Source of the DNA: Dimorphilus gyrociliatus
Lineage: Eukaryota; Animalia; Annelida
Reading direction: 5' to 3'
Assembly (NCBI GenBank): GCA_904063045.1
Contig: CAJFCJ010000020.1
Span: 1,356,916 to 1,420,915 of the forward strand
DNA: 64,000 nucleotides
Part shown: positions 1-64,000 of the stretch, in pieces
Layout of the letters: each line of letters starts with the position of its first letter
How positions within the stretch are numbered: position 1 is the stretch's first letter
Notes under the pieces: generated by a model
What the model was told of the DNA's origin: nothing
The model's database searches: none
The model's input: the letters and a program-made list of their open reading frames with translations, nothing else
Translations under genes and position numbers: made by a program

Positions 1-534
1 CTCTCATAACACGAATGGGCCGTTCTTTATGTAATAGAAAAGAAAAGGGAAGATTGTTCTTTAATCAATAAATACAAAAAATAATCAGTTTGCAAAGTCT
101 TTTAACATGGAAATTTTCCCACCAGAAATAATGTTTTTTCTATGCGGATGTTCTCTTCTTTCATACTATTTTTATAATATTATTTAAATCAAACAGAAGG
201 TTATTTTTTTCGATTTTCCCTTCCACTCCCACTCGTATTTAATCGATTGTCTTCATTTGGTACAAATTGAAACATTTCCATTTAAAATTAATGGATTTTA
301 AGATTACCTACACCTTTCCAGTTTCAATTAATATCGGGTAAGAAAGGGAGGTGGCGATAATTGAGAACAGTATTGAACTTGCCAAACGTTATTATGAAAG
401 CAGGCGGTGGATCAATACTAAACAAGTAAATGCAGCGTTGTTTGTAAGATGATCTCGATTAATGTAAATCTACATCTCTGTTATCTATCACATTGAAATT
501 TAAAGGCGAAGACAAGCTTACTCTCAAAGTAGCT

Positions 535-3113
535 ATGGCTCTTAAAACGAAAAATGAGTTTGGAATTGCGGATTATATTGTTTTTTCTTTGGTTTTAATA
601 ATTTCAGCTTCCATTGGAATATTTTATGGATGTTTCGGATCAAAGCAACAGACCACACAAGAATTTTTAATGGCTAATCGGAGAATGTCTATAATTCCAG
701 TTTCGATGTCTTTACTAGCTTCCTTTATGTCAGCTATTACATTATTAGGAACGCCCGCCGAAATTTATGTATTTGGAACAGAATATTGGCTAATATGGAT
801 TGGGTACTTTATAATGATACCCTTAGCTGCTCACGTATTCGTTCCAATATTCTATAAGCTTAAACTAACAAGCGTATTCGAGGTAAAAAAAAAAAGCTAA
901 AGTTATTAAACTTCTTTCTTTTTATCTTAATAATCTCTTATAAAAACTCTTCTTTCTTATTCTTTTTTTGCTTCAGTACTTGGAAATGAGATTCTGTAAA
1001 GGAGTGAGAATATTTGCAGCAGTAGTTTTCATTATACAAATGATTATGTACTTGGCAATTGTTCTTTATGCCCCATCGTTAGCATTAAACGCCGTAACTG
1101 GTATTAACGTTTGGATATCCGTTTTGAGCGTTGGTTGTGTTTGTACGTTCTATACGTCAATAGTAAGTAGAAAGGATGTTAATTATAGTAGGCCTATATT
1201 TAAAGTTAATAACCTCGTGTAGTCGTTCCCTTTCATATAAAAGTTCTTTTTATTGTTTAGGGGGGAATGAAGGCAGTCATGTGGACCGATACATTTCAAG
1301 TGTGTATGATGATGGCTGGTTTGTTTGCAGTTTTAATTCAAGGTTCAATAGATTTTGATGGTTTTTCCAACATATGGAACATTAATAAGAGAGGAGATCG
1401 AGTTGAATTTTTCAAGTACATTTTATAGAATAATTATTATCCTCTTGACAATTTTATTTCATTTCTTTTCTCTGTCACTAGTTTTGATCCAGATCCTTTA
1501 AAACGGCATACAGTTTGGAGTCTAATTTTTGGTGGTGCATTTACTTGGTTAGCAATATATGGTGTGAATCAAGCACAAGTCCAAAGGGCTTTAACAACTC
1601 GTACTCTTCGGGAATCTCAATTGTTAGCATGTTTATATAAGACAGTTGTTATATCATATTTCTGGTTTTTTTTAGCGCACTATGGATCAATTTTCCGGGA
1701 CTAACATTAATTTTGACAATTACTGGACTTTGTGGAATGGTTATTTACGCTCAATATGAAAATTGCGATCCTATTGAATTTCATGATATTCCTCGTGATC
1801 AACTTTTGCCTCTCTACGTTATGGATAATTTAGCTCATATTAAAGGTTTAGCTGGTTTATTCACAGCATGCCTGTTTAGTGGAGCACTTAGGTTTAAAAG
1901 ATTCTTTTTTTACTTTAAACATCGGATATTTATTCTATTTTAAATGCAATGTGTTTGAAATTATAGTACAATTTCATCTGGCTTGAATTCTCTGTCTGCT
2001 GTAACTCTTCGAGATCTTTTTCAATTGATTTGGTTTAAAAATTTGACAGAAAAGAGAGCTACTTTTCTCACAAAGTTATTAGGTAAACTTTCAATAAACT
2101 CCTATACATACTTTATATTTTATATAAAATTATATATAACAACAGCTCTAGGATATGGGATTATTATGATTGCGTTAACATTTGTCGCTTCTCAATTGGG
2201 TGGTGTTCTTCAGGTATAGTGATATAGTATATTAAAAAATATACTAATACACGTAATATATTCAATATATTGCTAGGCTGCACTAGCTTTGTTTGGAATG
2301 ATTGGAGGACCTGTACTTGGTCTATTCATATTAGGTATAATATATCCTTGGTCTAACAAGTGGGTAAGTTGACAATGTAAATATATATATAATACCTAAA
2401 TTAATATATTAATTATAAAAATAATAGGGAGCATATGTAGGATTAGTGGTTGGTTTGATTGCGACAATGTGGCTAGGCGTTGGAGCAAATGTTTATAAAC
2501 CTATTATTGAAACTAAGCCTGTATCTTTATCTGACTGTGAAATAGCTAATAAATCATCAATAAGTACAACACAGAGTGTTATAACTCAAAGTATGACTAC
2601 ACCAAAAGAGTAAGAAACTTTTATAACATCATCAAGAACAGAAACATTTTGACTTATCTATTTAGGTACGAAGGATTAAGTTTCTATGAAATTTCTTATT
2701 TATGGTACAGTGCCTTTGCTGTTATTGTTGTTAATGTTATTGGCTTAGCCGTAAGTTTTATTACAGGTATGTAGTATTTGTCTTCCTAAATTCAACTAAA
2801 TCGACAATTATGAATGATGTATTTTCAATATGTTATGCATACATTTTTTTCAGGTCCCCAATCACCTTCGGAAGTAGATCCAAGGCTAATTTGTCCTATA
2901 TTCGATATATTCTGTTGCTACCTACCTCTAGAATGGAGAGAAAGATTAAAATGCGGAGTAAAAAACGAAAATCTTACAACGGCAGATGATCAGGAAAAAG
3001 ATAAAGAGCTAAATGAAGAGTTTCATAAATTATCTGTTAGTTCTTTAAATTCTAAAATAAGTCGAATAACCCAACAGACAGAAGTGATTTATCGTTATGA
3101 ATCGACAGTCTAA
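535..3113 (+). CDS. Sodium:solute symporter, SLC5A6/SLC5A8 (SMVT/SMCT/NIS) clade; multi-exon
   Basis: ORF fragments carry SSF-family motifs ([65 protein letters not shown]) separated by short GT-AG introns. ATG at 535 ([10 protein letters not shown]), stop at 3113. Confidence 0.9.
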
Positions 3114-3247
3114 GACTTTTCTAAGAGTTGAAAACGAGTGACGCCTTCTTTGTTATTGTATTTACTTTTCAAAAGATTTGTATACAAATAGGAAAATAAC
3201 TTACTAATAAAACTATTCTATTGTTTTTAATTTCCTTTTTCAAGATA

Positions 3248-6200
3248 ATGCAAATATTGAAGTTAATTTTATTGATTTGTTCTTTAATATCTGTTAATGG
3301 ACTATATAGAGATTTACCATTTTTATTAAATTATGACAGAATTAGTAATTCTTTAAAAGTATATAAAAGAAAATTTAATCGATTTAAACGTTTTATTTAT
3401 ACAACTAATAAACCTCAGCCTATACATTTAGAGTTAAAAGTATTTGATAGACGTTTACATATTGTATTGTTTAAGCAGGTGACAGGTATTTTTTCAAGAG
3501 ATGCTCATATTCTTTTAGATGGATTACGAATTATGAATGGTTTTAAAGGAGTTCGTTTCTTAAGTGGATATGTTTTTAATATTAAATACTCGTCTGTAAA
3601 TGGAATTTTTAATGGGGAAAAATTCTTAGGTGATATTAAGTTAAGCAGTGGAAAAAATTTGATTATAGATGACGCCTTATCCTATTTTAATAAATCAATT
3701 CTGGAACAACAGGGATTCCATTCTGTTGTTTATTCAACGGATCAATTGAATTTAACTGGAATACGGTGAGCATTTGAAAACGAAACACCCCCTCTCTTTT
3801 TTCTAAATTAAGTGCTTATTTCCTCAACATTTTAGGCCTATATTAATCGATCAACCAAAAGTAAAGATTAAATAAATTAAATCTTAACTAAAATAAACAA
3901 GCTTTTCACATTTTTTCTACGATTGTCTTCCTTACGAATAAAATTCTCTTTTTGAAAGACTAATGTACTTGACAAAGGATATTTGAGACGCTTTAGACGG
4001 TCTAGAATAAAAATATTGGGGAAAAAACTAGTCAAGATCTGTCAAATGAGATTGACGGTTGATCCATTATTCGTAGAAGACTTTATAAAAAATAGAGGAT
4101 TAGTAAATACACACAAAAGGAGAGCTATTCTCGCTAAGTTATTTCGCTTTCTTTTTAATAGAGATTAGAAGAGGCGGTACAGAAGATTAAAACCGACATA
4201 TTATCTATATATTCCAGATTTTACAACATAATTAAATCGACTAATTTAGGACATAACCTTGAATTTCGAATAAAACATATTAACTTCCTAACTAGAGAGG
4301 CTAATTGCATGGGACCAGAGTCAATGACTTTGTGTAGGAAGAGCTTGGATCCATTTAATACTTTGATCGCTTTTAGCGAAATAAATCATGATGAATTCTG
4401 TCTAGCACATTTATTCACTTCCCGGTCATTCGAAAACGCTTTAGGCATAGCTTTCATAGGAAATCCCAATCATACTACTTCCGGTATCTGCTCTAAAAGG
4501 GCCAACAACATAGGGTTAACAACCAGAGGACCTGTTAGTAAATTCTTACCAATCACTGTCTCAGCGTTTACATTTTCCCATGAAATTGGACATAATATGG
4601 GATGCTGTAAGATCTTTTTAAAATAAAATAAATTCTAATAGAAAAGAGTCTTTTCGAACATGTTATTTAAGGATAGATCACGATGAGAAAGGTAAAGTTC
4701 GAAGTGAGTGTTTAGGTAACGAAGAAGATGGACAATATCTAATGTCTATTAAAGTTGGGGGTGGCACAAAAAAGAATCATGCAATTTATTCTAAATGCTG
4801 TATAGAAAACATGATTAACGTAATAGAACATCGGTTTAAAGAGGCTAGCGATTGTTTTAAAGATAGGGATGAGCCGTTTTGCGGAAATATGATAGTAGAG
4901 AGGAATAATGATGAAGAATGTGACTGTGGCTATGATAACGAATGTGGATTAGACAGTCAGTGTTGTCATCCGAAAAGTTTCCAGTCAACAGAATCGAATA
5001 GAAGCTCATGCAAAAGGAAGTCTGGAGCAATGTGCAGTTTGTCAGAGGGAGTTTGTTGTGAAGTAATAAACTGCAATTTCAAACCAAAAGTAAGTTTAAT
5101 TTGATTATTCATTTATTGTGTGATAGTAAATAACACTTTAAGGGAACTCCTTGTGAAGAGGAAACCGAATGTCGGGAAGAAGCACAATGCAAGTTAGGCT
5201 AATTAGTTTTAAGAGCAATTAATACAAGGTAAAACTTTGGATTCTTTTCCAGCGGAAGAAAAGCGATGTGTCCTTTGGGTAAAGAAAAACCGAGTGGCTT
5301 AGTCTGCGCGTCTCGAACAAAGATTTGTCGATCTGGAGAATGTCTAGACTCAATATGTTCTCTGGTTAATTCGTCCCAATGCGTACCAGACTATATTGAC
5401 AATGACCCAGAATTGTTATGTTTCATTTATTGCAAATTAGGTAATAGATGTTTACCAATGTCCAATCATACCCTTCAATTAATGAATTATAGTAGAGTAA
5501 AGCATAGTAAACTAGAAAATTTCATTAATATACAAGTTGGAGATTACTGTAATGGATCCGCAGGCTATTGTGATTCATTGAGACGTTGTAGACTTCAAAT
5601 ACCTTACGGACCATTGCCGAAAATCGGCAAATTTTTAATAGGAACAGGTCCTAATACATTATACCAATTTACAAGGCAAAAATGGTGGATATTTGGCATA
5701 ATCACTTTTTTACCAGTAGGATTTTTCGCTTTGCTTTTCTATATTTGTGATGTAGATATAGGAAAGATCGATAAAGTTGTGGAGAGCGTAGAAAAAGCGA
5801 TAAATGTCCATTCTCTATCTTCGTTAAGTAAGTGACTCTTTAGAAATTAATGTTGCCTCTTATGTAAGATGAACTATTGGCTTTGATTAGAATCTTCCCA
5901 ATCTTTGCGTAGGAGAAGAGATATTAGAGAGTCAAGCGAAATATATAGTCAATTTATGAGCATGAAACTAGCGTCTTCTTTAGATAGTAGTTTATCTAAA
6001 TGTAGACAGAAACGCCGTATTATAATTTCAAGAGCAAATGAAATAACTAGAGCTTCATCTAAATTATCCAGCACGAAAGCCATTTTAGTGCAAGACCGTA
6101 TGGATAAACTCAAAAAGATCGAAGAGAGGTCAGCAAAGAGAAGGGAAAAGGTTAGACGACTTAAGAGATTGGTCGATTACAAATTTTTTAAAGTTCCATC

Positions 6201-6399
6201 AAGTATTAGTATTACTTCTGGACGTGCAATTGATCAATTACATGTAATCAAGAAACGTTCGAAAGGAAACAATGAAAACCTACGAAATTTCTTGACAGTT
6301 CCTACTACTTTAACCGCTGCAAGTACCGAAGAGCTAGATACATTGATTTGGTCAGTATCTAATGGAGAAGAGTGCATAACCAGGGCAATTTCAAATTAA
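3248..6399 (+). CDS. ADAM10/kuzbanian-like metalloprotease-disintegrin, divergent; multi-exon
   Basis: Signal peptide and prodomain, then zinc motif HEIGHNMGC|YHD completed across an intron, disintegrin EECDCG, Cys-rich region (GYCDSLRRCR) and TM helix. ORF 5905-6399 joins in frame through intron 5828-5890 (A|AA=K) as the cytoplasmic tail. Exons around 3770-4217 are approximate. Confidence 0.8.
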
Positions 6400-7028
6400 T
6401 TAATAGAAATTAGTCGGAGGTATTTTAAAACTTGATTCGTTCAGTTTCTGCTAATAGCTTTCGTATATATTGATAATTGTAATTGTAAATACAGTATGTT
6501 ATGTATTAAATCCTACCCTTCATTAGATTTAGTGCAATTTCGATTTCTGTGGAGCGATTAAGCGTGTTTTCTAATTCATTTCATTTTAAACATAAAATAT
6601 TATTATAACAAAATTGATAAATTTCTCTTCCTTGGGAGAAAACAGAAAAAAAAATCTTAACATTTAGAAGAGCAACTAAGTCCACCTATCGGCTCTCTCT
6701 TGTAGACCATTCGGAACTATCATTCTCTCTCGTACACTACCATTTTGGATAATTCGCTCCGTATACTTTTTCTATGCAAAGAATATTGGATTGATGAAAC
6801 TTAGAGCTTTTCCTAACTTTTACATATAAAACGTTAGATTAAATTTGCTCTTTGGAATACACCGCCGCCTTTCCGATCATCTGTAATTGAAAAGCGAAAA
6901 TTGAAAGTATATAACCGGTACAAAAGCGTTAGATTTGAAGTTTCTGTCTTGAGAGCGTAGCTGGTGAGTGGATCAATCGGCTCTAGGGAGGAAATGATGA
7001 CCGACTCTTCCTTTATAATTAAGGAACG

Positions 7029-8594
7029 ATGAAGTCTCGTTTTATACTCTATTCACTTCTCCTACTAACCTTCATCTTTATACTATGCTTACTCTTTTGG
7101 GATTCCGCGATAACAATTGAGGTTAAGTTTTATTACTCTTCCTTCTACTTCTCCTAAAAAGAGAAGAAAGAAAACAAAATTTTCTACCGATTGCAAAATT
7201 GCGTGACATGCGTTATTTTACGCTAGAAATTTTACTTAACAGATCGGCAATCGGACGTCATACGAACGCGAAGAATCGATAACCTTTAGGAACTTACCAA
7301 CTTATTCTATTTTGCCGAAAACATCCGAGGCAAAGGCTTTCACAATTTTTAACAGGTTTCTCTTTATCTCTTAGATTTCAAACTATAACTTGGTTCAAAA
7401 AACACTATTCTCAATTCTTTTAGCTTTCTTAATCAAATACGAGCAATATGCCCGAAGATTCGACGCTTGAACGATTTAGACATATGTGATGTGAAACCGT
7501 ATAAAATCTCGACTAATGCGATGTCGTTCGGGTAAGTAGACAGAGAATATTCGTGCTTCACATAACAATATTGTGAAATATTAGTAAAAATGCCATATAT
7601 ATACTGTATATACTGTATATATACTGTGAAAAAATTAAAAGAACAGCACTCTGTTCGCATTTGAACGGTTCTACAGACATTTAGGATAAATAGGTCTAGA
7701 CTGTGCCCTATGAAACACCCCAAGGGAAGACGAAATATACTTTCTCGTTTAGTGGTTAGATAAGTGATAGTAGTAAAAAAGGGTGAAGAAAGGGAGACGA
7801 CTACGGATAAGTTAATCTTTTCCATTAGGTTGTGGAAATAATTAAATTTATAAAACGTCGCATAAAAATGACAAGGAAAAATATGTGAAAAAAAAGAAAG
7901 GAGAAGGGTCACGATAAGAGGTTAGAAAGGCTAGCGAAAAGAGAGATGAAGAAAAAATAGGCAAGAGAAGAAAAGCGACAAGAGAAGCGGCATTCGTTAG
8001 CGACGTACTTATAATACATTAGTCATATTAAAAAAAAAGTAATTGAGCTGATTATTATTGGTAGGAGTATGCATTTATTTCGCTCCAGGGGGGCATTTAT
8101 GAGAATTCAGAGCTGTAATATGAAGTAGCCTACTTACCATCAGGGGCTAAAATTCGAGTCTTGCAGATTTTTTTTTGCAGATTGCCTATTTTAGCTTTAG
8201 TCAAGGAAAAAGCCACTTATATTAGTGATTATTCAAAGCCAGGCTCATTCATATTCGCTTTCTCAGCTGTTCTTTTCTCCTTGATAGCAATCTCACCGTT
8301 AGCGTTGGCTTGCGAGACACTTTTTCTCCAAAGACGGAGGACGTGATAAGCATTCGTCTACGATTGAACGACGACTGGAATACGATCCGACGGCGCATTA
8401 GGCAGATTAGATTCAAACAATTACTCATTATAATTCCTGGAAGACTGCTAAAACTAGAGTTTCGTCGTCTATTTCATTTCCTAACGGATATCGAAGGAAC
8501 TGCTTTAAGAAAATGGCAAGTCACCACTTCTAGCGAGGTCGTCGTATTACATTACATTAACAGTTGGTACGCTTTCGAGTTAGTTTCACAATAA
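7029..8594 (+). CDS. METTL24-like (Methyltransf_22-type) unit 1 with N-terminal signal anchor; degenerate domain
   Basis: Manual exons with consistent phases: 7029-7121 (MKSRFILYSLLLLTFIFILCLLFW), 7243-7355, 7424-7531 (FLNQIRAICPKIRRL...SFG) and about 8288-8594 (KQLLIII...RKW...LHYINSW). They align by eye with unit 2. Middle exons (7532-8287) are unresolved. Confidence 0.6.
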
Positions 8595-8778
8595 AAAAGA
8601 GTATATACTATCTTTATCCTGCCCTAATTAGATAAGCTTGATTTTCCTTTATTCTCAAAATCTTCTCTCTTCTCCCGATTCCTAAATCCCTATAGAACGG
8701 TCTCTTTCTTAGTAATGATTAAACCCCTTCATTCTTTATGTCATTGTAATATACTCAAAAATCATTTCCACTTTTCAG

Positions 8779-9698
8779 GCACGTCAATCAATTTAAATTA
8801 CTAAGAGCACATCGAAATAAATTCAGATTTACCAATTCATTAGCAAGAGCAGAGAGTAAATTTTACGACTACGTAGAAGAATTGCAGGTGGGCTGTAAGG
8901 ATATTAGACGCCTTGGGGCTAAAGGAGATGGCGGCTATAGTATTTGCTTCGATAGTCCTTTTGAATTAAGGAACTCTAACTGCCTTATTTATTCCTTCGG
9001 GTAGGTAGATTAATTTAATCGATGGATGAGATTATTCCACCAGTTATGCGTAAACATTAATTCTATTAGGATAGGACTCGATTCGACTTTCGATCGGGAA
9101 ATCTCGAAGATCTATAACTGTACGGTTTTAGGTTACGATTATTCGTATGTATAAGACATTTTTATACTAATTCGCTTAGAGACCATGTCTTAACTATTTT
9201 CTATATATACTTAGCCTCCCATCAACCGTGAAGGGAATAAAACTACATCGGATTGCTCTTGGTGATAGTAATTATATAACGACGGACGGAAGGAATGTTC
9301 GAACTTTATGGAAAATTCTCGAATTAAATGGTCACTTAAATAATCATATCGACTTTTTAAAAATAGACATTGAAGGTGATGAATGGGACTCTCTACTTGC
9401 AGCTTTCATTCAAAATGCTTTGAAGAATGTAAAGCAATTAGCTTTAGAAGTTCATACTGATGAGTTAGTTCCGTCTTTCGAAGCGGCTAGTGGACGTACT
9501 TCCGGTAAACCTACATCGCTTGACCGTTACAAAAAGTTCGTTAAAGTAATGGAGGCTTTGGAAAGAGCCCATTTTTTTAAGTGGAGAAGTCAGCCAAATC
9601 CTACTAGTAGTTTCCGATCACAGAAAACTTCGAAAAAGAGGACTTGTTGTTATGATCTCAATTATATTAACTTAAATTTTTTCAATATGCAGACGTGA
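8779..9698 (+). CDS. METTL24-like methyltransferase domain, unit 2 (no own start exon found)
   Basis: Exons 8779-9001 (GCKDIRRLGAKGDGGYSICFD...LIYSFG), about 9071-9145 (IGLDSTFD...CTVLGYD) and about 9215-9698 (IDFLKIDIEGDEW, KQLALEVH, CCYDLNYIN). Confidence 0.85.
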
Positions 9699-9750
9699 TA
9701 AAGCCATAGATTTTTTGCTATATTTGTTATTTTGGAACTGGTTAAATTTT

Positions 9751-11480
9751 TTATAATCCTAAATAAGCGATTAGGTAGAAAACACCATAAATTAAGGCGA
9801 AAACAAGCAATAGAATCCAAATTGCACTGATTGTACCTGAAATAGAATTATACAATATCATATAAAATTAACAAGATATGAATAGTATAATAACAGTAAA
9901 TTCACTTACGCCTAGGAGTCACTTGGTGACACATAATTTTATGATCTGCAGAAACGGTGAGTAGGGTAAAATCATCATTATTGGTAATTCTTTTAGTAGT
10001 ATCAGAACTGGACAAAAATTCCACATCCGTTACAAATATACCGTGGCATTCTTTGATGTTATACAATAGCTAAAGGAATTATTAAAAAAATTAATTAAAT
10101 GATATATTAATAAAAAAAATATTAATAAACCTGTAAACTAAAGGCAATATATATGGAGACACTTCCGGGTATAGTTCCTATTCCTATATATGATCCATCT
10201 TCACTAATACAAAAGGCAGATATGAGTTCATTATTTGTCTCCGTACATTTTAGGGGTTGGTTTTTCCCTAGATCCCACTTAGTCAAAAAGCAGTTTGCTG
10301 GCTTTTTAGTTCGTCTCAAAGGTACATGGGAAGTGAACAAATGATGCTGGTTTGGCTTATCAATAACAGATGCAAATCTATCAAGGGATTTTATGATAAT
10401 TTGAACTTTTTAAATAATTAACACTACATATTGAAGATACTTTTATTCAAGCAGCCATATGTGATTTTAAGACTTACCTACAATGCTTGAAAAGATACAT
10501 AGTATTATCTTTTCCTGAAACTTCTAAATCAGCAATTTTAGAGCCATTTTCCGTCCTCCACAAGTAGCATTTTCCATCTTTTGACACTGTTGCTATCTAA
10601 TGAATAAATAATATTTTGTTGCGACTTTGTAACTTATGGATTGTTAAATTTTACTTGATGGCCAGATTTATGCACCGAAATGTCTTCTATTTCTTTAGAA
10701 TGGGCTTTAACCTCGTAAAGCATTTCAATTTTGCTTGAGTTCTATTTTATTTTATTAAATTATTTATATTTCGTTGAATATTATTTTATAGAAAAATGCT
10801 AACTTTCCATACTCTAAGATAACCATCTGCTCCGCCAGTTAGAATAAGTGAATTGTCTGAATTGAAGCAGACACACTTTTGAAAGGGATCATCTCCATGC
10901 ATATCAGTTTTAAAGGAATGTGTCTTTTTTACATCAAAGGTTATTTTTTTAGAAGCCTCTTTATACGATTTAGATGTTGTTAAATTGCTCTTTCTTTGAC
11001 GTAAATTGCCAGCTAATGAAAAAAAACAATAGATTTTAAAAATAGCGTCTGATCGTAATTGTTCCTTACTATTTTCTCCATTTTTTGGGGCTACAATTTT
11101 AAGCTTGAGTTCATACAGTAAACAATTTTCATCTAATCCTAAAGCACAAATGAAATTTTTATTGTCAACACAAACAGCCGAATTCATCACCGCTCCGTCA
11201 AGTGGTTCTTTATGTATACTTTGAGCATCCAATTTACCCGATTCATTTTTTATTTCAAATATTTCCTGCCAACAAGTCAGTATACACATGTATAGCAGAC
11301 GACAAAATACAAGATATCATCAAATATTTCGAAAGGCATTAGAATTAAATAACTTACAAATGCATTAGGTACTCCAGTTTTCGCGTGTCCTCCTCCACCG
11401 GCTACCATAAAATATCGTTCATGAAATCTTTTCACGGAATAAATCGGAAAATTTGTCTCCGAAAGACACAGCGACGCCAT
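9751..11480 (-). CDS. PREB: Prolactin regulatory element-binding protein / Sec12 (Sar1 GEF); multi-exon
   Basis: N-terminal FPIYSV...AGGGGHAKTGVPN K-loop motif, WD40 segments (TGGADGYLRVW) and a C-terminal TM exon (AIWILLLVFALIYGVFYLIAYLGL*). Confidence 0.88.
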
Positions 11481-11623
11481 ATTTGTTATTTGTCGGAAGC
11501 TTTTCAACAAAAATATATCGAAATATTTCTCTGATTTTACTTTAAACTTTATAATAAAATAATTTTTTTTAAAATTTATTCACATGCAATAACTTAAAGA
11601 TTTTTGAGTGAAATTGAGTACAA

Positions 11624-13752
11624 ATGTTTCGACAGTTATCCACTTCCGGCACGTGCAAACTTGTTAGACAATTTAAAAAGATTCTACCAGTGATAGCCGC
11701 TCAAAATATGAGTGTTTTTATCTCAAAAGTCAATACAATGACGGGAAAGCTTGAGTGGCATTTAGAAAATGAAAATTATGATTATGACCAGGAAATAGCT
11801 AGATCTTCGTATGGAGATATGCTTCACGACACTGAAAGAAATGTTAAATACGGTTTGGCGCTGGAAAAAGCTATAAAAGATTTGCATTCTAAAGGAGTAA
11901 AAGCTAACGTATTGGATATTGGTACTGGTACTGGTCTCCTGTCGATGCTAGGTATATCAACAAAGTTTTGAAAACGTTTCATTAGTATACCAACCGATTT
12001 GTTTCAGCCGCCCGGCATGGTGCTGATAAAGTTACAGCTTGCGAAGCTTTTGAGCCAATGGCTGCCTGTGCCTTAAGGATAATAGCTAAAAATGGGTTTT
12101 CTGATAGAATAAAATTAGTTTCAAAGCGCTCCACTGATTTAACTGTCGGTGAAGAGGGCGATTTGGAAGAAAGAGCAAATATATTGGTGACCGAAGTATT
12201 TGATACAGAGCTGATAGGGGAAGGGGCCGTTGAGACTTTTCGCCATGCACATAAGTACCTTTTACAATCTGATTGCATTGTGATACCGAACAAAGCAAGA
12301 ATGTTCTGTCAAATAGCAGATTCCCAATATATACATACTTGTAAAAATCTAGAACCAATTGATACTCTAAGACCTCCAAAAAATGTTCCTAACTGCCCAG
12401 GTACAATATCACTCCATGATATTCAACTTGAAAACTTAAAAGATCAATTTACACCTTTAAGTGAACCAGTTCAAGTATTCACATTTGACTTTAGTGGAAA
12501 ATCCGACATTGTTGACAATGAAAATAAGTGTAATAAAGTGACTATTAAAAACGATGGCAAAGTAAATGGTATGTTTATGTGGTGGGATACTGAAATGTAT
12601 GATGGAATTTGGTTAAGTTGTGCACCTAGTTGGGCTCGTTCCGATCGACCTCAATGGAGGGATCATTGGATGCAAGCCATATTCTATACACAAAGCACTC
12701 TTAATGTAAAAAAGAACGAAGAAGTTTTTCTCTACTCTTACCATGATCAATTTTCTCTCTGGTTTGATGTGAGAAGAGCAGGTTATCTCAAAATAGAACA
12801 ACCGTTGTGCAATTGTGGCTCTCATATGGGCTATAGCAGACCTCGAATTGGCCAATTAAATGACAAAGACTTAAATAATCAATATTTATCAGCCCTAAAA
12901 AGTCTAATTCAACCAAATACAGCTTGTTTGTCCTTATCAAATGGTTCCCTACTACCTATTATGGCTGCAAACCTTGGGGCAAGAGTGGTAAATATAATCG
13001 AACCTCAAAAAATATATCGTAACTTCTTACAAGAATATGCTAACGAAAACAATATTGAAAACAGACTTGTGTTTTACGAAAGTATCCAAGCTTTTATAGA
13101 AAATTGTACAGACACAATAGATGTTGTTCTCTCTGAACCATATTTTATTGAGGCATACCTCCCGTGGCATAATCTTTATTATTGGTATGCTCTAAGTGAA
13201 TTAAGGGAGAAGCTGGGAAAAAGTCATAAATGCTTAATAAAGTCGGTGAAAATAAAAGCAATAGCTGTCAAGTTTGACGATTTAATGAAACTCCGATGGC
13301 CTGTCTATGAATGTGAAGGGTTTAATTTAGATGCTTTCGGTACTTTAATTGAAGTCAACACAAGGAAAGTTGACAATAAACTGGAGCCCCATTCTGTTTG
13401 GGAATATCCCGCCCTTCCAGTGAGTGATCAATTTGAAGTTATGGAGCTTGACTTTTGCAAAAATATTCAGCAAGACCTCATAGTTGAGAAACATGGTACA
13501 ATTTCTCCAGCTAATCAAGAGATTTCAAACGGTTTTGTTGTTTGGATGGACGTCTGTTTACATAATAAAGATGTTATTTGCAACGGTCTTCTTGATACAG
13601 TTGAAACGGGAAAGTACCTAAAGTGGAATAGGTGGGTAAAACAAGCTGTTTATTTTCTCGACACAACTGTGGCGTCAAATCAAAATTTTGATTGGAAGGC
13701 TAAATTTGATGCATCAAAGGGAACCTTCAGTTTTTTATTAAATAATGAATAA
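11624..13752 (+). CDS. PRMT7: Protein arginine methyltransferase 7
   Basis: IARSSYGDMLHD, VLDIGTGTGLLSM, EVFDTELIGEG and WRDHWMQ motifs, plus a second PRMT-like C-terminal half. One short intron near 11953-12008. Start may be 11624 or 11708. Confidence 0.95.
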
Positions 13753-13890
13753 GGATTTATGTTATATTACTTTTGTTTGTTATCTGCAGGGTATCAATAA
13801 ATAATTGATTTTGCAGATTTTCTAAAAAATATTAAACGCTTATGTTTGCAACCATTGTAATAGTTATTGTATTTATAATATATTAACGCA

Positions 13891-14692
13891 TTACTTGGTA
13901 GATGTTGAAAACAGAGCGAGTAGACCAGCGGTGGAACCAACTGAAAAAATATAATTAACGATTGGCGAGAAACTTCTCAAAACATAGAATGAAACAACAA
14001 CGATAAGAACAAGATAGAGCGCATTGTTGTAGAAAATGGAGAAGGTCGTTGCTTCATAGTCAGCAACTTCATTCTTCTTCCATAAAATACGTTCATCTTT
14101 TTCCTTCTTTGACATTTTCTTGTCATCTCCAATGCTTCTTAAAATTTCTCTAGATACACCATCTTCAATCTTTTGTGCAATCTTGTGTTTAAGAATGAAT
14201 TTCACGTTCTTGTAAGCGTATGCCACCAGACCAGTGCTAATAAGTACCATTACAATGAATAGTGCTGCGGAACTGATTGGATTCATTTGATGTATCCTCC
14301 AAAATAACCCTGTGTTTGAATAACAAAAATTAATTTTACCTGGTCTTTGACCTCTGGTTGGATAACTTAAACGTATACAAATATATAGGCCTGTAAATAT
14401 CAACGTAGCATCTTCTCTTTTAAACTCTGTGTTTCATTACTATTACTATTTATTAATCTATTTGAATGCATTAAATGTTTCAATAAAAATTGAATCTTTC
14501 TTTTGATATGAGAAAATGTTTTAGTAAACAAGTAAATAAAAAGGTTTACTTACAAGTTGGAATAACGGATACGATGAAAGCGTTTCCGTAGAAAAGCGCG
14601 CTAGACTTGGTCGAGACATTTCTGCTAAAGTCTTGCAACAGCAATTCCTCCTCCTTTGTTAGCTTAGCATCGGCTTTTCTAGCGTTTCCCAT
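13891..14692 (-). CDS. SSR3: Translocon-associated protein subunit gamma
   Basis: Exon 1 [30 protein letters not shown]; exon 2 (from 14309) LFWRIHQM...[16 protein letters not shown]; intron 14310-14553. Confidence 0.95.
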
Positions 14693-14989
14693 AATTTTTT
14701 TAGTGTCGATTTGTTACAGACTCCTGCTTCGTGGCACTCTGGCAATGTAGCGTGTATAACCGGAACCGGAAACTATATTTAAAATTCACAGATATTTTTT
14801 TCGTTTAATACATTTTTAAAAATACAGTATAATTAAAGAAAAATTATTTTGCTAATTTTTTATCTAATTACGAAAATTCTGCCGACAAAATTGTAGTATG
14901 GCACGATTCAAGATCTGTACATAGCAACAGTAGTCAACGGATTAGGGTACTTTTCTTTCGATTTCTATTTGAATATATGAATATTTATT

Positions 14990-16508
14990 ATGCCGCGAAC
15001 AACATCTGTACGACAAGGAAGAGGTAGAAATACAACAAGAAGAAACAATCCCGCTGTTTTCGATGGCGTATCAACGGAAGAAATGAGCCACAAACAACTT
15101 GAACAGTTAATCGGAAAACTTAAAGAAGAGGCAAGTAGTATTTTTTGTCAACTTTCTTAAAAGTTGTTAAAATTAATAATCATAACGTTTAAAGGTTGAT
15201 AGGGAGAGAGAAGAGAGAAATTATTTTCAATTGGAAAGAGATAAGGTAAACACATTCTGGGAAATCACAAAGAGGCAATTAGAGGAAAAAAAAGCGGAAT
15301 TGCGTAATAAAGATAGAGAAATGGAAGACGCGGAAGAACAATATCATATAGAAATAAAAGTTTACAAACAAAAAGTAAAGCACTTACTGTATGAGCACCA
15401 AAACAAAATAGCTGAATTGAAGGCCGAAAGTGCAGTTGCACTTAAGATCACTCAAGAAGAACATCGAAAGGAAGAATCCGACTTGAGAAAACTAAAAAGG
15501 AATCTAAGAGTTGAAATGAAAGAAGAAGAATTATCAAGAGAAAATTTAATTAGAAATGCACAATTGAATCATGATGAAGAAATAACAAATCTAAGAAGAA
15601 ACTATGAACAAAATGCTATAGATATAGAGAAGAAATATGAGAAGAAAATGAGACAAATAACAGAAGAATTAGAACTGAGAAGAAAGACAGAAATTCATGA
15701 AATTGAAGAAAGAAAGAATTCTCAGATCAATACGCTTATGAAGAATCACGAAAAGGCCTTCAGCGATATAAAGAATTATTATAATGACATTACTCTAAAT
15801 AATCTGGCCTTGATTAACACGCTAAAAGAACAAGTTGAAGAGATGAAAAAGAAAGAAGAACGGATGGAAAAGCATGTCGCAGAAGTTAACAGTGAAAATA
15901 AGAAATTAGTTGAACCTTTAAGACAAACTCGATTAGATTTAGAAGAACTCAAACATCAGCTATCCAACTATGAGAAAGACAAACTTTCTCTTGCATCTGC
16001 AAAAGCACGATTAAAAGTCTTAAAAGGAGAGCATAAAGAGTTGATCTGGGAGAGGGATATTCTTGAACAACGTTTCGAGAAAGTTCAAAAAGAGAGAGAT
16101 GACATTTATGAAAAATTTATTAAAGGAATTCAAGAAGTTCAACAAAAGAGTAACTTTAAAAACTTCCTGTTGGAGAAGAAATTAACTGCCTTAACTGAAA
16201 CTCTTGAAATGAAACAAGCTCAATTAAACGAAGTCCTTGCAGCCTCAAATCTTGATCCTACTGCCTTAACAAATGTATCAAAGAAGCTAGAAGATGTTCT
16301 TGATTCAAAAAATGTTGCTATTAAGGATCTTCAATTCGAACTTGCCCGAGTTTGCAAAGCTCATAATGACCTTTTGCGAACTTATGAGTCCAAATTATCT
16401 CAATTTGGTATACCAACGGAGGAATTGGGATTTAAACCTTTAGAAAGTGAAATTAATAAACAACAAATAGGTCTTGGAGCTGCCGGATTAGTGTCTGCCT
16501 CTACTTAA
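14990..16508 (+). CDS. GAS8: Dynein regulatory complex subunit 4 (GAS8)
   Basis: GVSTEEMS...KLKEE|[41 protein letters not shown] and [14 protein letters not shown]. One intron, 15131-15194 (GC-AG). Confidence 0.93.
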
Positions 16509-16819
16509 AATATACTTTCTATGATTGCCATACACTTTATTTTATATGATGCAAAAGCAGACAGTCAATGATTATCATTCTTTTTCTGCCAAAATGCAAA
16601 TCTACGCCATAAAATTGTGATTCAAGACTTGATTCTTTTATTTTATACGATCTTTGATGATTACCCTTTTTAGGGAACAATACATACCGTTTACACAATA
16701 TCAATGCTTTATCATAGAATGTTGTAAAAATCCTAGAATTGGTTTATTATACGAAACATTTATAATATTTGTTCAATTTCTATGTTTTATAGTTTTAAAA
16801 ACAAAAAACCATTCTCCCT

Positions 16820-18678
16820 CTAGTCATTTGCCAATTCAGTAGTCATTAGAGATCCAAAAAAGTAATGCTGAATAACTGGAAATTTAGCTAATACCTGTGT
16901 AAATGATAATTAAAAATTAGTAATAATTTTTATTTAGATAACTAAATAAAACAATAATAATAAAAAGCCCATTTAAAACAAATATAATAAAACTTAAGTA
17001 TTATATTAGGAAGGTCAATCTCTCCATAATCTACGCTGGATTTTTTATAGACACTTAGTGAAAAGTTTAACGCGGTCATGCTCTCTTTAATTGTTGTTTT
17101 ATTTGTTTATGACAGATTATTACCTCAGCTTTATACATCTTAAAAAGTCCATTATTAACCTTAGACCATAATTGAACTCCGCTTATATTCCATAATTGAT
17201 TAGAATGCTCGGCAAATGGGCCAGTTTTAACCTAGATAAGTGAATTAATAGCAACAGTAGCTTATTTTAAATTGAACCTACTCACAGAATTAATATATTG
17301 AATACATCTTAAAAACATATAGTCTTTCGAAAACGTATTTACAATATCTGCATCGGCAATTGACTTAGGTGAAAGTCTATGATTATCTAAAATGAAATAA
17401 AATTAAATTAACTAAATAAATCGTTGTATTATGAAAAAAAAATATTTACCAATAAATTGAGCGGATCCCCAAATAAACGGTATAAATTGATAATCATCTA
17501 AACTCCAAACTCCATGACTTCCAGCTGGTTCCATTTTATATACTTGCTGTAATTTTCGCATCAATTCCAGATATCTTGTTTTTTTTAAAAAATAATATTT
17601 AAAGATAATAATTCATTTAGTTATAATATTATAAAATATACTTTTCGAAAACGGCAAACGAACAGGCAACATAGTCTTTCTCATTGAGAAGCCCAATTTT
17701 GAAAAGGCAGCATAAAAAGGTAACAAAAGCCATTTCATGACCTAAAGATGTAAGTTTATGTTAGTTGAAAGGTTTCTCCTGGATACAATTATTTTAGTTT
17801 ACCTGTCCCGTAATCTATTCGAATATCATTACCAAAAGATTCTATAAAATACAGGCTAATTTCTTCAATAGCGGGTTCAAACTTAGCGTCTAGACGCTCT
17901 CTTAGCAAGCTCTCCGTTTGCTAAAGTAGTTTTGATTATAAAGTATTAAAAATATATTAATTCTAATAAATTCGTTACCTGTTTTAATCGATCAAACCAA
18001 ATTCTGAAAGCCTTATTTCCGAACCTCTGAGGTTGTTCAATTGGCGGGACTTCATCTATCCAAACACTTAGGGTATCCAGTAGAGTGAGAAGTTTTTCTA
18101 TATTCTAAAACATTCAATTGATAAAAAGTATTTTTCTATGAATATTTATCTGTGTTTTTCCTTAATTTACCTCAGATTTGTAATATTCTTCTGACATTTT
18201 CTTATTTTTAACAGCTTCGTTGATAACCCTTATAAATCCCAAAAGATCTCTATACGCCTAGAAAAATTAATATTATTAAACATTCCGCTAATAGGACAAA
18301 AATTTAACCTTATGAAATCTAAATTAATTCAGTATTTACGAAGTTCGATCTATGCCGAATCATAAATTTTCTATTCAAATATCATAAACTTACAACTGAC
18401 TTTTCCCAAACATGTTTTATATCATCGATCGAAGTAATTTGTTTAGTAGGTTTCTTAAAATTATGATTTTGGAGATCAACAGGCTCGAGCTTGGCCGTTG
18501 GAAGAGCTGGAAAAATACTTTTATAAATAATGTTCAGTGAGAACCGCGCGAAAAGAATATAGATTAGATATTTTAAACAAGAGTACACTGAATTAACGAA
18601 AATAACACATATATTATATTATTACTAACACTCCTCCCTAGTGGGCGGCCCTCTTCTTTGTGGAAGATTTATCTGCAT
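16820..18678 (-). CDS. PTPA: Serine/threonine-protein phosphatase 2A activator; multi-exon
   Basis: Manual translation gives [57 protein letters not shown] and [13 protein letters not shown]. The first exon and start (18678) are uncertain. Confidence 0.9.
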
Positions 18679-19028
18679 TTGAATTGATGTAATAAGAAGG
18701 CAACAAATTATACAACTCCGAACGGGTACCGCTAAAAGTTTGAAAGTAGAAAGTTGAATTTAAAAAATAAAGCTTAAAATAAAATTTTAATAGTAGGTAA
18801 GTTAGAATAAATATTAAGTAGTTGCTACAAATTTTTAAATCTTGTTAAGGCTATTCAATATCTAATTTAGACTATTTCTATGATAACTCCTAACTTCTTT
18901 TAGATATATCAGTTTCTAGTAAGTTTCCGGTTCCGATTTCTAGAAATTTCACGATACTCCTAGTGTGAAGCGCATACTTTCTTTAGTATACGTTAACGAC
19001 GTTTGTCTAAATTGTTTTGCTCCTAGCT

Positions 19029-20108
19029 ATGGCCAAGTGGGGAGAAGGTGATCCACGATGGATTGTAGAAGAAAGAGCTGATGCTAAAAATGTAAATAAT
19101 TGGCACTGGACAGAGAAGAACGCTACATCTTGGTCTCAAACTAAGATTAAGGAACTCCTAGAAAATCTGGAGATTCAAGAAGGGCCATTTAAATGTGTTG
19201 TTACCGAAATCAAATCTGTTGAGGGCGAAGCTGTTGTTAATAATCGAAAGGCTAGGTTAATCTTCTTCTACGAATGGGTTATTAAGTGCTCGTGGAAGGG
19301 CTCACGAGGCGATGGGGATTTAGTTAAAGGAAAATTTGATGTTCTCAACCTTTCGGATGAATATACAGACATAAATGATATTGACATAAATGTTAGTATC
19401 GACGACGAGAAAATTAAAGATGCTTGGGATGTTAAAGAATTTATGAGACATTCCGGAACTGTGAAAGTTAGAGAACAATTAGCAAAATACCTTCAACAGT
19501 TGAAAGAACAGTACAGTGAAGGTTTGATTTTACCCACAAAAAATTCATCAACTAATACAAGCGCAAAAAAGACAACTAACGAGTACAAAAATGAAATTAA
19601 CAAACCCATCGTGAGTTCAGATTCTGATGTTGGCATTAAGATTCCCTGTCAGAGAGTATCGTCTACCGAATTTTTCAAATGCGAAGCTTGTGAGCTATAT
19701 AGTGTTTTAACTGATCAGGGTAAAAGCTCCATGTTCACCAGATCTAAGGCTATTTTAGAGGCTGAAAAAGGAGGAAAGTTTGCACTATTTGACGGTAATG
19801 TCCAAGGAGAGTTTACAGATTTGGTGAGTCACTACCAATTGAAACAAAATTATTCTTATTGAATTGAGTTCTTTTGATAGGTCTTAAACGAGAAAATAGT
19901 GATGAAGTGGCGTTTCCAGTCTTGGCCAGACGCTCACTATTCGACAGTTTCTATCTACTTAAAACAAAAGGATGATGGAACCGAACTACAATTGACTCAA
20001 ACTGGTGTACCAAAGGAAGACTATGAGAGAACAGTTGATGGATGGAAAAATTATTATTGGCGTCCAATAATGCAAGCCTTCGGATTTGGAGCAGGAATAT
20101 ATGGCTGA
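19029..20108 (+). CDS. AHSA1: Activator of Hsp90 ATPase 1 (Aha1)
   Basis: MAKWGEGDPRWIVEERADAKNVNNWHWTEKN N-terminus and C-terminal START-like domain (MKWRFQSWP, GWKNYYW). One intron, about 19827-19881. Confidence 0.95.
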
Positions 20109-20315
20109 AACAGTTAATACGTAGGAAATTTTTCAGAATAAATTCATTCAGCTTTTTTTGTCATGTTTTCATGTTTATTGTCATAGAGAATTTGTATTTT
20201 CGTTAATTTTTTTCATTTTTAAATGAATAAACTAAACCATTTTTGTTTATTTACAGTCTTAATTAACAAGTTATTTTTGCTTCAACTTTAGTCATCAAAA
20301 TCTTAAACCTATCCT

Positions 20316-22471
20316 TTAGATATATGTCACATCGTTTTCCTTGGAATTGTCAGCACCATTAATGTTATCATAAATGTTATTATTAGGTTCAAATGCTGGG
20401 TTTTCAATCCCCGAAGTACTGTCTACTACTGCAGGTGTATCTGCCTCTGTAGGTACATCAACCTCTGCAGTATTCTTCTTACAGGAAAACAGTGCTCTAA
20501 ACCTTTTGAAAATATTATAATATTAGTATAAAAAGTTAAATTGCATTTCACATGATTTCAATACTTTCTTGAAGCCTCTTTGGCGTTTTCTTTTTCCTCC
20601 TTACTCAAAGTTAAAGTCCATGCATTTATTTCTTCTATGGTATTTGGCAATGGTCTACCCAAGGTTTCCGGTTCTAGTAGAGATAAAAATGCAGCAATGA
20701 ACGAAACACCCGCAAAAACAAGTCCAGGGACTATTGGATATTTTCTATATCTGTTAAAAGATATACAGAAAATTACGATAATTGTAAATAGTAATAACAG
20801 ATTCATTTACAAATAGACAGAATATGGAGCCATAATGCTGCCCATGAAACCACATCCAACTGTAATACCAGTTCCTGTTCCTCTTAAACTTGTTGGATAG
20901 ATTTCCAAAGAGTAAATAAGTTCAATGGTGAAGGCACCAGAGATACCAAATTTGGCGATTAAAGCCATACTTGTCATTAAATCTTCATTCAATTCTCCAT
21001 TAACTAAAAATAATTATATTTAATCAAAATTTTGCTCGTATTTTCATGATTTATTATAAGAAAGGACCTTACTTTTAACTGTTGTGAAAACTGATGATAA
21101 AATCAAGAATACCGCGGCAAAAAGATTAAAAAAGACCAAAGGATATCTTCTTCCAATAAGTGTCATGGCAATTATTGCTACAACTGTACCTGGTATCTCC
21201 AATAGTGAAACAATAAAAAAATTCATATATTTATCTCCTGACAGTGATGTTGTCATTAAAGATAATCCATAGTAGGCAATGTTAGATGCGAATCTATATA
21301 TATATATTCATGTATATTTTTTATTATTGCAATAATGAAAAGAAAGACTTACACAAGAAAAATCATGATCAGTACATATCTTCTAGGTCGGGGGTTAGTG
21401 AACATTTGCTTAAATTTAACGGACTCTGAAAGAGTTAGAACTTCTTTTTCATCATCCAAAAGCTCCTCTTTAAATACCTTTTTATTCCATCTGGCTCCTT
21501 TCCTCAGAATATCTTTAACTTCATCTAATCGATTGTTAACAATTAAAAATCTCATCGACTCTGGGCAGAGTGGAAATGTTAATAAGCTTAGGAAACCGAT
21601 ACAGCTTATTAAAAATTGTAGATCTCGCCAATGCCTAAATAGATGTGCCCATAAGGATAGGGTACAAGTTCCAATAGTAAAAAAAAGATAGCTTCCCGGA
21701 GCCATGATATTTCTGAATTCGGACGGAAATAGTTCAGTAGAAATTACAAGACCAGACATATAAAGACCAGCAGCCGCTGCTCCAGTAAGAAATTGCATTA
21801 CGCAAAATACATAATAATTTGGAGCGAATGACATAGATAAACCGAATAAGTTCATGATTAGAGCGCAAAAATAGAAGATCCTTTTTCTACCAAAAGTATC
21901 TTGTAACGGCGTAAATATGAGAAAACCAGAAACGACGCCAACATTGAATACTGTCTGAGAAGTTTCCACCCAAGTGTCCTTATCACAAACCAAATCCCAC
22001 TGAAAATAAGATTATATCATTATGTTATCATTTTTATTAATTTATTTCCAAAACGAACGGCCATGGCGATGGTTCCTCCATTTTCATCGAAACCGTCATC
22101 CACATATTTCCATTTCGAACAATCGGTCAAGGCTGATTTATTATTTCCCGCTTCTGAAAACCTTTTGCATTGGGCATATGTAAGCGTTCCAAAATCATCG
22201 AGCTCTTTGGGACTCCACTGGTCTTGGGTAAAGCCTTCATCCGCCTTACAAAAATGCGGATTTATATAACCTATAAAAACAATTGCAAAAAGTTGCCACA
22301 TTGCTGGTGGCCCAAAAGATAGCCCAACAAGCACTATAGCAGAAAAAGGGAAAAAGATAAAGAAGATATCAATCGGATCTTTAATAATAAGAAAAAAATG
22401 TAATTACTGTAGACTATAACTTGCCATCTTCCAAAAGAAGAAATAGATTTGAGTGCTTCATCCAAACCCAT
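20316..22471 (-). CDS. SLC22 organic cation transporter-like MFS protein; multi-exon
   Basis: EWDLVCDK, DTFGRK, TELFPSEFR, PESMRFL, EIYPTSLRGTG and LEPETLGRPLP motifs. Confidence 0.9.
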
Positions 22472-23003
22472 TTTTCTTCCGATTTCTACAGTGATCCTAC
22501 CGATATATGCCTTTTGAACGATGGAAGAAATGTGAATGAGGCAGAAGACTAACGATCTGCCATTTAAATCAAGTTTAAATAAATCACTTAAAATTTTATG
22601 GTGTAGTAAAATATAAATTTGATAAGAAAAATAATTAAATTGTGACCTACTTAATGAACCGAAAATTGTATAAATAAAATTTTGAATTACTTAAAAAAGT
22701 AATATCTATTGAATTATTTTTATTGCGTTGATCTATTTAAAGAATGTTATTTTACATTAAATTGCTTTTACTATATATATATATATATACTGTATATATT
22801 CCATATAAATGATAAGCGATTATTTATATATAGATATATATTTATTCCAATATGCAAATACATTCATTGCATAGTTTTAAATACTTCAATATTATATATA
22901 CTGTATATTATGTGAAAATGATTTGGATAGTAAAAGTAACCTACATATTGAGAGGAGTACTTGACACAAAATATCTATTTAAAACTTTCAATTATTCGAA
23001 GGA

Positions 23004-24335
23004 TTATTGCTCTCCTAATATTATCTGTACGGCTAATTCCAAATTGCCTTGTGTAGCTTCAAGGGTATGTCTAGCTAAATCTTCATCTGGTGTTATACCC
23101 ATATCAAGTATTTGACGCACTTGAGCTTCTCTCAGAGGATCTCTATTTGGGGCTTGAAGTGGATTTTGATTCTGTTGAGCTGGTGTTGATGACAATACGC
23201 CACTTAGAACCTGTTGCATTGCATCTTGGAAGAAAGTATGCGAAATTGCGGATGTTGATGTTGAGGCCTGGCTGTTTTGAGCGGAGCTATCGCTGGATTG
23301 TAAAGCTGCTTCTAATAATGCCCTTGAAACGTGATCGGCGTTAAATGGATTTCTAGCAGCAGCTTCTGCGTCCTCATCCTCTGATTCTTCAGATAATGCA
23401 TCAATAGAGTAATTTGTCGGACGTTTTGCATTAGTAGCAGTTGATGTGTTTGTCTTATCTTGAGATTCTATCAAGAGAAGAACATCAGCCAAAATGGGAT
23501 GCTTTTCCAAAACTCTGAATTTAAAAATTGACTCAATGTTATATATTTTTCTTCTATATTTATTGCTTTAGTTTACCTTTTGCAAAGTTCCGGTTCTCTT
23601 AGCATCTTTAGCATATTCGAATTTCTCAGATAATCTATAACGAACGAAAATAGTAAGATATGCTTTAATGATATTCTTTATTGCACGATAATCAACCTAA
23701 TGCAATTGGATCGTCTTGAATTTTAGGATATTTTGAATAAATTAAATTCCAAGTAGAACTTTTTGCTAATGAACTTGTTATCTAAAATAAATAGAATAGA
23801 ACATTTATACTAATACGAAAATTAGAGTATTGAAGTGTTTTTTCTTACTGAATTAAGCCTTCTGGAAGATTGAATAGCTCGTGGAAACACTTTTGTGCAG
23901 TTTGACACTGAATTGTTACCACTTGAAGTTTGATCATCTGAAAAATAAAGAGTTAAGAATATTTAATTATTGACACAGTCAACAAAATTTATTCTTTTGT
24001 TTGTTCCTTACCATTAGTAGAAGGTGGTGATAAAAAATAAATTGTCGACCCATTCACTACTCCGTATTCATTCAAACTTTTATCCTTATTATTCAATAGT
24101 CTACCCGAAAACATCACTAATTCTGCTGTAATAGGGGACAGATAGATATCGTGATGATGCAGAAATTTAGAGTTAAATTAAAATTACCTGAAATACCATT
24201 TCGAGTCTTATTTTTTTCTTGAAAATCGTTTAGAAATTTCCCAAGAGAATCATTGAGATTAACATCGTCTAATTTAAGTAGGGGACAAAGTCCTTCTTCT
24301 GTATTTTTAAATCTTACATTTACTATAGCAGACAT
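23004..24335 (-). CDS. UBL7: Ubiquitin-like protein 7 (N-terminal UBL, C-terminal UBA); multi-exon
   Basis: UBL exon (LVFSGRLL...LNEYGVVNGSTIY) and C-terminal UBA (QILDMGIT...LEATQGNLELAVQIIL). Confidence 0.75.
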
Positions 24336-24364
24336 GTTTACGTGTAGTATAGAGAAAATAAAGT

Positions 24365-24374
24365 AGATGGCGTT
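24365..24374 (+). promoter_or_regulatory. AGATGGCGTT motif (CTCF/YY1-like core) in the UBL7-calaxin divergent promoter
   Basis: Exact 10-mer also at 40682-40691 (reverse) and 43631-43640. Confidence 0.5.
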
Positions 24375-24611
24375 GCAACCAATCGATTGCTGATTGGTTA
24401 GTTGCTTGGAGTATTAAAGCTTGAAAGCACAGTACATTTAGAGAAATATGCACAAACAATGTTCTCACTACATTAATAACGTATCAATTATTTGATAGGT
24501 ACTAAACCTGTTTAGACTAAGGTGCTGTTCTTTCAGCCATTAAACAGGTAGTCTTACAGCTGAACACTGTGACATCATCTTTATTAAAATTTTTAAATAA
24601 AAAAATAACAA

Positions 24612-25746
24612 ATGTTGTTTTCATTTTCGGGAAAGCTTTTGCCGAAAAACACTAAGAATGATAAGGGAACTAATTCGAAATTAAGGGTTTGACCTAGTTT
24701 ATCATTATGCTAATTTGAGAAATATTGAAATAAGAAATGCATAATTTCGTATTAATTTATTTAGACATCAATTTTGATTGGAAAGAAATCATTTACAAAT
24801 AATGAAGGAACAGAAATACCAAGATTACTATTGAGAAGAGATTCCAATATACAAACACCTCTAGAACCCCCTATTCGAAAATATATACATTCTAGAATAA
24901 CAAAGAAAAGACTTGACAAACTACTAGTAACAAACTTAAAAAATGAAACAAAGTTTACAATTGATGAGATTAAAGTAATAATAGACCAATACGAACATAT
25001 AAGAAAATGGAATAGGAACATAGATAAAAATAGATGGTCAATTGTTGAAAAGAAATCATGGAAAAGATGACAAGAGTCTCTTAATTTTTTTCTCCTTTAT
25101 TAAATATTGTCTATTTTTATCTGTGTTTTAAACTAATAGAAACGCTTTTGATAGGATAGCTTTTCGCCAATTTTGCTTTAGCTACCTTCAAATGACCGAC
25201 GACTTTATTATCGATCGTCTATTTAGAGTTATTGATATTCGTTATGATTTGGATTTATCCGAAAGGGAATTTATTAAAGGTTTACATATACTACTACGAG
25301 GAACTTTTGATCAACAGATGAATTTTTGTTACAAAGTTTACGATCTTTCAGGAATTAAAATGATAAGAAGAGAAGAAATTTATCAACTATTAAAAGGTAA
25401 AGATAAATCTATTGTCGTACTAACCATTGATATTTAATTAAAAAAGACATTCAAACTAATTACATATTTATCTCTAACTTTATGGAAGGTAGGCTGTATG
25501 AACGCTTGCCAAGAAGAGGACATCCACCCGCAAGAAGCGGTAAGGGATTTAGTAGATATAATATTAAAAATGCTAGATATAGACAAAGATGGCATAATCT
25601 CAATAGAAGACTTTCGTAAAGCCTGTCAACAGAATAAACTTTTAATGGAATCATTAGGTTTTTGCCTTGTAGCCGATAGAGAAAAGTTGGCCTATGATAG
25701 GATTCTTCGAATGCAAATACCCAAAGAAATATCAAAGATTAACTAA
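24612..25746 (+). CDS. Calaxin/EFCAB1-like EF-hand protein; multi-exon
   Basis: MTDDFIIDRLFRVID, CYKVYDL, DLVDIILKMLDIDKDGIISIEDF...LLMESLGFCL. The start exon (24612) and the junction near 25037-25155 are uncertain. Confidence 0.75.
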
Positions 25747-26898
25747 TAACTTTTATACCATACAGAATCATAACTTTTGATACTCCAATGTTATCTCTGT
25801 AAAAACTCTTCAGTAATAAAACCAGAAATGATTAATGTTTATATCTTGGCTTCAATCTTTATCATAATAAATTTATTGTTAGAGTGTTAACAAGATTAAG
25901 GAATCGGTTAAAAATAAATTAGTTCGGGTCTAAACTAAATATCTAAAAAAAATCATATAAATGTACATATTAGGCATAGAAATTACAATAAATTGTATAT
26001 CTCGTAGATATTCAATAGAAATAGCCTATTAAGTAAACGTAGGGGGCTAAAAATGGTATGACTAAATAATTCCATTGTTAATAAATGAAAGTATCAAGGA
26101 TAGATAGAGGTTGAAAAAAAAACTACACATATTTTCATTCGCAACCGTTACCTAGTGAAATAACATCGTTAAATAAACTTTTATTCTTTATACATAGACC
26201 TAATTGAATTCGCATACATAAGTATTCAGCAATGAAAATATTTTAACAAACTATATTGCGTTAAGCGTCTAAATATATATACAGGAGAACCCATCTATTT
26301 ATAGTATCATTTTAAAAAAATATCTCTCTTCGTCACACCATCTTAATCATCATCATCTCTTATTATTATTCTTTGATCTTGCATGGAATGAAAGCTTTTA
26401 TTATATCAAAAATTTCTTCTCATATAAACCCATAAAATAATAATAATAGTTAAAATAAAACGGTTGACCCCTACGACACGATACCACACAACACTAAATA
26501 GCATGTGTTCTCTGTCACAATCAACTTATCTATGAGTACGGTCATTTAAGATGATTCGTGACGATAAAGCTTAGACATTGAAATAGCATTAGAATGCTAT
26601 TAGTAATTGAGAGATTTATTAAAGTTGTTAATTTTAATATCATCCAGGATCCGTTTTTGGCACGTAAAAGCTATCTAGCATTATCACTAAATTATCTTGT
26701 ATTAAGTCTTTAAGTTTATTAATAATTGAAACGTTAGTTAGTATAAACGTTTTATTTTCGTTTTATATTTGATTAGTCTTCAATATTAACAACAATTACT
26801 AATCGTAAATAGTCAACAATTTGTTTGCAGTTGTATATTGGTAGTATCTATAGCAGCGGCCTTCTCATTGGTTCGTATGGTTGCAGTTGAATTCCAAA

Positions 26899-29800
26899 AT
26901 GGCGGAGAGAGTGAAGGTAGCTGTACGTGTGCGACCATTTATATCCTTTTATGAAATTAATTATATGTTTATATTTCTTATACATAATTGCTTTATATAA
27001 AAGTTTAATTACTGATTAAAATTACGTAATAGCATTCTGTTAATTAGCCTTTCAACTAGTTCTTAAAAAAACTTCATTCAACTGGCGGGAAGATTAACGT
27101 CTGTCTATAAAAAAAGTTGGAAATTGTATATATTCAATGATTTGTAGTAAATTTGCATAAATTTAAACAAAAACCTCCTTAACTCGCATTCTTACAATGA
27201 ACGCGAAAAAAAGCGAAATGCCAAACTGGTTATTGATATGAAAGGGAATCTTACCTATATTTCGGATCCCAACAACAAAAGTAACAAAAAGGATTTCGCT
27301 TTCGATTACTCTTACTGGTCTCATGACGGTTTCAAGGAGGAGAAAAATGGTTATCTATCACCAGAAAGTGCTGCATATGCTGATCAGGTTTGTATGTTTT
27401 ATTCTTTACTTTCTTTTCTATCATAATTGTCTGTTGTTTGTTTCGCTTATAAAAGATTTATAAATATTACTGTCATCGTCAATTGTTCAGTAGGCCTATT
27501 ATTAAAATGGTTTTGTTTTTTTAGTTAAAGTTCAACAAGCTTTCTATATGAAAGACTTAAAAAAAAATAGATTTTACCTCTGTGAAAACAAGTAATTAAA
27601 ATTAGGCATAAAATTATTGATTTAAATAGGAAAAACGGAAAAAAACGAGAGAGAAAGAAGACTAGTAAATGAATCTTATAAGATAAATATTTAAATATTG
27701 AAATATCTCTTTTTCGTATTTGCATTTATACATAATGCTATATTGTAAAATAATCGAATTATTTATGATTATTGCAAACAATAGACTAAGTCATCAATGT
27801 TTGTTATAGAAAAAAGTCTTTGATGACTTGGGTAAAGGAGTTTTAGAAAATGCTTGGAGTGGTTTCAATTGCTCATTATTTGCCTATGGACAAACCGGAT
27901 CTGGAAAATCGTACTCAATGGTTGGATATGGAAATAATAAAGGTATGAAATCTAAACAACATCAATTGTTTAGTTCTCTTTGAGTGTCCTTAAACGAATG
28001 GAAAAATATATATATTGTTTTTTAGGTATTGTCCCTATTGTTTGTGAAAAATTATTTCAAGAGATCGAAGGCAAGAGAGAGAAAGCAAAAGATAGTGAAT
28101 ATCAAGTTGTTTTCTCTATGATAGAAATTTATAATGAACAGGCAAGAGATCTTTTGAATCCAGCATCATTTAAAGTTAAAGGAGGTTTAAAAGTGAGAGA
28201 AAATCCCACAAAAGGACTTTTCTTTGGTGAGTTTTTTTGTACAATGATTGATCTTGTTCTGATTAATTTGCATTGTGTATTTTCTTTTTTATCGATTTGT
28301 AGTCGATGGACTGAAAGAACTACCAGTTAATAGCTATCAATCTATTGAATCAAAGATGACAGAGGGAACTAAAAATCGAACAGTTGCTTCCACAAACATG
28401 AATGCGACTTCTTCCAGAGCTCATACTGTCATTGGTATAAAATTTACGCAAAAAACACCAAATGCTTCTGGTCAGAGTATGACTAGGGTTTCGGTCATAA
28501 ATCTAGTTGATTTAGCCGGAAGTGAAAGAGCAAATTCCACGGGAGCAGAGGGTGATCGTTTGAAAGAAGGCGCCTCTATTAATCAATCCCTCAGCAATTT
28601 AGGAAATTGTATAAATGCTTTGGCGGAAAATAAAAAGAATAGTAAGTTGTAATTGTTCTTCGTATTCGTTCAAGTACAACAAGAGTATAATACCCCAATA
28701 TTTATAGTTCCATTTAGAAATTCTGCACTTACCAAACTACTTAAGAATGCTTTGGGTGGAAATTCAAAGACTGTTATGATAGCTGCTCTATCACCTGCTG
28801 ATATTAATTATGACGAAACTTTGTCAACTCTAAGATTTGGTAGGTGAAATATCATCTTACTTTACATGATAATAACGATGTCTCACCACACTAGCTGATA
28901 GAGCAAAGAGCATTAAAACCAAAGCTGTCATTAACGAATCTCCTACTGATAAGCTTATTAGGGAACTTAAAGAAGAAAATGAGAGATTAAAGAAAATGGT
29001 GGAAGGTAAGGGTGGTGTACCTGCAGGAGTTGAAAATAAAGAGGAATATGAAAATATGCAAAGAGAACTAGAAGCTAATAAGAAAGAAATTGAAGATATG
29101 GAAAAAAGTTATCAAGAAAAGTTAGCAGCAATAGAAGCTGCTGCGAAAGAGCAAGCCAAAGAGGCTGCTGCAGATAAAAAGAAATCTGAGCAAAGAAAAG
29201 TTATGCCACATCTTTGGAATTTAAATGAAGATCCAGCTCTTACTGGAATTGTATGCCATTTTACTCCACAAGGAGACTCTAAAATAGGAAACAATAAGGG
29301 AAAGAATCCTGATATAATTCTTAGTGGAATGGGGTAAGTTAACTACGATCTATCCTTTTGGGTTGTTAATTGTAAATATTCTATGTAGGATGCTTCCTGA
29401 ACATGCAGTTATATCCAACTCAAAAGATCAGAAGATTATTTTGAAACCATGCGCAGGAGCTAAAATATGCCTTAATGGTAATGAAATAAAGGATAAAAAA
29501 GAATTACATCATAACGACAGAGTTCAATTCGGAGCAAACATGTTATTCGTATTCCACCATCCGAAGGATTATACTGCTCTAGCAAAGAAGAAGAAAGTTC
29601 CTCCAGAACCTACTTTTGAACAAGCCAGAGATGAAATTTCACAAAATTCTGGAATCAACAAGATCTTAGATGATAAGAGTAGGTTTAAACCACTACAAAC
29701 TTATATTTTCCTACTGTTTATAACAATTTTTCATGTGTATTTTGTTTTCTAAAATAATTTTAGTGGACCAAATGCTACAACAAGATTTGATGGAAATTTG

Positions 29801-31706
29801 GCCTATGCTAAACGAAGCGAACATGATGAGTGAGGAATTAGATAAACAAGTTAAATTTGAGATAGCGTTGATTGCTCCCCAAGCTGTTGGAAAGAAATCT
29901 GGAAGAACTGAGGTAATTTTGTTAGAGGTAATTGATTTAACAAGTACTTACTAAGTTGTTCAATCAAAAGATTAAAGTTAAAGTTAAAGATCTACCGACC
30001 GGCAACGAGTTCATGTGGGATAAAAATACTTTCACAAACAGAAAATACATGATGCAAGAAATGTATAACAATTACATCGATGGCGATGCTGATTGGGATA
30101 AACCTAAAAATGAAGATCCTTTTTGGGAAGATCCCAACAATCCTTATCTAATTGGAACAGCTCATGTTCATATGATGGCAGTTGCTTATAACTTTCACAC
30201 AGATGAAACTTTCTTAATTACCGATTATAGAGGAATAGATCAAGGTCAATTATCTTGCAAATTACTAATTACTTCGAAGAACGGGAAAGTTCTTTCCGAT
30301 AAGGAGTTAGATGAAATTGCAATAGAGGATCCATCTCGTGATCTCGTTGGTTGTTGTTTAAATTTTAAACTAGAAATTCCCTGTGTCCGTGGTATAAATA
30401 AAAAATATTCTCAAGTAAATATGATTTATGCTTCATATCTGAATATTTATTCAACTCTACTATTTATAAATATTCTAACAGGTTTATTGCGCATATCAAT
30501 TTTACATTGATGATAAAAAGGAACAAACAAGGGAAGTTGGAGGAACAATTAACCCTGACTTTAATTTTTCTAAGGCTTACGCTTTTGATCCAGCTACTCC
30601 TCAGGTACAATAAGATTTTTTTAGTCTTGTATTCGCTTTTCAAAAAAGTTCACCAAAATTTAATTAAAAGCTTGTACAATACCTCGAACAAGAAACGTTA
30701 GTAATTGAAGTATGGGGAAGACAAAAGTCCAGTGATGGAAATAATTCGGGATTAAGTACCAGAGAGCTGAGCTTGAAAGACCGAAAAGGCGCGGCAGCAA
30801 AGGCAACAGGAAAAGGAAAAGGAGGAGCTAGAGCTGTAAGTACCCCCCCCCCACCCGTTTCTATCCTTATTCTTATTTACTTAGCATGATTCTTGTAAGA
30901 ACAATCATACAACTCTAAACCAGTAGACTCTATTTAGATTTAACATCATAATATAAAGTAAAATAGTTTCTATATTATCTATACTGTATATCGATTGTAT
31001 ATTCATTCAATTAGGATGACAAGGAAGATGATGCGGTAAGGCAAAAAGTTTTTTTTACTGAAGCCTTAAAAAAAAGACACAATAAGAAAATGATTAATCA
31101 CCAATTGGCTTCAGATTATTTTGTGTATATTTTAATTGACTCTTTTCATTAAGTTCACGTTTTATTGTTAATTTATAATTTGATCACCATTTTTTTGATT
31201 TTGAACTGATCCTTTATCACATGTTGTCAAAATTACATCCTGTAAATTTATACTTTTTTATATCAATATTAAAATGATTGAAATTTACAATTTTATTTAT
31301 AAAATTTCTCACTTACAGAGCTCTAAAAGTAACATTGAAGCTATGACATATAAGCGTCGTATGGAAAGAGCTGAACAGAAATTGGTAAGATTTTTTTTTC
31401 TGTTTATTCATCAACAAAAAATTTTACGTTTTTCCATACTTTTATTTCTTTAGAGAAAACTTGCTAATATTGTTGAAGATGCTAAATCGAAAAATGCAAA
31501 GGATATTGATGTAAATATCTTGATTGTATAGAATTAAGTACAAAATTAATTAATCTACGTTAAAAATACTATAGATTTCGAAAATTGAAGAAGTTATCAT
31601 GGCTGGATATAAATTTAAAGCTGCTGCAAATGTAGTGAAACAAGTTTTGAAAGCGAAGAATAACAATATGGGGACTGCTACTTCGCAAGCTTGCTCATTG
31701 CAATGA
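26899..31706 (+). CDS. Kinesin-3 family motor, KIF28-like (motor, FHA, C2-like tail); multi-exon
   Basis: [10 protein letters not shown]|[50 protein letters not shown] and an FHA region. Ends SQACSLQ*. Confidence 0.9.
26941..27195 (+). other. U12-type (minor spliceosome) AT-AC intron, 255 nt
   Basis: 5' end ATATCCTTTT, branch site TCCTTAAC at 27176-27183, 3' end AC. Removal gives the conserved VRVRPF|NEREK in frame. Confidence 0.93.
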
Positions 31707-31990
31707 CACTCTTTTATTCTAATTACAATTTATCTATTAACAATTCCAATCTCTTTCAAGTTAAATTGATAGAATTCTCTTGTTTTATCATTTTCTACTT
31801 TATTTGAATATAATTATAAGTTTAATAAAAAATGTTCCATATTTTAATATAATACCGTTTTAATTGTCCATGAACATTGCCACTTTTCGATAAATTACTT
31901 TTAATTAGGATAAATAATATCTGCAATTAAATGTTTAAAACTTTACGCGAAATAACAGTACCCGTTTACATTTGAGCGATAATACAAAGC

Positions 31991-32738
31991 ATGGAGGAGG
32001 AACTCGAAAAGAGGTATATTTTTGTAAAATTTAACTTTCCTCAACAATAAAACAAATCCCAATTGTTCCTAAAGTTTAAAAAAGTATGTGGCTCTCATCA
32101 ATCAATTTCACGAAGGTCATTTGACAACGTTTGTTAACCGGATTGTTCGAGAATTAAACGTAGGGTTTTGAATTCCAAACATACAATTTTTCTTCTCAAC
32201 CTTCTCTGTTTTTTAGAATCAAGAAAAATTTCAACATGACGAAATGCTCAAACTGCAAAAAGTTTTTAATTTATCGCACCAGGAATTGAAAGATTTAGTT
32301 CACGCATTTACTTCTTCATTTAAAGTAATAGCCTTCTATGGAACGAAGCCTGTTCATTTGCAATCTTGTTTAGAGAGATTAGGAATAAACTCTGAATTAT
32401 CACTGCTTATTGCGAAAGCATGGTCGGATAATTCTCGCCAGTTAATTAGTGAAATGAGAGAAAAGTCTTCTAATGCCCCTCGTCTGAAAGATATAAGATG
32501 GAAAACTGGTGTTACAGCTTCTAGTTCCTCCGCTTCTGAACAGAATATTGGTACAGGTCTACTAGAATTAAAACTGGAGAATAGTAATACCGCTCAAATA
32601 GAATTCGATAAGTCTAGTTTAAAGGATTTTTACGATCAAGTAAAACGTTCTGCTTTCAATAGTAATTCAATTGTCTAATTTCTTATTATTTTTACACAGC
32701 TCGAAAAGATACAAGGAAGACTGGATTTGTTACAATGA
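31991..32738 (+). CDS. COMMD10: COMM domain-containing protein 10; multi-exon
   Basis: IAFYGTKP..LQSCLE, AKAW, LKDIRWK, IEFDKSSLKDFYDQ|LEKIQGRLDLLQ*. Confidence 0.8.
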
Positions 32739-32802
32739 TAATTAACTGTAATTATAAATAATCGCAAGCAAAAACTACTAAACTCTATAAAAAATATTTA
32801 AA

Positions 32803-35800
32803 TTATTTTCCATAAAACTTTTTGTTCAGAAGGAAAATTAATAAATTTACGTTGATGTAGGCCTTGTCAAACATATTCATTTTCGCTACACCTTCGTACT
32901 GTTGTTGTAATAAGTCGTCAATCGTTAGTTGAACTTTATCCATATCTACGCCCATAAATTTGGCGCTGATATCGAACACACCAGGTTGGTCGGCCGCTTT
33001 GATCTCGAATTGCACATTCTTAAATTGATTGTGGGGTAGACCTTCTATTTCTAGAACAACTCCTTTTTCTCTCAATTTGGCTGCGGAGTATTTAATACTT
33101 TGATTCTTTTTAGTTTTCAATAGTTTTCTCTGTTTTCTTGGAACTGCTTGCTGTTTATCCAAACAAGTTTTTATGTATTGTGTGTAGAAGTTAACTTGTT
33201 CTTCTGAAAAGGCTCTTTTAGCAGCCAGTCTATCGATAGTCATTCTAACTCGTGTTAGCTCGTTTCGACGTCTTGCTCTATGTACTCTTTGGCTTCTGAT
33301 ATCGTTGGCAATTGATGTAACCATAGCTTGAAAGTCATCTGCTTCTGAAACCAATTGTTGTTTTTCTAATTCCCTCAAGTTATTTATTATTTTAGTTTTT
33401 ATAACTTCTAGAGGCAGTCGAGCATCGGTTAAAGTGCTTTTGTGTCTAACCAAGGATGCTCCTCGCCTTTCAGCATCCCTGTCGAGACGTTGTCTCCTAG
33501 CAATCACTACTTGGTATAGTTTCTCTTCCTCACTTGTTGTGGGAGACAGTAGAACTTGGAGAAGACTCGAGCCATAATTCTGACATCGGAGAACATCAAC
33601 TGTAAGACGCTTTGTGCGTAGAAATAGTGTTCTTGCATCTGAAATTGTATCATCCATCAGCAAATCGACGTTTTTCTTACAAAGGGTCAAAGATATTTCT
33701 GTTCTTCCAACAGAGCGACTTTCCTCATCATGACCCGCAACTTCTTCTGGTGTGGGTATATCCCCAAGTTCTTCGAGAATTTCATGAAGAGGGTCGTCTG
33801 CGCCATCCGTAATGTGCGACTCATGCTGCATCAATAGTTTATGAATATCAATCATCTCCTGAATAGATATATATATGATCGGTTTAGATAAAAGTGTCAC
33901 ATCAGTCCATTCGTCGATATTATAATAATTTTCCAACGATTCTACGTCGCAAACATCAACAAGATATTGTTTAAAGCGAACGTGTGCCTGCATAATATAA
34001 GAATTCAGAGGAGTGAGATGAGCTGAATGTTCTCCACCAAAACCTTTATTAGAAGCAATAAACTGTAACATTTTTGCAACGGATCCTAAGTTTTTTCTCT
34101 GAGTTGGTTTCAAGCCACTTGAAGCTGGAACTTGAATTATATTGAAAGCATCAGGAGCAACAATAGCAGAATTTATATATCTGTAATAAACAAGGTTGCC
34201 TAAAACTTTCAGAACATCTTTTTCTAAAGCTTCTGGAAATCTTTCATGCAAAGCATGTCGGAGGACTTTAGCCATATACCGCATGGCGTATGGTAGCTGA
34301 TGCGGCGACGCCAAAATAGCATTTAAAACTTTATCCGTTATAACTTGTAGAGCATTTACATTTTCAGAAATTTTATCTCGAACGTAGTCATACTGCAAAG
34401 CAGTGATAGAATCAACTTCGTAAGGTAATGGTGATGGCTTTCCAGTTGCACTCTCATTCTCATTTATCCATGATTTATAAATATCACATGGATTCGTATT
34501 TATGTCCAAATCATTGCTGTCAACAATTGATGTAACAAGGGGTTGCAAAAGGTTCCGTAACGCTTCTTGACCTTTGGCTTCTCGATTGAGAGAGACAATC
34601 ATCTTGATAACAAGAGGATTTCCCGAAATAATGTCGCTCATTACACCAATTTTTGATCTAGGAAAAAATAAAACAAACATTAAATGAAACACCAACAAAC
34701 GATTAATTAAATTAGGTCAACGTAATAAGAAAAATTTTGCAAAGAATGAAAGTTCTAGTCCTTATCCCAAAGATTTAAATACATTATCTATTACTTACTG
34801 TCTTCTATTTTATAAAGATTGTGTAAAAATTTCAAAATAAGATAGTTAGGAATGTAAAATCATATATCAAAAACTATTCTTTGACGAACCTAATTTCCTC
34901 CTTTAAAGCGGATTCGTAAAGTTTAAGAAGAAGGTACTCCTCTCTAGGATTAGAACCATAATTAAATAAAGTTAAAACGGAAGATTCGAGTAATTTAGAA
35001 GAAGTTGTCGGAGGTAACTCAAAAACTAGTCGGGCAAGATATGATGGTTGTGTCTGTTGTTTAACACGGATATCTCTATAAGATAATACTTTTTAATGAA
35101 ATTGTTAAGTAACCTGTAGCAAATAAAAGAGATGTTGGTATGCTTCCAATCTATCTCTGCTTGTTTTATGCAAGCTTTTAATTCCTTTTGCTTGATTTTC
35201 TTGAGTGTATCTTTTCAAGGATTTATGATGTTTAATAACATCTTGAAGTGAAGTTCTATTACGAATAAGTAGACCAATTTTTACGTCCATTTGATCAAGG
35301 TCTGCTTCAAGTGCTTGATTTGTCCGAATATCGGAAACAAGTTGTTGTCTTAGTCGCTTTAAATTAAAAGATAAATTGTTTAAATATTTACAACCTAAAA
35401 ATATATTGCAAATTTACCTGTAGTTCAATCTCTTCGGCATAGTCAACGTGACTTTGCTCCAAGAGATGTACAAATTTTCTAACAACAGCTAAAGGAGGTT
35501 TGTTAGAATTCATCAAAGTTCTGTAATCATTTCTCATCCAATGGGCACGAACAAACGCTTGAATTTTAACTGCAGCCGATTCCTTTTTAAAAAAAAGTAA
35601 ATTAAAACAAAGTCTTTTTTATATAATAAAAAAATATATATATAGATATTTCATGCTCTTAAAACTTACATGTTGTTTATAATAATCAAGTTTAGCAGTG
35701 TACTTTCTCCTTGCAATAAAGCGTCTAATCATCGATTGAATCTAACATTGTAAAAGCCAGACGTGAAAAGAGCGAGGGTGAACAGTAATTGAAATAATCA

Positions 35801-38800
35801 CTTACAAGTATTGTTTCATGCTTTGCGAAATGAAAACTTTCTAAACGTTGCATAAACTTCCTACGTTCTCTAATTGCTCTCCACCAGGACTTTATTGTGT
35901 GCATTTCAATAAACATTATAGCTAATTTATAAATATAACAAAATGGTAAGCTATACCTGAATTTTAATAGCAGCTCTCAATTCAACATATCTCTTCCGAG
36001 CTTGATAACGTCGAAATATGGACTATATATGGAATAAATACCAAAGAGGTTAAAGAATAAAATACGGTTCAAAATGAATTGAATAGTAAAAAAAAAGCAC
36101 AATAAAACAAATTTATAATAAAATAATTGTCGCACCTGAATTGCTATGACAGATGATACATTTGCTTTGAACATTGCATATCTATCATGCTGAGACAAGA
36201 CATGTTCGATGCATTTGGATATTTGATCCCTCGTCAGAATAGCTTTATCTTTTAGCATATCTTTACGTCTCTCCCATAAATATTCACCAGTGTAGACATT
36301 GGAGAAGAATTTAAAATTTCCATCTCTGGTTCTATAGAAAAAGATGTATAGAAATGTTTTAACAAAAAACGATTTATTACCTATTCATTGTCCAACCGCT
36401 TCCAATTTCACCAACGGTTGCTTTACGAACGTTATCTTTACGTTCAATTTCCAATGCTTCTAAACATGTTGTGATACAAGTTTCTGGGATTGTTTTCAAA
36501 CATAAAACAGGGTTTGAAAGGGATTTTATTAATGTGTCCTCGTCTCTCTCGTCAATAGCGACATTGGCGACCGATATTGCCGCAGACACTGAAGCAAATT
36601 GTTTAAATTAGAATGCTATAATATCAATTAGTCCCCTCTTTCAGCAGATATAAACATACTTTTAATTACTTCGTTAGCATGACTATTTGCCAGATCAATA
36701 GTTCTGGCAATCTCTTCATACCACAATTCAGCGGATTCTTCCCCCAAAGTTTTAGCTTTTCCCAACTTTGCGCAAGCTAACAAACGTTGGTAGTGAAACG
36801 CTTGCTTTGAATCCACATCTTCTAGTTGAATATGTGGATTTTGTAAAGCCGATAAAGTCCCGGCGACTACACCTGCGTCTATTGCGTTATTAATTCGATG
36901 AACGGCTTCTATACCTATAAAAAATACACAGGCCTATTTGTTTGTATTGGTTTTTTAAAAGAATGTCAACAAATACATACGTTTGGCCTCGCTAAATATT
37001 CGTTTATTAACAGAATTTACAGCTTGTTGGATGTCGCTATGAGACAAATATTTCCCATTTTTTCTCGAGCGCAATTCTTTCAAGTAGTCGTTTACACAAT
37101 CGGCTGCAACACCTACAATGTGAACATCTTCGGCCATTAATGATCCATACAATTCATCAACGTTCTTCGATTCAATAGATTTGTTAACTTGAGCAACCGC
37201 CGAAAGAACTTGTAGCCCTCCAAAAATTTCATCAAATTCTAAGTCAGCATTTTTTTCTTGACGAGCAGAACTTAATTCTTGCAAATAAAGAGCAGATGCT
37301 TCTAAGTAAATCTTTGGTAGAAACAATAGGGCATTAGAAAAAGACTTCTCCAACATCGTAACGTCTTCGTTTATCAAAGAAGTATTAAGTTGTGCCACAA
37401 ACGTTTCGACTGTGATTGAAAAAAATAGAAATAAGTCGTAATTAAAACTTTCCTATCATATTCCTTACGTTTTGCCATTCGACAAGATTCATTGTTGACT
37501 AAAACCAATACTTTTTGTATGCTATCTCTGTCGAAGTCTTCATTATCAACTATTGAACTTAAAGATCGTAAATATTCAGATGTATTATCACTTAGAACAT
37601 CTTTTAAGGATAAACATCGATTTCTTAAAGCTGCTAAGAGAGCATCTTTGTCCTCCCTACCGACCGACGACCGAACGTAAGAGAGAGCTCGTTGACCGTT
37701 AGATTGCTGAACTAAGCCTTGTATTTCAGCTTGCGTAAGCAACTCATCATACACATCCGCCACATAATCTGGATCCAATGAACGATTTTTCGCTCCTTCA
37801 GATTTCATGTGTTTGGCATCGTATAGAACCAATTGATATATTTCAGCGCAATCGTCGTCAACATGATCCAAATGAGCAGCCGGATTGTGTAAGGCCTTAA
37901 TGGTTTGTTCGGGAATGGATTGTTCAATTGCTTCGTTGATAGCGATGACAGCTGCGTGCACTAGAAATCGAAACGTTTACGTCAACATAACATTTTTCAT
38001 CAATGATAATTGAAAAAAGTAAAAGCTTACAGGCGGCCTCGTCAACTGGAAGTTGATTGGCTAAAATTCCTCCAATTTTACCAAAAGCTGGCATTTGAAT
38101 GCCATATTTGGCGAGTTCTTTTCTCATAGCGTTTATTTGTTCATCAGTAAAAGTAAGTTTACCATAAAGATCTTGTATCAATGGAGCTTTACCCAACTTA
38201 AATAAATACAAGCTGAGGGCATGGATGCAATAAATACATCTTGGTATATTCTTCCGATCATAAATGTCCGTTGTCTCTGGATAGAAAATCTAACACAAAA
38301 AGGATGTTTAATAACAAGCCGTAAACTTGTTGAACGGGAAAGAAACGACCTATAATCAATACCTCGGAATTTTAAATCAATAGGAATAAAATGTGTTAAC
38401 ATAGACCACGAAATCGAAATAACTTTATAGCTATTTCTAAATTGATTTGTTAATAAAGTAAACATGAAATTACCGATGGAAATCCGACTTGATTCAAAGC
38501 TTTCAAAAACAAATTAATGTTGTCTGTATGTTTAAAATGTAGTCCTCTTGACTGCAAATAATTTCATATTTTTTCATTAGAGCTCTAAACAAACATGTTA
38601 AAGCCCTTAGAATACTAACTTCATATCTACTCATATCCGAATCGTAAATACGTCTTAACGGTACTGTTTCATTACTCATGAAATGGGCTAATTTTGCTAA
38701 AATAACGCCGTTACGCAGAACTTCTTCCATTTCTGTTACCTCTGGCAGCGATTCCTCTATACAGGCCTCAATCCACCTAAATAGAAAAATTCAATGTTAT

Positions 38801-39054
38801 TATTTTCAAAAAATAATACGCTGTTGGGCGTAAGCATATGACACACGAACATTTTTGCCTCTTCTAAGTGGCAGAGGTATTCGTAGGCAATATTCTTTTG
38901 CCTTTGGACATCCATTTCTTCGGCTGACGGCTGAGGTCTTTCGCCGATTTCTGTTTATAATCCATATATCAGGAGGCTGAATGCATTAAGATTTAGTAAT
39001 TGGGTTAAACTTACTGCCATACTTCGCTTTATGGTTCTCTTCTTCAGTTATCAT
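32803..39054 (-). CDS. IQGAP1: IQGAP scaffold (CH, IQGAP repeats, WW, IQ motifs, RasGAP-related domain, RGCT); multi-exon
   Basis: MEEVLRNGVILAKL (CH), GKAPLIQDLYGK, WW segment, GNPLVIKMIVS, LGNLVYYRYINSAIVAPD, YSAAKLREKGV and INVNLLIFLLNKKFYGK*. Symbol marks the family; paralog identity is not resolvable. Confidence 0.95.
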
Positions 39055-39268
39055 GTCTTGATTACATGAGTTAACGCTGGAGAAAGTTAAATTTATGTAG
39101 AAGAAAAACCAAAACAATAGTATCAATATAGACGAAACCAAAAACAAGTGAGCGTTATTTCAAGTGAGCGCGTTTTTTTCAACTGCTATTTTGCCTCGTT
39201 TCAAAATTCGATTAATCGAATTCAAGTCGATTAATAATCGAAGTTTTTCGATTTGACTCATCACCCGG

Positions 39269-39282
39269 CCTTTTCCGTTTCC
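39269..39282 (+). promoter_or_regulatory. Polypyrimidine TCT/5'TOP-like element
   Basis: CCTTTTCCGTTTCC 16 nt upstream of the RPL39 ATG, typical of ribosomal protein gene starts. Confidence 0.55.
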
Positions 39283-39298
39283 GATTTGAGAAAGGAAC

Positions 39299-39454
39299 AT
39301 GGCCGCACATAAAACTTTCCGCATTAAGCGTATTTTGGCTAAGAAACAGAAGCAAAATCGCCCTGTACCACAATGGGTTAGAATGAAAACTGGAAACACC
39401 ATCCGTTACAACTCCAAGAGAAGACATTGGAGAAGAACTAAGCTGAAATTGTAA
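39299..39454 (+). CDS. RPL39: 60S ribosomal protein L39 (eL39), 51 aa, intronless
   Basis: [51 protein letters not shown]. Below the ORF-track length cutoff. Confidence 0.98.
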
Positions 39455-39864
39455 GCTGGGGCGACGAGCGTGCTGGAGAAGTAGTCACGTGGGTCATATT
39501 CAATCGACGAAATTTGGTTTTTGGCGTTTAAAAGTCGCTCTAATACATTTCATGAAGTGATACATAAAAAAATTGTGTTATTAGCGCTAAATTTGGATAT
39601 TTTATCGAATATTTTTTTTTGTAGGACTCTAATAGTTTATGTATACGACTATAAGTCAGTCCTTTCAGGCTTCTTCCCCTATCTATCGAAGCATATTGCT
39701 TTAGAGGGATGTATAATATCGAATATTTCGTTTGGAATACTTTATTTCACTTTGTAAACGACGCTTGCATATATAACAACAGTAAACATAGAAAATTTTG
39801 AATCAGTACGAAAAGTTGTCAGTTGATATGAATTTTTAGATTTTTCCTCACTTCAGTCAAATTA

Positions 39865-40638
39865 TTATATCTGGCTATTCTGTAAAGTCTCATCACTAGC
39901 AGTGTTAGAATTGATGTTTTCTTCTTTTAGAGCTTTCTTGTAATTTGAAAATGCTTCAGGTTTGCAACCATAAATCTCAGAGACAAACTCGATAATATTT
40001 TTCTTTGATATTTCTTTATGGGCTTTAACTCCCCATTCGTACATTGTTTTTGGAGGTTCACCATCAATAGTAACAGCGTTGAGGTATCCTTGTTTAACTA
40101 ATTCATTATTTATAAACTTTCGAACACTTCCAAAAACAATATCTGCGTCAGGAGAAATTTGTAATTCTGCTAAACCTGCATACAACTTTTCTTCCATCAA
40201 TGAACCGTCAGACATGTGGATTATTACTAAAATTATATGCGTCAAGGCTAATTTGCTGGGATCATAAGTTTCCAAACATTCATCATTTGGCAAGGTATCA
40301 ATACTGTTCGTAACAATAAACAAATTCGGTCTCATTTCTGTCAAATCCAATCCCATTATTTTCTTGAGCTCCTTCTTGGCTTCTGGATAGATAATGTTGA
40401 AACTTCTACCATCATCGCCGAATACAGCCTTAATCAGATCTGCTCTTTTCAGTGGTATTCCATTCCAAGAATGAATCACATAACAGCAAAACGAAGAGAT
40501 TAGTTCACATTTTCTACTTTCAGTTAAATTTCGTGACTTTTTTTTTTGAGTTTGCGAAGATTCATAGAATTCATCATCGCTGGGATTTTGTGAACTTATG
40601 GCCATTTTATGTTTTGAATTTCGATGAGACCGCGACAT
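39865..40638 (-). CDS. NSMCE3: MAGE-domain protein, NSE3/NSMCE3-like (SMC5/6 subunit), single exon
   Basis: IPLKRADLIKAV, LKKIMGLDLTE, ILVIIHMSDGSLMEEKL, ELVKQGYL and YEWGVKAHKEISK. ATG at 40638 preferred; an upstream ATG at 40689 is possible. Confidence 0.8.
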   Translation of the reverse strand: MSRSHRNSKHKMAISSQNPSDDEFYESSQTQKKKSRNLTESRKCELISSFCCYVIHSWNGIPLKRADLIKAVFGDDGRSFNIIYPEAKKELKKIMGLDLTEMRPNLFIVTNSIDTLPNDECLETYDPSKLALTHIILVIIHMSDGSLMEEKLYAGLAELQISPDADIVFGSVRKFINNELVKQGYLNAVTIDGEPPKTMYEWGVKAHKEISKKNIIEFVSEIYGCKPEAFSNYKKALKEENINSNTASDETLQNSQI

Positions 40639-40681
40639 CTTTGAATATGAAATAAAAGAATCGATTGAAAATGGTGTTGAT

Positions 40682-40691
40682 AACGCCATCT
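40682..40691 (-). promoter_or_regulatory. AGATGGCGTT motif in the NSE3-FAM81 divergent promoter
   Basis: Exact reverse-complement copy of the motif at 24365 and 43631. Confidence 0.5.
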
Positions 40692-40819
40692 ATTGTTTGA
40701 TACTAAGAAGTTGGCGGGTCGTTGTTAACTAGTTGTTTACAAATGGCGTAAATATTCAAGAGGTCTTCCATTTTCCACTTCAAAATCAGTCTTCCGCTAA
40801 CATATTATGTAAGATTAAG

Positions 40820-41920
40820 ATGGCAAGTCCTCGAACTAATGACTTAGCTGTTGAACGCTATTCGGGGGAAACTTATTCGCGAGGTCCTTCAAGAATAGAT
40901 GTTCTTGAAAACAGAATCATTGCAACTGAACGTTCAACAACAGCACTTTTGGACAGAGCACTTAAAATTAAAGAAGATGTCATCGCTAACTTGAATTACA
41001 GTCATGGAACTTGGCAAGAAGAACGAAATGCAAGAGTATCACTACAGGAACATATCAGGACAATCACTGATGCCGTACGAAAGTTAGGATCAGATATCCA
41101 AGAACTAAATTCCCAAATTCGATCAAGAGATGGAACTGTTGAAGGTTCCCAAAATGCTGTTCGTAATCTAGAAATGGCTCATGTTGCTGGGGTTACCGAT
41201 CTAAAAGGCAGAGTCGTTAGATGTGATACAAATATATCTAGATTGGCGACCGACTTAAAAACATGCTATGATCAGCTAAGAAGTACGAACAGTGAACAAA
41301 ATACAACAAATGCGAAATTGGCAGAGAAATTTAATATACAGGATCAAAAAATTTCTCAACTGGCAGCCAAAATTGAAAAAATAACTGGTGAACAAACTAT
41401 GCATCTAAGAAGAGTTGAAGGTGATTCAACCCATCAATTATCTTCTTTAGAAGCAAACACAAGACAATTGATTCAGGAAACGCGTTCTCAAGTTAATACC
41501 TACAGGTCAATGGAAGCCGGAGAAAGAGATAAATTAGAAGCAAGACTAATGGCTCTTATCGAACGATCAAACCATGATAGAGACTCTCGCGTTGATACCT
41601 GGCAAAAACGTGCCGAAGAGGCTGTTAATAATGTGCAGAAACGATTGACAAGACTCGAAGAAGATAACTCCAGAGATAAAGAAAGACAGCAATTGTTGGT
41701 GCAACAGCTGGAAAATAAAATACAGTCTTCCGTACAATCTCAAAATAGATTACAAAAGGAGGAAATGGCGAAATTAAAAAGGGAGGTCAGGGATGGCTTC
41801 ATCGCTCTCAGAGAAGCAATTGATCACATGAAGCAAGTGTTAGATGGAAAAAGGAAGTTATTAGAAGAACAGATAAGAAAAGAAATAGGACAAATACGCA
41901 AAATGGTTGTCCTAATATAA
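40820..41920 (+). CDS. FAM81A: FAM81 family coiled-coil protein, single exon
   Basis: LENRIIATERSTTALLDRALKIKEDVI, LQEHIRTITDAVRKL, LKGRVVRCDTNI and IGQIRKMVVLI*. Confidence 0.75.
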   Translation: MASPRTNDLAVERYSGETYSRGPSRIDVLENRIIATERSTTALLDRALKIKEDVIANLNYSHGTWQEERNARVSLQEHIRTITDAVRKLGSDIQELNSQIRSRDGTVEGSQNAVRNLEMAHVAGVTDLKGRVVRCDTNISRLATDLKTCYDQLRSTNSEQNTTNAKLAEKFNIQDQKISQLAAKIEKITGEQTMHLRRVEGDSTHQLSSLEANTRQLIQETRSQVNTYRSMEAGERDKLEARLMALIERSNHDRDSRVDTWQKRAEEAVNNVQKRLTRLEEDNSRDKERQQLLVQQLENKIQSSVQSQNRLQKEEMAKLKREVRDGFIALREAIDHMKQVLDGKRKLLEEQIRKEIGQIRKMVVLI

Positions 41921-42347
41921 AAAAAAATAGAAATGTGTTTTTTTTTAGGTAATTGATTTTATAATTTTGAGCTTAGGCGATTAATGTTCCCTCCACTCTT
42001 TCAAATATCGATTTATATTTTTTTTAAAACAAAATCAATCCTGCAATTTAATCGACCTAATTAATCTGAATTCTATCAGAAGGAATGTTATTCCTATTGC
42101 TAAGACAATTTCAAACAGGAAATCAATCCATTCTTCAGTGATCGTTGAAAATTTTTTTCAAAAGTTTTTGTTGATTTTTCTTATAAAGTATATTCAACTT
42201 TTGACTATTTAGAAAGTTGAATTGTAGCAACAGTTCATAAATTACTTTATCCTTTATTAGATATTGCTATAATACAATAATTATTAATTTAAAGATTAGA
42301 TTTATTTTACTGTTTTATCATATATGTAAAATCGACTTTCGATATCT

Positions 42348-43560
42348 TTATAAATTTGCTTGCCATGCACTAGTCAACCAATGTCCACCATCGCAAACCA
42401 AAGTTGCTCCAGTAATGTAGGCTGCAATTTCTGATATTAGAAAGAGCGCACCGTTTGCTATTTCGGTACGTGTTCCTAGACGACCCAATGGAATTTGATT
42501 CAACATCGTATTTAAATATTCAGGATTACCTTTGTACGATTTTAATTTAAAAATAAGATATTAAAAGATAAGTTTTATATATAATCGATATTTACTTAAA
42601 CGTCTTAATCCTTCAGTTCCATCCGTTGCTCCGGGTGCAATTCCAACAACCCTAACATTGGAACTACCCCATTCAACCGACATATGTCTTGTAAGTGCAT
42701 CTTTAAAAAAAAATGTGCGTAAATACTTTAATATGGCAGTATACGTAACTAACCGATAGCAGCTTTAGCTGAACCTGCGTGAGCTTGTAAAGGAGTTCCC
42801 CTATAGTCTAGAGTAGCTGTAATATTTAAGATAACTCCACTTTTCTGTCTCTACAAGTTATTAATAAATAAGTAATTTTAGAAAATGGATAAAATTCAAC
42901 TTTATGAATATATTAACTTGAAAGAAAGTCTCAAAAGCGTATTTGCTACATAAAAATGTACCCATGGTGTCAATTTCTAATACAGTTCTATAAGCATTTG
43001 GCGAAAGACCTGTAATAGGGCTGAGGAAATTTCCAGCAGCGCCTAAAAAGAAGAGTATATTTTAGAATACCGTTCGGAAGGAATTTATTTCAACATCTCA
43101 CAGTTTACTAGAACGTCCAATCTACCAAATTCATTTGCGATTGATTCATATAAATTAACTATATTTTCTGGCTAGATAAGAATAAAGTATTTATAAGAGC
43201 AATAACTAAAGATATGGTCAGTTCTAATTATTCACCTTTCTAACGTCTAGCTGAAGACCTAAACATTTTGCATTTGGTCTCTTTACTTTTGACAATTCTT
43301 CTGCTGCTAGCTGAACCCTTTGCAAATTTCTGCTAGCAATTACAACGTTACATCCGTGCCTTAGGAAGATTTCGGCAATTGAGAATCCTATGCCGGATCC
43401 CCCACCTGTAATAAGGGCAACTTTCCCCCTAAAATATCATGCATTAAAGTTTGAATAAGAATAAGATTATTTGAAAAATTGTGTACTTTATTAAATCTTT
43501 ATCAAAGAAATAGCGGTAGTTTTCCGAACATTTTTCGTTAAAACTATTTGATTTTTGCAT
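42348..43560 (-). CDS. DECR2: Peroxisomal 2,4-dienoyl-CoA reductase (SDR family); multi-exon
   Basis: Manual translation: YRYFFDKDL|..[46 protein letters not shown] and [10 protein letters not shown]. Absent from the ORF track. Confidence 0.9.
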
Positions 43561-43630
43561 TTTCGTCTATACGTACTTGAACTCTGCTAGTATTAGGCTA
43601 TGTCATATTAATAACTATGAGAAGACACAC

Positions 43631-43640
43631 AGATGGCGTT
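43631..43640 (+). promoter_or_regulatory. AGATGGCGTT motif in the DECR2-homeobox divergent promoter
   Basis: Exact copy of the motif at 24365 and 40682. Confidence 0.5.
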
Positions 43641-43772
43641 AAAAACAGACTTAGCGGTAACGTTTAGCGGTTCAAAAAGAGTTAACTTTATTATTGTATT
43701 TGCACGCGAGACAAGCGAATCACTCATATTTATCAAATCTAATTGTACAACTGTTGGTGTCGCCTGGTGATC

Positions 43773-44128
43773 ATGCGTGCAAAAACTACAATTAACTTTA
43801 GTATAGACAGTATTTTGAGTGGTATGTATTGGCCTTTAATATAATCCTTTTTATTCTAAATTCTGATAGGTGCTATATGTTAAGGAAGAAGATCCAGAAT
43901 TCAGTTCAACCAGTGGCAAATAGCAGATTTAGAACGAGTTTTCCTCTTTACGCACTATCCAAATATATTTTTAAGGGGTGAACTCGCAGTGAGGCTGAAC
44001 ATATCAGAAAATCGAATTCAGGCAATTTAAATAACATTCAAATTCTATAGAAAAATAAAAGCACATCGTATTTTCAGATTTGGTTTCAGAATAGGAGGGC
44101 CAAGTGGCGAAAAGAACAACGCCGATAA
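43773..44128 (+). CDS. Minimal PRD-class Q50 homeobox protein with N-terminal eh1 motif (about 78 aa)
   Basis: Exons 43773-43821, 43885-44021 and 44078-44128 give MRAKTTINFSIDSILS-GRRSRIQFNQWQIADLERVFLFTHYPNIFLRGELAVRLNISENRIQ|IWFQNRRAKWRKEQRR*. Confidence 0.8.
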
Positions 44129-44169
44129 CGAGTAAACTATTCAACTATCGTACATGAGACGAATTTTTT

Positions 44170-45604
44170 CTAGTAGTTGTCGACTTTTCTGCATATTTCG
44201 TCCGTGAATTCCGAACATTTTGCTGAACCTCCTAAATCACCAGTCAATTTTTGTCCTTCCTTGATAGTTTCAAATACAGCTCTTTCTATACGATCAGCAT
44301 GTTCATAAAATTCCATGTAGCGCAACATCATGACGGCCGAGAGTAAGAGAGCAGTTGGGTTGGCCTTGTCTTGCCCGGCGATGTCTGGAGCAGTACCATG
44401 TACAGATTCCTATATAAAATCATTAGAAAAGACTCGATAAAGAACCATGATATTTATCTTAAGTTATGCACACTTACAAAAATAGCTCCCTGTTCTCCAA
44501 TATTTCCGGAAGGAGTTACCTGTGCACGAAGAACAGATAAGATTTGATTGTCAACGAAAACTAAATTAGACGGTCAACACTTACGCCTAAGCCGCCGATA
44601 AGACCAGCGCACAAATCTGATAATATATCTCCATACAAGTTGGGCATAACAAGAACGTCGAAATGAGTCGGATCGCGCACCATGTTTAAGCATACAGTAT
44701 CCAAATACATTTCTTTGAATGTTATGTCCCTGTTCTTCTCAGCTGCTTGACGGCAACATTTTAAAAATAAGCCATCAGACATTCTCATAATATTTGCCTT
44801 GTGAACGGCTGTAACAGTACGGCGATTATTTGCTCTGGCATATTTGAAAGCGAACTCTGCAACTCTTCTTGAAGCATTTTCTGTGATCAATTTAATACTT
44901 TGTACAACACCATCAACAATTTCGTGCTCTATTCCACTGTATTCTCCTTCAGTATTCTCTCTAATGGTAACGATATCTACATCTTTGTAAGCAGTTTCGT
45001 AGCCTTCAACACTTTTACATGGTCTTACATTGGCATACAGATTAAATTCTTTTCTCAGAGCTAAATTAAGAGAGCGGTGTCCTTTCCCTACTGGAGTTGC
45101 CAAAGGGCCTTTTAGCCCAACATGATTTTTGTTGACCGAGTCGATTGCATTTTGTGGAATATCAAACTTCCCATCTGGGCCCTTAACAGGAGTCACCTAA
45201 TATACACAGTAGTGATATTAGAGTATTAATATCATAAACAATTACCGGGCCTCACTTACGTCGACTGATTCCCACGTGATAGGAACGCCGGCTGCACCAA
45301 ATATCTGCTTAACCGAATTAGATATTTCTGGTCCAATTCCATCACCAGGAATTAGAGTAACCAGGCGAGATTTGTCGGACATGGATCTCCGACTGCATGC
45401 CGAAGCTGTTGAAACCTATAGCGTGAAGGTCAGAACACATGTTAGTCAGTTCAATTTGGATTAAACGAAAAGAGAGAAGAATGTTTAGGTAATATTAACA
45501 ATAATACTGATTACTGATAATCTTAAACTGATAAAAAAACTATAGGAACAATTACAAAAATAGGAAATATTTACAAGTTTAGAAAAAATTTTCTTAGATA
45601 GCAT
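44170..45604 (-). CDS. IDH3A: NAD-dependent isocitrate dehydrogenase subunit alpha; multi-exon
   Basis: [62 protein letters not shown] and [16 protein letters not shown]. Confidence 0.96.
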
Positions 45605-45722
45605 CCTTGACTGTTTGACGGAAAAGTGGTATTCAACTGTGAATGTTTTACAATCATTTTCCGAACCGGGTAAAAAATCTTAATTCCATAGGTTTCCGTA
45701 AAATAGTTTATCTCGAGCGAAA

Positions 45723-46554
45723 ATGGCGGACGTAATTGAAGTCGATGTCGGCGAAGGCGAAGATTTCGGTATTGGTGAAGATGGTGATCGTAAGTTATTT
45801 TCACAAAGATTTATTCAATTAAATGTATAAGATTCTCTATACGCATAGTACATAATTTGATTAGCGCGCTCAGATCGTCATATAACACGATTTTTATATT
45901 ATCGCTCATTTCAGAAGGAATCAAAAGTCTAAAAGAGAAAGCTACAATAAAACGTGGACGAGGTTTTGGAGGTACCCTATATTTAAAAACACATTCATAT
46001 AAACCCTAAATGATATAATATTAATTTTTGTAGAAACAACTAGACCTACTATTGAATCATATGAAGGGATTGACGACGAAGAAGAAGGTCCTGGACCTCA
46101 ACGATGTAAGTTTGTACTGTAATCACGTTGAATTTTTTACTAAAATTAATTCTATCTTTAAGCCGTCGAAGGTTGGATTCTGTTTGTGAGCAACATTCAT
46201 GAAGAAGCTCAAGAGGATGATATTGTTGACAAATTTTCCGAGTATGGAGATATAAAAAACATCAACGTCAACTTGGACCGTCGAACCGGATTCCTTAAAG
46301 TAATTTTTACAATTTACTGAAAACTTATAGTATATATCATCTTAACCAATTAGGGATATTGTCTTGTTGAATACGAAACATTCAAAGAGGCTGATAGCGC
46401 CAGAAGCAATTTAAATGGTTCTGATCTTTTGGGGCAAGCTATTGCTGTTAACTGGGCTTTCAGTCGCGGACCGAGCAAAAAGCGGTAAGTAGTTTACTTG
46501 TATTTTCAGCAAAGCTTATCTATTCTTTTCCTCGACAGAAACAAGCGCAATTAA
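45723..46554 (+). CDS. RBM8A: RNA-binding protein 8A (Y14, exon junction complex); multi-exon
   Basis: GRGF, PGPQR|[31 protein letters not shown]|GYCLVEY. Absent from the ORF track. Confidence 0.95.
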
Positions 46555-47290
46555 GAAATCAAGGGATTGTTGTTTGGTTTAGTTAAAATTTTAGTTCTTG
46601 TACATTTGTTGGTAAAATGCTAAACTTATCGTAATAGTGACTTTTGTAACTACTTCTAAAATAAATTTTTTTTTCATTTTTTCTTCTATTATTGGGTTAA
46701 ATACATTATTGGTAACAAAAAAAAACTTGACATAAAATGGAAACATTTATTCGTGTTTTTATACTTTTGGTTTTTTAATAAACACTGATATATTTGATTT
46801 TGAAGGAATTCTTTAAGTAAACATACTTGTCAACAAACGCTTAAAAATTAGTATCATTCTTAAACTTCGAAATTGGAATACGCACCATACTAAGAACATT
46901 TCAGAAATAAAGAATCGAACTCTTTCTGACGTTTTAGAACTTTATTACAACAAGATATATACAAAAGAAATAAGAATTGAGTAATGAACAACAAAGAAGG
47001 GTTAGTTTGCATGGGTTGTAATGAAAGATTTGTTAGATTGCATATTATGGATTGCTCCCATATATTCTGCGATAGATGCAAAGACAATGGTAGAATTTTG
47101 TTACAGAGACATTCTATAAATTTTAAGATTTTGATATTTTAGTTTTAATGGATAGATGCTGTATTTGTTTAAAAAGAGCAGTTCACTCTAGAGTAGCAAC
47201 AAGATTAATGAAAGTAATTATTACTTTTTTATTATTTTTATTAAAAAACAGAGGATATTGAAAAATATTTTTAAATTTAAGAATGATAGA

Positions 47291-48574
47291 ATGGTGATTA
47301 ACTTTTCTGCTGCTGATAAAAAACCAGAAAATAAAAAAATTCGACCGATTCTTAATGAAATTAAGATAAGGTCAGAGAAGGTAACATATTTATAATAGTC
47401 ATTAATAAGTCAAAAGAAAGTCTGTCGTAGAGTTTACTGAAAAACAAAATGCATTCATTTTCAGAAATTGGACAAACTTTTTTCTCCTAATGTTATTATG
47501 AAAGACAGACGAGTAATGAAAGAATTTATTATAAAAGTACAAATATATTTTTCATGATTTATATATTACAGTATCGTAAAGAGTTAAAGATTAAGCCTTG
47601 TACTTTAATAAAAGATATAAAAAGGTAAACTAAATTAGAAGTAGAAATCTTGATGTAATTTGTTTAATCCTATAGTTTAAAAGAACAATCAAAAATGAAA
47701 TATTCTCAAAAAGAAGTTGCTTTGGAAAATGAAGAAATGGAGGTTTGCTACGAGGTTATCTAGTTTGTTCTTTCTAACAACCATGCTTCTCTCTTGATAG
47801 ATGGATAATACAGCTGAAACTAGTTGGGAAAACCTTTTAATTGAGAAAAATAGGTTGGATTATTACAGTAAATTATTCAGAATATAATTTTTGCTATTTC
47901 AGACAAATAAAATCTTTGAGAGACGAATTGATCTATTTAAAAAGCGAAAATAAGCAATATAGGGAGTTAATGGCTAGAGCGGTTTATATATTCTACTTTT
48001 CATAGAGCAAAAATTTTTAATAAAGTGATTTCAGTTTTCAAAATTATCGGCCGAAGGAGCAGAGGTCGTAAAAGAAAAACTAAAACTAAAATTGGACTTA
48101 AAGCTAAAAAGATCCGTACGAGAATATTAATATAACATATTACTCTTAATAATGTTAGACTTATTCGCTATTTCATTTTTAAAATTTAGGAGTTATCAAC
48201 AAGCTCTTTAAAGTCAATCGACGACAAACATGGTTTCTTTGGTTTAACTAAACGTGATTTCAATGATGCAAGCTCAGGAGACAAGCTGTCGGTAAACTAA
48301 ATTTTTATACATTGGAATCTTAATATATTTTGTTATGATAGGGAGAAGGCATTCTCTGCTAGCGAAGAGATGGATTATAAACCTAAGAAAGCGAAAGAGG
48401 TTTATAGTAATTTTTTAACACAAGATTCTGTTTTTTCACAAAATTTCTTTCTAGATGAGAAAAACGCTAAACTTTCAGACGATAGGCAAGTAAATTTTCA
48501 AGAGAGAGTTTCACTTTATTTTTAAATATTCTACTTCAGGAGTGGAAAATGAAGATATGATTAATGTTTGTTAA
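47291..48574 (+). CDS. Uncharacterised charged, coiled-coil-like protein, about 10 exons
   Basis: A chain of short open exons with GT-AG boundaries and matching phases (e.g. 47291-47380, 47465-47512, 47572-47624, 47676-47742). No family recognised. Confidence 0.6.
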
Positions 48575-49232
48575 AAGATTTTATTTAAATAATTTAAAGT
48601 AAAATTAAAGATTTGTATCATTGAATTATTGTTATTTAAAGACATTATTAACTTTTGAACAAGTTATGATCGTAAAGAGAGGCAATTCTGTGGGTTCTTA
48701 ATAATAAAGTTTCCTTTAAAGTACAGAGATAGAGTCGTTAAACTTTTTTTTTTCATAAATCTTTCCCACTCCGACAAAAACATAGACTAATTGTTTATAT
48801 TATTAGGAAAATGGAATTCTGAAATTAGGTGTTGCATCTTCTTTCATATTAACCTCAACACAAAAATTCATTTTCAAAACTGTTTTATGTATTGTTGATA
48901 TCACTATGCCAGGTAGATATATATGATTTTAGTAGGCTACTATTGTTTTTTTAGCAGTCTGTAATTAATACTGTAGTCTAATAGTTGGGGTACTGCATTA
49001 GGTATGAAAGGGTGAAATGTGTGGATGAAATTAGTAATACATATATTTTTAATATTGAGCTGTAGAATTTCTTTAATCAAAGAAGAAATGCTGAATATTT
49101 TACTAATAAAATAAATGAATTAGAAAGAAACACAGATTTTATATTTATTTAAATTAAAATATACATCCGTTCAGTAGAAAAAGAAAGGTGAAGAGAAATT
49201 GTTTTTTAGTTGCACTTAATATTCTAAAACAC

Positions 49233-52200
49233 CTAGCTATGAACTACATCCCATACAGTAATTGAACAGAAAGAAGCTGTTACCAGTCGCTTGCCTGATG
49301 GGTCAAACTTGATAACAGTTATGCTATCATCATAAGGACTAAAGTCTTGAAAAGACCCTTCGAAATAGTCCATAAGGGTTAAAAGCCGATCTCGAGAGCC
49401 CAGACCAATTAGAGATCCACCTACATCAAAACAAACAAGATCATGTACTATTGGTAAAGTTCGCACAATTCGTTGAGCAGTTAAATTGTATATAGATAAT
49501 TCATTGGCCGAGATCTTTTCATCAAAAATTACTACGCAATCGGGTTCATCCTGAGAAAAACAAGCTAACGTCTTTCCTTTCTTCTCTTTGTTGACAGAGA
49601 TTCGAGGTAAGGTAATCCAATCTTCTAATTCGCATCTGTCTTGACACCAATCAGCTTTCCAAACACTTATCCTGGAATCTTCTGATGTTGCTAGCCAACG
49701 GGTACCTAGAACTTGAATACCGGTGATAGGAGAACCGGAATGAGCTTTTAAAACTCTTACTGTTAGAGCAGTACTTAAACTAGTAGCTGCAATTATGCCA
49801 TCAGTTGAACCTGATAGGACGATATTTGACATTATGGCAATAGCTGTCACGTCTTTTGAATGGGGAACTATCTTTGATAGCATTTTGACAAGCTGAAGAT
49901 CAAAAATCCTTATTGTGCCGTCGCTATAGCCGACAACCAGAAAATTGCGTTCCCAAGCCATCTTAGTTGCACTCACATTTTTTGCTTTGACATCGAATTG
50001 CAAAGTTAACTCTTTGGATGTCCAAACCCGAACTGAACCGTCTTGACAACAAGTAGCTACACAATCATCTCTAACGATCAAGTCTGTTACGTATTTAGGA
50101 TGACCACCAACAAGACGAACGCTATTCTGATCAAGCCAATTAACGTACCATAATGTATTGCCACTTGTTCCCACTAAACCCATCTCAAGAGTTTCGTTCC
50201 ATGTCATCGATGTTATGATTCCATCTAGAGTCATTTCACTTAGTAATGTAACATTTGCATCTCCCTTGGGCGAAAGAGCTTCTTCAGTCGACCATAAACG
50301 AAGCGTTTTACCACCACTAACAACTTTTTTTGGTGAATTTGAACAAGCTAAACATAATATTTCGTCTCTCTCACTAGCAGTCCAATGGAGAACACAATTT
50401 CCCCTTTTAACGTCCCAGGCGCTAACTGAACCTTTCGAAGTACCTACATAATATATACTCTCTGAATCGACAACACAAGTTAAATCGCTGTCAAAAAGTT
50501 CTCTTGGTGCCCTAGTTTCTTCAACTTTTAGAGTTTTATCTGAGTCATCAATTGTCCAAAACAGAAGCAGACCATTCTCAGCCGTTGTTAATAGTTGACC
50601 AGTATATGCTTTTGGCCAAGAAACATCGTGCATTATTAGCTGAGAAGTAGCGCTAGCATATATTTCATAACGATCTGTTGTGAAAACAATTAATCTTCTA
50701 TCCGTATAATCTCCTATTGCAGCTAGGAATCTATCATCATTCGAATATTTCATAGCTACTATTTCACTCTCTAGGTCTCTTAACTCAGTTCTCTTTTTCT
50801 TTGAATCAACATTCCATATGAATATCTGACCTCTTGAGGATGATGCAATTTGAGAACTATCATTAGACAATTCAATAGTTGAGATTTGTTCCATATGGCC
50901 ACATAAATAAAATTGTTTATCACCACCTAGCTCATCTACTATGACTACACAACCACTTGAATAGACCATGAGTCCACTTTCAGACGACCAGGCCAAGTTA
51001 TTCCGTCCTTCACCATCAAAACCAATAGTATATGACATTTTTATCCCAGCCGATTCCTCTGAGGGCAAGTACCGCCTGTGTGCTAAGGAACCATCTTTTC
51101 GACGTTGTCTAAAATGCCGTTTCGTTGACGGTTGAGCATATTCACGTTGAGGAGATGGTTCACGTTGTTCAATAATCATGGCTGGCTGAATTAATGACGA
51201 GGACAAACGGTTTTCTAATGACTCGGGTTTAATTGTTTCTATTAATTCTTCATTTTGATCTGATTCAATATCCTGTCCAGCTAAATTTTCGGGATCACGA
51301 GCGATTTCGCTCAATTTGTCTATATCATCCGAGTTTACGTCATCTTGTGGTTCATCTCTTACAGCTATTTCTTCTACCTCAGGCCTTAAGAAATCGCTTA
51401 TTGTTGGAAGAGGTGCGTTAAAATCCCAAAAAAGGATAGCTGACGAGCTACAAGACGCTATTGTCAATTGATCGTCCGACAAAATGAGCTTATTAACTGT
51501 AGATCCATGACCAATGAAAACTTGGAATTTAGCATCTCTTCTTCTCCAAACTTTTTCATAGCCCCAAACTTTCAGTACATCATCGTCTCCACCTGATAGA
51601 ACATGTGGAGATAGACAACAAGAAACTGAAGTGACGGATTTTCTATGGGCTTCGTCTAAGCTCGATAATATCCTTCCAGTTTGAGAGCAAATTCTGACGA
51701 TTTTCGAACAACAACCAGCTAACACATATTGTTGATTAGGGTGAAAACTAATACAGTTGATATCTCCCCCAACATCGCATCGAATGAGTTCGTCCAGTGA
51801 ACTAGCTTCTAGGATGTTCAGAGTTCCTTTGGTAATAGCGGGGACAGCGAGTTTTGTATAATCCGAGGATAGAGCTAAATCAATGGAATCTGTTTGTTTT
51901 GTGACGAAAGGTAATTGTCTTACAATTCTCAATCCGTTACATTCGTAAAGTGTAAGTGTCCCATCTACATCAGAGGCGTAAATATGTAACAGACCGTAGG
52001 CTATACCACTTATGGGTTTTTTGGAAGATCGACTTTCGTGCAAGATACAAGTTCGAGGTATATCTAAAATTCTCACTGCGCCTGATTTAAATCCAACTGC
52101 CAAGTACGGTTCTCTGACAGATCCGGAAACTTTTAGAGGAGCGTCTTGAGGGGCAGTGAAATCATACAGTTGTTGAATATCATCCCATATACGAATGGTC

Positions 52201-54124
52201 CTATCCTCACCTATTGATACAATTTGGCGACCAACCTTACTCAAATCTTTGATATTCGAAGCATGACCTCTACAAAGAGTTGTGAATGATCTTGTTGCAA
52301 TATCCAATACGCCGAGGCTACTAGATTTAGTAGCTGCTGCAACTCTTAAGCCATCGGGAGAAAAGAGAGTTTTGACTGCCTCATTCTCGAGATCAGCTTC
52401 AAGTAGAACCTTTGCAAAATCATGAGGCCATTGCCTTAAAATTCCATCATTTGAGGCGGTAGCGCACATCGAATCCGATATGGAAATGGAGTTAAGTTCC
52501 AGACCATTTCCTCCACTTGCAACTAAACGCCTGGCTTGAACAACAGACATCCTTTCGAAATCAACTTCTAAAACATGACCTGAAGAGGCGCATGCATAAA
52601 CCCGCCTTCTATCTGTACTTACAGCAACATCGGTTAAATCTAGATCACTGACAGGTAATACAATTGGAGCGGATCTGAGCGAAGATTCTTTAATTCGCCA
52701 AATTCTTAAATTTTGTTTTCCACATGAAGCAAAGCGAACGATATTTGATAAATGAGATACAATTTTAATTGCCGTTATATCGACATCTGTGTGAGCTTTA
52801 ACTAAGCATTGGACTTTTCCAGATTTTGCTTGCGAGGTTTCCCATATCATTGCCAATGTTTTACCGTACGAGTCACGACCAATACCGCAAACAATTTTTG
52901 CATCGCTTGATATATCCAAAAGTCGGCATCCCGGAGCTTGAATTACAGATAAACACTTTCCTTTATCCAAATCCCAAAGTCTTGCCAAACCATTGGAATC
53001 TGCAGAGACTAGGAGGCCTCTTGCGCTTGACAAGCAAGTCACCTTTCCTGTGTGACCAACAAAAAATCTTTGTTCGCGTCTATCAACATTTAGGGCTATT
53101 ATTATGGCATGGGCAGAATAGACGATTTCGTCTGATCGTAAATTCCATGTTAGTAAAAGGGGATTAAGACCAACAACACTTTTTAAACGAAGAATAGGAT
53201 CCGGCTTTAATCCATTTCCAATTTCTTCCACATTTTCCTCAACATCTGCAAACTTTTTACCGTTTGATTTTGACACATGAACGTGTTTTGCTAAATCATC
53301 GGAGAGTATATTAACGTTTACTTCTGGAAGTTCCTTGATGATTGGTCTTTTATTTGAGATTGATGAAAAATCTGAAATTTCCTCAACTAGTTTCGATGAA
53401 CCTTTCGATGGATAACTCGTCAAGAAATTGTTATCATCTGGAAATTTTATAAAATCGAAAATATCATGCCACTTTACACCAGTTGGAGGCTGTAGGCCCA
53501 GATCTCTTGGTAATTTGTCAGCTTCGTACAATGTATTAGACGTTCCGATCGATTTTACTGCTACATTCGCGCATATCTTTATAGATTTTGTTGATGAGAA
53601 GGTACGATGAACGTAATTCGATAATAAATTTGATAAATCTAGGCATAGAATAGTCCATCTAGTTTTAAATGTGGGTTTTCCATTAACTGTAGAACTACTG
53701 ATAACTGGTAGTTGAATCCAAGTTGAAGTTGCCTTAGAAACTTTAAACATATTGGATAAAGATATGCGTACAACGAGACAATCGGGAGTGGTAACATCAA
53801 TATGGAATACAAAGTATTTGTCGGCTACTGGTTTATAAGTGATGTAAAAATATTTCCCAATAAGATTCAAAGAGCCCGATTTGGGCATAAACATATAGTT
53901 TGCAGCCGGAATCGCCCCATTAATTGACCATATTGAGCCCTTGGCATCTTTATCCATTGAATTTACTACATCCCCTTGTATTTTTACTCGTTTCCAGTCC
54001 GTCTGCTTCAAATGCCGAAAGACGTTTACAAAAGGCTGCTGCCAAACTGTAATAGTTTAAATTTTATAAAATTTGTGCAACTTAAAACTAGAAAAAAATA
54101 CTCATACATACGTTGTTGTGACAT
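49233..54124 (-). CDS. WDR90: WD repeat-containing protein 90 (CFAP20/DUF667-like N-domain plus WD40 propellers)
   Basis: WQQPFVNVFRH...WKRVKIQGDV N-terminus, PDPILRL..VVG, REQRFFVGHT and many WD repeats. Tiny first exon 54112-54124, then one exon of about 4.8 kb. Confidence 0.92.
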
Positions 54125-54591
54125 TTTAAATTAAATTCCAAGTTCTTTTGGTCGGATCGGCTATCTACTAAAGGAATTTTCAAGTAATTTCACAAGTCGA
54201 CACTTGTTTAGGCGCCATTTGTTATAGAGTAGGACCGCAGAGAAAATGTGATTTAATACCTAAAATTCCCGCCGATTTCATTTTATTCTGATCAATTGTA
54301 AATTGCTAGTTTCCAACTCAATTTAAAAAAATCATCAAATGTTTAACTTTCAAAGAATCAATTTGTTGTATTCACATATTATTTATAAACTGAATCAAAG
54401 TGTACTTATATTAAATATTTTTTATTTGATTTCTATAGCAACTCAGTTTGCATGAAGTAACACAAATAAAGAATAATTCTATTGTGGTGGGAGAAATTAT
54501 GGTCAAACAACTAAATTTCCTTGAGAGACAAAAGTATTTCTTTTCCCTATTTTCTTATTTTCCTATGGTTTCTCCATTGTGACTACTTTAT

Positions 54592-55968
54592 TCAACTTCC
54601 AAAGTTAATCTGAGACGCAAAGTGAGAAATTAAAAATATTATAACCATACCAGTTATTAAACCAAGATTCTGTAGGAAAAATGTAATTAAACTTGAACGA
54701 TTCCCCCGCTCCAACGCTTCTTCTTCTGCAGCGTGATTAACTTCGGGAAGCATATCAACTAAAGATATGTAAAGAAACATGCCACCGGTTAAACCAAATA
54801 TCCAAACATCCCCACTGGAATTTTCCCCTACTATAATACCAGCTATCATACCACCATAACAAGTACAAGCACTTAAAAAATTACATAACATTGCCTGCTT
54901 AATTTTCATTCCAGAACTCAAAAGGATAGCGAAATCTCCTAATTCATGGGGAAGCTCTTCGCAAAAAATCCCAATTGAAACGGAGACACCGGCTAAAACT
55001 GAACCTGTAAAAGCTGCTCCTATGGCTAATCCATCCATAAAATTGTGGACTCCATCGCCGAAAACAATCATCCAAGCTACAGGTTTAATTTGTTTGCTGC
55101 CTGAAAAATTTTTTTCAACCATATCATTTGTCTTTCCTGAATTCACCGACGCTTGACTATCATATGATCGAAAGTTAGATTGGCTTTGATGATAGCTTCT
55201 TTGCTGTGAGGAAATTGGAAATTGCTGCTTTTCTGCAGGATCTATTTGGCTGTTCGTCTCAGTAGCATATTTCCTTTCGCGCCATTCCATTATAAACTTT
55301 AAAGCTCGCTCTACTAAAAAAAATCCATATATACCAGCCAATACAACTACACATCTGTTTTCATAGGTAGCGGTATGTTCACTTCCTTCAGTTAATTCTA
55401 AAGCTTCTGGTATAAGTACTAAAATGGCGGAAGCAACTAAGGTTCCTATAGCAAGACAGACCATAAATGCTAAGACCTTCTTATAAATCTTTGTTTTAGA
55501 TAGTGGATGGAAAAGAGCTCCTAGTAAAGAAGCGCAACTAATAACAGTTACGCTTAAAATAGAATATCCCCAAATCTCTCCTTTAGATGGTTTCTTTCGA
55601 GATGTTTTCTCATCTTTAGATCTACATTTTTCGTTCTGAGATTGATAAAGAATGGCCGGGGATAGGGCTTTCATGCCATTCGAATCCACGTCATCCTGAG
55701 ATGGAAAATATAACTGCAAAAGATTTTTGCCATTTAGACATTTATCTAAAGAACAATTGTCAAAAGAACAATTGAAAGGTTCATGGCCTATGACAACGCC
55801 TGTTTTCTTCAATAGTTTATCAATGCCCAACGGTGACATTCGATTATTTACTCCATAATCAGACATTAACTTGAGAAGGTGCTTATCCTCGTGGCTTTCC
55901 CCTTCTACACCAATCAGGTACACAGCATTGCAAAGGAACACGGCAAGGGCAAACATAGTAATCGTCAT
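54592..55968 (-). CDS. LIV-1 subfamily zinc/manganese transporter, ZIP8/ZIP14-like, single exon
   Basis: Signal peptide, CL..SPAILYQ, GDGVHNFMDGLAIGAAF, CEELPHELGDFAILL and FLYISLVDMLPE. Confidence 0.92.
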   Translation of the reverse strand: MTITMFALAVFLCNAVYLIGVEGESHEDKHLLKLMSDYGVNNRMSPLGIDKLLKKTGVVIGHEPFNCSFDNCSLDKCLNGKNLLQLYFPSQDDVDSNGMKALSPAILYQSQNEKCRSKDEKTSRKKPSKGEIWGYSILSVTVISCASLLGALFHPLSKTKIYKKVLAFMVCLAIGTLVASAILVLIPEALELTEGSEHTATYENRCVVVLAGIYGFFLVERALKFIMEWRERKYATETNSQIDPAEKQQFPISSQQRSYHQSQSNFRSYDSQASVNSGKTNDMVEKNFSGSKQIKPVAWMIVFGDGVHNFMDGLAIGAAFTGSVLAGVSVSIGIFCEELPHELGDFAILLSSGMKIKQAMLCNFLSACTCYGGMIAGIIVGENSSGDVWIFGLTGGMFLYISLVDMLPEVNHAAEEEALERGNRSSLITFFLQNLGLITGMVIIFLISHFASQINFGS

Positions 55969-56441
55969 ATTCTCTGATGTCGATATTTCCTAAAAACTGT
56001 AGGAGAAAGGCCCAAGATTAATGCTTTTAATCGTATCTATATTTGTATCAGGAAATAATATCCTCCAAAAAAAAAAGAAATTTCTAATATGGCCTTGAAA
56101 ATCGGTGAAACTATAAATTTCTTTCATCATAACAATCACATGAACGATAATATGTGAATTTTTACACGTGTGAATTTTATGTATATACCTTAACAAAAAA
56201 AAATAAACCGGCTTCAACAAATAGATAAAATGTATTTTTAATGAAATTGTTTCTCAACGCGAAAGTAGTGCCATCTATGACAGAAAAGCGTAGGACACGA
56301 TCAATTGCAAGCAACCTTAAAAAAAGCATATTGAATTCGCCACGTCGTCTTTTCTCAAATCACCGAGGGGTGTTTTAAAACTTATTATCATTTCTAGTTA
56401 TTAGTACTATTTAATCGAAACTCGGATAAGAAACTAATAAA

Positions 56442-58546
56442 ATGAGTTCGAAATTTTGCGATCTTTGCCGAATTCAGGGTTTATCTCCACCTGTAGCGGA
56501 CAATAAATGTGTAAATTGTAATTTCTATTTTTGTTCAAGTTGTCAAGCGACTCACGCAGCAAACGAGAATACAAAACACCATATTTTTCAATCTGCTGAG
56601 AATTTTTCTAATTCTTCCGAAATTTTTGAAGATATTTGTGCGATTCATAATAAGGAAAAAGAATTATTTTGTTCCAAATGTGCAGAAGCTATATGCATTA
56701 GTTGTAAATTCGAAAATCACGATGGTCATAAAACAGATTTTGTTAAAGATTTAATAACAGATGTCAGAAGGAAATTGATGAATTATTTAAGTAAGCTACA
56801 AGAGGAACAGGACAGTTTGATAACTGCTTCTAAAGATGCAGCTGTTAAAAGAACAATGTTAAATGATAATTTCAATAAAATTATCTCAGATATTGAGAAA
56901 CAGCGATCAGAGTTGATAGCCTTGATAAATCAATGGTATGAGAAGAACTCGGAGAAAATTAAAACTTTTTATGCGAAGAGTATTGAAAATTTGGGAATAA
57001 AAGATATGGAACAAATCTCTAAAGTTGTCTTAGAAAATTCATCATTGGCTAAGGAAGCTTTGAAAAATGGAGCTGATAATTCAATTTTGTGTATTTGGGA
57101 AAAAGTGAAAAACTACGAAAAAGTTTTCGAAAAGCAGCCGTCAACTGAGATTCCAACAGTTTATAAGTTTATACCTGGATCATGTTCCAACTTAGAAGAA
57201 AAATCCATTTTTGGAGAATTGATATTAAATGAGAATTCAGTTGAAAAAAAAGGAACAAAAGAGGCAAAAGAGGCAAAAGAAATAAAAGAAATAAAAGAAG
57301 AGGTTACTAAATCAGAAATTGTCAAACAATCGGATGCCACTACAACAAAAGATAATAAGAAAACTACACCTCCAACACCTACAGATGCAACATCAACAGA
57401 TGAAAATTCACATAGGATTTATCCTTTAAACTCTGTAAAAACAATTGACGCCAGAACGGAAAACAAGCCTGGTTTTATTCGTTCTATTCTTGGTGTGGCA
57501 TCGTGTGAATCGGTTGTATCTATGAACGACAGTATCTATGTCGCCGATCCCTATTTAAAATCAATTTCAGTGTTTGATAATTCAGGTACCTTCGTTAAAG
57601 CAATTAGCTTGGAGTTTTCTCCAAAATGCATTGGTTCAATGAAAAACGGAGATTTAATCGTAACCTCTGGAGGGTCTGTTTTCGTGTATAGTGAATCAAA
57701 TTCAATCCGAGAGTCTTGCGTTTCGTTCAGAGAGGCATTTGGAGCAGTTGAAATTAATGACGAAGAAATTGCCGTTTCAGACAGAGGAGAGGTAATTTCG
57801 TGTTTTTTTATAACTTTTGTGGATCATTTTTCAATTAATTACTTGTTAATTATTCAAAATAGGGAGATATTTTTATATTAGATTCTAAGACTCTTGAACT
57901 CAAGAGAAAGATTAAGGGTGGAGGTGGATGGCCGAGCTATTTAGCTATTGATAGTAATTTATATATCTACGCCGTATTTACTGGATGGGCGAAAGACAGT
58001 TTAAAGGTGTTTGACAGTCAGGTAACGTATCAATTGTTTATAGATTTCTCTTTATTTCCTCTTTACATGCTATTCCCCATTTTATATGATTCATTGAATA
58101 TTTCTTTGTTTTTACCACACTTAAAAGCTATTTCATCTTTACACAATAATTTACATTGAGTCATTTTATATCATTAGTCTACGCCAGAATTTCTAAACCT
58201 TCATCTAAGTTTCATGTTGACATATTAATATATTCATATCACCTCTAAACAGACTGGAAAGAAAATCAGAGAATACGTATCCAAAACGGAAGTTGAATTC
58301 GGAGAGATAAAAGGACTTTGTATCGACAGTAATAATAATATCCTTGTGAGTGATTCGGAAAAACAGAGTATCCTTATCTGCTACGATTATAATGGAGTAT
58401 GGGAAATTTTAGAGACAAAGGAACTTTACGATTTGGATAAACCGTCTGACATAACGTTCAGAAACTCTAACGAACTGTGGATTTTGGACGTGAATAGGTT
58501 AAAAGTTTACGAATACACCACCAATGATAATCAAAGTACTATTTGA
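56442..58546 (+). CDS. RING-less TRIM-like protein: two B-boxes, coiled coil, NHL-like repeats; 3 exons
   Basis: CDLC...CVNC..YFCSSC..TH, CAIH..KELFCSKCAEAICISC...HDGH, then IYVAD, PSYLAID, GLCIDSNNNILVSD and PSDIT repeats. Confidence 0.8.
57258..57299 (+). repeat. In-frame 9-nt tandem repeat encoding KEAKEAKEIKEIKE
   Basis: AAAGAGGCA x2 then AAAGAAATA x2 inside the TRIM-like linker. Confidence 0.75.
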
Positions 58547-58604
58547 TGAACGTTGTTGAATCTTATGTGTTAATAACCCTTAACCTTTTGAAAATTAGCT
58601 AAAA

Positions 58605-58926
58605 CTACACGATCTTCCTCCATTGTAAGAGTGTTCCGTCTTTTGCTTTTTCTATTTTTGCATATTTGAAGAATATATAATAAAAGAAAAGAAAAAGGAA
58701 AAAAGTGACTTTGTGCGGAGGGAAATTACTATAGAAATTCGATTTATTGCGCAATAGTTCACATTTGACAAAAAGAAATTCCCTATAGAATTTGTATTTT
58801 CTTGAGAAAAACATTCTATATATATCTCGTTCCTTAATAGCCAAAAGGCATAAGGAACGTTTACGAATAGGAAAAGCGTGTTTGAAATTGGCATTCTAAT
58901 AATAATCTCCAATCATTTCCATTCAT
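58605..58926 (-). CDS. Tentative two-exon small single-pass membrane protein (about 80 aa)
   Basis: ATG at 58926 and a phase-2 intron 58864-58783 (GTAAAC...CTATAG) join to the open frame ending at 58605, which contains FFLFLFFYYIFF. AT-rich, so it may be spurious. Confidence 0.3.
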
Positions 58927-59233
58927 AGAAAAACGAGAATATAAAAGTATAGAGACGGACTAAAATATTTCCAAATGGTACGGAACCGATCAATTAGTCG
59001 TTCAAACTTATTAATGCTCTTTTTTTATATGAATAATTTAGGCTTATAAAAAATGTTAGATATATCTCCAGGTAAGAATTATGCGCTATTCAATTTCATT
59101 TTCTAATAATTATTCATATTTTCAATTCGAAAATATTATATAAGATAATAATAAAAAAAAGTCTATTTTTAGACTTTTATATGCATTTACATGCAGGTTC
59201 TATATACTTATCTACAGGTATATATATTTATAT

Positions 59234-59283
59234 TGTGTGTGGTGTATGTGTGTATGTATGTATGTATGTGTGTGTGTGTGTGT
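59234..59283. repeat. Compound (TG)n/(TATG)n microsatellite
   Basis: Directly visible tandem repeats. Confidence 0.9.
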
Positions 59284-59595
59284 TTCTATAAAATATTAAG
59301 TATATATCCATATATTTTAATGCTAATAGAGATCTCGGGACAACTAGCTTAGTCATTTCATTGTTATTATCCAAATCTATAGTTTATGTAGATTATATAA
59401 TCCTTCAAAAAAGGAAAACAAATAAACCTTTCTCCTCCCCCCCTCATCTAATTATAATTCCAACACAATTGACTACTCTCTATTCTAACGCCTCCTAGTA
59501 GTCTATTGTTATATAATTTGCAGAAGTTTTCGTGCTGCCAGTGAACGCTTCCTTGTTCATTTCTGTTTAAACTTTTTCTTCGATTTTTTAACAAG

Positions 59596-60339
59596 ATGGT
59601 TCGAAGAGAACCTGAATTTAGAAAACTGCTTTTTCAGGTAAGTCTCTTATTCTTTGATAAAATACAAAAAAAAGTAATTTGAAAAAAAAAGACTGGATTA
59701 GGAGGAATAAGGAGCGATAAAAGTTTGGAATTAAGAATACAAGAGATTGGTAATAAAACTTATCTTGCTTCTTTCCAAACTGGTTCGAATTTAACTAATG
59801 ATGTATATCGGAAGAACGAAGATGCTGTTGGAGCTTTATATTATGTTTGTGTGGTCGTTGTCATTTACGGATTTGGTATTATAATGATGATTGGATCAGT
59901 TATTAATAAAGGCAAACATGATAAATCTATATACAAATATATTGCTGATCTGGATAATTTGAAAAGGCTGGAAAAGAGGGAAGAGAAGTTTAAAACTCGC
60001 CTTCTCATGCAAAAGAGAAGAATCCCGTTTAGGCCTACGTCATCAACATCCCAAGCGATATTACCGATTAAGAAAGAAGGCGGGAAGAAAAACCCTTGGG
60101 AGGATATCGCTTCTGGCTCACCATCGAAAAAAAAGGAAAATAGTGAGCGTCAATGTACACCCGTCACTTGTTCGACGAGCGCTGAGGAGAAAATTGGCCA
60201 ACTGGACAAGAAAAGAGATGACCCTTTTACCATACAAATAGAAGATGATGCGGAAACCGAGGAGAATAGTTATGGAGCAAACTTCTCAGGACTAGTAGCC
60301 GTTAAAGAAGAGGACGATGATGAGTACGACTATGTTTAA
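59596..60339 (+). CDS. KCNE/MinK-like single-pass membrane protein, copy A
   Basis: N-glycosylation sequons NKT and NLT, then GALYYVCVVVVIYGFGIIMMIGSVINKGKHD and an acidic tail. A putative first exon 59596-59637 ends at a GTAAGT donor; its acceptor is uncertain. Confidence 0.6.
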
Positions 60340-60602
60340 ACTATTTAAGAAAAGGGAATAATTTATTTCAGGTCAAAGCATTATTAGTTGAATGAATTTG
60401 TTTTTTAATTAAATTAGGTAACAAATTAACTTAATTTAATACTCATAAAGTGATAGGAGAGATTTTTTCTAACTAATTGTGTTCTTATTAAAGTCTCAAA
60501 ACATCAATATTCATGATTTATTGTCTAAAATAGAAAAGAAAAAAAATTATAGCTCATCCCGAACGCCATCTAGTATCCAAACATTTGTAAAATATCTAAA
60601 GT

Positions 60603-61211
60603 TTATGGTGTTTCCCCATAAACGTCTATTTCAGTATCGGAAGCTGCATCATTTAACTCTAAAACTACAGTTGACGAAGGACATTCATCAATTGATGTTG
60701 TTCGAATTTCTATATTTTCACGTTGGCGAGGCGATATAAAGCATGTTTCTTCCGTTTGTTCATCTAAATCTTCAAAACTTGAAAGCTGGTTTGGTTCTGA
60801 TAAAGCTACTCTTGCATTTTTAACAACTCTTCCATCAGTCCCTCGAAATTCAGCTAATTTATTCGTCGTATTCAACTGAAAAGCAACAAAAAAAACAAAA
60901 TTTAATGAATATTCCCGAATAGAGAGATTTGTTTCAATTGATGAAAATAAAGATAATCTTACAAGTTGTAATTGCCTCTCTCTCTTTCTAACGAATGCCA
61001 TCTCCTTTAGATAAACATTTAGCTTTCTATCAATCTTATTTTTACGAATGTGGGATGCAATCATCATAATCATTGAACAGGCGTATAGCAAAATAACAAC
61101 AACAACGTAGTAGAGAGCTCCGACGTCGTCATGTTCCTCATTCTTTTTTTTGTTGATGAATTTAGCGACGAAGGTAGAATTCCCTCTTGGTTCTATTTCG
61201 AATTCTATCAT
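60603..61211 (-). CDS. KCNE/MinK-like single-pass membrane protein, copy B
   Basis: NST sequon, then GALYYVVVVILLYACSMIMMIASHIRKNKIDRKLNVYLKE. Probable intron 60876-60962. Confidence 0.65.
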   Translation of the reverse strand: MIEFEIEPRGNSTFVAKFINKKKNEEHDDVGALYYVVVVILLYACSMIMMIASHIRKNKIDRKLNVYLKEMAFVRKRERQLQLVRLSLFSSIETNLSIREYSLNFVFFVAFQLNTTNKLAEFRGTDGRVVKNARVALSEPNQLSSFEDLDEQTEETCFISPRQRENIEIRTTSIDECPSSTVVLELNDAASDTEIDVYGETP

Positions 61212-62940
61212 AGAAAAGGCCTTATGCGGCGATATCGGGACTGAAAAAAGTGATGCAGAAAAAAGGGCTCATAAAAGGGTGTAATTTCATTACTTTACAC
61301 AGCTTATTAACATCCTTTAGCTAAATAAATTTAATCAGCCTATCTTTTTACAACCAAACAGAAAGTTCTATTTGCAAATTTTTAACTTAGGTCTTAAAAA
61401 AAACAACTAATTTAAACCTGAAAACGCTCCCGCCGTTCTCTTCCAGAATCTAATATAAAACTAAACATAAGATAACTTTATATAGCTGTAGAAAACACGT
61501 AAACTATGCCAATAGGAATACATTTCTGTTTTCACGTTCAGATTGTTTCTTACAGTTTTTGTAATTTACTTAAAATCTATTCACATTTTCCTCAAATCAT
61601 ATTAGAGAGTCTTTTAAGATACTTTTACCAGAGAGATGCTTATTTATTAGCCTTAGTTAAACTCACTTTTCCCTACTATGTTATACGTTTTAGTATACTT
61701 GTTATTTGTGTCGTCGAGATAGATTTTCTATCCTCTTATAGAAGAGAAACTTGGTCAATTTGTCCCAAAGTTTATAATGTATTGTATTTTACTATTTGAA
61801 GGGCAAACTATGAAAATACATTAAATTGCACCTTACCTGGAAAGTTGTTTGATATTTAAAATAGACTTTATTGCTATCGACTATATAGATTTGCAAGAAG
61901 AGTAAATTGAGAGAGGAAAGCAGATTGTCTTTCCTGGATATGAAAGCCAGATGACGTAACCTTACAAGGCTATTTATAGAGGTTATCCACCTAATACAGC
62001 GTCTATATAGTCTACTCTAAAGGCGTTCTCTAGATACAAACTATTTTGTATTCCCTTCAACAAAAACATTTTTCTAATTTAATTTTTCTTTTATCGATAA
62101 ATAAATGAAATAAAATATAAGATAAAAAATAACACTATGACAAACTAACCTGTAAACAAATCTACTAAGATGAGTACTGTTGGAAAACATTTAATTCATA
62201 TAATATGAATTAAACGAATTCGTTTCATATTCAACTTTTAAGTATAATTGATTTCGTTTTTCTTTCTTACTTTTCAAAGAAAGAAATAATTGAAATAAAG
62301 TTTTTCTTCTTATTAAATCTTAGTAACGACCTCGTGCAGATTATTTTCAATTTCATTATACAACATCGATTAATCGCTATCTTAGTTGATTATTTAAGCT
62401 TCTCTCAAAGGACTCGCAAACGCTTTTTTCTTGAAAATTTTACCTCAGAACTTCGTTTTTCGAAACACATATCACAATTAACATTTATCAATCGTGATAA
62501 GTATTAATAGCTGACATTTCTTAACCTCATATCTCTCTTGTCGCAATCGTTTTAATATACTTCTTATGATTAATTGATATAAATTTACTTTCTATATCTT
62601 GCATTACTTGGAAAGATTTTCTATGCGATTAACAAGCTAATGACAATCTATTAAATCTGTTCAATCTATTTTACACCTTTGTCAATCTATTAGATCATTT
62701 CTTTCGTATATTTAACGAAGAGCAAGAGAACTTACCGAAACAAACTTATTCGGTGAAGCAGGCCATAATAAACTATATCTATATCTGTAATTAAATAAAT
62801 AGTAATTAATTGAGATAATACATAATGATGTTTCACTCTTACCATCATTTTAAACTGATAATGAACACGGATTACTTGTAATACTAGATGATAGAGATAG
62901 AACAATGAAGGGAGATCAAGATAGATGAGTAAGTAGAGGC

Positions 62941-62970
62941 AGAGAGAGAGCGAGAGAGAGAGAGAGAGAG
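62941..62970. repeat. (GA)n microsatellite within a longer purine-rich tract extending to about 63040
   Basis: Directly visible. Confidence 0.9.
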
Positions 62971-64000
62971 ACAGAAAGAAATAGACAGATTGAAGGACAG
63001 ATAGGCAGATAGAGGGAGGAACGGAGAAAAGAAAGAAGGCAAACTACAAGACACAAAGGAGAATGCTTATTTGTTGTCGAAACGGAAACACGTTTATAAA
63101 ACACCGTTAAAAGAATGAAATATTCTAACAAAATATCCAATAAATACGACAGTCATGAAAATTCTTCATATAGCAGAAGCTTTATAGGAAATGAATGGCA
63201 ATCAACAGAGAGCTGTCATGTTTTACTCGCATAGATAATTCCAAGAAAGATACGAATACTAAATTTGCATCATTCTTTTAAACAAGAAGACACTACAGCT
63301 GATACTTATATTCACAAATTTGATAGTTTCTCTTATGAAGAGTTTAAATTTCGCAAAAATAATTACTTCTTAAGTTAAACTTGAAGTAGAGAAACGAGAA
63401 AACAAAGATTTTGCATTTTCTTCTCTAAGGCGTGGTACGAAATTATTGTTTGAACATGAAGCTAGTTATATATACTGTATATACAGTATATTAATTTATA
63501 TGCATGCATATAGCCTATATAGTCTTTTGTTTTCGTGATATCTTACAGAAAATTAGCTTCCTTTCACTCCTTGTAGGGTTTCTTAGTTACTCACTTTACT
63601 TTAATACATAATACGAAAGCTTAATTAAAGTACAAAGTGAGAGAGAAAGAGAGTAAAATTTATCATTGAGGATATTTTCATATTGTAAAAGACTACGGGA
63701 GTGAATGATTTTATTATAAGATTTCTTATATCTGCTAAAATTGACCATGAAAACTTTCATGAGCGATATTAGCACTCCCGCCTATTAATAGTATGTTGGC
63801 AAGATTAGACTGTAAAAGGAAGGATATGGGTACTGGATTGGCAGTTAATTGTGGTACATGAATACGTGTGAACGGATGAAGATAGGAACTTTTAGCATTC
63901 AGTAAATAACAATAAATATCATAGAAAACAAGTAAACTAACTAGTCAATAAAACTAATAAACACTTAAGATTAATTTATATACTTCACTTTACCTTGCCT

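Follow-up and report, generated by a model that had tools for sequence, protein, structure and literature searches.

METTL24 in its classical form is a one-domain protein, exemplified by METTL24 of Gigantopelta aegis (P0004, 306 aa; PF13383 within the FkbM-type PF05050 group). The shared layout consists of an N-terminal signal anchor, a linker and the motifs C..R.G..DGGW..C, YSFG, IDxLKxDIEG.EW, VKQL..E.H and CCYEL.Y.N. The literature on animal METTL24 comprises expression and prognosis studies only, and a sequence search returned no solved structure for the METTL24-like family. Two-domain homologs in other species, which an earlier note on this DNA had suggested looking for, were found in several phyla: tandem forms are predicted in Macrostomum, Capitella, Solemya, scallops, Ptychodera and a chytrid. 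The following are database predictions.

Tandem proteins of 513 aa: Mizuhopecten XP_021375118.1, Ylistrum XP_060073341.1, Ptychodera XP_070552261.1
Further tandem proteins: Capitella ELU03686.1 (612 aa), Macrostomum PAA58805.1 (600 aa)

In the 513-aa proteins a degenerate first domain precedes a canonical second one, as at the locus described here. Dimorphilus gyrociliatus itself encodes three paralogs in which a degenerate and a canonical domain lie within uninterrupted ORFs. Among these are P0001 (514 aa, contig C4), for which AF2 predicts two parallel folds, and P0003 (DgyrCDS3070; 477 aa), which carries a signal peptide and belongs to a tandem pair on C4.

We analyzed a window of 64,000 nucleotides of the D. 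gyrociliatus genome, in which positions 7029-9698 of the forward strand encode two METTL24-like units that very likely form one gene. The best reading, which we regard as reasonably probable, is that seven coding exons encode a fused protein with two domains, about 461 aa long; by their coordinates the exons add up in frame to 1383 nt (461 codons). Compared with classical METTL24, the locus places what is probably a degenerate remnant of that fold ahead of a complete domain. Its features are listed below.

7029..7121, forward strand: exon 1, ATG and type II signal anchor, 31 codons, phase 0, donor gag/GTTAAG
7243..7355, forward strand: exon 2, linker, 113 nt, phase-2 end, weak donor cag/GTTTCT
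7424..7531, forward strand: exon 3, start of unit 1, ..CPKIRRLNDLDICD..MSFG, phase 2 at both ends, donor gg/GTAAGT
7532..8287, forward strand: intron 3, 756 nt, simple repeats, unusually long for this genome
8288..8578, forward strand: exon 4, C-terminal half of unit 1, NLTVSVGL..HYINSWYAFE, alternative donor 8566/8567
8579..8778, forward strand: proposed inter-unit intron, 200 nt, GTTAGT ... cacttttcag, junction used by the public model
8590..8595, forward strand: AATAAA hexamer overlapping the unit 1 stop (8592-8594), by sequence a possible alternative poly(A) signal
8779..9000, forward strand: unit 2 exon a (U2a), linker and ..CKDIRRLGAKGDGGYSIC..CLIYSFG, phase 2 at both ends, donor gg/GTAGGT
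9070..9144, forward strand: unit 2 exon b (U2b), IGLDSTFDREISKIYNCTVLGYDYS, region after motif I, phase 2 at both ends
9215..9698, forward strand: unit 2 exon c (U2c), ..IDFLKIDIEGDEW..VKQLALEVH..CCYDLNYINLN.., stop 9696-9698

Similarity searches and folding were run per exon rather than on the joined spliced product, and the local HMM is a family profile built in this analysis, separate from the Pfam profiles. The HMM check proposed in the earlier note, carried out in this exon-by-exon form, placed unit 2 above the PF13383 cut-off but yielded no Pfam match for unit 1. Unit 2 is clearly recognizable by its sequence as METTL24/FkbM-type. U2a scores 25.2 bits against PF13383 (gathering cut-off 22.4) and E=7e-20 against the local HMM, U2b reaches E=6.5e-6 against the local HMM, and tblastn of homologs agrees in both cases. 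U2c scores 23.2 bits against PF05050 (cut-off 22.7), 20.6 bits against PF13383 and E=1e-45 against the local HMM; it has 384 relatives in a large protein library, and a related strain matches it at 94% identity. A six-frame genome search gave a Pfam match of 31.6 bits for unit 2. All the family motifs, the D-x-SF-D/E stretch included, are present (GDGGYSIC, LIYSFG, LDSTFDRE, IDFLKIDIEGDEW, VKQLALEVH and CCYDLNYINLN), with YDY standing in place of the FDP motif. A domain tree built to position unit 2 relative to proteins with one or two such domains had long branches and was uninformative.

The earlier note had remarked that unit 2 has no visible start exon or signal anchor, and this holds. There is no in-frame ATG upstream of unit 2 ..VKVMEALE.., and the 184-nt gap at 8595-8778 contains no start exon or anchor-like ORF. 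The sole ATG ORF in the gap has 29 codons and is out of frame, and an intron there would measure about 33 nt; a start of unit 2 within the gap was therefore rejected. The same facts bear on the idea of two separate tandem genes, the first ending at 8594 and the second having its own promoter and an unrecognized start. A stop codon with AATAAA at 8590-8595 would fit such an arrangement, and a tandem METTL24-like gene pair (L001 and L002, about 3 kb apart) exists in the same genome. We nevertheless give two genes only a very slight chance: the gap offers neither an in-frame ATG, nor an anchor exon, nor space for an intron, a good acceptor at 8778/8779 opens the frame of unit 2, and D. gyrociliatus lacks both operons and spliced-leader trans-splicing (PMC7854359). 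It is the absence of trans-splicing, together with the phase 2 of every upstream donor, that leads us to place both units in one gene.

Two phase-2 donors lie near the end of unit 1, at 8566/8567 (TG/GTACGC) and at 8578/8579 (GA/GTTAGT), and all candidate junctions are phase 2. The first donor is the one that had been proposed in the earlier note; its phase is indeed 2 and it joins the 8778/8779 acceptor in frame, but the public model uses the second, which appears to be the better kept of the two, judging from the protein of the related strain. This public model, DgyrCDS12564 (CAD5124272.1, P0154; EVM/PASA), is chimeric, running on through four or more genes. It has the same exons 3 and 4 and the same unit 2 as the locus, and its reading ..MSFG/NLTV.. 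and ..HYINSWYAFE/HVNQFKLL.. joins unit 1 in frame to unit 2. It differs from the locus in being fused upstream to transporter- and ADAM-type genes and in missing exons 1-2 with the ATG and anchor, and its last intron (9607-9692) is dubious and cuts out the conserved C-terminus. Since the model is chimeric and has this dubious last intron, its joins may be ab initio guesses. No cDNA-derived protein turned up in the protein libraries searched.

Unit 1 is a real yet truncated and degenerate METTL24-like remnant, not a full second domain. A spliced METTL24-like unit with a signal anchor had been proposed for the 7.0-8.6 kb region; the exons and the anchor were recovered, but the unit proved to be a weak, degenerate remnant. 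It is about 135 aa long versus about 235 aa in the canonical domain. The DGGW loop is deleted from exon 3, some 55-60 residues after SFG are gone, there is no D-x-SF-D/E stretch, and the IDxLKxDIEG motif is degenerate (VISIRLRLNDDW). A Pfam search of exons 3 and 4 returned no family at E<=1, and the SAM-binding and catalytic motifs of the METTL24-like family were not found in unit 1.

The likeness between the units exceeds chance, although it is weaker than the earlier note implied: BLASTP of unit 1 against unit 2 matches exon 3 only (E=0.003), and the large exon is without a match. Ranked by the family HMM among 3356 six-frame pieces of the window, exon 3 is the top piece outside unit 2 and exon 4 is seventh, each score being matched by 2 of 3000 shuffles; the unit 1 matches to this profile are weak and colinear. 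The matching phase-2 intron after SFG, also described earlier, is present in both units, and the sequences at these SFG junctions match over 17 nt, a result that 6 of 500 shuffles attained.

By HMM and hhalign, exon 4 maps to the IDxLK..VKQL..C-terminal half and the natural domain end, with an hhalign probability below 1%. Folded alone with AF2 (mean pLDDT 69), it is predicted to form a compact methyltransferase-like half-fold of beta-alpha-beta-alpha-beta-beta order. The top Foldseek matches to this model are nearly all class I methyltransferases, at E values of only 0.008-0.15 and TM scores of 0.4-0.5. The protein of the related strain is 87% identical over exon 4 (91/105), with frame and stop kept and mostly conservative changes, whereas 84 residues read through from the intron directly 5' of exon 4 cannot be aligned. 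It is because of this identity with frame and stop kept, set against the unalignable adjacent intron, that exon 4 is judged to be under constraint. Could exons 3-4 instead be pseudo-exons left to decay after an old duplication, within one long intron of a gene that expresses exons 1-2 and unit 2 alone? The loss from unit 1 of the catalytic motifs and about 100 residues, as well as the atypical length of intron 3, would agree with such decay. We consider it very improbable, in view of the conservation just described, the 101 codons over which exon 4 remains open, its intact splice sites and its predicted compact fold.

Intron 3 contains simple repeats only, with no Rfam family and no Pfam domain, and no further copies of exon 4 were found in the genome. 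A stretch at 8181-8234 was considered as a relic of unit 2 exon b (..ATYISDYS versus ..CTVLGYDYS) and rejected: it has no HMM signal, no nucleotide similarity (411 of 500 shuffles did equally well) and no canonical donor to exon 4. An acceptor for exon 4 at 8266/8267 was also discarded, as the sequence of the related strain differs 5' of ..DSNLTV in a way that breaks the frame; this favors 8287/8288, matching the public model.

The proposed 5' end of the gene consists of exons 1 and 2. The ATG at 7029 is followed by the hydrophobic anchor MKSRFILYSLLLLTFIFILCLLFW, in which K/R precedes a 20-residue hydrophobic core as in P0004. Exon 1 gives a weak colinear match to family HMM positions 11-28, a score reached by 44 of 3000 shuffles, and is probably spliced to the remaining exons. 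A word search for conservation of exon 1 came back empty; its 42-aa ORF is too short to inform. Exon 2 matches HMM positions 61-94, adjoining positions 92-130 of exon 3; its score is reached by 58 of 3000 shuffles and ranks 25th among the 3356 six-frame pieces.

Exon 2 also ends in phase 2, as the earlier note had pointed out in raising exons 1-2 shared by both units as an alternative; this is compatible with one gene having common 5' exons and two alternative 3' modules. If exon 4 is left unspliced, its frame ends at the 8592-8594 stop, 8 codons past ..YINSW and at the natural C-terminus of the fold; with the AATAAA, this stop resembles the end of a once-independent gene and could still be in use. 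Exons 1-2-3-4 ending there would give an anchored remnant of 206 aa, and exons 1-2 spliced directly to 8779 an enzyme of 328 aa, the respective sums of 618 nt and 984 nt both being in frame. The overlap of the hexamer with a stop at the natural fold end speaks for this reading, as do the retention of the stop and the last five codons in the related strain and the length of the 328-aa product, which is the usual family size (compare the single-domain P0004). We nonetheless hold it to be rather unlikely. The shorter path requires a 1423-nt intron in a genome whose introns are short, the U2a linker segment, which covers HMM positions 69-94, would duplicate that of exon 2, and the three paralogs and many relatives show tandem fusion; as weak evidence, the libraries contain no such 206-aa protein.

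Exons 3, 4, U2a and U2b are phase 2 at both ends, so that exon choice could yield three in-frame products: the remnant alone, the enzyme alone, and the remnant with the enzyme. That a single promoter gives rise to all three as anchored proteins, with inclusion of the dead domain regulating how active a luminal methyltransferase is or where it is targeted, is a speculative proposal to which we attach a low probability.

Under the fused two-domain reading that we prefer, translation would begin at the exon 1 ATG, the same exon would encode a type II signal anchor, and the remainder of the protein would be luminal, within the secretory pathway, or released. Exons 3-4 would contribute a shortened METTL24/FkbM-type domain remnant, predicted to be catalytically dead. 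A phase-2 donor just 5' of the old unit 1 stop (8578/8579 or 8566/8567) would then splice to the 8779 acceptor, presumably as the main junction used, and the frame past 8779 would run into the complete, motif-bearing domain of unit 2. SAM binding and methylation would be expected of unit 2 only, and unit 1 may serve as a structural or substrate-recognition partner. FkbM-type enzymes are O-methyltransferases, and their general biology suggests by analogy that the substrate might be luminal, for instance a glycan.

The combination of a degenerate first and a canonical second domain in a single polypeptide is shared with P0001 and P0003. Those paralogs are encoded by one ORF, with a linker of 45-50 aa and a nearly full-length first domain, whereas at the locus the domains are joined by splicing and the first is much shorter. 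An HMM built from the first domains of the paralogs gave no signal against unit 1, and the parallel is one of architecture only. Because of the joining by splicing, the shorter first domain and the lack of specific similarity to those of the paralogs, the fusion may have arisen independently.

A tandem form had been put forward as a new architecture. This did not stand: DgyrCDS12564 already contains the join, and the paralogs and proteins of several phyla have the same layout. Since sister genes and other invertebrates share it and the two units are already joined in the public annotation, the layout is real but ordinary, neither a new architecture nor a new mechanism. The main value of the analysis is corrective, in that a public chimera of 2003 aa conceals what is probably an ordinary gene, one that encodes about 461 aa and has a start and signal anchor of its own. 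The locus is also a further case of an undescribed and widespread pairing among animal METTL24-like proteins, in which an inactive copy accompanies an active catalytic domain, and this pairing may be of help once the substrate of this orphan family of luminal methyltransferases is found.

The window, C20:1356916-1420915 of the 77.9-Mb assembly, is AT-rich (about 33% G+C). Dimorphilus gyrociliatus is a miniature annelid with a compact genome. An earlier note had proposed a single gene with two tandem METTL24-like domains, unit 1 (exons 3 and 4, the latter at 8288-8578) and unit 2; its coordinates were borne out by reading positions 6500-10500 and translating the proposed exons.

Exons of the METTL24-like locus (window positions)
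7029-7121, + strand: exon 1, ATG and signal anchor, phase 0, donor gag/GTTAAG
7243-7355, + strand: exon 2, ending in phase 2
7424-7531, + strand: exon 3, ..CPKIRRLNDLDICD..MSFG, donor gg/GTAAGT, phase 2
8779-9000, + strand: exon U2a, ..CKDIRRLGAKGDGGYSIC..IYSFG, donor gg/GTAGGT, phase 2
9070-9144, + strand: exon U2b, phase 2 at both ends
9215-9698, + strand: exon U2c, stop codon 9696-9698

The phase-2 intron claimed to follow SFG in both units is present at the donors of exon 3 and U2a, and the two junctions have a 17-nt match in common, which was equalled in 6 of 500 shuffles. Donor TG/GTACGC at 8566/8567 is likewise in phase 2 and in frame with acceptor 8778/8779, as proposed. A word search with the 42-aa ORF of exon 1 gave no match. 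An upstream ORF of 12 codons (ATGATG...TGA, 6994-7032) overlaps the main ATG at 7029 (cgATGA) and may affect translation of the METTL24-like gene. The unusually long intron 3 (756 nt, 7532-8287) carries simple repeats at 7596-7627 and 7936-7987, built of (TATATACTG)n and of a 17-nt unit rich in purines; searches of this intron turned up neither an RNA family nor a protein domain.

By sequence, unit 2 belongs to the METTL24/FkbM-type methyltransferase domains. Searches and folding of the locus were done on single exons; the unit 2 exons exceed the PF13383 and PF05050 gathering scores, and a six-frame genome search with PF13383 gave 31.6 bits at unit 2. A family HMM that we built from 43 single-domain relatives matched its three exons with E=1e-45 (U2c), 7e-20 (U2a) and 6.5e-6 (U2b), the large exon has 384 relatives in a full HMMER search, and all METTL24 family motifs are present. 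In the Methyltransf_22 HMM check suggested earlier, performed exon by exon, unit 2 thus scored above the gathering threshold, whereas the exons of unit 1 gave no Pfam match.

Pairwise likeness between the units is weak (BLASTP E=0.003 for exon 3; no BLASTP match for the large exon). When all 3356 stop-to-stop pieces in the window were scored with the family HMM, only the unit 2 exons outscored exon 3; exon 4 came 7th and exon 2 25th. The matches of exons 1-4 share one strand, directly precede unit 2 and run colinear with the model (HMM positions 11-28, 61-94, 92-130 and 269-311). Composition-preserving shuffles equalled the real score in 2 of 3000 cases each for exons 3 and 4, 58 of 3000 for exon 2 and 44 of 3000 for exon 1. 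With poor statistics (P=0.07, probability <1%), hhalign aligned exon 4 with the C-terminal half of the domain, with VISIRLRLNDDW over IDxLKxDIE.xEW, FKQLLIIIPG over VKQLxFEIH and VVLHYINSWYA over CYELYYINxNF. An AlphaFold2 model of exon 4 alone, from a two-sequence alignment, has a mean pLDDT of 69 and a beta-alpha-beta-alpha-beta-beta order; its top Foldseek matches in the PDB are nearly all class I SAM methyltransferases (E 0.008-0.15). On the strength of HMM rank, shuffles, profile alignment and predicted fold we regard unit 1 as a genuine METTL24-like remnant. The DGGW loop is missing from it, as are about 55-60 residues following SFG, and its IDxLKxDIEG motif is degenerate; it is for this reason read as catalytically dead. 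The proposed METTL24-like identity of unit 1 stands as a relationship, but for a remnant without the key motifs. Unit 1 finishes where the fold naturally ends, its stop (8592-8594) lying 8 codons past ..YINSW, the same spacing as in unit 2; an AATAAA (8590-8595) overlaps this stop.

A related strain or species is represented only by ORF-called proteins of Logan assemblies. One of these, P0165, carries exon 4 with 87% identity (91/105) and with both frame and stop kept, while its 84 residues from the intron directly upstream gave no alignment with any frame of the window; proteins P0005 and P0155 of that source match the large exon of unit 2 at 94% identity. This comparison argues that exon 4 is constrained, but less tightly than unit 2, and makes it very improbable that the exons of unit 1 are dead pseudo-exons. 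Acceptor 8266/8267 of exon 4 was rejected in favour of 8287/8288 by comparison with the related-strain protein. At the end of exon 4 the related strain has YSYELVSQ and the window YAFELVSQ; the most economical change between them would abolish the +5 G of donor 8566/8567, and residues E-L-V over GTTAGT at 8579 are unchanged. Judged from protein data only, donor 8578/8579 appears better kept than 8566/8567.

Unit 2 has no start of its own, as the earlier note claimed: no in-frame Met precedes ..VKVMEALE.., and the sole ORF in the 184-nt gap 3' of the unit 1 stop is 29 codons long and out of frame. The genome paper reports neither operons nor spliced-leader trans-splicing in D. gyrociliatus (PMC7854359). 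Since unit 2 is intact and conserved, its translation must depend on cis-splicing from coding exons upstream, and two separate genes are the least probable reading. The four upstream donors (7355, 7531, 8566 and 8578) are all in phase 2, so that several joins to unit 2 are in frame.

In-frame products of the locus
Seven-exon chain: 1383 nt, 461 codons
Exons 1-2 and unit 2: 984 nt, 328 codons
Exons 1-4 up to the stop: 618 nt, 206 codons

The last two products are those of the main rival, in which exons 1-2 are shared and two 3' modules are used alternatively; we consider it possible but unlikely. It is very likely that units 1 and 2 belong to one transcription unit, and the fused protein is probably its main product. 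The proposal of one gene with two tandem domains is thus supported in part: the single gene is very likely, and the first domain is read as a dead remnant. No cDNA-derived form of the protein was present in the protein libraries searched.

The 90% cluster of the unit 2 large exon includes the public model DgyrCDS12564 (CAD5124272.1, 2003 aa), which maps to 505-9709 (+) and is a run-on chimera of at least four unrelated genes in one CDS.

Parts of DgyrCDS12564
Upstream of the window: hydrolase-like
505-3059: SLC5-type transporter
3407-6348: ADAM-type protease
METTL24-like locus: exon 3, exon 4 and unit 2

The ADAM-type reading frame continues for 16 codons beyond the annotated donor to a stop of its own at 6397-6399. 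The model leaves out exons 1-2, includes the junctions ..MSFG/NLTVSVGL.. and ..HYINSWYAFE/HVNQFKLL.., and joins unit 1 to unit 2 through donor 8578/8579. Public annotation combined AUGUSTUS, EXONERATE and PASA in EvidenceModeler (PMC7854359), so these joins may be ab initio and we take them as weak support. Its last intron (9607-9692, 86 nt, cta/GTAGTT ... atgcag/ac) removes the conserved CCYDLNYINLN end, leaving NVIKP in place of ..CCYDLNYINLNFFNMQT; the related strain retains a long ORF across it, and the intron is therefore probably spurious.

The pairing of a degenerate METTL24-like domain with a canonical one is not new, contrary to the earlier claim; the suggested search for two-domain homologs found them in paralogs and in several other lineages. 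PF13383 matches four further loci in this genome. L001 and L002, separated by about 3 kb (C4:1901034-1904586, minus strand), are 416-aa ORFs of almost the same sequence and represent a recent tandem duplication of a two-domain paralog; the annotated protein, P0003 (DgyrCDS3070, 477 aa), has a signal peptide. L003:1417-2961 (-) encodes P0001 (514 aa). All three combine a degenerate first with a canonical second domain, each within a single uninterrupted ORF; L004 looks single-domain. The AlphaFold2 model of P0001 (pLDDT 74.8) has two parallel methyltransferase-like folds and a disordered linker at residues 254-276. P0001 has Methyltransf_21 matches in both halves, and P0002 of the related strain is an 80% identical copy.

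Predicted proteins with two or more METTL24-like domains in other lineages
Macrostomum: 600 and 653 aa, two or more domains
Capitella: 612 aa, two or more domains
Solemya: three domains
Scallops Mizuhopecten and Ylistrum: 513 aa, RefSeq models
Ptychodera: 513 aa, RefSeq model
Chytrid: four domains

The 513-aa scallop and hemichordate proteins (P0139, P0167, P0045) also pair a degenerate N-terminal with a canonical C-terminal domain, which may point to an old bilaterian subfamily that has yet to be described. Unit 1 showed no specific likeness to the first domains of the paralogs, and a domain tree gave no informative placement of unit 2.

As a by-product, the analysis yields a corrected model for a locus publicly fused into a four-gene chimera. 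The one gene would encode a signal-anchored protein of about 461 aa, luminal or secreted, in which a dead METTL24-like remnant precedes a predicted active METTL24-like domain. From the general biology of FkbM-type O-methyltransferases, unit 2 could use SAM to methylate a luminal substrate, which may be a glycan, and unit 1 may serve as its structural or recognition partner.

What the first reader, a model, noticed from the sequence alone, without database searches (positions are those of the whole stretch)
26941..27195. Textbook U12 AT-AC intron retained in a highly compacted genome
No GT-AG solution joins kinesin VRVRPF to NEREK. The intervening 255 nt starts ATATCCTTTT, has TCCTTAAC 12 nt before the end, and ends in AC, matching the minor-spliceosome consensus. 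It implies this organism keeps U11/U12/U4atac/U6atac snRNAs, which are lost in some reduced lineages such as C. elegans. The intron is 4-5 times the local typical length and is the first intron, so it could be rate-limiting. GT-AG-only annotators would mis-model this N-terminus.
Basis: partly seen in the sequence, partly recalled or inferred. Interest (0 to 1): 0.75.

Follow-up and report, generated by a model that had tools for sequence, protein, structure and literature searches.

The report
Ancient minor-spliceosome intron in kinesin gene
The first coding intron of a KIF28/KLP-6-type kinesin gene in this small annelid genome is a genuine AT-AC intron of the rare minor-spliceosome (U12) kind; the same intron sits at the same spot in a brachiopod and a sea urchin, so it is real and old but ordinary biology.

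Summary
Window 26941-27195 (255 nt) starts ATATCCTTTT, carries TCCTTAAC 12 nt before its end, and ends AC. It lies in phase 0 between [14 protein letters not shown] and NEREKK of a kinesin-3 gene whose closest solved relative is C. elegans KLP-6. No in-frame GT/GC-AG pairing keeps both conserved peptides.

The genome (77.9 Mb; earlier notes call it the annelid Dimorphilus gyrociliatus) has full-length U12, U11, U4atac and U6atac genes. All four score above Rfam's gathering thresholds.

The same AT-AC U12-type intron sits at the same codon boundary in Lingula anatina (1960 nt), in Diadema antillarum (2189 nt) and in a paralogue in this genome (95 nt). Most unspliced homologue fragments show its trace as well, so it is at least as old as bilaterians.

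Larue & Roy 2023 (PMC10639083) already surveyed minor introns in this species and reported about 80% lost. The scan's first readers flagged U12 introns in at least six other genes of this genome. The length claim is roughly right (3.9 times the 66-nt median), but the next, GT-AG, intron is longer (422 nt). "Rate-limiting" and "mis-annotated" could not be tested.

Verdict: real, textbook, low interest.

The parts
26899..26940 (+). Coding exon 1 of a KIF28/KLP-6-type kinesin-3 gene: [14 protein letters not shown], the start codon plus strand beta-1 of the motor
   Evidence: Translation. An in-frame stop lies upstream at 26851-26853. The 14 residues fill the N-terminus missing from exon 2, which aligns from residue 17 of KLP-6 (7wrg_A) and residue 16 of KIF1A.
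26941..27195 (+). U12-type (minor-spliceosome) AT-AC intron, 255 nt, phase 0. Its length is a multiple of 3, but it contains in-frame stops, so retention would truncate the protein
   Evidence: Conserved in type and position in L009, L005 and L014.
26941..26949 (+). 5' splice site ATATCCTTT, a 9/9 match to the U12 AT-AC consensus
   Evidence: ATATCCTTTT is invariant in alignment A1. Predicted duplexes with the genome's own U11 and U6atac 5' regions are.
27176..27183 (+). Branch-site element TCCTTAAC. 12 nt separate it from the intron end, so the two A residues are 13-14 nt from the last intron base
   Evidence: The duplex with the genome's own U12 (GAGUAAGGA region) leaves one bulged A, at -11.8 kcal/mol. 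CCTTAAC is invariant in alignment A2.
27194..27195 (+). 3' terminal dinucleotide AC
   Evidence: invariant in A2.
27196..27387 (+). Coding exon 2 ([12 protein letters not shown]...AAYADQ, 64 aa)
   Evidence: Best solved relative is 7wrg_A (KLP-6), residues 17-80, E 5.9e-17; KIF1A matches at residues 16-62, E about 1e-7.
27388..27809 (+). Intron 2, GT-AG, 422 nt, the longest intron of the gene
27810..30835 (+). Exons 3-12 with nine GT-AG introns of 55-85 nt. They encode the rest of the kinesin motor, the Kinesin_assoc region, the FHA domain and the KIF1B domain. The C-terminal end beyond 30835 is not resolved (a further exon probably starts at 31015)
   Evidence: Pfam hits exon by exon. Boundaries and open frames were checked exon by exon.

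Best explanation
Window 26941-27195 is a genuine U12-dependent AT-AC intron, the first coding intron of a KIF28/KLP-6-type kinesin-3 gene.

Inferred mechanism, from established knowledge of minor splicing: the U11/U12 di-snRNP binds the 5' splice site ATATCCTTT through U11 and the branch site TCCTTAAC through U12, which bulges a branch adenosine about 13 nt from the 3' end. U4atac/U6atac.U5 then joins, U6atac replaces U11 at the 5' splice site, and the two transesterifications join codon F14 to codon N15 in phase 0.

The intron was inherited from at least the bilaterian ancestor. It predates a duplication of the gene family, and it is one of the minority of minor introns that survived the loss of about 80% of them reported for this species.
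For: Shown here:
- The 5' splice site, branch site, spacing and termini all match consensus.
- No GT/GC-AG pairing keeps the conserved VRVRPF|NEREK join. In KLP-6 and KIF1A these residues are contiguous, and exon 2 aligns from the residue right after RPF.
- The other 10 introns of the gene are ordinary GT-AG.
- The genome has one full-length copy each of U12 (91.7 bits), U11 (113), U4atac (63.9) and U6atac (87.6), all above gathering scores. Their recognition sequences are intact and can pair with this intron's sites.
- The orthologous intron is AT-AC with ATATCCTTTT and (T/A)CCTTAAC in Lingula anatina (L009, 1960 nt) and Diadema antillarum (L005, 2189 nt). The organisms were identified through.
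- A metagenome contig has TCCTTAAC, then 9 nt, then AC before the exon (L010).
- A paralogue in this genome has the same intron at 95 nt (L014).
- The intronic signals are invariant in alignments A1 and A2.
- Of 49 unspliced homologue fragments, 37 have His or Tyr (codons that can end in AC) just before the exon. 30 of 41 long enough to judge read LN or LT, which is CTTAAC in frame, 2-5 codons upstream.

Published: this species keeps a reduced set of minor introns (PMC10639083).
Against: The His/Tyr signature in fragments is compatible with AC but does not prove it, since those codons can also end in T. Scans for minor-spliceosome-specific proteins were inconclusive: the zf-U11-48K domain was found at two loci but is not specific, and the SNRNP25 ubiquitin-like domain was not found in a six-frame scan where the control also rang nowhere.
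Confidence: 0.93

Rival explanations
1. It is a U2-type AT-AC intron, one of the rare AT-AC introns removed by the major spliceosome.
For: Only the AT-AC termini themselves. Such introns exist in animals (established knowledge).
Against: U2-type AT-AC introns lack the ATATCCTT donor and the TCCTTAAC branch element close to the 3' end; both are perfect here. There is no polypyrimidine tract upstream of the branch element, where the sequence is A-rich. The intronic U12 signals are invariant across an annelid, a brachiopod and an echinoderm.
Confidence: 0.03
2. Exon 1 is not used. The protein starts further downstream (for example at Met15 of exon 2) or from another upstream exon, and the U12-like motifs are coincidence.
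For: Each motif alone occurs at chance frequency in the window. Many library proteins start at the equivalent internal Met, but these are ORF calls on unspliced contigs.
Against: Exon 1 encodes exactly the conserved beta-1 strand [10 protein letters not shown] behind an ATG, at the length expected from KLP-6 and KIF1A. The same two-exon arrangement with the same intron signals is annotated in Lingula and Diadema and recurs in a paralogue. No AG acceptor is available upstream of exon 2 within the open frame.
Confidence: 0.02
3. It is a real U12 intron that is also kept for a purpose. Slow or regulated minor splicing, or retention leading to the in-frame stop, would throttle expression of this kinesin, as the first reader suggests with 'rate-limiting'.
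For: The intron survives in two paralogues although about 80% of minor introns were lost in this species. The AT-AC subtype is kept across bilaterians. Retention would meet an in-frame stop at 26998-27000. U12 introns are spliced more slowly in some systems (established knowledge).
Against: Nothing here measures splicing rate or retention. A third paralogue has no intron at this position (L015), and another animal genome lacks it (L006), so it is dispensable. Larue & Roy argue that neutral processes explain much of minor intron evolution (PMC10639083). No structured RNA was found in or around the intron.
Confidence: 0.12

Closest known systems
U12-type AT-AC introns of the minor spliceosome (classic examples: human NOP2/P120 intron F and the AT-AC introns of voltage-gated sodium channel genes)
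   Same: The /ATATCCTTT donor, the TCCTTAAC branch element 10-15 nt from the 3' end, the terminal AC, no polypyrimidine tract, dependence on U11/U12/U4atac/U6atac (all encoded in this genome), and deep positional conservation.
   Different: Nothing of kind. It is another host gene (a KIF28/KLP-6-type kinesin) in a small annelid genome. I found no paper naming this gene as a minor-intron host.
Minor-intron complement of Dimorphilus gyrociliatus as surveyed by Larue & Roy 2023 (PMC10639083)
   Same: Same species (by earlier notes) and same class of intron. The paper reports that the species keeps a minor spliceosome and about one fifth of its ancestral minor introns.
   Different: The paper gives no gene-level list in the text held here. 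Whether this particular intron was in their set depends on the public annotation, which I could not see.
C. elegans KLP-6 (PDB 7wrg) and the KIF28 subfamily of kinesin-3
   Same: Exon 2 is most similar to KLP-6 (E 5.9e-17, against about 1e-7 for KIF1A). The domain order is motor, Kinesin_assoc, FHA, KIF1B.
   Different: C. elegans has no minor spliceosome (established knowledge), so its gene cannot carry this intron. Subfamily membership here rests on best hits, not on a tree.
U2-type AT-AC introns
   Same: The AT and AC termini.
   Different: These lack the U12 donor and branch consensus, which are perfect and conserved here.

Membership tests
U12-type (minor-spliceosome) intron, AT-AC subtype | 5' splice site consensus /RTATCCTTT | tested here: met
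   ATATCCTTT at 26941-26949, 9 of 9.
U12-type (minor-spliceosome) intron, AT-AC subtype | Branch-site consensus TCCTTAAC close to the 3' splice site (about 10-15 nt) | tested here: met
   TCCTTAAC at 27176-27183, with 12 nt to the intron end.
U12-type (minor-spliceosome) intron, AT-AC subtype | AT...AC termini, and no GT-AG alternative that keeps the coding frame and the conserved residues | tested here: met
   Enumeration: every GT/GC-AG in-frame pairing deletes conserved residues.
U12-type (minor-spliceosome) intron, AT-AC subtype | The genome encodes U11, U12, U4atac and U6atac snRNAs with intact recognition sequences | tested here: met
   Rfam models RF00548, RF00007, RF00618 and RF00619 each gave one full-length match above gathering score. 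Sequences are and duplexes.
U12-type (minor-spliceosome) intron, AT-AC subtype | Orthologous introns at the same position are also U12-type | tested here: met
   Lingula anatina, Diadema antillarum, a metagenome contig and a paralogue on contig C10. The intron is absent, not converted, in L006 and L015.
U12-type (minor-spliceosome) intron, AT-AC subtype | Removal at these boundaries in vivo, dependent on the minor spliceosome | not testable with these tools
   No RNA-seq or cDNA of this animal is reachable; records of this genome are withheld.
U12-type (minor-spliceosome) intron, AT-AC subtype | Minor-spliceosome-specific proteins are encoded (65K, 48K, 35K, 25K and others) | tested here: inconclusive
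   The zf-U11-48K domain was found at two loci but also occurs in other proteins. The SNRNP25 ubiquitin-like domain gave no hit, in a scan whose control also rang nowhere.
Kinesin-3, KIF28/KLP-6 subfamily | Kinesin motor followed by an FHA domain and a KIF1B-type domain; closest to KLP-6/KIF28 rather than to KIF1, KIF13 or KIF16 | tested here: inconclusive
   The domains were found exon by exon. The best solved relative of exon 2 is KLP-6. No phylogeny was built and the C-terminus was not resolved.

The most novel reading that the evidence does not exclude
The AT-AC intron at the first coding junction of KIF28-type kinesins is a subtype-stable minor intron found across bilaterians. It is actively kept in two paralogues of a genome that shed about 80% of its minor introns, because it couples expression of this kinesin to minor-spliceosome activity through slow splicing or retention into an in-frame stop.
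Probability: 0.1. Interest if true: 0.45.

Novelty: new member of a known kind. Interest (0 to 1): 0.2.

Why it matters
It matters little beyond correct annotation. The intron confirms, together with the four snRNA genes, that this compact annelid genome runs a working minor spliceosome, and that was already published at species level. The modest additions are three: KIF28/KLP-6-type kinesins carry an ancient AT-AC intron at their first coding junction, shared by annelid, brachiopod and sea urchin. In this genome one paralogue holds it at 255 nt, a second at 95 nt, and a third has no intron at that position. Gene finders must allow AT-AC introns to recover the 14-residue N-terminal exon, which encodes part of the motor core.

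Tried and rejected
- **Other U12 introns in the window.** A loose scan gave two further short candidates, 56058-56208 (+) and 3982-3630 (-). Neither has coding flanks, so both were rejected as chance.
- **Genome-wide count of short U12 introns.** The pattern RTATCCTTT N{15,45} TCCTTAAC gave 3 matches against 3 in the control, which is uninformative.
- **Structured RNA in introns 1-2 and the 5' flank.** Rfam at a permissive threshold found nothing; the whole window at gathering threshold also gave nothing.
- **Public annotation and organism name.** An exact look-up of the neighbouring RPL39 product found nothing, because records of this genome are left out.
- **Literature naming Kif28 as a minor-intron host.** Zero papers. 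The supplement of PMC10639083 held here has no species or gene table.
- **Look-ups without genomic DNA.** Five of the eleven protein look-ups on homologues gave none: P0029, P0059, P0010 and P0101 were not on record, and the file for P0001 was too large. Two more were intronless or transcript contigs, L007 and L008.
- **Minor-spliceosome protein domains.** Inconclusive.
- **Joined spliced protein.** It was not searched or folded. All searches used single exons by reference. The only junction peptides computed were local, in the script, to test alternative splice pairings.

Full report
**What is in the sequence**

On the + strand an ATG at 26899 opens 14 codons, [14 protein letters not shown], ending at 26940. 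The next bases are ATATCCTTTT. At 27176-27183 lies TCCTTAAC, followed by 12 nt that end in AC at 27195. From 27196 the frame reads [18 protein letters not shown]...[26 protein letters not shown] up to a GT donor at 27388.

**More than chance**

Each motif alone occurs at about the chance rate in the window: RTATCCTTT 4 times against 2.5 expected, TCCTTAAC twice against 2.3. This is the only place where a donor motif, a branch motif, the right spacing and an AC line up on one strand between two open coding segments.

I enumerated every in-frame GT-AG, GC-AG and AT-AC pairing between the start codon and exon 2. There are 15 GT/GC-AG solutions. All use acceptors at 27213 or later, inside conserved coding sequence, so they delete NEREKK or more and often the beta-1 strand too. 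No AG exists between 27148 and 27195. In KLP-6 and KIF1A the RPF and N residues are adjacent, and exon 2 aligns from residue 17 of KLP-6 and residue 16 of KIF1A. That leaves room for exactly the short N-terminal exon.

**The gene**

Scanned exon by exon, the gene encodes a kinesin motor (PF00225 over four exons), Kinesin_assoc, FHA and the KIF1B domain. The best solved relative of exon 2 is 7wrg_A, C. elegans KLP-6, at E 5.9e-17, against about 1e-7 for KIF1A. I therefore read it as a KIF28/KLP-6-type kinesin-3. This rests on best hits only; no tree was built.

I fixed 12 exons and 11 introns and checked each exon's frame separately. The intron lengths are 255, 422, 83, 76, 66, 55, 55, 85, 58, 67 and 66 nt. 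Ten introns are GT-AG, and only intron 1 is AT-AC. The median of the short ones is 66 nt, the same as the published median for Dimorphilus gyrociliatus (PMC7854359). The U12 intron is thus about 3.9 times typical length, but it is not the longest in the gene. Whether it is the first intron of the transcript is unknown, because the 5' UTR was not mapped.

I did not search or fold the joined protein. All searches used single exons by reference.

**The machinery**

The window's genome is 77.9 Mb in 349 contigs. It holds one full-length match each, all above Rfam gathering scores:

| snRNA | Contig | Score (bits) |
|---|---|---|
| U12 | C19 | 91.7 |
| U11 | C14 | 113 |
| U4atac | C19 | 63.9 |
| U6atac | C1 | 87.6 |

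The sequences carry the expected recognition elements: U11 5'-AAAAAGGGC, U12 GAGUAAGGAAAA and U6atac AAGGAGAGA. Predicted duplexes pair U11 and U6atac with the donor. U12 pairs with the branch element with one bulged adenosine, at -11.8 kcal/mol. Scans for two protein domains of the minor spliceosome were inconclusive.

**Comparative evidence**

A search of the representative protein library with exon 2 gave 578 hits, and the best 150 are KIF28/KLP-6-like. Genomic DNA could be fetched for a few.

- In GCA_001039355.2, Lingula anatina (named in PMC12693507), the intron between VRVRPF and NTREKE is 1960 nt. It starts ATATCCTTTT, then has TCCTTAAC, 9 nt and AC.
- In GCA_040938485.1, Diadema antillarum (PMC13511894), the intron is 2189 nt. 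It starts ATATCCTTTT, then has ACCTTAAC, 10 nt and AC.
- A metagenome contig (L010) shows TCCTTAAC, 9 nt and AC before the exon.
- One further animal genome, GCA_051911535.1 (organism not identified), has no intron at this position.
- Two hits were transcript-like contigs without introns.

Among 49 library proteins that are ORF calls running from the intron into the exon, 37 have His or Tyr just before the exon's first Asn. Those codons can end in AC. Ten have Lys, Gln or Glu, whose codons end in AG. Of 41 fragments long enough to judge, 30 read LN or LT, which is CTTAAC in frame, 2-5 codons upstream.

Within this genome there are three related copies:

- A paralogue on contig C10 has [15 protein letters not shown], then ATATCCTTTT, and ACCTTAAC with 15 nt ending in AC before NKRERARN. 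The intron is only 95 nt.
- A second paralogue, on C6, has RPF and N contiguous, so it has no intron there.
- A more distant kinesin on C4 also lacks it.

Alignments show ATATCCTTTT, CCTTAAC and the terminal AC invariant while the rest of the intron is free. The intron is therefore at least as old as the protostome-deuterostome ancestor and predates the duplication seen here.

**Mechanism**

Shown here: the signals, the snRNA genes, the pairing potential and the conservation. Inferred from established knowledge of minor splicing: U11/U12 recognise the donor and branch site as a di-snRNP, U4atac/U6atac.U5 joins, U6atac replaces U11, and F14 is joined to N15 in phase 0. Retention would run into an in-frame stop at 26998-27000. 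No transcript data were available, so use of the junction in vivo is inferred, with high confidence.

**What is known already**

Larue & Roy 2023 (PMC10639083) surveyed minor introns in over 3000 eukaryotes. They discuss D. gyrociliatus explicitly: it lost about 80% of its minor introns, mainly by deletion rather than conversion. The intron-free C6 paralogue fits that mode, but its ancestry was not tested. The genome paper (PMC7854359) does not discuss the minor spliceosome. No paper in the library links Kif28 with U12 or minor introns.

The organism name comes from earlier notes of this scan. It agrees with the genome size and the intron median, but I did not verify it independently. First-stage notes also list U12 introns in NOP2, FARSB, eIF2A, SRSF10, TUSC3 and a PLC-beta gene of this genome, so the scan has found this kind of thing before on other DNA.

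**Verdict**

It is an ordinary instance of a known class in a species already known to keep the minor spliceosome. The small additions are its deep conservation in KIF28-type kinesins and the three states of this site among paralogues of one genome: 255 nt, 95 nt and absent. The suggestions that it is rate-limiting or mis-annotated remain untested.

Noticed in passing
L014 (G000 contig C10, minus strand; intron at about C10:906418-906512): A paralogous KIF28-like kinesin gene has the same AT-AC U12-type intron at the same codon boundary, but it is only 95 nt long. Minor introns in this genome can therefore be nearly as short as the typical GT-AG intron.
   Followed up: partly
L015 (G000 contig C6, minus strand, around C6:1265533-1265709): A third KIF28-like paralogue reads [22 protein letters not shown] without interruption, inside a 537-codon open frame. 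It therefore has no intron at this position and few introns in this stretch. It could be an example of minor-intron loss by exact deletion, or a retrocopy.
   Followed up: no
window 27388-27809: Intron 2 of the kinesin gene is GT-AG and 422 nt, six times the local median and longer than the U12 intron. The genome paper reports that unusually long introns in this species often carry open-chromatin peaks, so introns 1-2 may hold regulatory DNA.
   Followed up: no
window 39299-39454: A single-exon ribosomal protein L39 gene (51 aa, [11 protein letters not shown]...) lies on the + strand.
   Followed up: no
window 40817-41920: A long uninterrupted open frame (about 367 aa from MASPRTNDLAV...), rich in coiled-coil-like sequence, lies on the + strand. 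That is unusually long for a single exon in this intron-bearing genome.
   Followed up: no
protein library hits (P0021, P0026, P0027, P0028, P0030, P0042, P0139 and others): About one fifth of the unspliced homologue fragments have Lys, Gln or Glu (AG-ending codons) before the exon. Several of these still read LN or LT upstream, which suggests AT-AC to GT-AG subtype switches or conversions of this intron in some lineages.
   Followed up: partly

What the first reader, a model, noticed from the sequence alone, without database searches (positions are those of the whole stretch)
43773..44128. 78-aa homeobox microprotein: eh1 repressor motif fused directly to a PRD-class homeodomain
The predicted product has only FSIDSIL (eh1/octapeptide, Groucho/TLE-binding), a full 60-residue Q50 homeodomain and two more residues. 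It has no linker and no activation region, so it is a minimal DNA-binding repressor. The homeodomain is divergent (I6, Q7, W11, L21-F22, G32) and by eye resembles the eh1+GRRxR...RIQIWFQNRRAK layout of vertebrate Hesx1/Anf, a family considered vertebrate-specific. It may be a novel lineage-specific homeobox gene or a convergent form. It is invisible to the ORF track.
Basis: partly seen in the sequence, partly recalled or inferred. Interest (0 to 1): 0.75.

Follow-up and report, generated by a model that had tools for sequence, protein, structure and literature searches.

The report
Miniature Uncx-type homeobox repressor gene
A real but apparently unannotated 78-residue gene in a tiny marine worm encodes only a co-repressor-docking motif joined directly to a DNA-binding homeodomain, and it looks like an extremely shortened, fast-diverged relative of the Uncx/unc-4 neural patterning genes rather than of vertebrate Hesx1.

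Summary
Three short exons (43773-43821, 43885-44021, 44078-44128, + strand) join into a 78-residue product: Met, an eh1 motif (FSIDSIL), two residues, a complete Q50 paired-like homeodomain, then RR and a stop.

The gene is under strong purifying selection. RNA contigs from a related lineage (L001/L002) carry the same locus. Over 70 codons dN is 0.037 and dS about 1.4 (omega 0.025). Exon 2 differences fall 6/0/21 by codon position. The eh1 motif (FSIDNIL there), both acceptors, the unusual GC donor and the stop codon are all kept.

The Hesx1/Anf reading is not supported. Hesx1 scores 24 bits against 43 for Prrx2. In an exhaustive search almost all best hits are Uncx/unc-4 proteins, at 57-63% homeodomain identity. 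A maximum-likelihood tree places the gene inside the Uncx clade (99/98, and 97/98 without the diagnostic Trp11). Uncx proteins carry an N-terminal FSIDGILSG-type eh1 and the same three-exon layout.

The gene lacks every Uncx motif outside the homeodomain. I found no spliced transcript and no annotated product. The locus appears in RNA only unspliced, probably as the antisense 3'UTR of the neighbouring IDH3 gene. I read it as a new, extreme variant of a known family, of moderate interest.

The parts
43773..43821 (+). Exon 1: start codon, MRAKTTINFSIDSILS, and the first base of the Gly17 codon
   Evidence: An in-frame stop lies at 43740 with no AG acceptor before the ATG. A is at position -3 of the ATG. 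The 3' half of the exon is conserved in L001.
43797..43817 (+). eh1 (Engrailed homology 1, Groucho/TLE-docking) motif FSIDSIL
   Evidence: The related lineage reads FSIDNIL, with three synonymous changes inside the motif. It resembles the N-terminal eh1 of Uncx proteins: PFSIDGILSG in amphioxus, PFSVDGILSS in Owenia and Lineus.
43822..43884 (+). Intron 1: 63 nt, GT-AG, phase 1
   Evidence: Donor and acceptor are conserved in L001. The intron differs in length there (64 nt), whereas the exons have no indels. Intron 1 of Lineus Uncx is also phase 1.
43885..44021 (+). Exon 2: homeodomain positions 1-46 (helices 1 and 2 and the start of helix 3)
   Evidence: Pfam Homeodomain 2.7e-10. There are 27 differences from L001, falling 6/0/21 by codon position, and only this frame shows that pattern.
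44022..44077 (+). Intron 2: 56 nt, GC-AG, phase 0, between homeodomain residues 46 and 47
   Evidence: The GC donor is conserved in L001/L002. The position is the same as in the Lineus Uncx gene, which uses a GT donor.
44078..44128 (+). Exon 3: homeodomain positions 47-60 (IWFQNRRAKWRKEQ), then RR and a TAA stop
   Evidence: The stop and all residues are identical in L001, with one synonymous change.
44078..44160 (.). Unusually conserved block: exon 3 plus 32 nt of 3' flank, including an AGTAAA at 44131-44136 that could be the poly(A) signal
   Evidence: There are 2 differences in 83 nt against L001, although synonymous divergence elsewhere is saturated. It overlaps the 3'UTR of IDH3 on the minus strand (the IDH3 contig reaches 44105). 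No significant RNA structure was found. The poly(A) role is inferred.

Best explanation
This is a functional, lineage-restricted homeobox gene of a dinophilid-type annelid genome. Earlier notes of this scan name the organism as Dimorphilus gyrociliatus.

The gene is most likely derived from the Uncx/unc-4 family by extreme shortening. Only the family's N-terminal eh1 motif and its homeodomain remain, now separated by two residues. All N-terminal, linker and C-terminal sequence is gone.

After a burst of homeodomain change, the protein has been held almost constant. Only 5 of the 70 comparable residues differ between two lineages whose synonymous sites are saturated.

Inferred mechanism: the Q50 paired-like homeodomain binds TAAT-type sites, and the eh1 helix docks into the WD40 domain of Groucho/TLE. 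The protein would then act as a minimal DNA-bound repressor. Alternatively it could compete with full-length paired-like factors for their sites.

The gene sits in a 610-bp gap. It is head-to-head with a short-chain dehydrogenase gene, with 212 bp between the two ATGs. It is tail-to-tail with IDH3, whose 3'UTR overlaps it in antisense.
For: Shown:
- The three-exon ORF is intact and has a complete N-terminus.
- The homeodomain is recognised by Pfam and keeps the DNA-contact and core residues R2, R3, R5, L16, F20, Y25, W48, F49, Q50, N51 and R53.
- The orthologous locus in L001/L002 gives dN 0.037 and dS 1.44, omega 0.025. Exon 2 differences fall 6/0/21 by codon position, and no other frame behaves this way.
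- Its dN is below that of the neighbouring IDH3 (0.06).
- A 98% identical metatranscriptome contig has 2 exonic differences, both synonymous, against 3 in the 56-nt intron.
- Uncx/unc-4 dominates the best 150 of 3882 hits (names).
- The tree places the gene in the Uncx clade at 99/98, and at 97/98 with column 11 removed.
- Trp11-Gln12 turned up only in Uncx-labelled entries of a published PRD-class alignment.
- Uncx proteins of annelid, nemertean, amphioxus and vertebrates carry an N-terminal eh1 of the form FS(I/V)DG(I/L)LS(G/S) (PMC1310626).
- The Lineus Uncx gene has the same layout of eh1 exon, homeodomain 1-46 exon and homeodomain 47+ exon, with the same intron phases.

From the literature: eh1 binds Groucho/TLE, and UNC-4 represses through UNC-37/Groucho (PMC1310626; PMC4901127).
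Against: - No spliced transcript was seen. Every RNA contig that covers the locus is unspliced there.
- No 78-aa or other product sharing its words is in the 5.8-billion-cluster protein collection.
- Homeodomain identity to Uncx is only 57-63%, little above other paired-like families at about 55%.
- The tree lacks many PRD families (Hesx, Gsc, Shox, Hbn, Repo, Prop, Pitx, spiralian PRD clades I-VIII), and the gene sits on a long branch.
- The Uncx post-homeodomain motif (NTKKGPGRPAHN...) and the C-terminal eh1 are absent.
- Groucho binding, DNA binding and repression are all inferred.
- With only two residues between eh1 and the DNA-inserting N-terminal arm, simultaneous Groucho and DNA binding might be sterically impossible.
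- The start codon and promoter region could not be compared, because L001 ends inside exon 1.
Confidence: 0.65

Rival explanations
1. The gene is an orphan paired-like homeobox gene that is not derived from Uncx. On this view Trp11 and the eh1 motif are convergent or ancestral PRD-like features, and the tree placement is long-branch or sampling artefact. The function would still be a minimal eh1 + homeodomain repressor.
For: - Identity to Uncx (57-63%) is barely above Arx/Alx/Prrx-like homeodomains (55-57%).
- Bit scores differ by only 2-4 bits.
- It has E33 as in generic paired-like domains, not the A33 of Uncx (alignment).
- It pairs with the long-branched octocoral sequence.
- eh1 occurs N-terminal to many homeodomains (PMC1310626).
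- Spiralians have several non-canonical PRD clades (PMC5322547, PMC6118893).
Against: - The clade with Uncx is starred at 99/98, and at 97/98 without column 11.
- I found W11-Q12 in no non-Uncx entry of the published alignment.
- Substrings typical of this homeodomain match none of the PRD clade I-VIII sequences.
- The eh1 form and the gene structure fit Uncx.
Confidence: 0.2
2. The 78-residue model is only part of a larger gene. Further coding exons would lie beyond the neighbouring genes, or alternative splicing would bypass the stop.
For: - No spliced transcript has been seen, so the exon set is inferred.
- All other Uncx proteins are 200-550 aa.
- Nested genes occur in this genome (notes, unchecked).
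Against: - An in-frame stop lies 33 nt upstream of the ATG with no AG acceptor between them.
- The stop codon and the RR tail are identical in the related lineage, and the one GT inside exon 3 is lost there.
- Opposite-strand genes begin 212 bp upstream (ATG at 43560) and end 42 bp downstream (stop at 44170).
Confidence: 0.08
3. The locus is a non-functional relic. On this view its conservation reflects constraint on the IDH3 3'UTR or read-through transcript, not on a protein.
For: - RNA contigs cover the locus only in unspliced form, joined to spliced IDH3.
- The introns (about 75-80% identical) and the block 44078-44160 are more conserved than synonymous sites.
Against: - UTR constraint cannot produce a 6/0/21 codon-position pattern, omega 0.025 in one frame only, indels confined to the introns, and conserved splice sites and stop.
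Confidence: 0.03
4. The gene is an invertebrate homologue, or a convergent copy, of vertebrate Hesx1/Anf.
For: It has an N-terminal eh1, and GRRxR and RIQIWFQNRRAK strings as in Hesx1.
Against: - The Hesx1 homeodomain scores 24 bits against 43 bits for Prrx2 and 38-39 bits for Phox2b, Alx4 and Aristaless.
- The named sequences among the 150 best hits of 1.84 billion proteins were Uncx/unc-4 or Prrx-like, none Hesx.
- The tree places the gene in Uncx.
Confidence: 0.01

Closest known systems
Uncx / unc-4 family (paired-like, Q50): Uncx4.1 of vertebrates, unc-4 of Drosophila and C. elegans, Uncx A/B of annelids
   Same: - Trp11-Gln12 in the homeodomain.
- 'RL(D/N)(L/I)xE(S/N)R' before helix 3.
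- Tree placement in the family.
- An N-terminal eh1 of the FSIDxILSG type.
- An intron at homeodomain position 46/47 and a phase-1 intron before the homeodomain exon.
- The family represses through Groucho (PMC1310626).
   Different: - 78 aa against 200-550 aa.
- The eh1 abuts the homeodomain instead of lying 45-65 residues upstream.
- There is no NTKKGPGRPAHN post-homeodomain motif, no C-terminal eh1 and no C-terminal tail motif.
- Only 57-63% homeodomain identity, whereas the Owenia, Lineus, chiton and oyster Uncx homeodomains differ by 1-2 residues.
- I6-Q7, A14-D15, G32-E33.
- A GC donor in intron 2.
OdsH (Odysseus), the fast-evolving duplicate of unc-4 in Drosophila
   Same: It is a lineage-restricted Uncx-family derivative with an unusually diverged homeodomain (PMC10917504, listed; not read in detail).
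   Different: OdsH keeps a full-length protein with the C-terminal eh1 (PMC1310626). The gene here is truncated, and since its divergence it has been under strong purifying selection rather than continued rapid change.
Homeodomain-only miniproteins: mouse Hopx (73 aa) and C. elegans CEH-7 (84 aa)
   Same: The protein is barely larger than the homeodomain (PMC4901127).
   Different: The gene here adds a canonical eh1 and keeps all DNA-contact residues. By my own knowledge, Hopx has lost DNA binding, and neither Hopx nor CEH-7 is an Uncx derivative.
Hesx1/Anf
   Same: An eh1 N-terminal to a Q50 paired-like homeodomain, and repressor logic.
   Different: The homeodomain is not specifically similar (24 bits). 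Hesx1 has about 80 residues between eh1 and the homeodomain (my own knowledge).
Non-canonical spiralian PRD clades I-VIII (Paps et al. 2015; Barton-Owen et al. 2018)
   Same: Taxonomically restricted, divergent PRD-class genes of annelids and molluscs.
   Different: None of the sequences in their alignment shares this homeodomain's distinctive strings or Trp11. They were not included in my tree because their sequences could not be imported by reference.

Membership tests
Homeodomain superfamily, PRD-like (paired-like) Q50 group | A 60-residue homeodomain matching the Pfam profile, with Q50 and paired-like best hits | tested here: met
   Pfam PF00046 at 2.7e-10 on exon 2 alone. The best solved-structure hits are Prrx2, Phox2b, Alx4 and Aristaless. 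WFQNRRAKWRK is in exon 3.
PRD/PRD-like class | An intron between homeodomain residues 46 and 47 | tested here: met
   Intron 2 at 44022-44077 lies between Q46 and I47, phase 0. Lineus Uncx has its intron at the same place.
Uncx / unc-4 | Homeodomain groups with Uncx in a phylogeny | tested here: met
   Clade support is 99/98, and 97/98 without column 11. The outgroup was limited to 13-15 other PRD-class sequences.
Uncx / unc-4 | Trp11-Gln12 signature in helix 1 | tested here: met
   W11-Q12 are present. In the PMC6118893 alignment, 'WQL' occurs 17 times, matching the number of Uncx/Unc4 entries, and 'QWQ' occurs only in amphioxus UncxB.
Uncx / unc-4 | High homeodomain identity to other members (bilaterian Uncx domains are about 85-98% alike) | tested here: not met
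   Identity is 57-63%, and the stem branch is long (0.73 changes per site).
Uncx / unc-4 | Conserved post-homeodomain motif NTKKGPGRPAHNAHPQ(S/T)CSGEPI | tested here: not met
   The protein stops two residues after the homeodomain. The motif is present in the mite, insect, annelid, nemertean and fish Uncx sequences that were printed in full.
Uncx / unc-4 | eh1 motif(s): N-terminal in most bilaterians, and C-terminal | tested here: inconclusive
   An N-terminal eh1 is present and similar in form. It is 2 rather than 45-65 residues from the homeodomain, and the C-terminal eh1 is absent. eh1 is also not specific to this family.
Hesx1/Anf | Homeodomain specifically similar to Hesx1 | tested here: not met
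   Hesx1 (2k40) scores 24.1 bits, E 1.9e-4, ranked 16th of 26 PDB hits.
eh1-dependent Groucho/TLE-recruiting repressors | Physical binding of the motif to the Groucho WD40 domain, and repression | not testable with these tools
   The motif matches the FSIDNIL-type core and is conserved under synonymous change. Binding is inferred from the literature.

The most novel reading that the evidence does not exclude
A self-contained 78-residue 'micro-repressor' arose in dinophilid annelids by stripping an Uncx gene down to its eh1 and homeodomain. Because the eh1 helix abuts the DNA-inserting N-terminal arm, Groucho docking and DNA binding would be coupled, either mutually exclusive or obligatorily joint. 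That would be a mode not seen in full-length eh1 homeodomain proteins. Its expression would be gated by complete antisense overlap with the abundant IDH3 mRNA 3'UTR. That overlap would also explain the near-invariant 83-nt block at 44078-44160.
Probability: 0.12. Interest if true: 0.65.

Novelty: new variant of a known kind. Interest (0 to 1): 0.42.

Why it matters
This would be one of the smallest animal homeodomain proteins that still looks able to bind DNA, and it carries a co-repressor docking motif.

- It gives a natural minimal construct for asking what an eh1 plus a homeodomain can do alone.
- It is an example of protein-level miniaturisation in an animal whose genome compaction has been described as conservative (PMC7854359).
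- It seems to be missing from public protein sets, so homeobox inventories of this annelid probably undercount.
- For Uncx biology, it is a second case, after Drosophila OdsH, of a strongly diverged lineage-specific derivative of this otherwise very conservative family.

Tried and rejected
**Searches that found nothing**
- A word-index protein search with exon 2, limited to 25-79 aa proteins.
- The same with the related lineage's read-through ORF P0002, limited to 50-159 aa: only P0002 itself. So no annotated or spliced product was found.
- Exact look-ups of two single-exon neighbours to name the assembly.
- Rfam on the whole window.
- The ESM Atlas: only 'Homeodomain'.
- The supplements of the D. 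gyrociliatus genome paper hold no Uncx or homeobox list.
- No paper links Dimorphilus or Dinophilus with Uncx.
- An exact scan for the conserved exon 3 in metagenome contigs and a back-translated scan with the alignment of the two exon 2 products. One search was a size slip, corrected by giving the alignment.
- Findings look-ups for Uncx, or for its sequence, in this genome.

**Dead ends**
- DNA for the Owenia Uncx locus was not available.
- An annelid-like Logan Uncx contig came from an unrelated run, so I could not tell whether this worm also has a canonical Uncx.
- RNA folding of the conserved 3' block gave no significant structure.
- The bacterial-type promoter/terminator scan is irrelevant here.

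**Left out because there is no reference**
- The spliced 78-residue product exists only as three separate window references, so I did not send it to structure prediction, the exact-sequence look-ups or the family scans. I handled it only inside scripts built from the window file.
- The PRD-class sequences of PMC6118893 could be read but not imported, so they are not in the tree.

Full report
**1. What is in the sequence**

The region between 43560 and 44170 is a 610-bp gap between two minus-strand genes.
- One is a short-chain dehydrogenase whose first coding exon starts at the ATG at 43560.
- The other is the NAD-isocitrate dehydrogenase (IDH3) gene, whose stop codon is at 44170-44172.

On the plus strand this gap holds three short exons:

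| Feature | Coordinates | Content |
|---|---|---|
| Exon 1 | 43773-43821 | MRAKTTINFSIDSILS plus one base |
| Intron 1 | 43822-43884 | 63 nt, GTATGT...AG, phase 1 |
| Exon 2 | 43885-44021 | homeodomain positions 1-46 |
| Intron 2 | 44022-44077 | 56 nt, GC donor, ttttcAG acceptor, phase 0 |
| Exon 3 | 44078-44128 | IWFQNRRAKWRKEQRR, then TAA |

- The joined CDS is 237 nt, giving 78 residues.
- An in-frame TAA lies at 43740. No AG dinucleotide lies between it and the ATG, so no upstream exon can splice in ahead of the eh1 motif.
- Exon 2 alone matches the Pfam Homeodomain profile at 2.7e-10.

**2. Is it a real gene?**

The exhaustive protein search returned P0002, a 91-residue ORF that is 93% identical over exon 2. 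It comes from two Logan RNA contigs, L001 and L002.
- These contigs carry a fully spliced IDH3 coding sequence on the opposite strand.
- Beyond the IDH3 stop they carry the homeobox locus, from the middle of exon 1 onwards.
- They are therefore the orthologous locus of a related lineage.
- IDH3 gives dS about 1.5 and dN 0.06 between the two.

The two versions aligned show these features:
- The exons have no indels, while both introns do.
- Both acceptors, the GT donor, the GC donor and the TAA are kept.
- Over 70 comparable codons there are 27 synonymous and 6 non-synonymous differences, giving dN 0.037, dS 1.44 and omega 0.025.
- In exon 2 the 27 differences fall 6/0/21 on codon positions 1/2/3.
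- None of the other five frames shows such a pattern.
- The eh1 motif reads FSIDNIL in the relative, the textbook form, and three synonymous changes lie inside it.

A third, 98% identical contig from a marine metatranscriptome has two exonic differences, both synonymous, against three in the 56-nt intron. Constraint on an untranslated region cannot produce this pattern. The protein is under strong selection.

**3. Transcript evidence**

This is the weak point.
- In every RNA data set that holds the locus, the locus is unspliced: X3, X2 and L001/L002.
- In X3 and L001/L002 it is joined to spliced minus-strand neighbours.
- An IDH3 contig of X1 reaches 44105, inside exon 3.
- The simplest reading is that these reads come from an extended IDH3 3'UTR, or read-through, running antisense across the homeobox gene.
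- On that reading, the homeobox mRNA itself is too rare to be assembled.
- Word-index searches found no 78-residue or similar product in the collection. The gene therefore seems unannotated, and no spliced mRNA contig is on record.

**4. Which family?**

Against solved structures, the best matches to exon 2 are:

| Protein | Bits |
|---|---|
| Prrx2 | 43 |
| Phox2b | 39 |
| Alx4 | 39 |
| Aristaless | 38 |
| Hesx1 | 24 |

Hesx1 is therefore far down the list, and the Hesx1/Anf idea fails.

In the exhaustive search of 1.84 billion representatives, 3882 proteins pass E 0.001. Nearly all of the best 150 share the string RTNF..WQLEELE...SHYPDVFMREALA.
- Their source names are 'homeobox protein unc-4'.
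- The same string is labelled Uncx in the alignment published with PMC6118893.
- In that alignment 'WQL' occurs 17 times, which equals the number of Uncx plus Unc4 entries. 'QWQ' occurs only in amphioxus UncxB.

The maximum-likelihood tree had 35 homeodomains.
- They were 14 named Uncx, 5 unnamed Trp11 sequences, 14 other PRD-class sequences, and the two versions of this gene.
- It places the gene inside a clade of all Uncx-type sequences at 99/98.
- With two very long rows removed and column 11 deleted, the same clade has 97/98.
- A topology with the gene just outside crown Uncx is not rejected (p-AU 0.19).

Two features outside the homeodomain agree with Uncx descent.
- Uncx proteins of Owenia, Lineus, amphioxus, fish and alligator have an N-terminal eh1 of the form PFS(I/V)DG(I/L)LS(G/S), 45-65 residues before the homeodomain. 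This compares with FSIDSILSG here. PMC1310626 reports the N- and C-terminal motifs for mouse Uncx4.1.
- The Lineus Uncx gene has the same three coding exons: an eh1 exon, a homeodomain 1-46 exon and a homeodomain 47+ exon. It has a phase-1 first intron and a phase-0 intron at 46/47.

**5. What does not fit Uncx**

- Homeodomain identity is only 57-63%. By contrast, annelid, nemertean, chiton and oyster Uncx domains differ from one another by one or two residues.
- The post-homeodomain motif NTKKGPGRPAHN..., the C-terminal eh1 and the tail motif are all absent, because the protein ends two residues after the homeodomain.
- My outgroup sampling is thin. Hesx, Gsc, Shox, Hbn, Repo, Prop, Pitx and the spiralian PRD clades I-VIII were not in the tree.
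- String searches of the published alignment found none of this domain's distinctive segments in those clades.

I therefore call it Uncx-derived with about 0.75 confidence. I would not call it a regular family member.

**6. How it probably works**

What is shown is an intact, selected protein. It has a homeodomain that keeps the core and DNA-contact residues, and a conserved eh1.

What is inferred from established knowledge:
- eh1 motifs form a short helix that docks on the WD40 domain of Groucho/TLE and confer repression. UNC-4 represses through UNC-37/Groucho (PMC4901127; PMC1310626).
- Q50 paired-like homeodomains bind TAAT-core sites, often as dimers on palindromic sites (my own knowledge).

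The most likely role is therefore a minimal DNA-bound Groucho-dependent repressor. A less likely role is a competitor for the sites of full-length paired-like factors.

The two-residue spacing between eh1 and the N-terminal arm is unusual. It raises the untested question of whether Groucho and DNA can be bound at once.

The evolutionary pattern is a very long stem branch followed by near-stasis between two lineages with saturated synonymous divergence. This fits a burst of change when the protein was shortened, followed by a fixed new function.

**7. Novelty**

- Very small homeodomain proteins are known: Hopx at 73 aa and CEH-7 at 84 aa (PMC4901127).
- Lineage-specific divergent PRD genes are known in spiralians.
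- A fast-evolving unc-4 duplicate, OdsH, is known in Drosophila.
- I found no report of an Uncx derivative reduced to eh1 plus homeodomain, and no paper linking Dimorphilus or Dinophilus with Uncx.

I rate it a new variant of a known kind, of moderate interest.

**8. Organism**

I did not verify the organism directly.
- Earlier notes of this scan name the genome as Dimorphilus gyrociliatus (s1-080612) and mention segmented worms.
- The short introns (56-68 nt here) agree with the 66-bp median reported for that species (PMC7854359).

**9. Limits**

- The spliced product has no reference, so it was not sent to structure prediction or exact look-ups.
- The start codon and promoter could not be compared between lineages, because L001 begins inside exon 1.

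Noticed in passing
window 44078-44160: Exon 3 plus 32 nt of 3' flank differ at only 2 of 83 positions from the related lineage. Synonymous sites in exon 2 and in IDH3 are 65-80% different. About 7 synonymous differences would be expected in exon 3, and 1 is seen. The block overlaps the IDH3 3'UTR in antisense and holds an AGTAAA. No significant RNA fold was found.
   Followed up: partly
window 44022-44023; L001 228-229: Intron 2 uses a GC-AG splice pair (CAG|GCAAT), conserved in both lineages. The same intron of Lineus Uncx uses GT.
   Followed up: partly
window 43486-44408; L001 1-387: RNA contigs join spliced IDH3 to the whole homeobox locus in unspliced form. The IDH3 3'UTR or read-through transcript therefore probably runs antisense across the entire homeobox gene. 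The contigs are unstranded, so this is inferred.
   Followed up: partly
window 43428-43560 (minus strand): The upstream neighbour is a short-chain dehydrogenase with a TGGGSGIG motif. Its first coding exon (MQKSNSF...) starts 212 bp from the homeobox ATG, head to head, so the two genes probably share a very short bidirectional promoter region.
   Followed up: no
window 43822-43884 and 44022-44077: Both introns are about 75-80% identical between the lineages. This is clearly more conserved than synonymous sites of the flanking exons.
   Followed up: no
Read-laying run X3, match to window 44079-44112: A second transcript of the same organism matches only the WFQNRRAKWRK-coding 34 nt, with different flanks that read ...LPESRVQV before and EGKAPVQW after. 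This is another Q50 paired-like gene, and it lacks the canonical Uncx tail (table 7).
   Followed up: no
P0151 / L003-L006 (octocoral Paramuricea clavata 'unc-4 homolog'): The cnidarian Uncx-type homeodomain has M6-Q7 and V13, much like I6-Q7 and I13 here, and the two pair in the tree at 82/78. This is probably long-branch attraction or convergence.
   Followed up: partly
P0004, P0008, P0009, P0010, P0012, P0053 (hits): Several top-ranked 'two-stretch' hits are predicted proteins in which the homeodomain 1-46 exon is repeated back to back. This looks like an assembly or gene-model artefact rather than true double homeodomains.
   Followed up: no

Follow-up and report, generated by a model that had tools for sequence, protein, structure and literature searches.

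Two convergent genes lie in a 64-kb stretch of contig CAJFCJ010000020.1 from Dimorphilus gyrociliatus (64,000 nucleotides, referred to here as the window), gene A on the plus strand and gene B on the minus strand. They were originally predicted, from the letters of the DNA, to encode KCNE/MinK-like single-pass proteins and to form an inverted pair. This raises the question of what the two proteins are, and of whether they can be placed among the accessory subunits of voltage-gated K+ channels. The surrounding DNA is AT-rich and eukaryotic, and the neighbouring genes (encoding a ZIP transporter, a B-box protein and a WDR90/POC16-like protein) are unrelated to the two.

Both reading frames were found at the predicted positions, and both are spliced in RNA-derived contigs. 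The first exon of gene A (DgyrCDS12587; 59596..59637, plus strand, ATG at 59596) encodes MVRREPEFRKLLFQ and is joined to 59692 in such a contig, across a 54-nt intron with GT..AG ends (59638..59691; joint 59635->59690, cut +2, seen in one contig from the public run X1). Its second exon (59692..60339, plus strand; 215 codons and a stop) encodes the ectodomain, then the transmembrane and cytoplasmic helices, and finally an acidic tail, which ends in EYDYV. The spliced product is identical to the deposited protein of 229 aa (DgyrCDS12587, P0174), which the translation of the first exon also matches. A spacer of 263 nt (60340..60602) separates the two stop codons and contains both 3' UTRs; it is spanned by one X1 contig, which is not proof of a single transcript.

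Gene B (DgyrCDS12588) starts from an ATG at 61211 with an exon of 83 codons (60963..61211, minus strand) for the predicted beta-hairpin ectodomain, the transmembrane helix and the basic juxtamembrane helix. The second exon (60603..60875, minus strand; 90 codons and a stop) supplies the last part of the cytoplasmic helix, followed by a disordered, acidic tail that ends in GETP. The intron between them (60876..60962, minus strand, 87 nt; joint 60875->60963, ends CT..AC, that is, GT..AG on the minus strand) is in frame and free of stops, so that the raw 202-aa ORF reads through it. The reading frame originally predicted for gene B is present, but 29 of the 202 residues belong to the intron and not to the protein; they are missing from the deposited product (DgyrCDS12588, 173 aa, P0001), with which the spliced product is identical. 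The deposited records P0001 and P0174 served as the spliced proteins in our comparisons. The same intron is retained in one further, unspliced X1 contig. Run X1, the one public run holding 59596-61211, yielded contigs from which both introns had been removed, and since these carry two spliced joints the run is RNA-derived. Genes A and B are real, expressed paralogs: BLASTP aligned their products with 33/96 identities (34%, E 4e-15), over a region that covers the motif originally noted as common to both.

The two proteins also have the KCNE-like topology that had been proposed for them, with one helix, an acidic stretch before it, a basic one after it and a divergent acidic tail. The transmembrane helix of gene A (AVGALYYVCVVVVIYGFGIIMMIGSVI) spans about A59-I85 (59824..59904, plus strand), as judged by motif scan and alignment, and that of gene B (VGALYYVVVVILLYACSMIMMIASHI) spans V30-I55 (61047..61124, minus strand), as judged by alignment, conservation, an AlphaFold2 model and motif scan. 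Their short N-termini contain the predicted N-glycosylation sequons, NKT and NLT in gene A and NST in gene B. The conserved sequon of gene A is N35-K36-T37 (59752..59760, plus strand), which aligns to the family column N11/T13; its counterpart in gene B, N11-S12-T13 (61173..61181, minus strand), falls at the turn of the predicted beta-hairpin. This is a KCNE-type single-pass arrangement, with the glycosylation sequon outside and the C-terminus inside. The predicted lack of a signal peptide agrees with the hydrophilic N-termini of both proteins, as judged by eye only. The observation behind the original prediction is thus confirmed; its KCNE/MinK-like interpretation is partly supported, as the comparisons with named families show.

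A core profile run against 1.84 billion proteins recovered a family of 463 representative clusters (50% identity) at E<=1e-3, 229 of them at E<=1e-10. Named members, which include proteins of Capitella, Aplysia and Mya, come solely from annelids or molluscs, and all are labelled hypothetical or uncharacterized and carry no Pfam domain. The closest relatives of gene B, from annelids (Paralvinella), bivalves and other molluscs, are 50-73% identical to it over the first 90 residues. The literature that we searched describes neither this family nor any mollusc or annelid homolog of KCNE or MPS, in keeping with the suggestion that the family might be undescribed.

The family divides into two subfamilies, to which genes A and B belong respectively. 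A-type proteins follow the pattern IGS.IKK...D.GV.KYMKDMDK.RRLERRQEKFKTRL (a signature also given as IGS-x-I-K/N-K ... EKFKTRL) and frequently end in EE...V, while B-type proteins follow IAS[HY]IRKNKxD..L..YLKEMA.VRKRERQ and frequently end in QVVSSV or QVVSTV. Dimorphilus has two further A-type genes, DgyrCDS8326 and DgyrCDS7261. The best explanation for genes A and B is that they are anciently diverged paralogs within a conserved lophotrochozoan family of single-pass membrane proteins. Their inverted arrangement is not a conserved unit: no second family gene was found within 10 kb in Paralvinella, in Capitella or in a dinophilid relative, the last of which has a B-type ortholog 73% identical to gene B. 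Since the adjacency is missing in all three, we do not regard the arrangement as a functional unit.

Conservation was mapped over 138 representatives, using the numbering of gene B. Two residues, Y35 and S53, never vary, and some 13 other positions of the core stay at 90% or above. N11, D28, G31, A32, V36, V39, Y43, S46, I47, M50 and I51 each reach at least 94%, and L33, K57 and D61 each at least 90%. S46 is kept in at least 97% of family members. At the sequon, 123/128 representatives have the N (column N11) and 125/128 an S or T (column T13), and 185/188 members carry a sequon in the ectodomain. The helix is almost invariant at its extracellular end, D..GALYYV, and further down, in annelids and molluscs alike, at V39, Y43/G44, S46/I47, M50/I51 and S53. 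From V39 onwards these positions recur with i, i+3/4, i+7 spacing and so occupy one face of the helix.

In an AlphaFold2 model of gene B, for which the alignment of 138 sequences served as input, residues 3-9 and 13-19 form the strands of a predicted beta-hairpin (pLDDT about 88-90) with N11 in its turn; a single continuous helix follows (29-94, pLDDT 87-97), of which about residues 30-55 are hydrophobic. The helix would extend about 40 residues into the cytoplasm as a basic segment, ahead of the disordered acidic tail. Foldseek found no match to this model in the PDB at E<=0.001, as expected for a model that is a single helix. Structure neighbours in the Atlas were histidine-kinase helices with TM-scores below 0.5, which are uninformative.

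The tails differ in sequence, and most relatives end in a hydrophobic residue, as [ST]-x-V or phi-x-V. A C-terminal V, L or I is present in 126/164 apparently complete members, 50 of which have the class I form [ST]-x-[VLI] (for example QVVSSV). Together with the predicted long cytoplasmic helix and disordered tail, this would suit PDZ-anchored scaffolding or trafficking adaptors, for instance at junctions or synapses, in which the conserved helix served self-association and not channel docking. We consider such a role improbable. Conservation is concentrated in the membrane and not in the tail, and although gene A retains a C-terminal D-Y-V, gene B ends in GETP and has lost the motif, and its dinophilid ortholog lacks it too. 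The C-terminal motif can thus be dispensed with, while the helix remains invariant.

Membership of the KCNE family proper, as originally proposed, was not borne out by the Pfam ISK_Channel profile (PF02060; curated cutoff 22.1 bits). Genes A and B themselves had no match to it at E<=10, and direct Pfam and PDB searches with the two proteins returned nothing useful. The best-scoring relative reached 16.4 bits (E 0.0078), the best E overall being 0.0021. Even so, ISK_Channel was the most frequent Pfam match within the family (14/28 and 6/52 members at E<=10), with just 1/138 representatives matching at E<=0.01. Matches listed individually share a similar register (profile start 19-36, end 72-97) and cover the ectodomain, the helix and the inner boundary. 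A comparison of language-model features gave a similar picture, in that the named clusters closest to both A and B bear ISK_Channel, chordate KCNE4 among them (0.93, 204 shared features; 0.90, 192 shared features); no other named family exceeds 0.82.

One mollusc cluster among the nearest language-model neighbours is 25% tagged PF02060 in the Atlas, so some neighbouring mollusc proteins already carry this label in databases. According to papers of 2024 and 2026, invertebrates have no known kcne genes (2026: PMC13516689).

The reverse comparison, of KCNE fragments with the family HMM, used a 40-aa KCNE1 string and a 38-aa stretch of KCNE2. The former, quoted in the original prediction, is exact, corresponding to residues 44-83 of the KCNE1 chains in the PDB. 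It scored 11.1 bits, a value reached by 2/3000 segment-wise shuffles, and the KCNE2 stretch scored 11.4 bits, reached by 41/3000; taken together, the shuffle tests give p about 0.001 to 0.01. Both fragments adopt one gapless register, which pairs Y35 with KCNE1 Y46 and S53-Y-I-R with S64-Y-I-R, and hhalign of the family against KCNE1 gave 57-64%. This differs from the alignment first put forward, ALY to ALY and NVY to NVY, which needs gaps; HMMER and hhalign both choose the gapless pairing. The first half of the KCNE motif, Y-[IVM]-[RK]-S-[KR]-[KR], has a counterpart in SYIRKNK of B-type proteins (SHIRKNK in gene B), aligned to KCNE1 S64-K70. Of the second half, NDP[FY]..Y[IV], the NDP(F/Y) is absent, and the invariant Y67 would meet KCNE1 Y81 by way of a 3-residue gap only.

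The level of noise in such comparisons can be gauged from the PDB, which we searched (177,635 sequences) with a broad core profile (A5), a narrower core (A2) and a whole-length profile (A1). With A5, KCNE2 was the best natural single-domain match (E 0.035); the unrelated NDUFB11, a single-pass subunit of mitochondrial complex I, tied with it (E 0.039), a designed repeat protein ranked above both (E 0.005) and KCNE1 followed at E 1.2. The narrower A2 matched no KCNE chain at E<=10, and the PDB matches of A1 and A2 (huntingtin, CD9, NDUFB11) were set aside as low-complexity or transmembrane noise. An actual relationship of the family to NDUFB11/ESSS would account for NDUFB11 chains matching the family profile at E 0.04-0.3 and for Pfam ESSS (PF10183) being matched by 3/28 and 2/52 members (best E 0.014). 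It is nevertheless extremely unlikely: one listed member scored 11.6 bits against a Pfam cutoff of 22.8, over the helix only, and ISK_Channel is matched by far more members than ESSS. Moreover, the near-invariant N-glycosylation sequon and PDZ-like C-terminus fit a protein of the secretory pathway, and there are many family paralogs per genome. NDUFB11 belongs to another compartment and has another architecture, and its match to the family extends over just 19-36 residues. We regard its likeness to the family as due to chance and as a gauge of the noise; the sub-threshold matches to ESSS/NDUFB11, LMBR1 and EMC3 were all rejected as helix look-alikes. Measured in this way, the KCNE signals are concordant but weak, lying at the noise boundary and below every formal threshold, and homology of the family to KCNE is plausible on sequence grounds, its chances being about even or slightly better.

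A clearer signal came from C. elegans, whose MPS proteins the original prediction had also named. MPS-1 is an auxiliary subunit of KVS-1, a voltage-gated K+ channel, and its transmembrane domain is both required for the KVS-1 complex to form and sufficient for this (PMC4210162). The family core HMM gave residues 39-105 of MPS-1 (67 aa, from File S1 of PMC4210162) a score of 25.4 bits (P 4.7e-10), which none of 3000 segment-wise shuffles reached (maximum 19.4). Against profile A5 the same segment scored 24.5 bits (E 1.5e-4 at Z=177,635), compared with 19.6 bits for the best match of that profile in the PDB and 17 bits for the best natural one. The similarity lies in the outer boundary and transmembrane part, which alone scored 19.1 bits (0/2000 shuffles); the cytoplasmic part, residues 66-105, gave a non-significant 1.1 bits, matched by 532/2000 shuffles. 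The probability assigned by hhalign to the family and MPS-1 was 79%. The top language-model neighbour of gene A is a nematode cluster (0.95, 220/256 features). The MPS-1 segment had no match to Pfam ISK_Channel, and a 2026 paper calls the MPS proteins nematode-specific and only 'sometimes described as KCNE-like' (PMC13516689). We consider homology of the family to MPS-1 quite likely.

This homology is the main basis for a functional proposal. In our best reading, genes A and B encode undescribed lophotrochozoan accessory subunits of the MPS/KCNE type, a function that we regard as putative. The short extracellular N-terminus, a predicted beta-hairpin with its near-invariant sequon at the turn, would lead into a helix whose conserved face may pack, within the membrane, onto a multi-pass partner that is itself conserved, as suggested by the one-sided and near-invariant conservation of that helix. 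Given the significant likeness to MPS-1 and the weak likeness to KCNE, the most likely partner would be the alpha subunit of a voltage-gated K+ channel, and the single-pass protein would tune that subunit's gating and/or trafficking. By homology, the C-terminal motif may serve PDZ anchoring or ER export. We give this assignment to Kv channels a little better than an even chance.

Likeness between short transmembrane helices can be convergent, and this caution applies to the present case. The family might instead provide accessory or regulatory single-pass subunits of some other conserved membrane machine (such as another channel, a transporter or a receptor), its likeness to MPS-1 and KCNE having converged from a common topology, in which a helix of aromatic and small residues has a basic stop-transfer and, at its outer boundary, acidic residues. 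Such look-alikes do arise without common function, as shown by NDUFB11, which matches A5 as well as KCNE2 does and in which FGFSIVLVLGS resembles the family's YGFSIILMIGS. The similarity to MPS-1 is moreover confined to about 33 residues, every KCNE signal is sub-threshold, and neither the ectodomain hairpin nor the C-terminal motif was found in the KCNE chains or MPS-1 sequence examined. Against convergence, MPS-1 stands about 7 bits above the best natural match among the PDB sequences and above every composition-preserving shuffle, and three independent kinds of search (Pfam profile, family profile and language-model features) point first to KCNE. On balance, we judge that another machine is unlikely to be the partner, while granting this alternative a real share of the probability.

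If the Kv-subunit reading is right, the annelid and mollusc family may be the protostome link so far missing between nematode MPS and vertebrate KCNE proteins, joining them in one bilaterian superfamily of single-helix Kv subunits, a proposal that we hold tentatively and would place somewhat short of an even chance. Were it true, channel modulation of the KCNE type would be older than vertebrates by several hundred million years, and the ancestral channel-docking surface would be most closely approached by the extremely conserved helix of lophotrochozoans. A family that is large, strongly constrained, expressed in annelids and molluscs and significantly similar to MPS-1, and whose nearest named neighbour is KCNE, makes it possible to test where the single-helix subunits of K+ channels came from. 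The two genes and their relatives offer concrete candidates for co-expression with invertebrate Kv channels, and the near-invariant helix face could be used to map a docking interface. If the partner turns out to be something other than a K+ channel, these accessory proteins are still deeply conserved and so far nameless, and would merit a name.

How far the family resembles the known subunits can be stated feature by feature. KCNE1-6 have the N-terminus outside, a sequon, one helix, a basic juxtamembrane region and, by eye, no signal peptide, all as in the family, and two blocks of sequence correspond, the mid-helix (F/Y)G and the inner-boundary S-Y-I-R-x-K-K-x-(D/E). The family departs from KCNE1-6 in its predicted beta-hairpin ectodomain, in a helix that is conserved far more strongly, in the greater length of its cytoplasmic helix and in the C-terminal V/L/I motif, as well as in lacking NDP(F/Y) and scoring below the Pfam cutoff. 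MPS-1 also differs in several respects: S46 and S53 are not kept in the chosen register, the resemblance is limited to the transmembrane region noted above, and the ectodomain is predicted to be helical (supplement, PMC4210162), in contrast to the family's predicted beta-hairpin. In addition, the MPS-1 segment weakly matches Pfam PF10125, which is absent from the 25 most frequent families listed for the A/B family. MPS-1 is otherwise comparable in size (256 aa; helix at 46-68), likewise crosses the membrane once, and has an N-terminal sequon, a basic juxtamembrane region, then a disordered tail, and a C-terminal V (LDV). Its transmembrane region aligns with that of the family without a gap, pairing G31/G44, Y35/Y48, Y43/F56, I47/I60, I55/I68 and R56/R69 (family/MPS-1).

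A 1450-nt contig of run X1, a public RNA-derived run, covers positions 59400-60875 of the window; it starts upstream of gene A, on the + strand, crosses the 263-nt spacer and extends into the last exon of the convergent gene B. Since this contig spans the spacer, the 3' UTRs of the two genes probably overlap or abut, the contig itself being no proof of a single transcript. The same run also contained a 147-nt contig (60846-60992) in which the 87-nt intron of gene B is kept, indicating that an unspliced form of gene B is present alongside the spliced one. This intron is in frame and free of stop codons and, if translated, the unspliced form would carry 29 additional residues inside the cytoplasmic helix.

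In all three A-type proteins of Dimorphilus (P0174, the gene A product, P0176 and P0177), the hairpin is preceded by an N-terminal extension that is basic (MVRR/MARR/MVRW ... [LV]L[FI]Q) and that in gene A comes from a separate 42-nt first exon. The proteins bearing this extension are predicted to be N-out. A TG/TA-rich simple repeat lies about 220 nt upstream of the gene A start codon (59191-59374); its ORFs read CVCVCV or HTHTYIHTY.

Three further ORFs were found in the window. An intron-less 458-aa ORF (54592-55968, - strand) encodes a zinc transporter of the ZIP type, matching Pfam Zip at E 8e-65, and a 479-aa ORF (56442-57881, + strand) has two TRIM-like B-box zinc fingers. The third, a single ORF of 1592 aa (49233-54011, - strand), combines a CFA20 domain with WDR90/POC16 beta-propellers; this WDR90/POC16-type gene spans 4.8 kb without introns, and its product is a centriole/cilium protein.

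For C. elegans MPS-1, the segment compared was residues 39-105, as given in File S1 of PMC4210162. This segment did not match ISK_Channel, the KCNE family, in a Pfam search; it matched PF10125, 'NADHdeh_related', with an E-value of 0.003 and 17.4 bits, below the cutoff of 27. Nematode MPS-type proteins may be placed in PF10125, a family whose name would then be misleading.
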